A DNA stretch of 64,000 nucleotides from Eledone cirrhosa (GCA_964016885.1 OZ024743.1:250294001-250358000); one strand, 5' to 3'. Positions 1 to 64,000 are shown, counted from the first letter of the stretch. Numbers and translations: made by a program. The notes: a model not told the origin generated them from the letters alone.

Positions 1-923
1 TCCTTACTGTCGAAAGCATCAAGTAATATGCTTTGAAATTTATTTCTGGCTGTGGGGTCCTTTAGTTTCCATATTTTCCTCCTGAGGATAGTCCTCTTCT
101 GCTGTCGGGTGCGTCTCGTCCTGACTATGAGGTCGCTAATTATCAGTCTATGTTGGGAGGTGCATTCTTCATGGGGGAGGGATTTAGTGTTTACAACAGA
201 CACTCTGTCACGTCTTCTGGTAAGGATATAATCTACCTGGCTTGTGTGTTCCCCGGATCTATAGGTAATCAGGTGATTGTCACGTTTTTTGAAGTTAGTG
301 TTACAGATAGTTAGGTTATTTGCATCACAGTATTCCAGAATTCTGGAGCCTTCCTCATTTCTAGTACCAAACCCATAGCCTCCATGGATTTCGTCATAGC
401 CGTCACAATGTTGTCCAACGTGACCATTTAGGTCGCCTGCAATAATTATATAGTCACTGTCAGATATTTGGGAGGTAGTTAGCAACAGTGTCTCATAGAA
501 TCTGTCTTTTATAGTGCCGGGCAGTCCGGATTGGGGTGCGTACGCAGATATTACTGTCACCGTAGTTCTATTGAGGACAAGTCTTATTTTAATTATTCTG
601 TCGTTCACTCTATTTACGTCTATTATCTTATCTGCCCACTTTTCTGCTACCATGATTCCTACTCCACCCAGCCCATCGTCGTTTCCCACCCAGAAAAGCT
701 TATAACATCGTTTTTTACCCTCAATGAATCTAGCAGACCCACCCCTCCACCTGGTCTCTTGAATACAACAAACATCGACCTCCTTACGTTCAAGCATTTC
801 TACAACCTCGTTAGCGCGACCCTTTAGGGTGCCTACATTTATGGTACCAACTCTGAAGTTTTGGGTTGCGTTTGGAGGGTGGAGGTGGTGGGGGGCGGGA
901 GGAGATAGGGTTATGTTAGCCAT
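1..923 (-). CDS. RTE-clade LINE ORF, N-terminal APE (EEP) endonuclease domain; runs off the window start
   Basis: Manual minus-strand translation from ATG at 923: MANITL...FRVGTINVGTLKGRANEVVEMLERKEVDVCCIQETRW...SAYAPQ...IIAGDLNGHVG...ITYRSGEHTSQVDYIL...SQHRL. These are the canonical APE motifs, and I saw no stop before the window edge. About 45 bp of leader abuts (TA)n at 968. Confidence 0.93.
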   Translation of the reverse strand, partial: MANITLSPPAPHHLHPPNATQNFRVGTINVGTLKGRANEVVEMLERKEVDVCCIQETRWRGGSARFIEGKKRCYKLFWVGNDDGLGGVGIMVAEKWADKIIDVNRVNDRIIKIRLVLNRTTVTVISAYAPQSGLPGTIKDRFYETLLLTTSQISDSDYIIIAGDLNGHVGQHCDGYDEIHGGYGFGTRNEEGSRILEYCDANNLTICNTNFKKRDNHLITYRSGEHTSQVDYILTRRRDRVSVVNTKSLPHEECTSQHRLIISDLIVRTRRTRQQKRTILRRKIWKLKDPTARNKFQSILLDAFDSK

Positions 924-1226
924 CCGCGGACGAAACAAAGAGGAGTGCTCGCATTCTCGTCCACGAGTATATATATATATATATATATATATACAAAGTT
1001 TTCCCTGAGTTGGTTTTTTCGTTGTTCTGGTCCTGGCGGCTTGCTTTTCGGTCACTGGCTTCAAATTTGCATAGCTGTTTAAATGTAATGTTATAACTCT
1101 AAGGTAAATTCCTTATTGAGTGCTTTTGGCTGCACTTCCCGACAGCATTCATTAGCCTGCCTGCAATCAGAGCTTCGAGTATGCTGTACTACCTTCTTGT
1201 ATATATTTATATATATATACATATAT

Positions 1227-1561
1227 GCTTAGTGGTTAGAGCATTGGCCTTGCAATCAAAAGGTTGTGAGTTCAATTCTCAGACCGGGTGATGTGTTGTT
1301 TCCTTGAGCAAGGCACTTTATTTCACATTGCTCCAGTTTACTCAGCTGTAGAAATGAGATGATAGGGATTGGGGTCCCTATCATTCCACTGCAAAGTGGT
1401 CGTGGAGGTGCCACGGCAAAAAAGCACCCAGCACTCACTGTAAATGAGGTTGGTGTTAGGAAGGGCATCCAGCTGTAGAAATCAAGCCAGAATCAGTTCC
1501 CGTCCCACCCTTGCAAGCAGGGAAAAGTGGACGTAAATGAGATGATGATGATGATGATGAT
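1227..1561 (+). mobile_element. tRNA-derived SINE with RTE-derived 3' tail (family A)
   Basis: A-box-like GCTTAGTGGTTAGAGC, B-box-like GAGTTCAATTC, core TCCTTGAGCAAGGCACTTTATTTCAC, tail GTTAGGAAGGGCATCCAGCTGTAGAAA shared with the RTE 3' UTR at 28400-28450, ends in (GAT)n. Confidence 0.88.
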
Positions 1562-1788
1562 TATATATATGTATTATATATATATATGTGTGTATATTAT
1601 ATATTATATTTATTATTACTACTATTATTATTATTACTATTATATATTATATATATATATATATATATTTTATTATATATATATATAATATATATATAAT
1701 ATATATATATATATTATATATATATATATATATATTATTATTACTATATATATTATATATATATATATATATATTACATATATATAAG

Positions 1789-1863
<75 letters not shown>
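1562..1863. repeat. (TA)n / (TATTA)n microsatellite block; similar blocks at 2090-2626, 2808-2983, 12510-13022, 53110-53545 and elsewhere
   Basis: Directly visible low-complexity TA repeats. Confidence 0.97.
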
Positions 1864-1864
<1 letters not shown>

Positions 1865-2088
1865 GAAGGCGTGTGGCTGAGTGGTTAGAGAATTGGATTC
1901 ACAATCGTGAGGTTGAGAGTACAAACTCTGGACTGTGCGATGCGTTATGTCCTTGAGCAAGACACTTGATTTCATGTTGCTCCTTCTACCTGGAGTTGTT
2001 ACCGATAGATAGTATTAACAATTGGAAAGACCCATGGAAACATTGTTTCTTCGGTCCAATTTGACGAAAGTTGGTCGACTGTTGATAC
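1864..2088 (+). mobile_element. tRNA-derived SINE, same head/core as family A but a different tail (family B)
   Basis: GGCGTGTGGCTGAGTGGTTAGAG head, GTCCTTGAGCAAGACAC core, tail GGAAAGACCCATGGAAACATTGTTTC...GACGAAAG. Relatives at 39533-39747 (-) and 49195-49347 (+). Confidence 0.82.
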
Positions 2089-2573
2089 ATTATATATATA
2101 TATATTATATACATATTATATATATACAATATTATATTATATAAATGTATAATATATATTATATTATATTATATATATACTATATTATATTATATATATA
2201 CTATATTATATTATATACTATATTATATTATATATATATTATATTATATATATATATTATATTATATTATATATATACTATATTATATTATATACTATAT
2301 ATTATATATATACATATATATATGTAATATTATATATATATACATTATATTATATATATATACATTATATTATATATATATTATATTATATATATGTATA
2401 TATATATATAAATACATTATATTATATATATATTATATTATATATATATACATTATATTATATATATATTATATTATATATATATTATATATATTATATA
2501 TATATTATATTATATATATATATATTATATATATATATTATATATATATTATATTATATATATATATATTATA

Positions 2574-2611
<38 letters not shown>

Positions 2612-2626
2612 ATATATATATAATAT

Positions 2627-2807
2627 AATTGTTTCTACTTTAGGCACACGGCCAGCAATTACCCATTACATTACTGGTACTTTATTTTATCGACCCCGTA
2701 AGGATGAAAGGCAAAGTCAACCTCGGAGGGATTTGAACTCATAATGGAAAAGGCCGTAACTCTTTGCGTCAAAGCATGGCGTCCGACCCTCTACCAATAC
2801 TGCCAAC
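2627..2807 (-). mobile_element. SINE family C (~190 bp, central GCCTTTCATCCTTACGGGGTCGATAAAATAAAGTACCAG domain)
   Basis: Matches many other copies in the window, e.g. 10650-10828, 34501-34694, 47247-47433, 56795-57181. Confidence 0.88.
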
Positions 2808-2945
2808 TATATATAATGTTATATTATATATATTATGTTATATTATATATATTATATTATATTATATTATATATATTATGTTATATTATATATATATATT
2901 ATATTATATACATTATATTATATATATATATTATATTATATACAT

Positions 2946-2989
<44 letters not shown>

Positions 2990-3070
2990 AATCCTGCATA
3001 ATGGAGGCGAAAACAAATTATTTGCTTAAACATTTTATCTGTTCAAATAATAAATATATATATATATGTA

Positions 3071-3113
<43 letters not shown>

Positions 3114-3146
3114 TAATCATGGTTCATGAAGTTGTCTGAAGACTCA

Positions 3147-3177
<31 letters not shown>

Positions 3178-3180
3178 GTG

Positions 3181-3297
3181 TGTGAGTCTTCAGACAGAGG
3201 AGATGATGAAGGACCGCGATGAATGGAGAGATACTGTGCTGAAGAGAACCCATCCCACCCTTGCAATTAAGGAAAAGCACACTTAAAATGATGATGT
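3181..3297 (+). mobile_element. Short RTE 3'-end fragment
   Basis: Codes L-QTEEMMKDRDEWRDTVLKRTHP, typical of the RTE C-terminus, then the CCCACCCTTGCAA...AAATGATGATG tail. Confidence 0.65.
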
Positions 3298-3544
3298 GTT
3301 TGCTCATATATATATAATTGATAACATCTGTATTGAATTCTGTGTTCTTCGCCCCGACTGACACCAGTAAAGGAATTAAAATATACACACACATGTGCGT
3401 GTGCACGTTTATATATGTTTAGATTCATATGTATTTAATACAGAAAAAAGTGTATATTTAATCATGTTGAGAATGGTTTAATCATTAGTAATGCAGAGGA
3501 CACTGTTAAGTTAGTACATGAGATTCCCTTTAAATATTTTTTGG

Positions 3545-3740
3545 CGGAATTTCTTGGTACCTACCATTAGTGGTTGGTAGATACTAACCAGTTGTAGTGG
3601 TAGGTACCAATAGTGATGGTCAGTACCTGTTGTGGTGGTTGGTACCACTAGTAGTGATTGGTAGCACTAGAGGTGGCTAGAACCAAAAGTGGTGCTAGGT
3701 AGCACTAGTGGTACCAACAACCAGTAGTGATTGATACCAA
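3545..3740. repeat. Degenerate ~21-bp minisatellite (GTGGTAGGTACCANTAGTGAT-like)
   Basis: Recurring GGTAC/GGTAGCACTAG units with ~21-bp spacing. Confidence 0.6.
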
Positions 3741-3900
3741 CTAATTATTTGATAGACGTAAAATGTATTACCAAAAACATATATAGGTACTATATCACCT
3801 AATATATATATATATACAGACCTGTTGTAACTAATTATACTTAACTCGTTCTAGGGACTGAGTGATCTTACTCTTGGATATTTCTGCCAAACTTATGCTA

Positions 3901-3964
<64 letters not shown>

Positions 3965-3968
<4 letters not shown>

Positions 3969-4152
3969 TTAATATAGAAGAGATTCTACAGGACTAGAAC
4001 TGTTTCATTCATTAGAAATCATCACTGATGATTTCTAATGAATGAAACAGTTCTAGTCCTGTAGAATCTCTTCTATATTAAAACTGTTATACTCTGCCAT
4101 GTATTGAGTACCTTACTTACTGTGGTTACCTCCGATTCAACCCGGAATAACG
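3965..4152 (+). mobile_element. Short Penelope-type derivative: perfect fold-back palindrome with hammerhead core plus terminal segment, inside (TA)n
   Basis: Arms 3965-4024 and 4026-4085 are exact reverse complements. CTGATGA 4025-4031, GAAAC 4044-4048, GTC 4056-4058. The terminal segment TACTCTGCCATGTATTGAGTACCTTACTTACTGTGGTTA recurs at 12687-12750. Confidence 0.65.
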
Positions 4153-4183
<31 letters not shown>

Positions 4184-4596
4184 CTTATACACACACTCAT
4201 CGTTTATACATACACAACATATATACATGCATACACAACATTTGTTCACACACTCACTTACATAAACGACCACAAACACATACACACATGTACAGACTGT
4301 GAGGTATACACTAACACACACCTAGACAGATCGATAATCAATGATACACACACACATATGTACACATACACACACACATACATCTGCCAAGCTATAAACA
4401 TAGCTAATCACATATCATGAGAATATATATATATCTATAGATACACATATTATATCTATCCATATATATATATATATATATGCTCTTATCAAAAAAACTG
4501 TACAGGCTTAAATCAGTTTGTATGTGTATGTATTAACTATGCATGTATGTATGTGTTTATATGTATATACATGTGTATGCATTGATCTATTTAAGG

Positions 4597-4975
4597 CTAC
4601 ATGCATGGCTGAGTTATTATAAAGTTTGTTTCTCAATCGTGAGACCCCTGGTTTAACCCCTGGCACAGTCTCAAGTAAATGCTTTTTTTTTTAATTTTAC
4701 CAGAGCCTTGGTTCAACCTAAGCCTTATGAGTGAAACTGGGCAGACAGAATTTATATGGAAGCCTGTCAGATAGATTGTGCCTGTAACTGAGTAAAAGGG
4801 TCAGCCTTCTCACATATTGTTTCATACTGATTTGGCCTGAGAACTGCATCTATGTTACACATGTGTGTGAAATACTCAGCCACTTCTAGATTAGTTTAAT
4901 AAATAGTTAATTCAGTAATTCTGTTGATTAAACAACTGAATGCTCATCATGAAAACTGGCAGAGCATCCATCATC
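4597..4975 (+). mobile_element. tRNA-derived SINE family D (decayed); other copies at 5925-6087 (-) and 22195-22360 (+)
   Basis: GCATGGCTGAGT head, GGTTCAGTCC-like B box in the relatives, AAGCCTTATGAGTGAAACTGGGCAGACAGAA...GAAGCCTGTC body shared among the copies. Confidence 0.65.
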
Positions 4976-5053
4976 ATAATTTATCGAATATTTTTATTTG
5001 TGTTTGTCTTCCAGAAGGGAAACAATGATCCAGCTGTTTATATATATATATAT

Positions 5054-5088
<35 letters not shown>

Positions 5089-5269
5089 TCGTGGCATGAT
5101 GTTTCAGTACCATAGGACAGTGTGTGGTATGATGCTGCAGTACCATACATTGCATGAAGCACCTCGTGATATTATGATTTCATCAACCTATTAATACATA
5201 TACATATATATATATATATTAGTATTTAAATATACTGTATGAGTTATGAAAGTGCTGAGGTGAGTTTGA

Positions 5270-5509
5270 AATTTGAAAATGTGGGGGTCCCAAATGCATA
5301 AAATAATTGTAATAACAGTCGATCACTCTAGATAATAGTTGAGACAATTGGGTAAATTACTTTTAGAGATGCAAAAGGGGGACAGAGGAACCTACTTGTC
5401 TACTTTATGCCATTTCTAAGAGTAACTTACCCAAATTCCTCAACTAGAGTCATCAACTCTTAATACAGTTATTTTTTTGTGTTTGGGACTCTCGTGTTTT
5501 CAAAATTTA
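5270..5509. mobile_element. Fold-back MITE (long imperfect inverted repeat)
   Basis: Left arm AAATTTGAAAATGTGGGGGTCCCAAA...AGTTGAGACAATTGGGTAAATTACTTTTAGAGATG pairs with right arm CATTTCTAAGAGTAACTTACCCAAATTCCTCAACT...TTTGGGACTCTCGTGTTTTCAAAATTT. Confidence 0.75.
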
Positions 5510-5810
5510 GGATTTCTAAATGTGCATTGTAAAAACATGCAGCAAGGTGATCAGGGTGTTGGGCACACGATCACAAAATCATGGGTTCAATTCACAGAAC
5601 AGGTGATGCGTTGTGTCCTTGGGCAAGGCCTGTCATTTCACATTGTTCTTCTCAGCTGACACTTATTTTCTCAGAACTGCTACTTATTTTATATATTGCT
5701 TTTTGTCAAACCACTAACTTTCGGGAATAAACAAAAAGTAAACAGACTCACCCACACATGCACACACACATATATACACATACACAAAGACATATATATG
5801 TATATATATA

Positions 5811-5870
5811 TACACACTTCAACAGCATTCTAATAAAAGTGTGTATATATTTTTGGGGACACCCTGTGTA
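5811..5870 (-). mobile_element. Tc1/mariner-like terminal inverted repeat remnant
   Basis: Minus strand reads TACACAGGGTGTCCCCAAAAA..., resembling CAGGGTGTCCC-type mariner ends in a TA context. Confidence 0.5.
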
Positions 5871-6753
5871 TGTATATATATACATATAGAGAGAGAGAGA
5901 TAGATAGATAGCTAGATAGATTATATAGCAGGCTTTTGTACAGTTTCTATCTATCAAGCTATTGGTGGTCCCAAGGATATAATAGAAAACACTTGTCCAA
6001 GATGCCATGCCATAGAGTGGGATTGAGCCACAAACCACATGGTTAGGAAGTGAGCTCTCTAACCAGAGAGCTATGCCTGTACCCATGTATATTTGCAATT
6101 TTCATTTAGAATTACCCCAATTCAATTAAGTGAAACAAATTAAAATAAAATTATATTGTAAACAATCATAATAATTATTTTGACAATTTAAATAAAAATT
6201 TAAATATAAAAGAATCAATTAATGACATTTCTTACCTTTTCAGTATTTAAAAAAAAATGAATTGAATTAAATTTTATTTTTAAGATTTCCCCTGCTTTTT
6301 ATGTAATCCAAGAAGTTATCCTTTTATCTCGTGAAAAATTTCACCTGTGAATATTTCAGGTAAATTTTCTTTTTCCTGTTAAGGTAAAATGATTCCACTC
6401 TGCTGGTAACACCAATTTGTAGAAATAATTTACAATATCAACAACAATAAGAATTCAATACTGTTGCTTTTTTTTTTAGTTTATTTTTAAACGATTTTCT
6501 TTAAATATATTTTTATTTATTTTTCATTTATATATTTATTTACTTTTCATTTGACTTGCTTTTCAAGTATATTTGTATGTGCAAGCATATTAATATATAT
6601 ATATTAGAGGGAGGGTGAGAGAGAGGGGGAGGGAGCTAAATATATATGTGTGTATAGATTTATGTATAATGCGCATACATGTTTCAAATATTTATTTGAA
6701 TGTAAAACAGAAAACACACACACACTCAAAAGAACACACACACATACACATAC

Positions 6754-6862
<109 letters not shown>

Positions 6863-7339
6863 TTAAATTCAAGCAACAAACTTGGATGCTGAAAAGCTGT
6901 TATTTTTGTTGTTGCTGTTGTTATTTTTAGATCTTCAAAATGTTAAACCAGAGAGATTGTTACATCTAAAAGGAAAAATTGACTGAGAGGACGAATATAA
7001 ACTATCCACAAACATTGTGAAAGTAGAATGAGGTAAAGCTCTATTAGGACACCACACATGTATATTATATATATAATATATATATATATAAAAAGATAAA
7101 TATGAGTTGAGGATTTAAAAAGTATTCAAGGAGGGAGAGAGAGAGAATGATTGGCTTCTGAAGAGAATCAGTATTAGTATGTGAGAGAGAGAGAGTGTGA
7201 GTGTTATGGGGAACAGAGAATGAAGGAGAGACAGAGAGGGGGAGAGCAAGAGAGTTGGAGATGGGTGGAATAATAAGAGAGAGAGATGGTGGGAGAAAGA
7301 AAGTAAGAGATGGTGGGAGTTAAGAGAGAGGGAGAAAGA

Positions 7340-7545
7340 GTTGTGTTTATGCCTTTGTGTGTATGTGTGTTTGTGTGTGTATTCCTGTGTGTTTGTGTTT
7401 GTGTGTGTGTGTGTGTGTATTTCTGTGTGTGTGTGTGTGTGTGTATTCCTGTGTGTGTGTTTGTGTTTGTATTTCTGTGTGTTTGTGTATGTGTGTGTGT
7501 GTATTTCTGTGCTTGTCTGTGAGTGAGTGTTTATGTGTGTATTTC

Positions 7546-7589
<44 letters not shown>

Positions 7590-7607
7590 TGTGTGTATTT
7601 CTGTGTT

Positions 7608-7667
<60 letters not shown>

Positions 7668-7692
7668 GTGTGTGTTTGTGTGTTTGTGTGTG
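7340..7692. repeat. (GT)n compound microsatellite with GTATTTCT/GTATTCCT spacers
   Basis: Directly visible. Confidence 0.95.
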
Positions 7693-8273
7693 CGTTCAGT
7701 GAAAGTAGCTGCAGAGGAAGTAGAAAGCAGTGTATGTCTGTGTTGGTGTGTGTGTGACAGATGCAGGGTGCTGAGTGGAGGAAATAAAGTTACCTCAATA
7801 AGTATAGTAGCGGTGGGGGTGTACTGCAAGAGAGATAGAGGTTAGAGTAATAGAGAGATAAACAGTGGGAGATAGAGAAGCTGTGAGAGAGAGAGAGAAG
7901 CAAAGAGAGAAAGAGAGGCAGAGAGATGGGAGCTTATTCCATAGGAAAGACCAGTTTCACTTTAGATGGAGGGAATCAGGGGATGGGGTGTTGGTGTATG
8001 GGGGTTGGATGGTTTGTTAGCTGGCTGGATGGCTGGTTGGATGGCTGGATGGATGGTTGTAGGGTTAGATGGATCAATGGTTGGTTGGTTAGTTGGATAG
8101 ATCGATAGAGGGCTGGCTGGATGAATGGTTGAACAATTGGTTGGATGAATGGATGCTAGCCCAAGTAGGCTCAGCTGGTTCTGGACCGGTCAAGACTGGT
8201 TCAATAACTGGTTGGATGGTTTATCTCATCCTCTCCACTGGTAGATGTAGTGGGTGATGGGGTGATGGTCTAG

Positions 8274-9141
8274 ATGGTGGTGGTGGTGGTGGTGGTGGTG
8301 GTGGTGATGATGGTGGTGGTGGTGGTGGTGATGGTGATGGGTGATTGTGGTGATATCAGTTGTAGTGATGGTGGTGGCGGTGGCGGTGGTGGTGGTGGTG
8401 GTGGTGGTGGTGAGGTGGTGGTGGTGGGTGATTGTGGTGATGTCAGTGATAGTGATGGTTATGGTGGCGGCGGTGGTGGTGATGGTGGTGGTGATGGTGG
8501 GGGTGGTTGTGGTGGTGGTGGTGGTGGTGGTGATGATGGTGATGTCAATGGTAGTGATGGTGGTGGTTGTGATGGTGATGGGTGATTGTGGTGATGTCAG
8601 TGGTAGCGATGGTGATGGTCGAGATGGTGATGGTGGTGATGATGGTGATGGTGGCGGTGGTGGTGGTGGTGATGATGGTGATGGTGGCGGCGGTGGTGGT
8701 GATGGTGGCAGTGGCGGTGGTGATGGTGATGATGGTAATAGGTGATTATGGTAATGTCAGTGGTAGCGATGGTGGTGGTGATGGTCGTGGTGGTGGTGGT
8801 GGTGGTGGTGGTGGTGATGGTGGTGATGGTGGTGATGGCGGCGGCGGTGGTGGTGATGATGGTGGTGAAGTTGGGGGTGGTTGTGGTCGTGGTGATGGTG
8901 GTGATGGTGGGGGGGGGGGGTGATGGTGGTGATGGTGGTGATGGTGGGAGTGATGGCGGTGGTGATGATGGCGATGGTGGTGGTTGTGATGGTGGTGGTG
9001 GTGGTGGTGGTTGTGATTGGTGATTGTGGTGATGTCAGTGGTAGTGATGATGGTGGCGGTGGTGATGATGATGGTGGTGTTGGTGGTGATGGTGGAGGGA
9101 TGGTGGTGGTGGTTATGGTGAGGGTGATGATGGTGGTGGTG
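8274..9141. repeat. (GGT/GAT)n triplet region with a higher-order unit GGTGATTGTGGTGATGTCAGTGGTAG
   Basis: The anchor unit recurs at about 8340, 8427, 8581, 8741 and 9019. Confidence 0.9.
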
Positions 9142-10489
9142 GAATCAAAGACTTTCTCAGTCACTATCACCAGAGGAGGAGGAACCAGCACTAACAAAGT
9201 CTACATGTGGGTGTAAGTGTATGCACATGTGGGTGTACACGTAAGAGTGTATGTGTGTTTAAATGTGTGTGTGTACATTTATTTGTGTATGTGTATGTGA
9301 ATGTGTCTGTGTGCCAGAGTTACTATTGTATTAATGAATGGATGGACACTTCTGTTGCTACCATCCCACTACCACAGCCACCATCACTACCACTACAATC
9401 ATCATCATCACTAACATAGCCACCATAACCACCATCATCATCACAACCATCGCCACCATCGTCATCATCATCATCATCATCATCATCACCATCATCGTCG
9501 TCGTTACTATCATCACAATTATCATCATCATCATCACTGCTGATACACAATACTACTGGTGACAGGGCTATGGTGATAGTGGGGACACTAGTGCAGATGA
9601 GGAAGAGAAGGAGATAACTGATGAGGGAGGAGGAGGAGGAGTAGGTGGTGGTAGTGGTAGGAGAAGTGGAATCAACATCATTAAGGCAGAGTAGTGGAGG
9701 ATAGGGAGGAGGGGGAGAATTGCTGAAAGGGGACAGAGGAGAGTAATGGGATATTTGGGAGGAGAGCAAGGAAAAGAAGTAGGACTGGGAAGGGAGAGGG
9801 AAAAGAGAGTAAAGGAGAAAGAAAGATAGAAAGGGAGGGAAAGTAAGAGAGAGAGAAGGGAGAGGGGGAAGAGAAGGAGAGAAAGAGATAGGGAGAAAAG
9901 TGGGAGAGCAAGAGAGAGAATGGAGAGGGTGGGAAAGGGGGATAATAGGTGAGGGACGGGGAATTTAGAGTAAGAGAGAGAAGGGGAGGAAGAGAAGGAG
10001 AGGGGGGAGGAAGAGAAAGAAGAGAAGTGGAGAAAGGGGAAGGAAAACTGATAATAAAAAGAAAATTGCCATTGTTGTTGCTGTTGTTGTTTGGAACCAG
10101 GTCAGACTTGGTCAAAGCCTATCTATCATCAAAGACATTCCAGTTATGGCCATCCTGTCTTTATCCCTATATACAGGAGACTCAAGACCACATAATCAAA
10201 CATGTTCCTTTTCTAAGATGGTGTAGAGAAGTGAAGGAGAAATTATTTGAGGAAAATTTGGCTGCTATTGTTTGCTGCTCAAGTAGCAATATAGAGGCTC
10301 TGTATAGGCTTCGGTGTTGTTATTGTTGTTGTTTAACCCCAGGTGAGCAGACTTATGGTCATTCCAGCTATGACCATCCTATCTTTATACTTATATAGAG
10401 GTGACCCAAAATCACATTATCAAATGCAACCTTTATCAGAGAGTGCAGAGAGATGAAAAGGCCCTGTGCACTTAAAATATTATGGTGTT

Positions 10490-11345
10490 CTCCGTATATA
10501 AAGTTTGCAATAAAATTGTTTTGGGAATGACAAACACAGTGGACTCTGCATGTGAGTGGAGTTTCACTGAAGCAGGTGGAGAAGTTCAAGTATCTTAAAG
10601 ATGTTTTCATGAATGATGAAGACAGCTCAGTACTGGAGCTGGTGTAATAACTGTTTCTACTTTAGGCACAAGGCCAACAATTATCCCAGTGTATTACTGG
10701 TACTATATATTATCGACCCCCGTAAGGATGAAAAGCAAAGTTAATCTCGGCAGGATTTGAACTCAGACCGTAAAGGGGCGTAACTCTATGCTGCAAAGCA
10801 TGACACCTGACCCTCTACTGATACTGCCTGTAATAATGTGCCAGCTTCAGTGCTCAGTCATCAGAAGAATGGAGGTGAATGTAAAAGCCAAACTTGCCAT
10901 CTTAAATTCAGTTTTTGTACCTAACCTTAAATATTGTCATGAATCTTGGATAACGACTGAAAGAATATGATCAAGAATACAAGTGGCCAAAATAGGGTTC
11001 CTCTGAAGGGTCTTTGGAGTAATGTTATTTGATAGGATGTGTAGCTCAGAGATCTGAGTAAAGATAAAGCTACTACTTCTTTGTATTGAGAGATCACAGC
11101 TCTGGTACTACGGACAAAGGTTTAGATAAGGAAATAAATGCTGGACAGATTTTACAGGTAAAGCCAACCAACTGGAGATTCAGAGGCAGACCATAAGCAA
11201 GATTGTTGAATAACATTCATAAGCTTGGTTGGTCTTATTTGGGGATCTATCCAGAGCATTTTGAGATGGTTGCTTATGATAGGACTCTCTGCGGTGCATA
11301 GTTGCCAAGTTTCCATATGCCTGTCAAGAAGAAGAAGAAGAAGAA
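10490..11345 (+). pseudogene. Decayed RTE (Expander/Rex3-like) RT C-terminal region, interrupted by a family C SINE at 10650-10828 (-)
   Basis: Residual peptides VSLKQVEKFKYL, KAKLAILNSVFVPNLKYCHESW, IERSQLWYYG, RFRGRP, with many stops. Confidence 0.75.
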
Positions 11346-12503
11346 TGCCCCTTTTCCCTTGATGTCATATTTTGCCTATTTTATTTAATGGTAAATCCAG
11401 CCCGGGAGGGGGATAGGATGATTTGAGGGATATTTGGCTGCTATTGCTAGCTAATCCAGCAACCATATTGCCGTGTATGTTGTTGTTGTTGTTTAAAGAC
11501 CTTCCATTCATGCTCATATTGCCTTTATCCCTAATTTGATGGCTGCAGCTTGAAAAAGTCAATCTCCCCAATTCTCTTTTTAAGTCAGGTTAAGGGTTGG
11601 GATATATGGATGATGTCTGAGGTAGGGATTTTGAGGGATGTCTTAGCTCTAACATAAACATTTAATTCATGATTGGCCCGGTTTTTACAAATGTAGTTTT
11701 TACAAATTTGGAATTTGATGGTCTTGTACACTGCAGGCTTTGTTTATTGTTGGCTTTGTTTTCCAAGTGCTTTGTTAACACACAGGGCTATTGATGATTG
11801 CTTGCATTTGTTCTGTATATGTATATAGTATATATATATATGTGTAGTATAGGTGTATGTATATTTGAGGTAGTTATCAAAAGTAAATAGACTGGTTAGA
11901 GCAATAGCAATCTTGTTTACGTATATAAAGGGGACCCACAGTCATATTATCCAATTCGATTTTTCCTGAGAATGATTTCAAAGAAATTTTGGCTATTATG
12001 TTTAGCAGGTCTAGTGACAACATATAGAAAACCCTTCTTTGGTTCGATAAAAATTCAACAAAAGGAGCTGGTTGGTGGTTGATAAGTTGGGAGTAGGTGT
12101 GTTCAGATCCCTGGAGAGGTAAAACATGGACAATATCCATAATATAAGCAGTAGAGGGGGAAATCCATGGAAATTGGGAAAAAAGCTATCATCATCATTA
12201 TCCTTATTGTCATCATCACCATAATTATCATCATAACATCATCATCATTATTATCATTATCGTCATCTTTATCATCATCACCATCATTACTGTTATAATC
12301 ACCCTTATTATCATCATCAATATATTCATCATCCTCATCATGGCTGTCATTATTATCAACACCACCACCATCTTCCTCATCTTCATCATCACCTCAACCA
12401 TCATCATCATCATCCTAATCAACACCATCTCCATCATTACTATCTTTACCAATTTCAGTTACTTGGAGAAACATATATGATGATGATGTTGATGATATAT
12501 GTA

Positions 12504-12568
<65 letters not shown>

Positions 12569-12616
12569 GGAATACTGTTGGCTGTTTGCTACAATATTTT
12601 CTATACCTTTCATTTA

Positions 12617-12654
<38 letters not shown>

Positions 12655-12659
<5 letters not shown>

Positions 12660-12748
12660 GCTCCTTCTATAAAATAAAAATTTTTTACTCTGCCATGTAT
12701 TGAGTACCTTACTTACTGTGGTTATCCCCGACTCAACCCGGGACCTAC

Positions 12749-12750
<2 letters not shown>
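12655..12750 (+). mobile_element. Terminal fragment of the same element as 4060-4152, flanked by (TA)n on both sides
   Basis: Near-identical TACTCTGCCATGTATTGAGTACCTTACTTACTGTGGTTA...CGACTCAACCCGG...ACGTATATA. Confidence 0.75.
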
Positions 12751-12812
<62 letters not shown>

Positions 12813-12814
12813 AT

Positions 12815-13010
<196 letters not shown>

Positions 13011-13479
13011 ATATATATATATAAGATGATGTATAATAGATAGTTTACAATATATTATCTACAAATGCATCTTACCTTCTGACTCAGCTCTGATACAAAC
13101 ACCACAAAGTACAGATTAATTATTAAATATAATTATTGATCATTTCAATCAATCTGTGAATGTGTGTGTTTGTGTGTGTGAATGAATGAGTGTTCATATG
13201 GATATATGAATAATTCACTTCTTATATATATATCATATATATATAAAAATCCATTCCTCTATCAGCCTCTCTCACTCCGCCTCTGTATATATATATATAT
13301 ATACATATATATAATTTTTCTATATTTCTGTCTATTGTTTACATATTGAATATTGAACTTTATATTGCAAGTCAGCACTTACACGTGTGTATATATATAT
13401 ATATATATATGTATGTGTCTCTATATGTATATATGTATGTATGGACATTACTAGTTGAGTTCTAGCATCATCACATAAT

Positions 13480-13970
13480 CACTGTTTACCGTCCAATTTT
13501 AATTTTTCCACACTGGCATGGATTAGTCGAGTTATCCTGTTGTGAGCAATGCTTGGTCAGGTGACCATGTCATGATCATACAGAACTGATTTTGGCTTGG
13601 TTTCTACAGCTGGATGCCCTTCCTAGCACCAACCTCATTTACAGTGTGTACTGGGTGCTTTTTTGCTGTGACACCTACATGACTACTTTACTGTGTGGAT
13701 TGGGTGCTTTTTGCTGAAACACCTACACGACCACTTTACAGTGTGAGCTGGGCACATTTTGTCATGTCACCATCATGACTGCTTTACAGTGTAGGCTGGA
13801 GATTTCACTGGATGTATAATCCAGGTCATCCTCATGGAAGATGTATGGGAGTGGGTGAGGTGGTGCATATTATACATATGCTTCATCTTCACCTGTACCT
13901 GTGGGAAGTTGGGTCTTTTGTATTGCTGTGTAATGCCAGAAAACTCGGTCCTGTGTCATCGCCTTTTGGC
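13480..13970 (-). mobile_element. RTE 3' end / 3' UTR with about four copies of the ~50-bp repeat
   Basis: Reverse complement of the RTE tail (TTTCTACAGCTGGATGCCCTTCC) and of the ACTTTACAGTGTG...GGGTGCTTTT units. Confidence 0.8.
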
Positions 13971-14138
13971 AGGAATTCCACGTTTTGAATTCCCCCACCA
14001 TAACTTGTTTTTCTCTTACAACGGTTTTCCTCTATTGTAGAGGTCATGTGTCATGATAGCATTGGGCTGCTGGATTTTTAACCTAGTGGTACGTGCTATT
14101 ATGCACAACTTAAGACCTAACTATCGAGTATGGGCATT

Positions 14139-14262
14139 CCCTGCTGAAGAAATGTGATAACCCGATTCTGTAATGTTTACTGATACTGCGCAATTTCTAC
14201 ATACTGGTGTTTTAATAACTGTGATAGGCAGAATATTGCATAGAAACAGAATCCATCCAGGA
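14139..14262 (+). ncRNA. Putative decayed type I hammerhead ribozyme with a long stem II insertion (Penelope-type)
   Basis: CCTG / CTGAAGA (14144-14150) / ATGTGATA...TATTGCAT stem / GAAAC (14243-14247) / ATC / CAGG. Stem III is degraded. Confidence 0.45.
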
Positions 14263-14834
14263 GTTAGATACATGACATATTTTTACCAAAACACTGCCAC
14301 TGTACTTCCTTTATAACTATTATGTGAGTACTAAGAACCTCAATATGTACTATCATAACTGCAAGCTTATTGTCTCATTGAATGAACGGGTCATGGCTGG
14401 AGATCACAGAAATATTTTCAATGATTTTCATAAGCTGTGAACAATGTCCAGGAATCCGAAGAGATATCCTGGTAGAAGTTCAAGTAGAGTCTAAGTAAAA
14501 TCCAATTCCTCGGTGAAGGTTTAATGTAAGAGTCCAATGCCACACACACACACGTGTGCGTGTGTGTGTGTGGCATTGGACTCATAGTCTTTAATCAGGT
14601 AAGAAACTAGAGTGAAGTAAGGAGAGAAAAGAAGATGTAGGACAAAAAAATAAGAAAAATTTTAATCATATGTGAATGAGGGCTTTAAAGAACAATACAT
14701 GCCCAATGAGAATTGTGTGTATACAACATCATACATACATAAATAGATGCATATGATATATATGATTCCGCCCCCTCTCTCTCTCTCAATATATATATGT
14801 ATATATGGAAGATGGACGTTAAATGATGATGATG

Positions 14835-14865
<31 letters not shown>

Positions 14866-14995
14866 ATAGTTTAATGTAACATGTTTAATCTTCTTAATTA
14901 GTTAGTGAAATAGAAGCAGTGGCCTGGATCTGAATATTCACTTTGGGGATAGTAGTTATAGCAATACTGTATATGTGTATATTATGTTACATGCA

Positions 14996-15076
<81 letters not shown>

Positions 15077-15479
15077 TGGTCAACAAATCATACATTAGTT
15101 TTTATTGTATACATAGCCATATTAATATTTATATTTATTCATTCTAGCACAAATGACCAAGAACAGCAGGAGGTTTGTTACAGGTATAGATGTCAGTGAC
15201 ACTAGCTAACACTCTCTCAGTTGGTCACATACATTGATAACCACAGAGTTAGCTGTGGCCAATTTTTGCCACTGCTTCCCCCAACCCTTAGTTCAGTTGA
15301 CTGATAGTCTTTAATGTCTATCCTCAATTACTCTCTCTAAATTCTTCACTCACATAATTAAGCTATCTCTCTCTCTTGCATATCAAAGATCTACATACAT
15401 ACACATAACTCATTCTGTATTCCACATTCTTCATTAGTTTATTGAAAGAGAAGCAGTGAGCCAGAGCTGTGTATTGGTG

Positions 15480-15760
15480 CACAGGAGTAGTCAGCAGTAA
15501 GAGTACTCATAAAATACGTTTAGAAGACTGACTATGCAACCTCATTAAAAAAAGCTTATCTCTCAGAATGAAGATACGATGCTTGTGTTCAAACTACTAT
15601 GCTGTATGACAGCAAGACATTGGCCATGAGTGTAGAAGATTTGTGGTGGCTGTATGTGAAAAAAAAAGGCATGACTGAGCTGAAAGAAAAGTTGAGAATA
15701 AGAGGATTGAATGCAGCATGACAGAGAGACAATTGCAAGGGTATGGTCATGTGGAGCATG
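15480..15760 (+). pseudogene. Highly decayed RTE RT C-terminal fragment; a similar one lies at 22560-22850
   Basis: Residual YDACVQTTMLYDSKTLA, ELKEKLRIRG, ERQLQGYGHV, homologous to the 27820-28070 region. Confidence 0.7.
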
Positions 15761-16460
15761 CAAAGAGTGAGATTTATAAAAAAAAAAAACACAACAAAAC
15801 AAAACAAAAAGAGCCACAAGCAGTCTACGTCGATGGAAGAGGGAGACCAGGGAAGAACCTGGACCTTGCAAAGGATATGATACAGGACCAAACTGACTGG
15901 CAATATGCCATAATACAAAACACTTATCCACCAGTGCAAGGATTGTGACACTCAAAGTAAGTGTGGTGAGAGATGAGAGGCCACAGTGTTTGATGATTGA
16001 ATGGAGACAATATAGGATTTGAAAGAACAGGATTCTGCGCTAGAGAGGTTTTCCACCATGGAAAAGGTTATAAAATGTGTGAGGAAAGATCTTTGATGAT
16101 TAAAGTATGGAAGAATGGATTTTTGATGTGACTAATAATAAAACTAAAGTGGAACACAACTGGTGCATATGTATTTATTGGCAGCATGATCCTCCCAAAG
16201 TTCGCACACACACACATATATATATAGGATGAGAGAAAGAAAGAGAGAGGGCATATAGACAAATGCATACAATATGTGTAGTATTTTCAGCTGTGGTAAT
16301 ATCATGGTTACCTATATATCCCTCTGTAAACAGGTATCTCAGGATTCTTTATCTATCTTCAGTGGATGCTTAATTACTAAAGTACAGAGGCACAGACATC
16401 AATACCTTCCTATATATAGATTTTGTAAGCTAGATAAATAAACCTTCATTAAAAATGATA

Positions 16461-16497
<37 letters not shown>

Positions 16498-16615
16498 GTT
16501 TGTATATGTATAATAAAGCCAAAACAATGCAGGTATGGACATAGAATAAAGAATGCAAATGCAAAAGATATTGTTGACAATTAGTCTTTTACCTTAGATT
16601 TATTTATAACTTCCT

Positions 16616-16656
<41 letters not shown>

Positions 16657-17313
16657 GCATATACACACACACACATAGGCTCAGTTATAAACATACATAC
16701 ACCTACATACATACCAATATACACACATTACAAATACACACATACAATCACATGCAAACATACAAACACACTCACATACATACACACACACACATATACA
16801 TACACATACATCTACATATACACATACATATATCTATACATGTACATACATACATGCATACACAGATACATACATACACATACATGTAATGCATCAATCT
16901 TATTTGATTAAGTTCTGCTTACATATTCTAAAATAACAACAACAACAATAACAGCAACAAAGAAACTAACAACACCATCAAAAATTTGACAAAACTAATG
17001 ATAATCTTTGATGCTAAGCAACTAAAGAACCAAAGACAAACGGTAAATAAATAGTAAATACTATTTGCAACGTCAGACAGACCTGAGATCTTCTCACAGC
17101 TCACAAACTTATCTGATTCAAGCAAGTATTTTATTTTTGATATTTTCTAAAGATTTTTGTTGAAAATTTTCTGCCATTGGATTCTGACTGAAACCTGATC
17201 TGCTCAATTTTAATACAAGACTTTAAACACTAATTACTGTTGCAGATAAACACGCACATACACACACATATATATATATATATATATACCTGCATATATG
17301 CACACACATACAC

Positions 17314-17356
<43 letters not shown>

Positions 17357-17358
<2 letters not shown>

Positions 17359-17800
17359 GGAGGCACATGGCTTAGTGGTTAGAGCATTGGCCTTGCAATC
17401 GAAAGGTTGTGAGTTCAATTCTCAGACCGGGTGATGTGTTGTTTCCTTGAGCAAGACACCTTATTTCACATTGCTCCAGTTTACTCAGCTGTAGAAATGA
17501 GATGGTAGGGACTGGGGTCCCTATCATTCCACTGCAAAGTGGTCGTGGAGGTGCCACAACAAAAATAGCACCCAGCCCACACTGTAAAGTGGTCGTGGAG
17601 GTACCACGGCAAAAAAACACCCAGCCCTCACTGTAAAGTGGACGTGTAGATGCCACGAAAAAAAAAGCACCCAGCACACACTGTAAATGAGGTTGGTGTT
17701 AGGAAGGGCATCCAGCTGTAGAAATCAAGCTAGAATCAGTTCCAGTCCCACCCTTGCAAGCAGGGAAAAACGGATGTAAAATGAAATGATGATGATGATG
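17357..17800 (+). mobile_element. Full-length family A SINE with three internal ~50-bp repeats
   Basis: GGAGGCACATGGCTTAGTGGTTAGAGCATTGGCCTTGCAATCGAAAGGTTGTGAGTTCAATTC head, three GTGGTCGTGGAGG...CACTGTAAA units at 17538-17687, RTE tail, (GAT)n. Confidence 0.9.
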
Positions 17801-17814
17801 ATATATATACAGAT

Positions 17815-17857
<43 letters not shown>

Positions 17858-18334
17858 CACATGCACACATATATATAAAGTTAAAACAATGTTGTCTCTG
17901 ATTGAAACGAAGTGAGAGTGTATTTGAATACATATAAACATGAGAAAACTCCTCGCTAGGACAACCGTTAAAACAGCCAAATACTGCTGAAGACAGCAAT
18001 GGGCAAAAAGTGCCTCAGAGGACAGAAACCAGCGGACAGTCATCAACAGAGAGACAATACACAAGGAGGGTGACAGGCAGATGGAATATAGAAAAGATAG
18101 AAAGAGGAAAAGGACAAGGAGAAGTGTGTTGGCACACAGAAGGGAATGGAAAAAGGAAATAAAGAAAGGCAATGTACAAGACAAGTTTACACACACACAT
18201 CTTCACCCTCATCAGCTCTCAAACCAGCAAAATGGTTTTGCACAATTTAATTGAGAGTACCATTTTAAAATGCTGGAGCATGCAACAGAAAAATAAATCT
18301 TTCTGCTGGTATGATGTGTGCATGATAAAATAAA

Positions 18335-19095
18335 TAGAAGGACGGATGCTCATGCAGAAGGCCAGATACATGTCCACTAGACCAACATTGCAACACTCCA
18401 GCAGTGATATATCAAGCTGCAGTCACCTCTACCAACCAGAACCACCAAACTGGACATATGTCAGAATGTCCAAAAACCAGTACCTGAACCATGAAACTCC
18501 CTTCAGATACCCTAAGAAAAAACATGCCAACCAGATCGCAAATCATGAATGGAACCTTAAAAATAACGGCACATCTTTTTCCATTAAATGGAGTATATTA
18601 TAAAAATCTAACTCTTATGTTATTGGGACGAAATGTTGCTGTCTATGTAACTTGGAAAAGTGGAATATAATCACACAACTGGCTGCAGAGAAACACTGCT
18701 AAAATACACGCCTTGACTGCTTTAGTCACTGTCCCCATAAACCTAATTCATTCTGAGAAAATGTTTTAGATTAGACTAAATAATTTGAATTTCAAGGAAT
18801 ATAATTTCTTTGAATTACTAATTTGAATTTCAAGGAATTTGATTTCTTTGAATTACTAACTTAGCACAAATTCCCTGCATTTGGGATTTTTTGACGTATC
18901 TAGTAATTTTAACGTATCTAGTAATTTTGTTTATTTGTAGTTAATTTCGAAATTACCTGCCATTGAAGAGCTCTCACATTTTTCTAAAACACTCCAATCA
19001 AACGTGGGAGTAGCCATCTTCTATTTATATAACAGTCTGGAGGAATTTATTGTGCATAACCCAATGAAATGTAAGTACCTGTACATGTCACTATT
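18335..19095 (+). mobile_element. Decayed Penelope-like element 3' end: GIY-YIG endonuclease pseudogene plus hammerhead-like remnants
   Basis: Across frames: CSCRRPDTCPLDQHCNTPAVIYQAAV...WTYV...HETPFRYPKKKH...WNLKNNG...IKWSIL...SY...KCCCLCNLEK...CPHK, collinear with 55234-55690. Decayed cores at ~18962 and 19037-19077. Confidence 0.75.
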
Positions 19096-19116
19096 GTAAC
19101 TAATTACACACACACA

Positions 19117-19198
<82 letters not shown>

Positions 19199-19202
19199 TA
19201 TA

Positions 19203-19233
<31 letters not shown>

Positions 19234-19240
19234 AAGTGAT

Positions 19241-19556
19241 ATTGGAAATAGCACGGAAAATATATTTAAGGATCTGTTTTGCTATTTTTCTTCTTTGAAA
19301 AAAGGAGTTTTATAATGTATATAAAATATATATTTTATATACATTATAAAAGTCCTTTTTTTTTAAAGAATTGTTCCTCTTATTTTTTCAATAATGTCAC
19401 TTTGATGAATCAAAGAAGAAAAACAGATCCTTGAATATATTTTCTGTGCCTTTCCCAATTCCAATTTTTTCTATATAAAGCATAAAAACTGTGAAACCGG
19501 TAAAGGAAATAAATAATAGTCTTAAAAAGACTCCAGTTGCATTTTCGATTTCTTTT

Positions 19557-19563
<7 letters not shown>
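19241..19563 (+). mobile_element. Penelope-type terminal fragment with an imperfect fold-back palindrome and GAAACCGGTA motif
   Basis: Palindrome centred at 19329/19330 with outer arms at 19241-19297 and 19410-19459. GAAACCGGTA at 19493-19502. Ends in (TA)n. Confidence 0.6.
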
Positions 19564-19638
<75 letters not shown>

Positions 19639-20014
19639 ACCTAACATAGGGTAAGGATTGTTTGTGGGTACGTTTATGTGTGTGTACATATGCACATATG
19701 TATATATATATATACATATGTGTGTATATGTGTGTTTGGGAGCGTGTCTGTCTTTGTGCCTCTCTATATGGACAGTCGTGTGTATGTGTGTGCGTGTCTA
19801 TGTATATGTCTGTACGTGTTTCTGTATATGAGTAGATGTACGCGTATGCATGTGTGTGTCCTTGTATGCGTGTGCGTGTGTGCGTGCGTGTGAGAGCTGA
19901 TGTACGAGGGCATGTGGACGCGTCTGTTGTTAGTTATATGGTCGTGGGCATGTGTGTGTGTATGTGAGTGTGAGTGTGTATATGTATATAGGTGTGTATA
20001 TATACATATGTGCT

Positions 20015-20049
<35 letters not shown>

Positions 20050-20499
20050 ATGTGTATGTATATATGTGTGTGTGCATATGTGTGTGTGAGTGACTTGTGA
20101 AATCCAAACCCAGCATGAATTCATTGAAGTGTGTCGGACGGAGAGTAGTTGATGGACAATATGGCAGCATCTATTGGCCAGAATTTATGATGACGTAGAA
20201 AAACAGCCAACAGCAGGACAAGCGAGGAAGATCTTTTTTGAAGCTAACACTCCAGTGAGAAAAAATGTTCTGAAATTATTGCCAGTGTCCGATGAACCTG
20301 CAGTTCTAGAATCAGACAGATCCATACAATGATCGTGTCTCGAGGTGTCAATTGTAACACACAATAAATTGAGTCCAAATGCATCACTGATTTTTCGTTT
20401 TATATTATATCACACTCTGCTCTGTAAGAACATAGAGTGCTGAACTGGCATACAGCCTATGGAAGCATCATAGTTACCATTAAACACACACACACACGC

Positions 20500-20549
<50 letters not shown>

Positions 20550-20557
20550 GTATGTAT

Positions 20558-21563
20558 ATGCAACTGGATGCTTTTTAAGAATATTTATTTATTTCCTTTA
20601 CCGGTTTCACAGTTCTTATGTTTTTCAAAAGTAGAATTAGTATGGAGGGTTTGTTGTCTTTGTTGCATCTGGTTGGTGTTTGAATGTTCTTTCTGTTTTA
20701 TGTGGAAAGAATGGCTCGAATTGCTGGGTTTAAAAAAAAAGTAATTTGGTTGGTTAATGGCTGTCACATGAATAAGTACATCAAATTTCGTACAAGTTTG
20801 TGTTTGACGGTTCTTTATTGCCATTTTCACAGTCACATGATTAGCCATATAATATATCTTTCTTTATTTGTCACAGGGGCGTTCAAAAATGGGACATTAC
20901 AAGACGTGATGGCAGGGGTTTTACATAAAAATCATATAACTTTAATATTAATAAATAACAATAAACTATATATAATAAAATAACAATTGAAATCCCCAAT
21001 AGTGGGTAACGTTACTGCAGGGTTGTTTTACACCCCGTGGATAGAACAACCCTCAACACCAGGAACACGTTTTGTAGGTGTTCCTGTCTTCCCTCTGTTT
21101 ATCTCCCTCAACCTACAGGTTTATATACAGAGAAGGCCCATTCACTCCGGCCATTTTCGCCACATTCACCCACCTTTCAGCGAATTTACTGGGGTGTAGC
21201 ACGTCTCTCTCCACTCTCCACTCTCACCTTCCTTCTGAAGGGGATAAGTTGTTGTCTGGAGAGAAAGGTGTTTGCCCTCAGTCCTTTTAACTTCATCCAC
21301 CATATTACCTCTTTCGCCATAGTCACCAGACAGAATGGTTTGTCATAGAAAGTTTTGTGCCAAACAAAAGATAATGGTCAAGAAATGGGAGGGGGAGAAA
21401 TAGTTCTGGTTCAGTGAGTATGGCTGATGTCAAGCTGAGGTTTAAAAAATTCAGACTTTTTATTTAAATAAATTGAATGATTGTGTTGATAGTGGAGGTG
21501 GCAGGGTAGAAAAGAGAAATATATATTTTTATTTGTGTGCATTTTCGATTTCTTTTCCTTATA
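20558..21563 (-). mobile_element. 5'-truncated Penelope-like remnant with an inverted terminal piece
   Basis: The minus strand near 21470 codes YLNKKSEFF (compare ILNKKSEA at 55586). Its 3' end at 20558-20630 is the reverse complement of 19480-19542. The segment 21539-21563 is the element terminus in the opposite orientation. Confidence 0.55.
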
Positions 21564-21614
21564 AATTCACCTGTGTAGGATATCTCATTTTTTTATTTTA
21601 AAAAAACCTCATTT

Positions 21615-21649
<35 letters not shown>

Positions 21650-23513
21650 AATATGTATGTATATATACTTAACACACACTCACATATGTATATATATATA
21701 CATACCAATGTGTATTTATATAAACTAATATACATATAAACACTGATATAGTGGTGATTTTGATCTTGATGATTGTGTTTGTGATGATGTTGATAGTGTT
21801 GGTGGTCGTGGCTGCTGTGCTGGTCATGATGAAGATAATGATAATAGCAATGGTGATGATGGAGAGGGTGGTGATGGCAATTATGATGATGATGGGATTG
21901 AGGATGATGACAAAAATTATGGTGATGACAATAAACATTTGCTGACTAATTAGATACTGAAAATGCTGCTGCTGGGAATGATGATAATGATGTTATAAAC
22001 ATCTCTATTTTGCTGACAGCTTTATAATTTGGTATATAGAAATAGTTTCAGTGAGTGATTGAAAGATAAATACACAAACGATAACATTAGTACAAACTCA
22101 CATCTCATATATAGAGCAGGCATAGATAAAATTGATAGGGGGGTTATATATTTATTCTATAAAAAATATACCAAAAAAATGTATGTATATTTAAGGTGCA
22201 GGAATGGCTGAGTAGTTAAGGAGTTCTCTTTACAACCATGTGGTTCTAAGTTCAGTCCTGCTGCCTGCCACTTTAGGGTACATGTCTTTTACAATAGTCT
22301 CAGGCTGGCCAATATCTTCTGAGTGGAATTTAGTACATGGAAACTGCAAAAGCCCATCACATATGTGTGTGTGTGTGTCTGTGTGTGCGCGTGTGTGTTT
22401 GTGTGTTCATGTGTCTGTGTTTATCTCCCATAACTTAAGCAACTGAAGAAAAAGGAGATCAATAAAAGAGGAATCAGACATGAAAAATAAGTACTTGGTG
22501 TTCATATGACCAGCAAAATCAAGGTAGTTCCCCAACATGACCATAGTCAAATCACTGAGACACATAAAGAATAAAAGAATATATATATATGAGAAAAGTT
22601 GAATATAAGAGGTATTAGATGCAGTATACAATAGAGAAGACTGGTTGGACATGTGATGTGTAGGAAAAATGACAGCTGTATAAAAAGTTGTAGTGCAGTC
22701 AATGTTAATGGAAACTGTGGAAGAGGGAGACCCAAGGAGACTTGGAATGATGTGGTCAAGGCTGAGTTTGTAAAGCTGAAGCTCATGAAGGAGATAAGAC
22801 CAATTCACCTGGTCTGCAGAAAACATGCCTTCTCACGAACGTGGTGAAACTCAAGAAAGAGAAAAGTAGACAGGCCCAATCATCCTGCCCATTTTCCATA
22901 ACTTATCCCCCTACTCTCCATCAACATACTTCACTCCCCCACTTCCCTCATCTAATACAAACTGTTGTGTTTTTATTCCGAATAACTATCTTCCCTTAGA
23001 TGAATAGAATTTGTTGTACACTCAGTAGAATGTGAAACCATATGTAAGTGAGATGCAGATCCCTGGCTTCTCTAGGAGATCAATAGCCTCAATTCAGTAC
23101 TGACTTAGTGTATCTGTCCAACTTTTGTTAACAGGGAAAGCAGATATTAAAATGATGATGACAGCGATATATCCATCTATAGTCATTCATACAAAAAATT
23201 AAAAATTAAACATTGTCACATAAAAAAATTAAGTTTATTATAAAAACTAAAATTCAAAAATGATATTTCATTTATTTCATTACAATTTTTTCTTTCTTTG
23301 TTTTGTGTTGAAATATTTCAACTTATATTTGCAGAATAAACTTGAAAACTAAATGATAAAAATACAATTAATGTTTCCTAACAGAAATATATTCACAAAT
23401 ATACACAAACATATGTTTATACGGTTAATGAAATATATGTATTGAAATTATAAATACACTAAAACGTTTGATAATAAATAACTAAATAAACACATAAACA
23501 CATAAATAATAAT

Positions 23514-24240
23514 TATTTCTACTTTTGGCACAAGGCCAGCAATTTTGAAGGGAAAGGGAAATTCAATTAAATCAACGCTAGTGGTATTTATTCTGGTACT
23601 TTATTTTATTGACCCTCATAAGAATGAAATGCAAAGTTAACCTCTGCAGGATCTGCACTCAGATCGTATAGAATGTTGTTCAATGCTCTGCTGATACTAC
23701 AAACTCAGAGCCCTTAAATAAATAAAGATAGCAAAACAAAGAATAATAATAATGGTTTCTGATTTAGGCACAAGGCCAGCAATATTAGAGGAGGAAAAAT
23801 GTTATTAAATCGACACCAGTGTGTTACTGGTATTTTATTTTATCGACCTGTAAGGATGAAAGGCAAAGCTAACCTTGGTGGGATTTGAACTCAGAACATA
23901 AATGCTCTACTGACACTGCCAACCCACTGCTCTTCATAACAATTATATGGTTTCTGATTTAATCACAAGGCCAGCAAATTTGGCGCAGAGGAGAAAGTTG
24001 ATTAAATTGATCCCAGTGCATTACTGGTGTTTTATATTATTGACTCCGTAAGGATGCAAAGGCAGAGCTAACCTCGGTGGGATTTTAACTCAGAATGTAA
24101 AGAGTCATAACTGTATGCTGTAAAGAATGTTGTCCGATCCTCTAATGATACTGCCCTCACCACCTTAATAATAAGGGTTTCTGATTTAGGAACAAGGCCA
24201 AAAATTTTGAGGTCAAAGAGAAAGATGATTAAACCAGCCC
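23514..24240 (-). mobile_element. Tandem array of about four family C SINE copies
   Basis: Repeating TTTCT(A/G)(C/A)TTT(A/T)GGCACAAGGCCAGC-like starts at about 23515, 23755, 23950 and 24177. Confidence 0.85.
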
Positions 24241-24430
24241 CATGACTTATATAACATACAGAAAATAGCACTGCCTAGGCAATATACACATAGTATGAAG
24301 AGTATTTTCAATGCAATAGAAACAACAACACTAAAAACAACACTGTAAATACCTAAAGCACACATGGCTGTGTTCAGTAATGCAGTGAACACATGCAGTA
24401 GAAATAAGACTAATGATGATGATGATGATG

Positions 24431-24480
<50 letters not shown>

Positions 24481-26141
24481 CAATGCCAATTAGCTTAAAT
24501 TCTTCTGTCGGTTTGAATAGTCTTCATCATTCTGGCAAATATTTTTTGCAGTTTGCTCAATAACAATATTGATTGGTCAACATTTTTTTTCCATAGATTT
24601 TTATTTTATTATCATTATTATTATTATTTTTGTTGTTATCTTTTTTTGATTTTGATTTTTCTTCTTTTTCGATTTGCAACATTGAAATGCAAAACATTTG
24701 AAGAAGTCAACATGTAGTGAAATGTATTGTTTCCGAAATCAATGGAGAGAAATTTTGCTCCAATAGACAGCCATAGAAATAAGAGACACTTCTCATATCA
24801 AGAGAGAGACAACTAGTGAATGGTGTTCATTTTTGAGTCAATTGATTAGTGTAACACTAATGCTTAATACTAAATAGATTCTTTCTCAATTTTTTAACAT
24901 GGTTGAACAAACAGGAAAAGAAAAAAAAGCTATGAAACACCACATACCATGCACCAGTTATTTTCTAGCTTTGTCATTTAGCCATCTTTCTTCTTCTTCT
25001 GCCATGCAACCATCATATCAGAAAGCATGTCTGCTTGTATGATAGTTGCCACTCTCATTAATGATTATCTCTATTTGAATAATTGACGACTGCAAGAGTC
25101 ACACATTTCTGATGAGTCACAATAGAAGACAGATATTGACGTTTTTGTTGGTGTTTTTTTTTTTTTTTCATTGTCACTCGGTTTTGTCTTTTGACATGAG
25201 GAGCTATTTATTTATTTTTATTTTTTAAATTATTTCTGATTTCTAAACACTCGTTTCATGGATGATATACTATCATAATAGCAATGACAGCAAACTAAAT
25301 AATGAGAAAGTAATTATCATTATTAGTTAGCTGTTGAAATTAACTTTGATTTGGGTAAACAAAACAATTGGGTAATTACTGAACTATGTTAGGGTGAATG
25401 CTGTTAGGCCCAGTAAAAGCATATTTAGTTAACTCTTTTAATAGCAAAACTCCTGAGCCTGCACTTGGTTCTATGATACAAGGCTGTTGTATATTTATCT
25501 AAAATCATCCTATATTTTTATCTGAGAAATTTTGTTATGGTCTAAACATCAGACAAATAAGAGAGAATTAGTTATATTACTAAATTTCTTCAAAGTGTTA
25601 ATTATTTTTTTCATTATTTTAAAATATCATAGTTAGTGTCTTTCATTTTAAATATGGTAATAGCATTTTTAACATGTTTATCTAAAATCCTTCCATCAAT
25701 TTTATGTAAGAACCTTTGTTAAGTTATGTTCCAGAAATTTGGTAATAAAATTATGTTGTCTTCATTGTTTTATGCCCAAGCTTGACCGCTTTACTATCTG
25801 TCAAAAATCATATTTATGGAGAAATTCTTTTCTAAATTAAAATATAAATTTAAGGCATATATTTTCTCTTTAATTTAAATTTAAAAATAACATTTCAGTA
25901 TGATCTATATCAAAACAGAATTAAATATTGATTTGAAACCAAGAAAAATGCAAAAAAAAAAACAAGTTGATAATTTCGTAATTTCTTTCTTCACAGTTAT
26001 TTTAAAACATTCATTTTTTTAAGAATTGCATGATGAAAATGAAAACCAAAATTGATCATTACACAAAGAGAATAATGAAGTATTTTCTCTTTGTATTTCA
26101 AAAATGTATTCTTATAATTGGTTTATTGAAAACTTGAATTA

Positions 26142-26187
<46 letters not shown>

Positions 26188-26318
26188 ATTTTGATATTAT
26201 ATATATATATGGGGAGGGTCATATTTGTGTAATATTGCCAGAATTAATAACAGAACACACTCACTGTTTGGTTGGTTTTCGCTTTTCGACACACGATTTC
26301 ATGTCAAAAACCTTGCAA

Positions 26319-26370
<52 letters not shown>

Positions 26371-26538
26371 TTTCATCTATTTCTTGTTATGGTTGTTATC
26401 ATGTTGTTGCTGTGGTTGTTGTGGTTGTTATGGTTGTTGGGGTTGTGATGTTGGTGGTGATGCTTCTTAATGTTGTGATGGTTGATGTTGTTGTGGATGT
26501 TGTTATTGTTATATTACTATTATTATTATTATTATTAA

Positions 26539-26577
<39 letters not shown>

Positions 26578-26971
26578 CAAAAATCAAAATTAAATAATAC
26601 AGCATAATTTCCAAAAGATGTTTTATATTTCACATTAGAATGATGTAATTAGTATATCGTAGGTTGAATACTCACACACATAGATATGCACATACTCACA
26701 GGCACACATATACACACATATACACATTCACACAATCACATGCATGCAAACATACACATACATACACATACATACACATACACATACACATCATACAAAC
26801 ACACACACACACATGCATATATTCCCCCACACACATGCACATATCTACAGACATACAAATGTACATATACACACATAAAACAGACACACACACCTACACA
26901 CAGACATATATAAACACATGCATACATACACATACAAAGGCATATACACGTATATATACATACATCCCTCT

Positions 26972-28575
26972 TCCTTGTGAGGCAATTACAGGAAAAGTAC
27001 CTAGCTAAAAGTAAGCCACTCTACTTGGCATTTTTCGACCTTGAGAAAGCCTTTGACAGAGTTCCACGTGTTGTAATCTGGTGGGCTCTTAAAAAACTAG
27101 GAGTAGATGAATGGCTTGTGAAAGCGGTACAAGCCATGTATAGGGGAGCAGTCAGCAAAGTTAGGATTAGCAATGAGTATAGCGAGGAATTTAGCGTACA
27201 GGTTGGGGTCCACCAGGGCTCTGTTCTTATCCCCCTCCTGTTCATCATAGTCCTGCAGGCAATAACGGAGGAGTTTAAGACCGGATGCCCATGGCAACTC
27301 CTATATGCTGATAACCTCGCACTCATAACTGAATCTATGGTAGAACTAGAGAATAAATTCCAAACTTGGAAGCAGGGACTAGAAAGAAAGGGTCTCAAAG
27401 TCAACATGACAAAGACTAAGGTCCTTGTAAGTAGACGAGAAAACAGAACCCAGATCCCCTCAGGGAAATGGCCTTGCTCAGTATGTAGGAAAGGTGTAGG
27501 TAGGAACTCCATTCTCTGCCCCAAATGCAAACAATGGGTACACAAGAGATGTAGCGGGATCTCAGGAAGCTTAATTAAGAATGTAGGCTTCACATGCAGC
27601 AGCTGTGCTGAGACAGCAAGCAGCAAACAGCCACAGGAAACAAGTACCACCAATCTCTGGGAGGGCTCTATAGAAACAGTAGACAGCTTCTGCTACCTAG
27701 GGGACCGAATTAGCAGCGGAGGTGGGTGTTCAGAAAGTACAATAACTACGGTAAGAACGGGATGGAAGAAGTTTAGGGAACTACTACCACTGCTAGCTGC
27801 AAAAGGCTTCTCCCTCAGAATGAAAGGCAGACTGTATGATGTGTGTATCCGAACAGCAATGTTGCATGGTAGTGAGACCTGGGCGCTGAAGGTGGAAGAC
27901 TTACGTAGATTAGAGAGAAACGAAGCCTGCATGCTCCGATGTATGTGTAACAGTAATATACGTGAACGACAAAGCATAAATGAATTGAGAGAGAGACTGA
28001 GCATAAGAGGAATCAAATACTGTGTGCAGGAGAGGTGGTTGCGCTGGTATGGACATGTGATGCGTATGAAGGATGACACAGCTGCATAAAAAGGTGCAGA
28101 GCACTAGAAGTTGATGGAAACCGCGGAGTGGGGAGACCCAAGATGACCTGGGATGAGGTGATAAAAGCCGACCTTACTCAATTACACCTCTCAAAGGCAA
28201 TGACACACAACCATGACTTCTGGTGTCGCGCAGTAATACAGAGTACCCGACCTCCTATGGGTACAAGCTGAAGCATATAGACAATATGCCCCCACACCCC
28301 CCACCGCAAGGTGGTCGTGGAGGTGCCACGGCAAAAAAGCACCCAGCCCACACTGTAAAGTGGATGTGTAGGCACCACGAAAAAGCACCCAGCACTCACT
28401 GTAAATGAGGTTGGTGTTAGGAAGGGCATCCAGCTGTAGAAATCAAGCCAAATCAGTTCCTGTATGAGCAAGGCATGGTCAGCCGACCAGACACTGCCCA
28501 CAACAGGACAACCCGTCTAACCCATGCTCGCGTGGCAGAACGGACGTAAAACGGTGATGATGATGATGATGATGA
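26972..28575 (+). mobile_element. 5'-truncated RTE LINE (RT + PHD-like finger + C-terminus + 3' UTR + (GAT)n)
   Basis: ORF 26977-28089 has DLEKAFDRVPR, GVHQGSVL, YADN (catalytic YADD altered), [38 protein letters not shown]. There is a frameshift near 28080 relative to the copy at 50067-50516. Confidence 0.95.
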
Positions 28576-28834
28576 TACATACACACAAACACATATGCAC
28601 ACCAACACACAAACGTATACAAGCACATATACTCTCACAAGCACACACATGCATGCACCTACACACACACGTATACAAACAGACACATACACATGCATGC
28701 ATAAATGTATACACTCATACAAACATGCATATCTACACAACTACATACATATACAAGCATACATATATATATATATATATACACATGCATCTGCCTACAC
28801 ACACATCTACACACCTACACACACATACAAACAT

Positions 28835-28887
<53 letters not shown>

Positions 28888-29459
28888 TGCACTCGCCTAC
28901 ACACAAACATATACAAACACACACATACACATGCATACATAAATATACACACATTTGCACAACTACACAGACAGACAAACATACACATATATATACACAC
29001 ACACACATGCATCCATCTACACACAGACATAAACAAACACACACATATATATATATATATAGACATACATACACACACACACCTACTCATAGATATACAC
29101 ACTCATTCTCAATAATCTGCAGTTATGTATTTAAATATCTGTGAGAAAGTTACCATATGCTACATCTTATATACGGTGCATGCATCTTGATTTGTTGTGC
29201 AGTTAGTGCAACAGTAATGCAATGGGATGCAATGCATTGCAATGTGATGCAAAAAATGTAAGCAATTATTTGAATTACATACAAATGAGGTATGCATCGA
29301 TATAATTTCAAATTAGTTTTATTGCACAAGAAAAAAACAATGGAAGAAAATACATGATTTTTCGAAAACATTCATTTAACACTTTTGGAAATTTCATAAT
29401 TACATATCATCATCATCATTATCCTCATCCTCATTATCATAATTATTATCAACAGAAGC

Positions 29460-30220
29460 ATCATTCACCATCCACATCATCATTATCAACATCACCGTCA
29501 TCACCATGACCACCTCAATCCCCAACATCCTCACCAGCATCACCATCACCATCACCATCGTCATCCCCAACACCACCATCAGCACCATCACCATGACCAT
29601 CATCATCTCCAGCATCATCACCAACACTATCACTATCACCATCACCATGACCACCATCATCCCCAACATCACCATCACCATGACCGCCATCATCATCACC
29701 ATGTTCATGACCACCATCATCCCCAACATCATCACCATCACCATCACCATGACCACCGTCATCCCCAACATCACCACCAGCATCATCACCATGACCACCA
29801 TCATCCCCAACATCACCACCAGCATCATCACCATCTCCATGACCACCATCATCATCACCATCTCCATGACCACCATCATCCCCAACATCACCATCACCAT
29901 GACCACCATCATCCCCAACATCACAACCAGCATCATCACCATCACCATCACCACCATCATCATCACCATGACCACCATCATCCCCAACATCATCACCAGC
30001 ACCATCACCATAACCACCATCATCCCCAACATCACTTCCATCACCATCATCATCCCCAACATCATCACCATCACCACCATCATCATCATCCCCACCAAGA
30101 CCATCACCATAACCATAATCATCACCTTCATCACCATTACCACCATCATCACCACCATGACCCCTACTATATCATCACCATCACCCAGCATCATCATCAC
30201 AATGACCATCATCCTCAATG
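29460..30220. repeat. (CAT/CAC) triplet-based minisatellite with the unit ATGACCACCATCATCCCCAACATCACC
   Basis: The CCCCAACATC anchor recurs about ten times. Confidence 0.9.
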
Positions 30221-30838
30221 CCAAACATTGCTGTGTTCTGCTCTACTGAGCAATGTGTGTCCAAGATCTTATCACATGTGAGTCATAAACCCTAAGCAAA
30301 TAAAGTGGACACATTTAATTGACTGATGAATTGGGGTGTGTGTGCATGAGCATGTGTGTGTGTGCGTGTGTGTCAGAGATGGGGAGAAGGAGAGAGAGTG
30401 TGAGTGTGTGTGTATGCAAGAGAGCAAGGGAAAAAGAGAGAGAGAGAGAAAGAAAGTGTGTCTTTATATGAATGAGTGTATGTGTAAGTATGAGTGTGTG
30501 TGTGTGTGAGGGTGTGTATAAGTGTTTGTGTGTGTGTGTATATGGGTGAGTGTGTGTCAGAGAAAGTGTGTGTATGAGTGTGAGTGTGTGTATGAATGTG
30601 CGTGTGTGTATGAGAGTATGTGTGAGACACTGTGTGTATGAGTAATGTGTGTGTACATGTATGAAGGTATATGTTTGTATGAGTGTGTGTGGGGGTAAAT
30701 GTGTCCCCTAGTATTGATATGATGTCATGCACTGGCAAAGGATAATAAATAAAAAAAAAACAAATATCCCATTCCCTGTTTAGATCCCATAAACTTAAAA
30801 TTGATACACTAAGGCTGTACATATGATGGGGTTAACTA

Positions 30839-32789
30839 TTAACTCTTTCATTACCATATTTCTAATGAAAACCAGAGTCTTCCATTTACAGACATTGTGA
30901 AAAATAATTAAGAATTTGAAAGGACAAAATAACTTTCTTATTAAAGAATATGAAATGATATAACTAACTTTCTCATTACTAAGTTAGTGTTTGGAACTTA
31001 ACAAAGGTTCTTACATAAAATCATGATGGAAGATTTTTAGATAAATATAAACATTTTAACCTATTCATTAACATATTTCTAATGGAAGACATTGTATATA
31101 TATAAATATACTTTAGGTAATTTGTTTAGTGACAATAACCCCACACACCTTAGTATTTTCTATCACTTATATGGTTTACTTTAGATTGGTTTCAACCATA
31201 ACAGAAATTATTAGTAAGTGCCATCTGCTTAAACTGAATACTCATAGCCTTTAACCCTTTTGTTTCCATATTTCTAATGTAAGATACTGCTAATGGTTTT
31301 CAAATCATTTTGAAAATAAGCAAATTTCTCGTTATTAAGCTGGTGTTTGGAACATAATTTAACAAAGGTTATATACAATCATCATCGTTTAACGTCCATC
31401 TTATACGCTAGCATGGGTTGGACGGATTTGTCCCACTTGAGGCAAGATTGGTCGGATGACCATGTCTCACTCATACAGAACTCTTTCTGGCAGGTTTATT
31501 CTACGGCTGGATGCCCTTCCTAACACCAACTACATTGACAGTGTGGACTGGGAGCCTTTTACCGTGTCTCCTACGCGACCACTTTACAGTGTGGTCTGGG
31601 TGCTTTTTATCGTGTCACCTACACGACCACTTTACCATGGACAGAAGTGGGAGGATGGAGTAGGGTGTGGGGTGGGGGTGTATATTGGGTTAAGAGGTGC
31701 ATACTGACTGTAGGTTTAAGTTCGTATGTAAGGGAAGGTGGCTTTTCTGAATAACTGCATAGCAGCAAAGATCTCGATCCAATGACATTGTCTTAGAGAG
31801 GTGTAAATGAGCAAGGTCAGTTTTTATCATCTCATCCCAGGTTTTTCTCTATCTACCCAGTCCATAGCTTCCATCAACTTTGATCGCTCTGTACTTATAT
31901 ATATATATATATATAAACATTTTAACCATTTTTGCACCATATTTCTAATGAAAAACAGTTTAAGATTTTCAGATCGTTTTGAAAATATTCAAGAAATTGA
32001 GACAATGTAGTAAAATAACTTTTTCATTATTTAACTGGTTTTTAGAACCTAATTTAAAAGTCTTACATAAAATTATGATGGAAGGTTTTTAGAGAAATAT
32101 GAACAATTTAGATGTTTTGTTATCATATATATAATTGTTTCTACTTTTGGCACAAGGCCAGCAATTACTGGTGCTTTATTTTATCGACCCCATAAGGATG
32201 AAAGGCAAAGTTAACCTCGGCAGGATTAATAAAATACTTAATGATATGATTATTAAGCTGTGGATTGGCAGTATCGAGCGTCAGACACCATGCTTTCCAG
32301 CATAGAGTTACGGCCCTTTGCGGTCTGAGTTCAAATCCTGCCAAGTTTTGCTTTGTCTTTTGCTTTGTCGATAAGATAAAGTACCAGTAATGCACTGGTG
32401 TTGATTTAACTGACTTTCCCATTTCCCCAAAATTGCTGACCTTGTGCCTATAGTGGAAATCATTATTAAGCTGTTGTTTCGAATACAACAAAGGTTCTTA
32501 CATAAAATTGTGTTTTAGATAAATATAAACAATTTAACACTTGTATTGCCATTTTCTAATGAAATATACTTACCAATAATTTACAAATATTTTGAAAATA
32601 ATCAAACATTTAGAAGGATTTAGTAATATAACTTAACGAACTCATTGTTAAACTGGCATGTGGAACATAACTTTACAAAGGTTCTAAATAAAGTTATGAT
32701 TGAATGTTTTTTGATAGTATAAATATAAACATTTTAAAATAAACAGTTTATTGGGAAAGTTTCTAGCAGGTTGATTTGAAAGGGGTTAA
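30839..32789 (+). mobile_element. TTAA-bounded AT-rich element (piggyBac-like ends) with a tandemly amplified ~200-bp unit and nested RTE-tail and SINE insertions
   Basis: Units start TTAAC(C/T)(C/A)TT...CCATATTTCTAATGAAA at about 30839, 31056, 31251, 31922 and 32534. The right end is GAAAGGGGTTAA at 32778-32789. An RTE tail (31380-31850, minus) and family C SINEs (32133-32466) are inserted. Confidence 0.6.
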
Positions 32790-33552
32790 TGAGTCTCCTA
32801 ATCAATTTGGTTGGTAATTTTTACACCCTATGACCCATGTCCTGTTTATAGTCAATAGAAATATTCCTTCATTTATGTTGCCCTTTCACAAGAACTTTAA
32901 TTTAATTACGGTTTCAAGTTTAATGTTCCTGATGATGATAGTAGTGTTTTTGTCGACTGGATAGCGATTCCATTAATAGAAAATAACATAGCAACAGCAT
33001 GTGGCTTATGCAACAGAGTTCATCTGATCAAATCTTTTAATGTTCTAAAGCTGTTGATAATTTGACATAAAATTAAATTAATTATTGTTTCTTTCTAATA
33101 AATTAATGGTGTACATTGGTCCTTGAATGAATGTTATTTAATGATTCGTAACAATCTTCTACTTAATTTAGTTAGTACTTTTGTACACCCAATGGCCCAT
33201 GTCTTGTTATAATCAATAATAATATTCTTGCACTTTCTGTTGACGTTTAACAAGAATTTTAATTTCGGTTTCAAGGTTAGATATTAAAATTCTTTCATAA
33301 AGCTTAACTCTTTTCATTACCTTGTTTCTATGGAATGACACTGCCTATAATTTTAAAAGCATTTAGAAGATATTAATTTGGGTGTGTGGGGTATTTAGTA
33401 TTATACATTAAGCATAGTAAGATGGTAGTTCATATAATGTTTGCTATATTTGGTAATAGGGTTGATTAGTTGTAAAAATCTTGGTGATTCTGAAAATTAA
33501 GACGTTTTTATTATTAAAGATGAGAATGGTTTTATTATTAGAGATGTGAAAA

Positions 33553-34695
33553 GGACGGTGGATTGGAAGATACGATAGAGTGTCGAATACCATGCTTTGC
33601 AGCAGAGAGTTACAGCCCTTTACGTTCTGAGTTTGAATCTTCCTGAGCTTAGCTTTTCCTTTCATCCTTACGGGGCCGATAAAATAAAGCACCAGTAATG
33701 CACTGGCGTTGATTTAACTGACTTTCCCCCTCCCCCAAAATTGCTGGCCTTGTGCCTGATGTAGAAACAATTATTAAAGATGTGAATGGGGTAGTGAATC
33801 GGCAGCATCAGTAGAGCATCAGACAACATGATTTGTGGCATATAGTTACATCCCTTTACTTCTGAGTTCAAATCCTGCTGAGGCTAGCTTTGCAGCATAG
33901 AGTTACGGCCCTTCACATTCTGATTTTGAATCTCGCTGAGGTTAGCTTTGCCCTTCAGCCTTGCAGAGTCAATACAATAAAGTACCAATAACACACTGGG
34001 GTTGACTTTGCCTTTCATCCTTATGGGGTCGATAAAATAAAGTACCAGTAATGCACTGGGTAATTGCTGGCCTTGTGCCTAAAGTAGAAACAATTATTAG
34101 AGATGTGAATGTTTTATCATTAAAGATGTGAATATGTTAGTGGATTGGCAGCACCGGTAGAGCATCAGAAAATATGATTTGTGGCATATAGTTACATCCC
34201 TTTACATTCTGAATTCAAATCATGCTTTGCATTTCATCCTTCTGGGGGTCGATAAAATAAAATAAAAAACCAGTAATGCATTAAATCAGAAAGCATTATT
34301 AAAGGGCGGTGGATTGGCAGTATCGGTAGAGGGTCAGATGACATGCTTTGCAGCAAAGAGTTACGGCCCTTTATGGTCTGAGTTCAAATCCCGCTACGGT
34401 TAACTTTGCCTTTCATCCTTACGGGGTCGATAAAATAAAGTACCAGTAATACACTGGTATAATTGCTGGCCTTGTGCCAAAAGTAGAAACAATTATTAAA
34501 GGGCGGTGGATTGGCAGTATCAGTAAAAGGTCGGACGCCATGCTTTGCAGCATAGAGTTACGGCCCTTTATGATCTGAGTTCAAATCCCGCCAAGGTTAA
34601 CTTTGCCTTTCATCCTTACGGGGTCGATAAAATGAAGTACTAGTTATGCACTGGAATAATTGCTGGCTTTGTGTCAAAAGTAGAAACAATTATTA
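33553..34695 (+). mobile_element. Head-to-tail array of about six family C SINE units
   Basis: Repeating GGCGGTGGATTGGCAGTATC...GAGTTCAAATCC...GCCTTTCATCCTTACGGGGTCGATAAAAT...AGAAACAATTATT. The last two units (34303-34497, 34501-34694) are directly abutted. Confidence 0.9.
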
Positions 34696-35929
34696 AAGAT
34701 CTGAAAATTTGGAAAAATAGAATTCCTTATGACCCCTACCCCTCAGCCTCTCAATCAAAATCATTCATTAATCCTTCTGTTAACAACCAGGCAAAAACAA
34801 GTTCTGGCTCTATCAAACAAAATCACTCATTTTAAAGGATTCCTAGTTAAATTAACATCTTCTAAAAAGCCATATGTTTAGTTACTATCTTAGAAATAAA
34901 ATAATCTATAGTTTTAGTAAATCCTATTAAAATGCTTCATTAATTAATTGAAATAGAGTTTATTTCATTAGAAAGATAGCCATGTATGAGTTAACAAATC
35001 AATATTGGTTTTTGATTTAGGCACAAGGCCAACAATTTTGGGAGAGGGGAAAGTTGATTAAATCAAACCCAGTGCATTACGGGTACTTTATTTTATCGAC
35101 TCTGTGAGGATGAAAGGCAAAGCTAACATTGGCAGGATTCAAACTCAAATCGTAAGGAGCCATAACTCTATGCCATAAAGCATGTTGTTCGATGCTCCAC
35201 TGATACTGCCAATCGACGGCTTTTAACAAATCAATATTGCAGGAAAATGCATGTTTAGAATTTTCCATCTGACAAGTTTCCAAACATGTTAGAATTATCT
35301 GACAGGTTTTCTGTCCTATACAAATCATCATTATCATCATCACCGTTTAACATCCATTTTCCATGCTTGCAGGCTGTCCAATAACATGAGACATGTCAGA
35401 CCAGATTGGCTACGCCAAACCTTGCTCAGATGGAACTGAAAAATTTGGCTGGAATTTTTACAGCTGGATACTTTTCCTAACACCAACCACATTTACAAAT
35501 ATAGAAACAAGAAAATGGTACCTTTACAGAATGGAGACAATGTAGTGTGGAGAGGACTCATTTGCCAAAGACGGTAAGGCAGTATCTGTAGTGCTAGTGC
35601 CATGATGCAGTGCAACTAGTGCATTCTGTAAAGTTGTTGACAATCGAATCAGTGGCAATGTAGCGTAGAGAGAGCTCATTAGTTATGTCAAAGACACGAC
35701 AATCTTTGTAGTGCTGGTGCCATGATAAAATGCACCCAGTACAATTTGTTAAGTGGTTGGTATTAAGAGTTGCATCCAGCCATAGAAAGCTTGCAAAAAA
35801 TTAAAATGTATGTAAGAAATATTGTCCTTTGACATATGTAGGAGGGCAGTAATTCGAAACAAGAAATTAGTCAGACTTTAAAAACCCACCTAACCCATAA
35901 ATATCAGACGTAAATTGATTGTTATTATT

Positions 35930-36278
35930 ATCAGGGTGCTGGCAGTATCGGTAGAGGGTCGGACGCCATGCTTTGATGCATGGAGTTATGGCCATTTCCA
36001 TTCTGAGTTCAAATCCCACTGAGGGTAACTTTGCCTTTCATCCTTACGGGGTTGATAAAATGAAGTATCAGTAATGCACTGGGTAATTGCTGGCCTTGTG
36101 CCAAAAGTAGAAACAATTATTATCAGAGTGGTGGATTGGCTATATCGGTGGAGGATCGGACGCCATGCTTTGAAGCATAGAGTTACGTCCCTTTATGGTC
36201 TGAGTTCAAATCCTGCTGAGGTTAATTTTTCACTGGGATAATTGCTGGCCTTGTGCCAAAAGTAGAAACAATTATTAT
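35930..36278 (+). mobile_element. Family C SINE dimer; further dimers at 40844-41295 and 56795-57181
   Basis: Two abutted units, each ending AGAAACAATTATT. Confidence 0.85.
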
Positions 36279-36299
36279 TATCACTATTATAACTTTCGG

Positions 36300-37101
36300 G
36301 TCAGATCCTACGGACAACTTCCAGAAATCCCTGGCCTTTCAGTGCTACTGAGGAGCTTTGCCAGTTCATGATAAATTCTACAGGCATGGAAGTGCCATCA
36401 GCTGGACCTTTCCAAGACATGCACAGGACAACAAAACCATCCTGCAAGCACTCATCCTGCACGCACTTGTCCAGTGTCCGAGCATTGCTGACTTGTGGAT
36501 TTAAGTCGGACACCTGCTGTTGCATGTAGGACGGGTCTGGCTATCAGCTGAGTCCATTGTGCAGATTACTCCACTGCCTTCCTTTAGCTGGGAAAGACAG
36601 GCAGTTTTTATCTGCCTGGTGGCCATGGCGAAAGATGTTGTGTGGTGGACGCATTTGAAAGAGCTGAAGATGAGCACTTACCTTTTTGGTGATACCCTGA
36701 TTAACTTTTTCAATTTCATTTGAAAAGGAAAATCAGGGTGCAGATGGTAATGCTTCCTTCCCAGCAATTTTTTTGAAAGATGCGTGAGAGAGGCAACCAT
36801 GGCCCAAGTGAACAGACCTGCTCTGAATATGCATCTGTAGATTGGAGGTGGAAAATTGGGAGAAGGCACTTGCCCTGGTGGGCAGCATTACCATGGCTTT
36901 TTTTAATAGGCTTTCTCCATGAATGACCCCCGGAAGTCCCCCTCTATTGGGGAATTTTCCTTTGTTTCATTTTTTTTTTGTTATTTTCTTTCTTATTGTT
37001 TTTTCTTTACACGCAGAAATACCCATTTGTACTGTCCTGTACCATCCTGTGCTGTCCTTAATATTATACTTTATGTGAGCCCTTGTGGTTAATAAAGAAA
37101 G
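36300..37101 (+). mobile_element. L1/Tx1-like LINE 3' fragment (C-terminal cysteine-rich region and 3' UTR)
   Basis: Residual FQKSLAFQCY*GALPVHDK, HALVQCPSIADLW, FICLVAMAKDVVWW, HLKRKIR, ending CCCTTGTGGTTAATAAAGAAA. Confidence 0.65.
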
Positions 37102-37111
37102 CATTATCATA

Positions 37112-37143
<32 letters not shown>

Positions 37144-38791
37144 ACTTCAAGCCCCATATATTATAAAGAACCTCCTTTTCAAAAGTATTTTGAGATGTAG
37201 AAATAGAGAAAGAATTGATTGAAAATAAATCATCAAATATAATATTTACGAAAATATAAAACATTTGAAAATGGTTTGTAAAGTTTAAATATTGCTAAAA
37301 TAAATTTGAATGTTATAGAGTTTTAGAATAAATATTCTGTAGTAAATATAATCAGAAAACAGATTTATGTAATTGAAACTGACTGACATAAATTCAAATT
37401 ATTTTGCAAAGAAATTACATTTGAGATAATAAATAGATAACACGAGGGAAAAAAATTATATCAACATTTCTTGTCTTGTTCTATCATTATAAATATGTCA
37501 AGGGGTGGTTGATGGGCAGAATCATAAGAGTGTCTGACAAAATGCTTTGCAGCATTTAGTTATGGCCATTTACTTTCAGCTTTCAAATTCTGCCAACATC
37601 AACTTTGCATTTCATCTTTCTGGAGTTGACAAAATAAAGTACCAGTTATATACAAGGTTTGATCTAATCGACTTTAATATTTCTGCAGTGTTTTCAACTA
37701 TTTAAAATTAGCCAATTTCATAGTTCAGGCGATGGAGCATTCGAGAGGGACGTGGTCATCTGACCTGTCTAGGATAGCAGAAACCCTGGATAAGAACTAC
37801 CCGGGATAATAACAATCCGTCCAACCCATGCTTGCACGAAAATCAGATGTAAAATCATGATGATGGTTATTATCAGTCTGTGAAAAAAACAAAACAACAA
37901 AAAAAAACGTTCTTGAGTAAAGGACTTCACTTTTGTCAAATAAAAGTATATATAAATTTTACAAAAATTTAGTCAAAATTAATTTTGAAAAGAAACTTTT
38001 TACTTAAAAAAAAAACAACCAACCAAAAGACAACAAGCTAAAAAGTAAAAAACAACAACAAAGAGAACTTGCTGATAATCCTGAGTGGTGTTGTTTATTG
38101 ACATGGTCAGTTAATAGGATTAACAATATTAGTTGATTATACAGTGAGGAAGGGTTGATGAAAAAATAACGAGTAATAACTCATCATCTAACTCATCATG
38201 TTGATCCTCATTGCTGTCTTTTGCTATTGCAATTATCATCTTTACACCCTCTACTGCCAACTTCCAAACACTAATTAAATGATTTCAAATCTTGTGATTG
38301 CTATGAATTACCTTTAAGGAAAAACACTGAAAATATCTTGAATATTTTTGAAGCAAAAGATAATCAGATAATTATAACGAGAAAGAAAAAAATAAAACCT
38401 CTAAACACACAAAAGGAATTATTTTTTTAAAAAAGGTTACTGGAGCACAATGGCTTCTTATTCTTACCTTTTTTATTTTCTATAAATTTTAGTTTTCTTG
38501 GCAGAATTTTAAATAGATTATATTTAATGAGTTGAGTTAATTTGAAAACAGTTTTCTTTTTTTTATTTTTTAACTCCCAGACAAGGACTGATTAACTGTT
38601 TCTGGCCAAATGGAATTTTTACAAAATGGTCGCTGGCCAAACCATAAATGAGTTGCAACTTAGGTAAATAGATAGAGAGCTAGATAGATGGGCAAAAACA
38701 TTCACACAGACAAAAATAAACTCTTATAAGGAACAGGGCAAAAACATATATATATATCATCATTATCATATATTCACACACACACACATTG

Positions 38792-38826
<35 letters not shown>

Positions 38827-39869
38827 AATATATATACAGAGAGAGAGAGACATGTACATATTTATATCCATACATATAGATTCACATGCATACAAACATG
38901 CACATATACACAAAATGCTGCACACTAAAGGCATTTGTATATAGTGTTACATGCCAGTGTGTGAAAAGTGCTGATGTCAAGGGAATATTATTATTATTAT
39001 TATAATCGTTATCATTAATGTTTGCAGCTATCTGCCATAGAAATATCTACACCAAACTGGCACAGATTCAATATTAAACTGTGATATACAACAATTACAG
39101 TTCCTTCCATTTCATAGTTTTGCCAAGTAGGTGAAGAAGGTTTTTTTTTAAAATATATATTTTGGTGTTACATTCCTTTTATTCTATATTGCAAACAAAG
39201 GAAAGAGGTCAGTCCACCAGATTGTATGGCTAGACAGAAGAAAAGGCGTTTCCATTGGTCTTTCCATCACTGATATTATTTGTTGGTCATGGAACGTTTG
39301 GCAGAAATGTCACTAATTGTGTGTGCATATATATATATATTTCCACACTGTAAATGTAGTTAGTCTTAGGAAGGGCATCCAGCTGTAAAAGTCCTGGCTA
39401 AATTTACAGTCTTGTCGGAGCAAGGTATGGCATGGCTAATTCTGGCCAGACTTGTCTTTAGATGTGGACGACCTGCAAGCAAGGAAAATGGACATGAAAT
39501 GGTGATGTTGATGATAATAATATATATATATATCGACAATCGATTGACTTTCATCAAATTGGACCAAAGAAACAATGTTTCCATTGGTCTTTCCAATTGC
39601 TAATACTATCTATTGGTCACAACTCCAGGTAGAAGGAGTAATGTGAAATAAAGTGTCTTGCTCAAGGACATAACGTATCACCCGGTCTGGGGGGTCTAAT
39701 GCACAACCTCATGATTGCGAATCCAATTCTCTAACACGCGCCTTCACAATATGTGTGTGTGTTTATATATATATATATTAAATCATGAACCCAATGTCAT
39801 GTTTACGAATGATTCAGGAACTTGGCTTACTGCTTTTGTTAGCAAACCGCCTGAAACTATTCTTTGATA

Positions 39870-40816
39870 TACTATACAAGACTACATTTTTAAGTGTTTA
39901 TATTTATCTAAAAACCTTTCATTACAAGTTTATGTAGAAGCCTTTATTAAGTAATGTTCCAGACACAAGCTTCATAATGAGATCGTTAGTTATTTTTCTG
40001 AGGCACCCAAAAGATTTAATTATTTTCGAAATTATTTGAAAATCATAGTCAGTATCATTAGAAATGCGATAGTAAAAGTTTTAAATTCTTAATTTTTATT
40101 TTAAAATCTTCCATTACAGTTTTATGTTGGACCGTTGTTAAGTTTCATTCCAAAAGCAAGCTTAATAATGAGAAAGTTAGTTATTTTATTAAATCCCTCA
40201 AAATTCTTGGTCAATTTAAAACCAATGGTATCAATCTCTCTGGAAATTTGACCACATCTAATTTCTTCCATTTTGCCATTGGGAAGAAAACACTGAAAAC
40301 ATCACTACCCCAATGATAACAGCTAGGGCAGTGTGAGAGGATGCACTCTTTTGAGTAGAACCTCAGTTGCAAACTGCCCCATTGTCTTTGCAAATAGAAT
40401 GATGAGATAAACATGTTGAAATGGCTATTCCAGCTTGCTGGATTCACACATATGGGAGGCCAACTCAGCCCCAATAGCAGTAAATATGGAGGTTGTCTAG
40501 GGATCAAGAAATTTAATTTCTTAAAAAAACTTCAATGATAAATTAGTTTAATATCTTTTTTTAAATACAGAGCTGCCTAAAGTTGCATATGATTCCATAA
40601 TACAAAACCTTCCATTTTAAATTGTTTATATTTATCTAAAAACCTTCCATCATAATTTTATGTAAAAACCTTTCTTAAGTTATGTTTCTAACATAAACAA
40701 ATAATTTCTAAGTTAATTATTTTAATCAATTCTTCCAAATATCTGGTTGTTTTATAAATTATTTAAAATGCAAAGGAAGAGTCTTTGAATTAGAAATATG
40801 GTAACGAAAGAGTTAA
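39870..40816 (-). repeat. Minus-strand copies of the ~200-bp TTAA-end unit; also at 25430-25770
   Basis: TATTTATCTAAAAACCTTCCATCATAATTTTATGTAA...TTAGAAATATGGTAACGAAAGAGTTAA is the reverse complement of the units at 30839 and 58993. Confidence 0.75.
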
Positions 40817-41747
40817 TATTACTATTAGTAATATAGAAATAGAGGGCAGTGGATTGGCAGTATCAGTAGCGCTTTGGAGAAAATGCATTGCAACATTTAG
40901 TTATAATTTTCTACATTCTGAGTTCAAATCCCATTGTGACCAACTTTGCATTTCATACTTCTGGGGTCAATAAAGTACCAATTAAGTACTGGGGTTGATA
41001 TAATCAACTTTCCACTTTCTCCAAATTGCTGGCAATGTGCCAGTGTTAGAATCAATTATCAATATAGAAATACAGCAATAGAATTGGTAGTATCATTAGA
41101 GCATCAGACAAAATGATTTGTAGCATTTATTTGTGGCCTCTTATATTCAGAGTTCAAATCCTGCAGATGTCAACTTTGACTTTTATCCTTCTAGGGTTGA
41201 TAAAATAAAGTACCAGAAAAGTATTGGGGTGAACTTAATTGATTTTTCCACCACCCAAAATAACTGGCCGTTTGTCTATACTAAAAACAATTATTAATAA
41301 AGAAATATTCATAAGAGATTCAGATTAAAATATTTACAACTATAACACATTCTCACACTTATAGTTTTTCATATGTATGGACATATAGTTATATGTGTAT
41401 GTGTCTATATGCATGTATACAGTTTTTGTGAGTATATGTGTACATATTGTGTCTATGTGCACACATAGTTAAAGGTGCCTATATATAGTTTATGTGTGTA
41501 TGCATTGACATAGTTTATGATATATAATTTAAGTATGAATGTGAGTATATATAATTTATGTGTGGAGGTGTGTGCTACATATATAGTTTAAGTGTATATG
41601 GCATATATGTGTTGTCTTACATTCTGCAATTGATAACCTCTTTTATGTAATCTCTTACACGCACATATATATATATATATACATATATATATGTGTGTAT
41701 ATATATATATATGTGTGAGTATATATATATATATATACTCACACATA

Positions 41748-41781
<34 letters not shown>

Positions 41782-42548
41782 ATACATATATATACATATA
41801 CATATATATATATAGAGAGAGAAAGACAGATAGATAAATAAATATATATATATATACATGTATACACACACACACACACATATATATACATGCCTGTATT
41901 TGTGTAAACTAACAAAAGAGTCCTTCAATGAAGATGGGAGAAATCGCCACCATTGTCATTGTCTGTTCAGCTGCCGAAGATGGGATTGGAACTGGTATTT
42001 ATTTAAATGAGCCTTGCTTCACAGTGAATAAGAGCCAGCATACTAATGGACCAATAAAGCAATGGTTTGGAGAGAGAGAGAGAGACCACCTCTGCTGAAA
42101 TTTGAAAAGTGCTTGAGTGGAAATACAAAATGGCCGAAATTAAAAGTTTTCTCCATCATTCAGTGTGAAATATAGGAGATGTACGAGAGGGAGGGTGGGA
42201 AGAGAATTGTGGGTGAAGGTGGAGAAGAAGATGAAGGATTTAATGAATTCTTATTTCTAGCCACCACAATATAATAATACTGTTCTTCACATCGGCCCAT
42301 GTGTTCTGATGAAGAATATACACACCTGACATTATATACCTCGATATATCCTGCAGGCAACTCTACTTCTTTTCAGCCTTAATATAAAGTTACAAATACA
42401 AAACAACAACAACCCCCTCAACACCTCAAAACACCCCAAAATTGAGATTTGTTTCTAAGAATAGATGGAATTGGAAAATTATTTTGAGAAAATTTTTCTC
42501 AAAAAGTCAAAATACACTTACATACACAAGCATGTATATGTATATAAA

Positions 42549-42605
<57 letters not shown>

Positions 42606-43169
42606 CATACATGCATGCATACATACGTACAAACATATACATACACGCACAGATATACGTACATACATACATACATAAATATACAGATACATACATCTAT
42701 ATACATATGCATGCATGCACACATACATATATACATATATACATACATACACATACTTACATACATACACACATACATACATACATACATACACACATAC
42801 ATACATACATACATACATACATACATACATACATACATACATACACATCTATACCTACATATATAGCAACTTCATTGACTAGATCTAGATATATTTATAG
42901 TTTTCTTATCATCTGTCAATTTCAAAAATTAGATTCATTAAAACTCTATAATTGTCTGTCTGTGTTTTCAATATCAGTTTGTGGAGAGAGAGAAAGCTGA
43001 CGGGTGGGTGAAGATATAAGGGATAACAACAGCAACAACAGCAGCAAGAATATAAATACCTTATATATAAAGACATGAATATATTCAACATACTTAGAAG
43101 GTCTATCATAATTCAGATAGATATCGAAATATAGGAGTATGTATGTATGTATGTATGTATGTATGTAGA

Positions 43170-43628
43170 GATGACCCCTTAGCCTTTGTCAGGGCAGAAT
43201 TCTAGGAGAAGGAAAACTCTGATATAACACCTGCAAACCTGATGGTATCCAATGATGTTGACTTGTTCTTCTTCTTGGTAAATATCATCTTGGTTAAGAG
43301 AGTGGGACTGGTTTTGTGCAGTGCCTTTGCTCACTATAAAAGATTCACGGCACAGGCATTGCTTTATATCTGGAGATCTCTCTGCATTTGTCGTCACATG
43401 GTACCATGGGCCCAGCACTATGTCAATAATTGTCACAAGTGTAGTGTTTGTACCAGAGTTTTCAAGTCGCTGGCTGGACTAAAAAGTCACACTCGTTCAG
43501 TGCATCGGTAGGGGTTCTCCTACATGGATATAAAGTAGTGGCCATACTCGAAAACGAGTTGGCAGCCACCATGTATGTATGTATGTATGTATGTATGTAT
43601 GTATGTATGTATGTATGTATGTATGTAT
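43170..43628 (+). mobile_element. Bipartite non-autonomous RTE derivative (5' UTR motif fused to a C-terminal C2H2 zinc finger and (TGTA)n tail)
   Basis: CTAGGAGAAGGAAAACTCTGAT motif at ~43202, ORF end CSVCTRVFKSLAGLKSHTRSVHR* at 43440-43511, tail GGCAGCCACC(ATGT)n. Confidence 0.7.
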
Positions 43629-44062
43629 CGTGAGGAGGGTGATATTTGGACATCCTGCGGGATGAAATACAAGACCCGGTGAAGAGAGGAGGAACTCAAC
43701 AGAGTCAACTGCCATCCAAATGTACTTTTTTTTATTTTACCTGGGAGTGAAAGGCCCCCAGCTGTTGCCTCAACACCTTTCTAAGAGAGGGAAACTCTGA
43801 AAAATACCTGCAGCTTCGGAAGCATCCGATGATGTTGACCAGTTCTTTCTTTTTGGGTGGTGTTTTCGATGCTCAGAGAGTGGGATTGGTCGAGTGCAAG
43901 GCCTTTCCCCACTTAAAAAACCTTCAAAGCACAGGCATTGCTTGTTCAAGATATGTTACAGGTTCGTGTGGCTGGCTGTAGCCTAAAAGTGCACCAGTAT
44001 CTGTAATCTGACAAACGATTGCAATACTCTTAGCAGAGTTTGCAGCCATCATGTATGTATCC
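43629..44062 (+). mobile_element. Second, more 5'-complete internally deleted RTE derivative in tandem with the first
   Basis: CTAAGAGAGGGAAACTCTGA, ATCCGATGATGTTGACC and GAGAGTGGGATTGG are shared with 43200-43320, and it has the same GCAGCCATC(ATGT)n tail. Confidence 0.7.
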
Positions 44063-44926
44063 ATGTATTTATGTGTGTGTGTGTTCATGTATGTATGTGT
44101 ATGTGTATATGTATACATGTATGTGTGTAGACGTGTCTGTATTTAAGTATGTATGTATGTGTGTATATATATATGTATGTGTATGTGTGTATGTATGTGT
44201 GTATCCATGTATGTGTATATAGATGTATGTATGTATGTGTGTATGTATGTGTGTATGTATGTGTGTGTGTATGTGTGTGTATGTGTGTGTACGTGTGTAT
44301 GTATGTATGTATAACGTGTAGTCCCGATGGAGTAGATCTTCCATTGGGACTATATCTTAAAACAGTAGGTTTTAAGATATAGTCTTATGATATAGTCACT
44401 GAAAATCAATATGCTTTGAGTTCTACCTTGATTTGTGTTCTTCTCATTCTTCAAACCACAAACACTTCCTATTTATATATTATCATATATATATATACAT
44501 ATAACGGCAAATTGACAGTCATTAGAATGTTGGATAGAATACTTTGTGGTATTCATTTCTGCTCTCTGTTCACTGAATTCAAATCCTGCCAAGTTCAACT
44601 TTGCTTTTCATCCTTTTGAGGTCGATAACATTTTATCCTCTATATCACTTTTTCTCTGTTACTTTCTATCCTTCTCTAGAAGAAATCTGCTGTGTATAGA
44701 CCTGGGGAGGGATGGGATCTGCCAGGCTTAAAATGCCCAAGAAATGCTGTATGTCACTATGGCTTCCCTATGACTCCATGAGGAATTATAGGACAATACC
44801 ATGCCATATACACATATATATATATATATGGTAAAAGAATATTTTTTGAGAAGATTTCAAGTAAAAGAAAGGAAACAATACATGATATGAGAGTTAATTA
44901 AATAATAAATATCAAATATTGAAAAA

Positions 44927-44995
<69 letters not shown>

Positions 44996-45534
44996 GCAAT
45001 AACAACAAACATCTTATGGTCATTCTCTTTGTTAAAGCAAAGGTTAGCTTTGCAGGCTTCTCATCATGGGATCCTTTTGAGGCAGAGTTTTCACTAAGAT
45101 TCATCTTTTGTCCAGCATTTCAGAATGAATTCTTGTATATAATTCTTGCAAATAAGACATTAAATGTTAAAAATAATGATAAAGTTGTTGGAATGTTATC
45201 TTGGGGGTATTTAACTATTATTTAATATTTTGGTAACATTCCAACGACTTTGTTAATATTTTACAAATTAGTATGATCATTTTAGAATACTACTAATAGT
45301 GAATGGGTATATAAGCCCATCAGATACGTGTTTCCTTGTGGTTGATTAGATATACACACCATCTGATGATGACTCAACTAGGTACAAAAATCGATTAAAT
45401 GATTTATAATATTTTTAATATATAAGGAAGTTTGTATTTTGTGGCATATTCACATTTTTACATATGAAAAAGGTGTATATATATATATGAATATATACAT
45501 GTCCGTGTGTGTATATATATATATGTATGTATAG

Positions 45535-45808
45535 GGTAAGGGTAAAGACCCCTTTGGTCATGTATGGCCATAGGATTTGCACCTAGAAAGTTCTCCTCTG
45601 TGGCACAAGTCTGGGCAAGGTTGTTTGTAGAAGACCAGCAGTCACACATGCATACCAGTTTCCCCTCTCTACACCACCGATGTTGTCCAAGGGAAAAGCA
45701 AGTGCTGATACAGCTTGGCACCAGTGACATCACAACTCATTTCTACAGCTGAATGAACTGGAACAACGTGAAATAAAGTGCCTGGCTCAAGAACACAATG
45801 CACATCCT
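45535..45808 (-). mobile_element. SINE with the family A/B core and a third tail type ending in (TTACCC)-like repeats
   Basis: Minus strand core GTGTTCTTGAGCCAGGCACTTTATTTCACGTTGTTCCAGTTCATTCAGCTGTAGAAATGAG, followed by an unrelated 3' body. Confidence 0.75.
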
Positions 45809-45938
45809 GGATATATATGTATACATACACATCAGCACAGTCTCAGTTACTCATTCTGTATATATGTAAATATCATTTTATCATACACTTCAGTTATTTA
45901 GTGCACTTCTTAATATATATACATATATATATATACAT

Positions 45939-46020
<82 letters not shown>

Positions 46021-46874
46021 GCATATATATATATATGTATTGATATACTTTGGGAGGGTCATGCTTGTTTTTGTGTGTTGTGAACACACAACACACAAAA
46101 ACAAGATGGTGTAGGACAGAACAAATGAGAGACAAAATAAGAAAACAGTCACTGAGGAGGACACAGAATGTGTGATGAAAGAGATTTGACAATAAATAAA
46201 CAATCATTCTGTTATTGAAACAACCAACTGGAAATTTAAAATAAATTGAAGTGAAACCCAACAGGTGCGTATGTTTTTTTTTTGGCAGTATGACCCTCCC
46301 AAAGTATAACAATATCTGTCGAAACACACATTTTTAAATAAGAAATCTTGCAAAACACATTCAAAATTGAAGTATATATATGTATATATATATATATGTA
46401 TGTGTATATCTATGTATGTTTCTGCCCCTGCTCCCTCTCCTGTATCTTTCTATTTCTACACACACACATGCACACACACACACATATATAAATATATATA
46501 TATAATTATCAATTAAGCATGGATTCTATAATCAAGTAGCAGGGAAAAAAATAACATTCGAGCAACATATTAAATTGAGAAGTTCACAATGTAAAACTAT
46601 GACCAAACATTGGTTCAACAAGTATCTTTTTATCTTATCTAGAGAACTACAAGATAATTTTCTCATTTAGAAATTCTAAATTTACATTTAAATATATTCA
46701 GCATCACACCCCACCCTCTCTCATTAACATAAATCTATAATTTGAAGTTATCACCATCTGCATCTTCTGATTTTATTGGTGATAATTTTGTTAATTTTCA
46801 CTCGAGATTTTCTCTCATGATATCTTAAAGGTGTAACTGCTATGATGAGATTCATACTTGTTTCACAATATGAA

Positions 46875-47985
46875 GAAGTGGTGAGCTTGGATCAAGTCAC
46901 ACACCTGTCATATATGATCAATGCCAGCAACACTATCCTCATCATTAAATATAAAAACATGATGAGCCTGGATCAAAGCACACACACACATGCCATATAT
47001 CATTATCTTCCAAATATAAAGCACACACACGCATGGATCAAAGCACACACACACATGCCACATAGTATCACCATCCAAATATAAATTCATGATGAGCCTG
47101 GATCAAGGCACATACACATCATGTATCATTATCATCCTCAACATCATCATCATTAACATCATCATCTCTTTCATCCTTACCTAAATGTACAGGCGTGATG
47201 AGCCTGGATGACGGTACACATACATTTCATCATCTTCATACTCATAATTGTTTCTACTTTAGGCACAAGGCCAGCAATTACCCAGTGCCTTACTGGTACT
47301 TTATTTTATCGACCCCGTAAGGATGAAAGGCAAAGTCAACCTCGGCGGGATTTGAACTCAGATCGTAAAGGGACGTAACTATGCTGGAAAGCATGGCGTC
47401 CGACCCTCTACCGATACTACCAATCCACTGCCCTCATCTTCATACTCATAATCATCATCATCATCATCCTCATAATCATCATCATCATCATGTTCATCTT
47501 CATCATCCAAATATAAAGACGTGGATCAAGCCATGCATAAATATTATCAACATCATCATCTTCAACATCCTCATCACCCTCATATTTGTTTTCTTATTTA
47601 GGCAAAAAGCCATCAAATTAGTGGATGAAAGGGAAAATCAATTATACATCGACCCCAGTACTTGACTGGTACTTATTATTAACTTTGCCTTTCATCCTTA
47701 CGGGGTCGATAAAATAAAGTACCAGTAATACACTGGATAATTGCTGGCCTTGTGCCAAATGTAGAAACAATTATTAAATATAAAGAAAGGCGTAATTAGC
47801 CTTGTTCAAGGCATTTACACAATTGTCTTACACAATTATTATTATCATCATCACCTTCACTCTCATCATCCAAATATAAAGAGGTTTATGAACCTTGATC
47901 ATGTCACACATGACGATATCATCATTATCGTCATCTTCTTCATCGCCATCATCCTTATTACTAAATATAAAGAAAATATGTCAAA
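46875..47985 (+). repeat. Old degenerate minisatellite (AAATATAAAGACATGATGAGCCTGGATCAAGGCACATACAC + CAT repeats), continuing at 49400-49720
   Basis: The anchor recurs at about 46885, 46960, 47035, 47092, 47197, 47520, 47797, 47888, 49425 and 49677. Confidence 0.7.
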
Positions 47986-47989
47986 GCAA

Positions 47990-48775
47990 GGAAAAACCCA
48001 ATGTCCACATACTCCCTCCACAACACTAATCTCGAGAAGTCTTCCTGTGAACATGTCCTGGGCATTACTGTCAGCAGCGATTTGCATTGGGCAAAACACA
48101 TCTCTAAAATTGTCAAGAAGGCCGAGGGTGTCTTGGCCTCACTCAGCAAGACCTTTGTCAGTCGCTCTCCAGCTATCTATTTAAAGCTATATATAGCTAT
48201 GGTGCAGCCACACTTAGAATATTGACCTCCTGGAAACTGTTCAGGGACATGCAACCAAGCAAACACTCCCCATAAGGCATCTACCTTACTCTGAACGGCT
48301 TGCTTCCCTGGGCATGGATACATTGAAACTCCGATATCTGGCAACTGACTTGGTAAACACCCACAAAATTATTAATTATCTTGCCAACAACAACTCTGAG
48401 CACCTTTGTGAATTCCATGTGTTTAACACCCATGGGCATGCTTACAAAGTCAGAAAACAGCACAAACTCCCATGACTTTCGGAAACATTTTTTTCATGCT
48501 CAGAGTTGCTGAAGCATGGAACAAACTACCTGCATCAGTTGTTAGCTGCCGAGACACTGCATCCTTTAAAACCTCCATGCTTCCTGAAATTCGCCAACAC
48601 TACACCTGATATTCCCCCTCCATACACACATGCTCATGTATCTGTGTGTATATCATGACTCATACACTGTTCACTTTCCTGACATTTGTACATTATTCTA
48701 TGTATAATACATGCACCTTTGGTGAGTTGTAGTGCACCTGAGCACTGTACACAATAAGTTCATTATTATTATTAT
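47990..48775 (+). mobile_element. CR1-group LINE 3' fragment (decayed)
   Basis: HVLGITVSSDLHWAKHISKIVKKA...KLYIAMVQPHLEY, LPYSERLASLG, HGHAYKV, FRKHFF, RVAEAWNKLP, ending in (ATT)n. Confidence 0.85.
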
Positions 48776-48779
48776 ATTA

Positions 48780-49172
48780 TCATCATCATCATCACCGTTT
48801 TTACGTCCATTCTTCCACGCTAGCATGGGTTAGATGGGTTGTCCTCTTGTGGGCAGTGTCCAGTTGGCTGAACTTGTCTTGCTCATACAGGAACTAATTC
48901 TGGCTTGATTTCTACAGCTGGATGCCCTTCCTAACACCAACCTCATTTACAGTGAGTGCTGGGTGCTTTTTTGCTGTGGCACCTCCATGACCACTTTGCA
49001 GTGGAATGATATGGACCCCAGTCCCTATCATCTCATTTCTACTGCTGAGTAAACTGGAGCAATATGAAATAAAGTGTCTTGGTCAAGAAAACAACACATC
49101 ACACGGTCCGAGAATTGAACTCACAACCTTTCGATTGCAAGCCCAATGCTCTAACCACTAAGCCATGCGCTT
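48780..49172 (-). mobile_element. Family A SINE with a longer RTE tail
   Basis: Reverse complement of the 17357 head plus the 28400-28575 RTE tail. Confidence 0.88.
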
Positions 49173-49804
49173 TCATATGCACATTATGTATATCCTGGAC
49201 CGGGCGATGCGTTATGTCCTTGAGCAAGACACTTTATTTCACGTTGCTCCTTCTACCTGGAGTTGCGACCGATAGATAGTACTAGCAACTGGAAAGACCG
49301 ACGAAAACATTGTTTCCTCGGTCCGATTTGACGAAAGTCGATCGATCCTTTTATTATGTATATATATGTGTGTGTGTATGCTACATATCCTCATCAGCTT
49401 CATCATCAAATATGAAAAAAAGTTAAGCCTTAATCAAGACAAACATATGTCATGTATCATTGTTGTCATCATCATCATCATGAAATGTAATGGTTTCTGA
49501 TTTAGGCACAAGGCCAACAATTTGGGGGTTGAGGAAAGTTGATTAAATAGTCCCTAATGCATTACTGCTACTTTATTTTATTGAAGCCATAAGGATGAAA
49601 GGCACAGCTAACCTTTCATCCTTCTGGGGTGGATGAAATAAATCAATGAAATATAATACAAGGAGAAAAGATATTATGAGACTTGGTCAAGACATATATA
49701 CACACCACATATCATCATCATCATCTTTATCATTATAATACTTTTACTTTCCATGTAGTCAGATGGGTCATTAGAAACAAGTTCAGTTATTTATTGGAGC
49801 CTTT

Positions 49805-51863
49805 CATCATCATCATCATCATCATCACCGTTTTACGTCCGTTCTTCCATGCTAGCATGGGTTAGATGGCTTGTCCTGTTGTGGGCAGTGTCTGGTCGGC
49901 TGACCATGCCTTACTCATACAGGAACTGATTTTGGCTTGATTTCTACAGCTGGATGCCCTTCCTAACACCAACCTCATTTACAGTGAGTGCTGGGTGCTT
50001 TTTTGCCGAGGCACCTCCATGACCACTTTGCAGTGGGAGGGTGTTGGGGCATATTGTCTATATGCTTCAGCTTGTACCCATGGGAGGTCGGGTACTCTGT
50101 ATTACTGCGTGACGCCAGAGGTCATGGTCGTGTGTCATCGCCTTTGAGAGGTATAATTGGGTAAGCTCGGCTTTTATCACGTCATCCCAGGTCTTCTTGG
50201 GTCTCCCCACTCCGCGGTTCCCATTGACTTCTAGCGCTCTGCACCTTTTTATGCAGCTGTCATCCTTCATACGCATCACATGTCCATACCAACGCAACCG
50301 CCTCTCCTGCACACAGCATTTGATTCCTCTTATGCTCAGTCTTTCTCTCAATTCATTTATGCTTTGCCGTTCACGTATATTACTATTACACATCCATCGG
50401 AGCATGCAGGCTTCGTTTCTTTCTAATCTACGTAAGTCTTCCACCTTCAGCGCCCAGGTCTCACTACCATGTAACATTGTTGTTCGGATACACGCATCAT
50501 ACAATCTGCCTTTCATTTTGAGGGAGAAGCCTTTTGCAGCTAGCAGTGGCAGTATCTCCCTGAACTTCTTCCATCCTGTTCTTACCCTAGTTATTGTACT
50601 TTCTGAACACCCACCTCCGCTGCTAATTCAGTCACCTAGGTAGCAGAAGCTGTCTACTGTTTCTACAGAGCCCTCCCAGAGATTGGTGGTACTTGTTTCC
50701 TATGGCTGTTTGCTGCTTGCTGTCCCACCACAGCTGCTACATGTGAAGCCTACATTCTTAATTAAGCTTCCTGAGATCCCGCTACATCTCTTGTGAACCC
50801 ATTGTTTGCATTTGGGACAGAGAATGGAGTTCCTACCTACACCTTTCCTACATACTGAGCAAGGCCATTTCCCTGAGGGGATCTGGGTTCTGTTTTCTCG
50901 TCTACTTACACGGACCTTAGTCTTTGTCATGTTGACTTTGAGACCCTTTCTTTCTAGTCCTTGCTTCCAAGTTTGGAATTTCTTCTCTAGTTCTACCATA
51001 GATTCAGCTATAAGTGCAAGATCACCTGCATACAGGAGTTCCCATGGGCATCCGGTCTTAAACTCCTCCATTATTGCCTGCAGGACTATAATGAACAGGA
51101 GAGGGCTAAGAACAGAGCCCTGGTGGACACCAACCTGTACGCTAAATTCCTCGCTATACTCATTGCTAATCCTAACTTTGCTGACTGCTACCCTATACAT
51201 GGCTTGTACAGCTTTCACAAGCCATTCATCTACTCCTAATTTTTCTAAGAGCCCACCAGATTATAGCACGTGGAACTCTGTCAAAGGCTTTCTCGAGATC
51301 GACGAATGCCAGGTAGAGTGGCTTACTTTTAGCTAGGTACTTTTCCTGTAACTGCTTCACAAAGAAGAGAGCATCAGTGGTGCCTCTTCCTGGTACAAAC
51401 CCAAATTGCATCTCATCTAGTTTCACCCGGTCCCTAATCAACTGTGCTATAACTCTTTCTGTTACTTTCATGACCTGGTCCATCAGCTTTATACCTCTAT
51501 AGTTTCCTCTATCTAGTGCATCACCTTTACCTTTGTAGCAGTTGACGATGATGCTACTGCACCAATCTTTTGGTATTACCTGGTTAACAATACGTGTGGT
51601 TTTAGTGTGACCTACAGACCCAGATGCCTTCAGCATCTCGGCAGCTATACCCGATGGACCGGTTGCCTTCCCCATCTTCATATCTTTGATTGCCTTACTT
51701 ACTACGCTGCTGCTGACTAGTACTGTGGCCCTCTATAGGGTCTACTTGGGGTAGGGTCTCTTCTTCCCATGCATTCTCCTCATTTAGTAATCTATCATAA
51801 TGGCTCTTCCATGCATCTTTCTTCTCAGCGCTTGTGAGGGCAAGCTCACCTTCATCATTCTGG
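49805..51863 (-). mobile_element. 5'-truncated, frameshifted RTE LINE, same family as 26972-28575
   Basis: ORF pieces 51226-51681, 50700-51218 and 50067-50516: KATGPSGI, NYRGIKL, QFGFVPGRGTTDA, YAGD (catalytic motif altered), PHD-like finger, RRLRWYGHV, then the 3' UTR and (GAT)n. Confidence 0.95.
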
Positions 51864-52235
51864 TGACATCATCAGGTGTATATTGCATATTAGTTATATA
51901 CGAAAGGAATGATGGTAAACATATTCCAAGAGGCTTTAAGGAGGAAAAGCAGAGAAAAAAATTTGGTTTTTGTTTTTGACTTAAAAGTGATCACGGTAGC
52001 CCATTGTTGTCAGTTGGGCTGATCGCAGTGGTGAACAACCAAACTTAAATGAATATATATATATACACACACTCACATACAACACAGACATACACACACA
52101 CATTTATATATATATGTGCACTTAGTGTACTCAGAAGAGTGTGAGAAAATATTTAAGTGAAATGCGGTTCCACCCAGGTCACTCAAAATAACTACTGACA
52201 TTGTCTGTGACTATCAGAGAAAAAGGACTTAAATT

Positions 52236-52286
<51 letters not shown>

Positions 52287-52384
52287 GATATGTACATATA
52301 TACATATATATAATATATATATATATATATGTATATATGTATATATATATGCATATATATATGTACATATATATATATATGTAT

Positions 52385-52427
<43 letters not shown>

Positions 52428-52439
52428 TATATATATATA

Positions 52440-52474
<35 letters not shown>

Positions 52475-52503
52475 GCACGTATATATATATATATATATGT
52501 ATG

Positions 52504-52537
<34 letters not shown>

Positions 52538-52644
52538 ATTAGTATATTTACCAACATATGCGTACAGATGTACACTAATGCTAGCAAATACATAAGTTAT
52601 GTCATAGTACCTAGGTGGTTCTATGCAGGGGGATGCAGAACAAT

Positions 52645-52765
52645 TATATGAAAGACGTAAAATAAGAAAATTTTTAAAAATTAAAAATTAAAAATTAACT
52701 TACTTACTAAAATTTTAGTAAGTTAATTTTTAATTTTTAAAAATTTTCTTATTTTACGTCTTTCA

Positions 52766-52769
<4 letters not shown>
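52645..52769. repeat. Near-perfect AT-rich palindrome at a (TA)n boundary
   Basis: TATATGAAAGACGTAAAATAAGAAAATTTTT...CTAAAA|TTTTAG...AAAAATTTTCTTATTTTACGTCTTTCATATA. The left arm has two small slippage duplications. Confidence 0.9.
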
Positions 52770-52796
<27 letters not shown>

Positions 52797-53106
52797 TGGT
52801 AAACGGAATAGAAAATGCTGACAAATTGTTCACAGTTGAAAAATGGTTTAATTAGGAATAAAAGAGTATTAATAATTGTATGGGTTAGTATTCAGTTGTG
52901 GTTTTAAGTTTTTAAGATTTTACCGGTTGCGCATTTCTAGATGCTTTTCAATAATAAATTTTGAGATAGAGTGTCCGTGTTGTTTGCTCTGATCTGATTA
53001 GTTTTGTGAATTCTACCTGTTTTTATGTTAAAAAAGTGGCGCCAGCATATATATATATATATATCCCATGCAAGCATGGAAGATGGATGTTAAACGATGA
53101 TGATGA

Positions 53107-53193
<87 letters not shown>

Positions 53194-53275
53194 TATATAT
53201 GTATACACACACACATATATATATATTTATATATATATATATATATGTACATATATATATATATATATATATACG

Positions 53276-53357
<82 letters not shown>

Positions 53358-53390
53358 TATATATATATACACATATATATATATATATGT

Positions 53391-53461
<71 letters not shown>

Positions 53462-53486
53462 TATATATATGTACATATATGTATGT

Positions 53487-53547
<61 letters not shown>

Positions 53548-53558
53548 GTTGTTTACTT

Positions 53559-54155
53559 GAGAGAAGGCTGCGTTGGTATGGACACGTGATGCGCATGAAA
53601 GTCGATAGCTGTATTACAAAGTGCAGGGCAATAAAGATAGACGGTAGCCACGGAATAGGCAGACCTAGAAAAACATGGGATGAGCTGATAAACTCCGACC
53701 TCACACACTTACACCTCTCCAAGACAATGTCACTGGACCGTGACCTTTGGCGGTACTCAGTAACAGAGAAGACCCGCCTTGCCAGTAGGCATCTCTAACA
53801 AACTACACCCCGTCCCGCCACCCCCCCCACCCCATCCACACCACCCCGTTCTATGTAAAGTTATGTTGGTGCCGCGCCATCCAGGCCGAAACAAATGAGA
53901 TCGTGTAGGTGTCACGACAAAAAAAAACACACAGTCCACGCTGTAATGTGGCCGTGTAGGCAACACGGTAAAAACCTCCCAGACCCACACTGTAAATGTG
54001 GTTGGTGTTAGGAAGGGCATCCAACTGTAGAAAACCTGCCAGACAGTCCTATGCGAGCAAGACAATCACTCTTGCCTCAAGTGGGACTACCCCCGTCCAA
54101 ACCCATGCAAGCGTGGAACACGGACGTTAAACGTTGATGATGATGATGATGATGA
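53559..54155 (+). mobile_element. RTE 3' fragment of a related subfamily
   Basis: [42 protein letters not shown], 3' UTR repeats, GTTAGGAAGGGCATCC, (GAT)n. Confidence 0.88.
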
Positions 54156-54189
54156 TATATATATATATATATATGTATGTACATATATA

Positions 54190-54305
54190 AATATACACAT
54201 TGGTTTGTGTGTTCTGCAAGCCTTTTGAAGGTTGTAGTAATATTTGTAGGGTATAAAAAATAGGGTCACTAGTCTTGGTAGTGCTTTGGTGCATATATAC
54301 GTATA

Positions 54306-54357
<52 letters not shown>

Positions 54358-55038
54358 TAATATATATATATTTACGTATTTATTTATTTATATACGTTTA
54401 TATATTATTTATTTATTTATTTGTATACACGCATACACACACACACATATTTATATGCGTGTGGTTTTGTATACCTATGTTAAGTGTTTTTGCGTATGCT
54501 TGTGTATGTACGTATTTGTTTGCGTGTATGTATTTATTTATTTATATTACTTCTGTATTGTATTTATTTACTTTTTTCTTAACTCTGTAGCGGAGATTCA
54601 TTCGGTCACCTAGTTAAAATTTTAGTCTACGACTTCTGCTATACCATTTACGTGGTTTTGTCTTTGCGTGCTATTGTTCTCCACGCTACACATATGACGT
54701 ATTATCTTCGTTTTTTTCATTCATTGCCAGAGAACGTCTCTATGAACCACCTAAGAGAACATTAGTCTACGACCTCTTTTATACCATAAACGTGATTCTG
54801 TCTTTACGCGTAATTGTTTTTCACCGCTCCTATTAATGACGTATCTTATTCGTTTTTTCCCGTTCTTTGCCAGCGAACGTTACCACGAAGCAAAGTATCG
54901 TCTTCCTGTCTTCCTCCGGTTGCAACGTTTTTTTGAAATATCCAATTCTGCGTTTACAGATTGACTTTGTTAGTTTCAGAAGATCCCGTTAAGGGTGAAA
55001 GCAGCGATTCTTTGCTTAAACTTTAATCTGTTATTTTA

Positions 55039-55045
<7 letters not shown>
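54190..55045 (+). mobile_element. Penelope-like 3' UTR / pseudo-LTR segment ending in a hammerhead fold
   Basis: 54370-54916 is a close direct repeat of 56015-56546, which lies downstream of the GIY-YIG ORF. It has an internal ~140-bp dimer and ends at (TA)n. Confidence 0.75.
54972..55022 (+). ncRNA. Type I hammerhead ribozyme fold (core variant CAGAAGA)
   Basis: Stem I AGTTT/AAACT, core CAGAAGA (consensus CUGANGA), stem II CCC/GGG, GAAA, stem III AGCA/TGCT, NUH = CUU with predicted cleavage after 55017. Confidence 0.7.
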
Positions 55046-55126
<81 letters not shown>

Positions 55127-55233
55127 ATAATAATAAAATTGAAGACTAAAATCCAAAGAGGGCTCGATAAGGAAAATATATATCAAATATATAAGAACCG
55201 TAGAGCAAATATTTATTAAAATAACAGATATAA

Positions 55234-55764
55234 GCTGAAAGTAATTGTAGGAATCGGGCTGATTGCCCCCTATCCGGGAAATGCCTCTCTAGTAACATTG
55301 TCTACAAATGTAAGGTTGTAACACCCACGTCCTGTAGGGCCTACATAGGGTTAACCGCCAATAGTTTCAAGCAGCGTCTTTACATGCATACCCATTCTTT
55401 TCGTTACCCTCTAAGAAGGAATATGACGTCACTTTCAGCTTATATCTGGAGTCTAAAAGACAACCACACCCAATATAAGTTACACTGGGAGATCCTAGCT
55501 AGGGCTAGATCGTATAACGGAAATAAAAGACCATGTGACCTCTGCGCCGCTGAGGCCCTGGAAATACTCTACGCTACAGACCACATCTTAAACAAAAAAT
55601 CTGAGGCAATTTCGGCTTGTAAACATAAATTGCACAAAACTTTCCTGTATTACAGCCCACGTTATACCCTAACGGATAGCACGATCTATACGTGGATATT
55701 TTACGTCTTGATGTGGGAGCTAAGTATATGTTTTGTTTATTCCTTTACGTATTTGCATAGGTAA
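55234..55764 (+). CDS. Penelope-like element GIY-YIG endonuclease domain (5'-truncated, stop-free)
   Basis: In-frame upstream extension of ORF 55384-55764: NCRNRADCPLSGKCLSSNIVYKCKV...AYIGLTANSFKQRLYMHTHSF...TSLSAYIWSLK...WEILARARSY...CDLCAAE...ILNKKSE...CKH. Confidence 0.88.
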   Translation, partial: AESNCRNRADCPLSGKCLSSNIVYKCKVVTPTSCRAYIGLTANSFKQRLYMHTHSFRYPLRRNMTSLSAYIWSLKDNHTQYKLHWEILARARSYNGNKRPCDLCAAEALEILYATDHILNKKSEAISACKHKLHKTFLYYSPRYTLTDSTIYTWIFYVLMWELSICFVYSFTYLHR

Positions 55765-56546
55765 GTATATATTACCCGTATGTTTTGTGAAGGTATGTAT
55801 ACCTTCTCGTACGTATATTTGACTGTTATAGCGTATAATTTTTACATATTCTGGTATTTAGGGTTTGGCTATGTGTATACGGGAGTTTTGCGTCCGCGTG
55901 AGTGTGCAGGTTCGTACGTATGGTGGGTGTGTGTATATGTGTACTTCTTGTTTTAGTTGACTTACGTCTCCGAACATTCGTGTATTTATATGTAGGTATG
56001 CGTGTGCGCTTGTTATATACGTATTTATTTACTTATATACGTTTATATAAGTATTTATTTATTTGTACACAAGCATACACACACACACATATTTATATGT
56101 GCGTGGTTTTGTATACCCATGGTAAGGTTTTGCGTATGCTTGTGTATGTACGTATCTGTTTGCGTGTATGTATTTATTTGTTCCTATTACTTCTGTATTG
56201 TATTTATTTACTTTGTTCTTAACTCTGTAGCGGAGATTCATTTGGTCTCCTAGTTAGAATTTTAGTCTACGATTTCTGCTATACCATTTACGTGGTTTTG
56301 TCTTTGCGTGCTATTGTTCTCCACGCTCCACATATGACTTATTATCTTCGTTTTTTCGTTCATTGCCAGAGAACGTCTCTATGCACCACCTAAGAGAACA
56401 TTAGTCTACAACCTCTTTTATACCATAAACGTGGTTTTGTCTTTGCGCGTAATTGTTTTTCACCGCTCCTATTAATGACGTATCTTATTCGTTTTTCCCC
56501 GTTCTTTGCCAGCGAACGTTTCCACGAACCAAAGTATCGTCTTCCT
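55765..56546 (+). mobile_element. 3' UTR / pseudo-LTR of the Penelope-like element, cut off before the hammerhead
   Basis: Homology with 54370-54916 ends at CTTCCTGTCTTCCTC (56545). Confidence 0.72.
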
Positions 56547-57344
56547 GTCTTCCTCATGTATGGATTCACACGCACGCACACACATATATATACACCAACA
56601 CACACATATTTGTGTATTGTAACAGTGACTTGATTGGCTATCAGTCCAGTTGTGAATTATCTGGTCAGAAACCACCAACTCCCCCAACTGAGTGCAGTCA
56701 GTCAAGGAGTAAGGGCAACATTTCGTGGGAGAAAAGGGAGGGGAGGGGGAAATAAACTCAGTGCCATTTCCACTTTCATTATTTCTCGGTGAATAGGGCA
56801 GTGAATTGGCAGTATCGGTAGAGGGTCGGACGTCATGATTTGACGCATAGAGTTACGGCCCTTGCCATTCTGGGTTCAAATCCCGCAGAGGTTAACTTTG
56901 CCTTTCATCCTGACGGGGTCGATAAAATAAAAGTACCAGTAATGCACTGGGTAATTGCTGGCCTTGTGCCAAAAAGTAGAAACAATTATTTCTCGGTGAA
57001 TTGGCAGTATCGGTAGAGGGTTGGACGCCATGTTTTCTAGCATAGTTACGTCCCTTTACAGTCTGAGTTCAAATCCCGCCGAGGTTAACTTTGCCTTTCA
57101 TCCTTACGGGGTCGATAAAATAAAGTACCAGTAATGTACTGGGTAATTTGCTGGCCTTGTGCCAAAAGTAGAAACAATTATTTCTCTTTGTTTGTTTATG
57201 CATTATTAGTTGCATTATTTTCCTTGTTTTTGTTATTGTTGTTGTTGTTGGTGTTTGGGTTTTTTCATGTCTATCATTTTTGCTCTCTCTCTTCAGTGCA
57301 TGGCATGGTTGACATTTATCAATTTTTAAAGTAAAACTATTATC

Positions 57345-57820
57345 AGTAACAATATGGGAGGCACACTGGGTGGTGTGGAGGGGAGTTGTAATGGGGAGTG
57401 GGAGTTAGGGTGGAGGTGTTAGAGTGGGAGAGTGGTAGTGACAATTGAGAGTGGGGGTGGGAATAAGGGTGGAGAGTGGGGGAGTGAGAGTGGGTGAGTG
57501 GAGGAGTGGTAGTGAGGGGGAGAGTGGGTGTGCGGGTGGGGGTGAAGGTAGGGATGGGGGGTTGGGCGGTGATAGTGATGGTGGAGAGTGGGGGTGTAGG
57601 AGTGAAAGTGGTAGAGAGGATCGAGAGGGGTGGATGGGAGTGAAGGGTGGTGTGGGGGGAGTGGGAGTGAGAGTGGGAAGTGGGGGAGTAGTATTGAGGG
57701 TGTGTGTGGGAAGTAGGTGTGTGAATGAGCAAAAGGGTGGGAGTGGGTGAGCGCATATGGAACAACATTAATAGATAGGGTCAAGTGTGGTAGAGGAGGA
57801 GGGAGGGGGGGGGGGGGTAA
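57345..57820. repeat. G-rich low-complexity tract (GGGAGT/GGGGGT)
   Basis: Many G3-G5 runs are directly visible. Confidence 0.85.
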
Positions 57821-58056
57821 TAATAGAAGGTTAAATATCCCCAGTGACTGACTACTGCTGCAGTAGTAGTAGCGGCAGTAGCAGCAGCAGCAGCAGCAGC
57901 AGCAGCAGTGGCAGCAGTAGTATTATCACCACTACCACCACTGCCAACACCACCACCACCACCATCACAACCACCAGCACCACCACCACCAACAACAACA
58001 CCACCATCATCATCACCACCACCACCATCACTTTATATAAAGGATTAGGGTGCAGC

Positions 58057-58256
58057 NNNNNNNNNNNNNNNNNNNNNNNNNNNNNNNNNNNNNNNNNNNN
58101 NNNNNNNNNNNNNNNNNNNNNNNNNNNNNNNNNNNNNNNNNNNNNNNNNNNNNNNNNNNNNNNNNNNNNNNNNNNNNNNNNNNNNNNNNNNNNNNNNNNN
58201 NNNNNNNNNNNNNNNNNNNNNNNNNNNNNNNNNNNNNNNNNNNNNNNNNNNNNNNN
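58057..58256. other. Assembly gap (200 N)
   Basis: Run of N. Confidence 1.
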
Positions 58257-58795
58257 GATGATGATGTATATGTATATATATATATACATATAGATATTTA
58301 CATATGTATATGTATATATATATATACATATGTATATGTATATATATACATATATATATATGTATATATATGTATATGTATATATATATACATATATATA
58401 TATACATATGTATATATATATATATACATATGTATATGTATATATATATATACATATATATACATATATATATGTATCTATATATATATATATATACACA
58501 CACATATGTATATATTCTCAGTAAATTGAAGGACCTGTATCACGTTGCCATGGTTACCAATATTCTACAACCAAATGATTTCACGTGTATGCATGTCTCC
58601 ATGGTGAGTAGATACAGAAGCAGAACAATAACTGAATAATTCAAATTCATCTGGGATAAGAGTAGGGGTCCAAGTGTAGGAAAGTCGCACAATATATTGT
58701 TATATTAATAGATAAATCCTTTCATTGATCGATATGTAGGGAATGACCGGATTAAGAGACCATTTCATCAAACAACAAGTCTACCATTTACTTAC

Positions 58796-59435
58796 TTAAC
58801 CTTTTTATAACTATATTTCTAATGAAAGACACTGCCTATAGTTTTAAAAATATTTTTGAAAATAATCAAGAAATTGGAATGATTTAGCAAAATAACTAAA
58901 TTTCTCATTATTTATCCTGTGTTTTGAACATAAGATAACAAAGGTTCTTATATAAAATTATGATGGAAGTCTTTTAGATAAATATATATTCTTTAACCCT
59001 TTCATTATCACATTTCTAATGAATGACATTACCTATGATTTTTCAAATATTTTGAAAAAAAATCAAGAATTTGGAGGGATATATTAGTATTACAAACTTT
59101 CTCATTATTTATCTAGTCTTTGGAACATAGCTTACAAAGGTTTCTACATAAAATTATGATGGAAAGCTTTTAGATAAATATAAGCACCTCAAAAATTTCA
59201 TTACCATATTTAACATGAAAGACACTACATATGATTTTTCAAATAATTTTGAATACCATCAAGAATTTGGAGAGATTTAGTAATATGACTAATTTTCTCA
59301 TTATTTATCTGGAATTTGCAACATTAAATTTCTTGCATAAAAATATGAAAGAGTTTTAGATACATATAAATACTTTAAATCTTTCAACACTATATTTCTA
59401 ATGAATGTCACTACGTATAGCTTTCAAATAATTTC
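58796..59435 (+). repeat. About 3.3 tandem copies of the ~197-bp TTAA-end unit
   Basis: Unit starts at about 58796, 58993, 59190 and 59375. Shared GGTTCTTACATAAAATTATGATGGAAG...TTTAGATAAATAT-like block. Confidence 0.85.
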
Positions 59436-59439
59436 TCCT

Positions 59440-60870
59440 TACACAAAGCTTTCCTGAATGTATACTTCATAGAAAGGTCCTTTAGCCTCAAAACCAAACT
59501 CTCCTGCTCCAGATTTTCCTATGTTTCCTCTTCTGTTCTGTGCTTATTTTGATGTTGCTAACTTATGTTGGGGAGGGCATTCTTCTCCAGGGAAAATCTT
59601 AATATGTCTAACCATCTGTCTATCTAGTCTTCTAACAAGTGTGGAGTCAATGTAGCTTATGTGTTCAACTCATGCTGGCCAGTTTCCTGAAGCTAGTGTT
59701 GTAAATGGTTAAATCATTTACATCACAGAATTCCAGGGGACGGATTCCCTTTTCATTTCTTGAGCCATAGCCATATATCACTGTGTACAGTAGTGTAGCC
59801 ATCCTTGTGCTGTCCAACATGTCAACTGAAGTTTACTTTTAGGATAATGAGGTGTCTGTCATCAGTAACTAAAGTTGTCTGAAAAAGTTCCTTTGTAAAA
59901 GCAGTCCTTTTGTTCCGTACTTAGTCCTGCTTGTAGTGCACAGCTAGAGATAATTGTTGTCATTCTATGATATTCTGAGTTTGATAATTCTGTCACTTAG
60001 TCTACTCCCACTACCAATTCTCAGCTAGTAGATTGTCTACAGCTCTTACTCTATCGTCATTACCTATCCAGAAGAGCTTGTATATACTTTTCTTGTCTGT
60101 GAGAAGTCTTACAGAGGCACTTCTCCATCTCACCTCCTAAACACAGCATTCATCCACTCGTTACCTCTCACACATCTTCATAATATCTCCTGATCTACCT
60201 TTCAGTGAGCCCACATTGAGTGTAGCAGCTCTAAGATGAGTTACCTGGTAATAGTGATTTGGTCGTTTTTTAGTTCTTTGTACCTGGAAGGGAGTAAGTG
60301 TGTGTGTGATTATTTGATGATGGTCGAGTGGTTCTCACACATGGCTAAGTTAGCCACTTCACTACAAGATGCAGTACTCACATGACCTGTGTTAGTCCTG
60401 TATATGAAATTAGTAAAAGATTTATATGTTGTGCTTTATATATTTTTTAGCAAGGTTTTACTGGCTGGATCCTCTTTATATTATCAACCAATTTACAGCA
60501 TGGACTGGATGCCTTATTCATGCCACTAGAGGGTTTGTCTTAACAGATTGAAGGGGCCTTTAAACCATTTATCAGTTTTTATTCAGAGTGACTGCTCTCC
60601 TAGACGGGTTGCCTACATTTCAGCTTATGGAGCCCACATATACTCTGTGCAATTGTATTTTATTCAGAGTCACTGCCCTTCTAGATGGGTTGCCTTCTCC
60701 ATGGCTTATGGAACTCATGACTGACCTATGCAGTCTCATTTTATTGGGAGACTGCTCTACTAGACAAGCTTCCTATTGCATGGGTTATGGAGCCCTTTGC
60801 TGACTTATTTCATTTGAGTTTCAAGTCATTGACCTCCTAGGCTAGCTATTGTCATCATGGTTTTTCGAAC
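59440..60870 (-). mobile_element. Decayed RTE 5' portion (5' UTR with tandem ~80-bp units, plus an endonuclease pseudogene)
   Basis: Minus strand from ~60235 reads LRAATLNVGSLKGRSGDI...EVRWRSASVR...YKLFWIGND with stops. 60450-60570 is homologous to the leader at 61935-62075. Confidence 0.8.
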
Positions 60871-61744
60871 AAGTGTCTTTCCCATGCAATCTTGTTTTAT
60901 AAGGGTGTTTTGCCGAATTCTCAATGCTATGATCATTTATAGCAACTGACTGTTTTACAGTTATTTCTGTGTTTGAGTCCTTTACACTTCTATGAAATTC
61001 ACACATGTATATATATATATATATATATAGCAAAAGGCCATAAATTCAAAATTTTGAAGAGAGAGGAAAAGAGACAAGTGAACTTTGAACTTGTACATCT
61101 CACTGACCCCCGCCACCACAATAACAATAACGTCTACACTCGCTCCCCACCATCACCAAAGTACTCATTACTCTATCTAAGGTGGCTCACCTGTTCCCTG
61201 TTCCCTGTTGACATACTGCTGACTCTTTTGATGTATGTATGTGTATATACATATATATATATGTGTGTATATGTATATCTCAGTGGATGCGACCAGGTTT
61301 CAACACAGCAACAACTACAGCAGCAACACCAACAATAACAACGGCAACAACGCCATTGTCTGTGTTGAATGTGTGTTTATGTATGTATTTATATATATGC
61401 GACTGCAATAGCATCAACAGCATTGTCTGCAGCAACAGCAGCAGTGAAATGAAGAAGAAGAAGAACAACAACAACAACAGCGACAGCAACAACAACAACA
61501 ACAACACCAACAGCAGCAGCAACTACAATAACAACTACAGCACCAACAACTGCCACCACCATCACTGACCATCCACCACCACCACACTGACACCATCCAC
61601 CACCATTCACCACCACCACCGCCATTACCAGCGTAAAGCAAACAATTATTATTATTATTATATACAAGCTGAACTGGACTGGGAAAGGACAACAGTTGAC
61701 ATGATATTGATTTTGATTTTGTATTTGTATCAGTACTGCCGGTA

Positions 61745-61776
<32 letters not shown>

Positions 61777-61929
61777 TTGTGAGTGGTGTGTGTGTTTGTT
61801 TGCATGAATGAGTGTTGGTATGTGAGTGGCGTGTGTGTGGTTGTGGTTTGTATGCTTGAGTGTTGGTGTGTGAGTGTGTGTGTGTGCGTCATGTCAATAA
61901 GTTTTTTTTCTTTTTTTCTTTTATGACCA

Positions 61930-62116
61930 TGCTGTAAAATGGAGGGGTAGAGAGGGCCCTTGAGTCTAGTAAGACATCCTCTCTAGTGCTGGTGGCACAA
62001 ATAAAAGCACCCAGTCCATGCTGTAAAGTGGCGCTGGTGTTAGGAAGGGCATCCAACCAGTGTATCAATGCCAAAACGCTTATCAGCACAGCAACAAATA
62101 GGAACAACAACAAAAT
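61930..62116 (+). mobile_element. 5' leader of the RTE LINE at 62117
   Basis: Contains AAAAGCACCCAGTCCATGCTGTAAAGTGG...GTTAGGAAGGGCATCC and is homologous to 60450-60570 (-). Confidence 0.75.
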
Positions 62117-64000
62117 ATGAAGACGTCGCATCTCAGAGTTGCAACACTTAATGTTGGCTCTCTCAGAAGTAGATCTGCTGAAATAGCAGAGATGCTGGAG
62201 AGAAGGCAGGTGGATGTGTGCTGCGTGCAAGAGGTGAGATGGAGAGGTGCCTCTGCGAGACTAGTCGTAGGCAAACGTCTTAGCTATAAGCTATTCTGGG
62301 TAGGTAAGGATGATGGGTTAGGGGGAGTAGGCATTTTCCTGGCTGAGAAATGGATCAATAAGACAATAGAGGTAGTTCGAGTTAGTAATCGAATAATTAA
62401 GCTTAGATTAGTTGTAGGTAGGAGACTACTGACAATCATCTCGGCCTATGCTCCCCAAGCAGGCCTAGGCAAAGATGAGAAAGACTGCTTTTATGAGCAA
62501 CTTTTGCAAACAACCGCAATGACAGAGGACGGAGACATCGTTATGCTAGCAGGAGACTTCAATGTTCATGTTGGACAGCTCCAGGATGGTTACACTGGGG
62601 TACATGGTGGGCACAGTTACAGTTCAAGAAATGAAGAAGGAGTGAGACTTCTTGAATTTTGTGATGCAGGAACATTGACTATTTGCAACACAAACTTCCA
62701 GAAACCTGCCAATCACCTAATAACCTACAAATCTGGTGAGCACATAAGCCAGATTGACTTCTTACTAGTTAGGCAGCGGGACAGGCAGATAGTGTCTAAT
62801 ACCAAGGCATACCCTGGGGAAGAATGTACCCCACAGCATAGGTTAGTTGTTAGTGATATCTCAGTAAGCAAGAGATGGAATGAGACATATAGGAAGGTGT
62901 GGAGAAGAAAGGTCTGGAAGCTAAAAGACCTTTCACTAAAATACAAATTTAGGAAAGCCCTTCAAGATGTATATGACGAAAAAGAAGACGATTTAGAGAC
63001 GTATGACATAGATAATAACTGGAATTTCTTACGTGACAACTTGCTGCAGGCTACTAATGAAACTTGTGGCTGGAGCAGATCTCCAACCAGACAGAGAGTG
63101 ACCTGGTGGTGGAACAGCACAGTAGATAAGGCTATTAGAGACAAAAGACTAGCATGGAAGGATTGGAAAAAGTATGGGAGTAGGGAAGAATATACAGCCA
63201 AGAGAGAAGCTAGACGTCAGGTGTACTTAGCACGCAGGGAGGTAGAGAGTAGGAGGTTTGCCAATGTTCTGCGACGGGAAGATCAGAGGCGTGCGGTGTT
63301 CCACATTGCAAGGCAGTGTGTCAATGCAAATCAGGATGTTGTTGGAGATAAATGTGTCCGAGATGATGCCGGTGTACTTAGTGTCACAAATGATCAGAAA
63401 AAGGAGGCCTGGAAATGTCATTATGAGAGACTGATGAATGTGGAGAACAAATGGGAGAGAGAGAAATTACCCCCAGTAGATCCGACAGAGGGACCAGCTA
63501 TTGAGATTGACGAATATAGGGTCCAAGAGGCGATTAGGGAAATGAAAAATGGTAAGGCTGCCGGACCATCGGGAATAGTTGCTGAGATGCTGAAGGCATC
63601 AGGGGACGTGGGCACTAAACTGGTTGCACACATCATCAATCAGGCTATATATGGTGGTTTCATACCCAAAGACTGGTGCAGCAGTATTCTCATAAATTGC
63701 TACAAAGGTAAAGGGGATGCTCTGGAGAGGAGCAATTATAGGGGTATAAAACTGATAGATCAGGTTATGAAAGTGGCAGAAAGGATTTTAGCACAACTAA
63801 TTAGAGAAAGGGTCAAACTAGATGAGATGCAGTTTGGTTTTGTGCCTGGGAAGAGTACAACAGATGCCCTCTTCTTGGTGAGACAATTGCAAGAGAGGTT
63901 CTTAGAGAAGAATAAGCCACTATACTTAGCCTTTGTTGACCTAGAGAAGGCCTTTGATAGGGTACCCAGATCTGTCATCTGGTGGTCCTTAAGGAAGCTA
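62117..64000 (+). CDS. RTE-clade LINE ORF (APE endonuclease + N-terminal part of RT), open to the window end
   Basis: MKTSHLRVATLNVGSL...VCCVQEVRW...SAYAPQ...LAGDFNVHVG...SQIDFLL...TPQHRL...TWWWN...KAAGPSGI...NYRGIKL...QFGFVPGKSTTDA...FVDLEKAFDRVPR. 628 codons with no stop seen. Confidence 0.95.
   Translation, partial: MKTSHLRVATLNVGSLRSRSAEIAEMLERRQVDVCCVQEVRWRGASARLVVGKRLSYKLFWVGKDDGLGGVGIFLAEKWINKTIEVVRVSNRIIKLRLVVGRRLLTIISAYAPQAGLGKDEKDCFYEQLLQTTAMTEDGDIVMLAGDFNVHVGQLQDGYTGVHGGHSYSSRNEEGVRLLEFCDAGTLTICNTNFQKPANHLITYKSGEHISQIDFLLVRQRDRQIVSNTKAYPGEECTPQHRLVVSDISVSKRWNETYRKVWRRKVWKLKDLSLKYKFRKALQDVYDEKEDDLETYDIDNNWNFLRDNLLQATNETCGWSRSPTRQRVTWWWNSTVDKAIRDKRLAWKDWKKYGSREEYTAKREARRQVYLARREVESRRFANVLRREDQRRAVFHIARQCVNANQDVVGDKCVRDDAGVLSVTNDQKKEAWKCHYERLMNVENKWEREKLPPVDPTEGPAIEIDEYRVQEAIREMKNGKAAGPSGIVAEMLKASGDVGTKLVAHIINQAIYGGFIPKDWCSSILINCYKGKGDALERSNYRGIKLIDQVMKVAERILAQLIRERVKLDEMQFGFVPGKSTTDALFLVRQLQERFLEKNKPLYLAFVDLEKAFDRVPRSVIWWSLRKL

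What the first reader, a model, noticed from the sequence alone, without database searches (positions are those of the whole stretch)
54190..56546. Penelope-like GIY-YIG element carrying a well-formed type I hammerhead ribozyme, in a tandem plus inverted-junction arrangement across a (TA)n tract
Seen in sequence: a pseudo-LTR-like segment (54190-55045) ends in a complete hammerhead fold at 54972-55022 (stem I AGTTT/AAACT, CAGAAGA, stem II CCC-GTTAA-GGG, GAAA, stem III AGCA/TGCT, CUU cleavage triplet). It is followed by (TA)n, a short inverted copy of the element end (ATATTTATTAAAATAACAGAT at 55209-55229 is the reverse complement of 55026-55046), a stop-free GIY-YIG domain (55234-55764) and a second copy of the same UTR. 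Established knowledge: Penelope-like elements encode RT + GIY-YIG, form tandem and inverted partial copies, and often carry hammerheads in their pseudo-LTRs. Inference: this is a fairly young ribozyme-bearing family. Its stem III is a real hairpin, not the minimal palindromic one, so it could cleave as a monomer. The U4-to-A core change either killed this copy or is a family-wide variant. The ORF track misses both the ribozyme and the N-terminal half of the nuclease.
Basis: partly seen in the sequence, partly recalled or inferred. Interest (0 to 1): 0.8.

Follow-up and report, generated by a model that had tools for sequence, protein, structure and literature searches.

The report
Jumping gene's altered, uncut hammerhead ribozyme
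This is debris of a very abundant Penelope-type jumping gene whose self-cutting RNA motif carries one unusual core letter in nearly all of its tens of thousands of copies; the copy ends suggest the RNA is likely copied into DNA capped and uncut, so the motif is likely a throttled ribozyme, untested in the lab.

Summary
The locus is two truncated copies of a Hydra-type Penelope-like retroelement, meeting tail-to-tail in (TA)n. The family has at least 39,000 copies in this 3.0-Gb genome.

The U4A core change is family-wide: 19,559 exact copies have A, 89 T, 117 C/G. Older subfamilies share it, and another organism's relative mostly has C there. Between subfamilies the commonest letter changes at N7, loops and flanks, and at none of 36 stem/core positions. 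There is no covariation within the family.

Copy ends act as a fossil record. 3' ends fall at two fixed sites 29 and about 114 nt past the predicted cut. About 11% of 5' ends stop exactly at the hammerhead's first base, mostly with an extra G, which likely reflects a cap. Ends at the predicted cut are not enriched.

So the integrated templates were uncleaved and likely capped, and cutting would remove the cap. Best reading: an attenuated ribozyme that insertion does not need. No RNA or cleavage data exist here.

The scan earlier noted ordinary minimal Penelope hammerheads in two other genomes; a look-up by this sequence found nothing. Verdict: new variant of a known kind.

The parts
54381..55046 (+). 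Copy A: 5'-truncated 3' UTR/pseudo-LTR (unit 2676-3259) plus positions +1 to +75; its 3' end is the commonest family end
   Evidence: blastn against the natural unit in L041, 93.8% and 100%; 3'-end census
54956..54964 (+). 5' arm of a predicted 9-bp distal extension of stem I (pairs with 55023-55031); present only in read-through RNA
   Evidence: MFE fold; 93.9% of cells paired in 44 distinct copies, no covariation, and this arm was part of the selection pattern
54970..54976 (+). Initiator-like TTAGTTT (TCAGTTT in older subfamilies); 54972 = +1, the inferred transcription start and first base of stem I
   Evidence: 5'-end peak with extra G; the Inr label is recalled
54972..55022 (+). Type I hammerhead-shaped motif with A at core position 4 (54978), U10.1-U11.1, CUU triplet, predicted cut after 55017
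   Evidence: genome counts
55047..55122 (.). (TA)n target microsatellite between the 3' end of copy A and the 3' end of the inverted tail
55125..55229 (-). Inverted tail of copy B (unit +55 to +160); its 3' end is the second family end
   Evidence: 97% over 106 nt
55230..55240 (.). About 11 nt of filler at the head-to-head junction
55241..55679 (+). 5'-truncated ORF end: CxCx5C linker, GIY-YIG nuclease with CxxC and CxH motifs; 1-nt frameshift near 55657, family stop at 55677-55679
55680..56555 (+). Copy B 3' UTR (to unit 3205), ending 54 nt before the hammerhead
54622..54880 (+). Internal duplication of about 130 nt in the 3' UTR (about 78% alike), also at 56256-56531

Best explanation
The locus is two dead, truncated copies of a Hydra-type Penelope-like retroelement whose hammerhead has a family-wide A at core position 4 and is likely a throttled, slow or conditional ribozyme that insertion does not need. 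Shown: the 3,259-nt unit with one RT + GIY-YIG ORF; A4 in about 99% of copies and in older subfamilies; 3' ends at +75 and about +160; a sharp 5'-end peak at the motif's first base with an extra G; no peak at the predicted cut. Inferred: a promoter in the pseudo-LTR starts a capped mRNA at the first base of stem I. The element's RT starts copying at two internal sites downstream of the motif, primed in nicked (TA)n DNA, and runs through the uncut motif. From the first pseudo-LTR this gives 75-160-nt mini-copies ending at the cap; from the next pseudo-LTR of a read-through RNA it gives longer copies. Cutting after 55017 would remove the first 46 nt with the cap, or detach the RT start sites from an upstream unit. 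Lineages with a weakened core (A4 here, mostly C4 in another organism) would therefore be favoured, while the fold and the catalytic bases are kept for a residual, possibly protein-assisted cut.
For: Position 4 counts: A 19,559, T 89, C/G 117. A in 25 of 25 copies of a sister subfamily, 98 of the first 100 of 195 N7=U copies, and 27 of 29 older copies picked by an anchor outside the 51-nt motif.

In that set the commonest letter differs from the young copy at 0 of 36 stem/core positions, 3 of 15 loop/N7 positions and 28 of 140 upstream positions.

Run X17 (organism N) reads C at position 4 in depth 21,567 of 26,998. Its other listed changes inside the motif are at N7, loop 2, loop 3, a U-G-compatible stem I change and a minor (7%) CpG-type change in stem II.

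5' ends: 2,985 copies have a non-T base before +1 against 19,659 with T. 82 of the first 100 rows are true junctions and 58 of those 82 have an extra G (hand count; p 3e-17 against 26%). Genome-wide, 1,641 of the 2,985 have the G. Control one base in: 1,079 hits, 49 of 100 rows junctions, 10 of 49 with G.

Cut site: 778 hits, 34 of 100 rows junctions, about 0.7% of 39,151. About 25 copies end 3' there.

Precedent: in the anole PLE, hammerhead mutants do not affect insertion in vitro, unprocessed RNA is the template, cleavage needs the protein, and RT starts at two internal sites (PMC11167929). A viroid U4C variant is weaker in vitro but sufficient in vivo (PMC3088659).
Against: No cleavage assay and no RNA data. 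CUGA-turn mutants other than the C-G swap had low activity in a mutational scan (PMC9901934), so residual activity may be negligible.

The hammerhead secondary structure is predicted at only 0.02-0.16%, and natural U4 copies score similarly low. No known active hammerhead was folded as a control.

There is no covariation above shuffles, so the conservation could serve a promoter or a protein-binding site. Integrated copies show only what was copied, not what was cut and lost. That A4 was selected rather than tolerated rests on two non-U states. X17 also has T in 14% of depth (59 contigs against 67 for C), its coverage at that base is low, and 12 difference rows were hidden. The extra G as cap is an analogy to L1 (PMC9341517).
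Confidence: 0.5

Rival explanations
1. The hammerhead is catalytically dead in this lineage. The fold and sequence persist only as a promoter or an RNA handle for the element's protein that sets the RT start sites.
For: U4 is lost family-wide, and mostly replaced by C in another organism. There are no cut-site ends. The motif coincides with the inferred start site. A4 pairs with U11.1 in an alternative helix that hides GAAA (P 0.11-0.56 against 0.00-0.05 in natural U4 copies). Naiads proliferate without hammerheads (PMC8557442). Penelope has an internal promoter just downstream of its start (PMC2377424).
Against: All other core bases and all stems are unchanged across subfamilies about 20% apart, while N7 and both loops change. 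That is the pattern of a hammerhead. The A4 alternative helix is not predicted in the older A4 copies (mostly 0.00-0.01, at most 0.10).
Confidence: 0.3
2. The A4 hammerhead is an efficient ribozyme in vivo, as monomer, dimer or with protein help. Cut RNAs are degraded or shut out of the RNP, so only uncut survivors appear as copies.
For: Core and stems are conserved. There is a 4-bp stem III, a 9-bp distal extension of stem I and a predicted stem-III dimer helix (cofold -24.5 kcal/mol). U10.1-U11.1 is tolerated.
Against: The 3' cleavage product keeps both RT start sites, yet 5' ends at the cut are at background (about 0.7%). At least 39,000 copies came from uncut RNA. Metazoan PLE hammerheads are slow in vitro (PMC4209133).
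Confidence: 0.15
3. U4A is a private mutation that killed this one copy of a canonical ribozyme family.
For: 1,023 genome hits have a canonical CTGANGA core with the same kind of stem II.
Against: 27 of the first 30 of those hits are head-to-head inversion junctions that create CTGAAGA artificially. True T4 copies number at most 89 against 19,559.
Confidence: 0.01
4. The hammerhead shape is coincidental or a relic with no constraint on it.
For: No Rfam hit, folding z -0.84, no covariation.
Against: It lies at the clade-typical place and keeps the clade's features. 0 of 36 stem/core positions changed against 28 of 140 upstream.
Confidence: 0.04

Closest known systems
Hydra clade of C-terminal-EN Penelope-like elements (Craig et al. 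2021, PMC8557442), including Hydra-1_Obim
   Same: RW[KR] and DKT motifs, CxCx5C linker, CxxC and CxH around the conserved E and N, no CxxC inside the GIY-YIG core, (TA)n targets, type I hammerhead after the ORF. 14 of their 26 Hydra hammerhead rows share U10.1-U11.1.
   Different: All 26 rows have a CUGA core and a stem III starting A-C with a loop of at most 3 nt. Here the core is CAGA, 15.2-16.2 is G-C and the loop is 9 nt and not palindromic. The unit is 3.26 kb against generally under 3 kb. Hydra-1_Obim has a different hammerhead and is another family. Their descriptor centred on canonical cores, so a CAGA family could have been missed.
Poseidon element PAc of Anolis (Frangieh et al. 2024, PMC11167929)
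   Same: Two internal RT start sites define an optional tail; AT-rich targets; uncut RNA is the template; no RNA-seq ends at the cut site.
   Different: Another clade, with a canonical core overlapping the start codon and a tail given as 30-40 bp. Here the motif lies in a 202-nt 5' UTR, the tail is about 85 nt, and the evidence is genomic, from tens of thousands of insertions.
Minimal and variant PLE hammerheads (Cervera and de la Pena 2014, PMC4209133)
   Same: Hammerhead in the pseudo-LTR, an extra base after A9, huge numbers of solo copies, low predicted activity.
   Different: Those have a minimal or palindromic helix III and work as dimers, and the core variant reported there is U3-A8. 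A position-4 change was not seen in the parts read.
Viroid U4C hammerhead variant (as cited in PMC3088659)
   Same: A natural non-U base at position 4.
   Different: A viroid ribozyme needed for replication, with C rather than A. The original paper could not be read.

Membership tests
Penelope-like element (EN+) | Single ORF with RT and C-terminal GIY-YIG | tested here: met
   L041 ORF of 645 codons to a break, RDD motif and YIG; 567 homologues at E<=1e-30 among 8,000 scored, one Pfam-annotated GIY-YIG
Penelope-like element (EN+) | Partial tandems (pseudo-LTRs), inverted 5'-truncated copies, optional tail | tested here: met
   Tandem in L041; inverted 5' copies in most of the 12 long loci; 3' ends at +75 or about +160 in 107 of 110 records, not fully deduplicated
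Hydra clade | RWK motif and DKT in place of DKG | tested here: met
   RWR and DKT in L041; RW[KR] in 110 and DK[TS] in 118 of the 120 top homologues, DKG in 0
Hydra clade | CxCX5C linker, CxxC and CxH flanking E and N, no CCHH | tested here: met
Hydra clade | (TA)n insertion preference | tested here: met
Hydra clade | Canonical hammerhead core | tested here: not met
   A at position 4 against CTGA in 26 of 26 rows
Hydra clade | Generally under 3 kb | tested here: not met
   unit of 3,259 nt
Hydra clade | Phylogenetic placement of the RT with reference Hydra elements | not tested
   no tree was built; the assignment rests on motifs
Type I hammerhead ribozyme | Three stems around the core, stems II and III closed | tested here: met
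   all 12 pairs possible in the window copy; 92.7% of cells paired
Type I hammerhead ribozyme | Core C3 U4 G5 A6 N7 G8 A9, G12 A13 A14, A15.1-U16.1, H17 | tested here: not met
   all present except U4
Type I hammerhead ribozyme | Covariation in stems | tested here: inconclusive
   none above shuffles within the family, where the stems are invariant; across families 15.2-16.2 is G-C here and C-G in 26 Hydra rows
Type I hammerhead ribozyme | Rfam hammerhead model match | tested here: not met
Type I hammerhead ribozyme | Self-cleavage after H17 | not testable with these tools
   the indirect genomic test shows no excess of ends at the site

The most novel reading that the evidence does not exclude
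A retroelement lineage has tuned down its own ribozyme by independent non-U states at hammerhead position 4 (A in this genome, C in another organism). It did so because the ribozyme is the very 5' end of its capped mRNA and works as a self-decapping timer. The distal stem I helix, present only in read-through RNA, would make cutting depend on position. The genome's insertions record capped, uncut templates and so give an in vivo answer to what PLE hammerheads are for.
Probability: 0.25. Interest if true: 0.8.

Novelty: new variant of a known kind. Interest (0 to 1): 0.58.

Why it matters
The role of hammerheads in Penelope-like elements is stated to be unclear (PMC8557442). The usual proposal is that they cut tandem precursors to unit length (PMC4209133). 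Here tens of thousands of natural insertions show that the templates were uncut and place the likely capped start at the ribozyme's first base. This matches the one in vitro study (PMC11167929) in a distant clade.

The family also offers a natural allele series at one core base (A, C, U) on a nearly constant scaffold, which can be assayed directly.

Practical point: descriptor searches that demand CUGA would miss this family. They would instead pick up several hundred inversion junctions that fake a canonical core.

Tried and rejected
Rfam scans gave only low-complexity hits. Pfam gave nothing for the fragment or the long ORF.

A canonical-core sister family was suspected and rejected: 27 of 30 loci are inversion junctions. 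L178 suggested an older U4 subfamily and this was rejected: 98 of 100 rows have A.

Majority comparisons were partly circular, because the search patterns fixed the core. They were repeated with an outside anchor. That anchor includes the distal helix arm, so conservation of that arm is not independently shown by that set. The identical 30 nt in an 82%-alike X4 contig were not used, because contig ends share such words by construction.

No RNA holder was listed. Depth profiles are not copy numbers and were not counted. One search failed to deduplicate loci, so its counts are of records.

Papers not held: Lunse et al. on PLE hammerhead variants, Ambros and Flores 1998, one guessed id. Figure 5 of PMC3088659 could not be seen. 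These may already list a position-4 variant. Searches that found no report of this variant or of capped starts at the PLE hammerhead, judged from listings and passages. Only part 2 of 59 and term hits of the Craig supplement were seen.

Full report
1. Observation. I call its first base, 54972, +1. A natural full unit in L041 runs 3,259 nt from one motif to the next, with the ATG at +203. Against that unit the window holds four pieces. Copy A (54381-55046) is the 3' UTR end plus +1 to +75. A (TA)n tract follows. Then comes an inverted piece equal to +55 to +160 (55125-55229), about 11 nt of filler, and copy B (55241-56555), which is the ORF end plus UTR and stops 54 nt short of the motif. A and B are 93% identical over 536 nt. 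The 3' ends of A and of the inverted piece both face the (TA)n tract, so the simplest reading is two insertions into one microsatellite (inference). The window's nuclease frame has a 1-nt frameshift just before the family stop. Rfam and Pfam do not recognise the motif or the protein.

2. The element. The genome is 3.0 Gb in 1,796 contigs. That its repeats look cephalopod-like is my recall, not a test. The ORF has RWR, DKT, an RDD RT motif, a CxCx5C linker, YIG, and CxxC/CxH around the conserved E and N. These are the features given for the Hydra clade (PMC8557442 section 11). The same motifs occur in 109-118 of the 120 best homologues. No tree was built. None of the 12 long loci fetched had an unbroken ORF. 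A 20-nt anchor just 3' of the predicted cut has 39,151 exact hits.

3. Position 4. With the other 28 bases fixed, A occurs 19,559 times, T 89 times and C/G 117 times. T is therefore at mutation background and A is the family state. A looser canonical-core pattern gave 1,023 hits, but 27 of the first 30 are head-to-head junctions that create CTGAAGA artificially. Older subfamilies also carry A: 25 of 25, 98 of the first 100 of 195, and 27 of 29 chosen by an anchor outside the motif. In that last set the commonest letter differs from the young copy at 0 of 36 stem/core positions, 3 of 15 loop/N7 positions (N7 split 17 A, 11 T), 4 of 15 positions at +61 to +75, and 28 of 140 upstream positions. 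The stems do not covary above shuffles; they are simply unchanged. All 26 Hydra hammerhead rows in the Craig supplement have CTGA and a stem III starting A-C. Here 15.2-16.2 is G-C, a compensatory swap relative to the clade. A second Hydra-type family in this genome, 35-50% identical in the nuclease, has a canonical core; those six loci were found with a canonical pattern, so its family state is untested. In other organisms, run X12 and the four runs list no change at position 4, and X1 shows T in about 1%. Run X17 (organism N) reads C in 21,567 and T in 3,764 of depth 26,998. Its other listed changes inside the motif are at N7, loop 2, loop 3, one wobble-compatible stem I site and a 7% CpG-type change in stem II. 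Twelve rows were hidden and coverage at that base is low.

4. Copy ends. 3' ends fall at +69 to +75 (68 records) or +157 to +162 (39 records) of 110 records, which were not fully deduplicated. Both sites end in TAT and run into (TA)n. This is the two-start-site tail described for the anole element (PMC11167929). For 5' ends, 19,659 copies have the family T before +1 and 2,985 have another base. In the first 100 printed rows of the latter I counted 18 variants that run on upstream and 82 junctions. Of the 82, 58 have G, 15 A and 9 C on the sense strand (p 3e-17 against an assumed 26%; 47 of 71 after dropping 11 rows where the partner could supply the base). My note after one search gives these letters partly on the printed strand. 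Genome-wide 1,641 have the G, and 97 of the first 100 are junctions. About 11% of copies thus stop exactly at +1. One base further in there are 1,079 hits, 49 of 100 rows are junctions and 10 of 49 have G. Upstream I counted about 16 breaks in 55 nt among 100 rows. An untemplated G at a full-length 5' end is read as a copied cap in L1 (PMC9341517), and +1 lies in an initiator-like word (recalled). At the predicted cut, 778 copies have a non-T base. 34 of the first 100 rows are junctions, 11 of them through homology with a partner's +1. That gives about 0.5-0.7% of 39,151, the same as the roughly 30 breaks per 100 copies spread over the 46-nt motif. 3' ends at the cut number about 21-23 of the first 100 of 111 hits. 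All row counts are by hand, from the first rows on the largest contigs.

5. Folding. The hammerhead secondary structure is a minor conformer (P 0.0002-0.0016). Natural U4 copies give at most 0.0034. The model ignores tertiary contacts and I had no active control. In the young family A4 pairs with U11.1 in a helix that hides GAAA (0.11-0.56 against 0.00-0.05 for U4 copies); older A4 copies mostly lack this (at most 0.10). A register-shifted hairpin competes with stem III. A 9-bp helix between -16..-8 and +52..+60 extends stem I in read-through RNA only.

6. Mechanism. Shown: anatomy, allele counts and end distributions. Inferred: a capped mRNA starts at +1, RT starts at +75 or +160 in nicked (TA)n DNA, and the motif is copied uncut. 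Cutting would remove the cap, or separate a unit from its RT start sites. I commit to an attenuated, possibly protein-assisted ribozyme that insertion does not need (0.5). The rivals are a dead fold kept as promoter or protein handle (0.3) and an efficient ribozyme hidden by survivor bias (0.15). For attenuation: catalytic bases and stems are kept while position 4 is non-U in two ways, and a viroid U4C variant is weak but sufficient (PMC3088659). Against: CUGA mutants were of low activity in a scan (PMC9901934), there is no covariation, and there are no RNA data.

7. Papers seen. PMC4209133 parts 1-2 of 4. PMC11167929 parts 1-2 of 4. PMC8557442 passages, section 11, supplement term hits and part 2 of 59. 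bioRxiv 10.64898/2026.07.22.740005 part 1 of 5. Passages only: PMC3088659, PMC9901934, PMC2377424, PMC9341517, PMC6765202, PMC6431247, PMC11014351. Lunse et al. and Ambros and Flores were not held.

8. Verdict. A PLE with a hammerhead is known, and so is the Hydra clade, including one octopus family with a different hammerhead. I found no report of a family-wide position-4 variant or of capped starts at the ribozyme's first base, but a key paper on PLE hammerhead variants was unavailable. New variant of a known kind; interest 0.58.

Noticed in passing
G000, loci L053-L081 and one search list: Several hundred head-to-head junctions are centred on the core (GGGATCTT-CTG-AAGATCCC), as if the cDNA folds back a few bases from the RNA's 5' end. 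They fake a canonical CUGA core.
   Followed up: partly
L060, L175-L177, L179, L180: A second Hydra-type family (nuclease 35-50% identical) with a canonical core and a short A-C...G-T stem III; a natural control family.
   Followed up: partly
L050, L125, L126, L129, L148: A cluster of 5' ends at -47 in a subfamily with a different stem I bulge, often preceded by (GT)n; possibly a short non-autonomous derivative or a second start site.
   Followed up: no
window 54622-54880 and 56256-56531: A duplication of about 130 nt, 78% alike, inside the 3' UTR. Each unit has a TGACGTA word and one has TATAAAAG on the minus strand; possibly promoter elements (labels recalled).
   Followed up: no
window 50067-51732 (-), 53547-53798 (+), 26914-28086 (+), 62102-64000 (+): Fragments of a different, LINE-type RT element, with a 633-aa open frame at the window end; they look RTE-like (recalled, not tested).
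   Followed up: no
window 56851-56931 and 57044-57124: Two 91%-identical copies of a short interspersed repeat with a tRNA-like box (recalled as SINE-like); the same repeat flanks many copies elsewhere.
   Followed up: no
window 58736-59434: Three to four diverged tandem units of about 196 nt.
   Followed up: no
L044, L052: Both inverted pseudo-LTR copies carry T at position 4, so a rare U4 source element or a shared copying error did produce insertions.
   Followed up: partly
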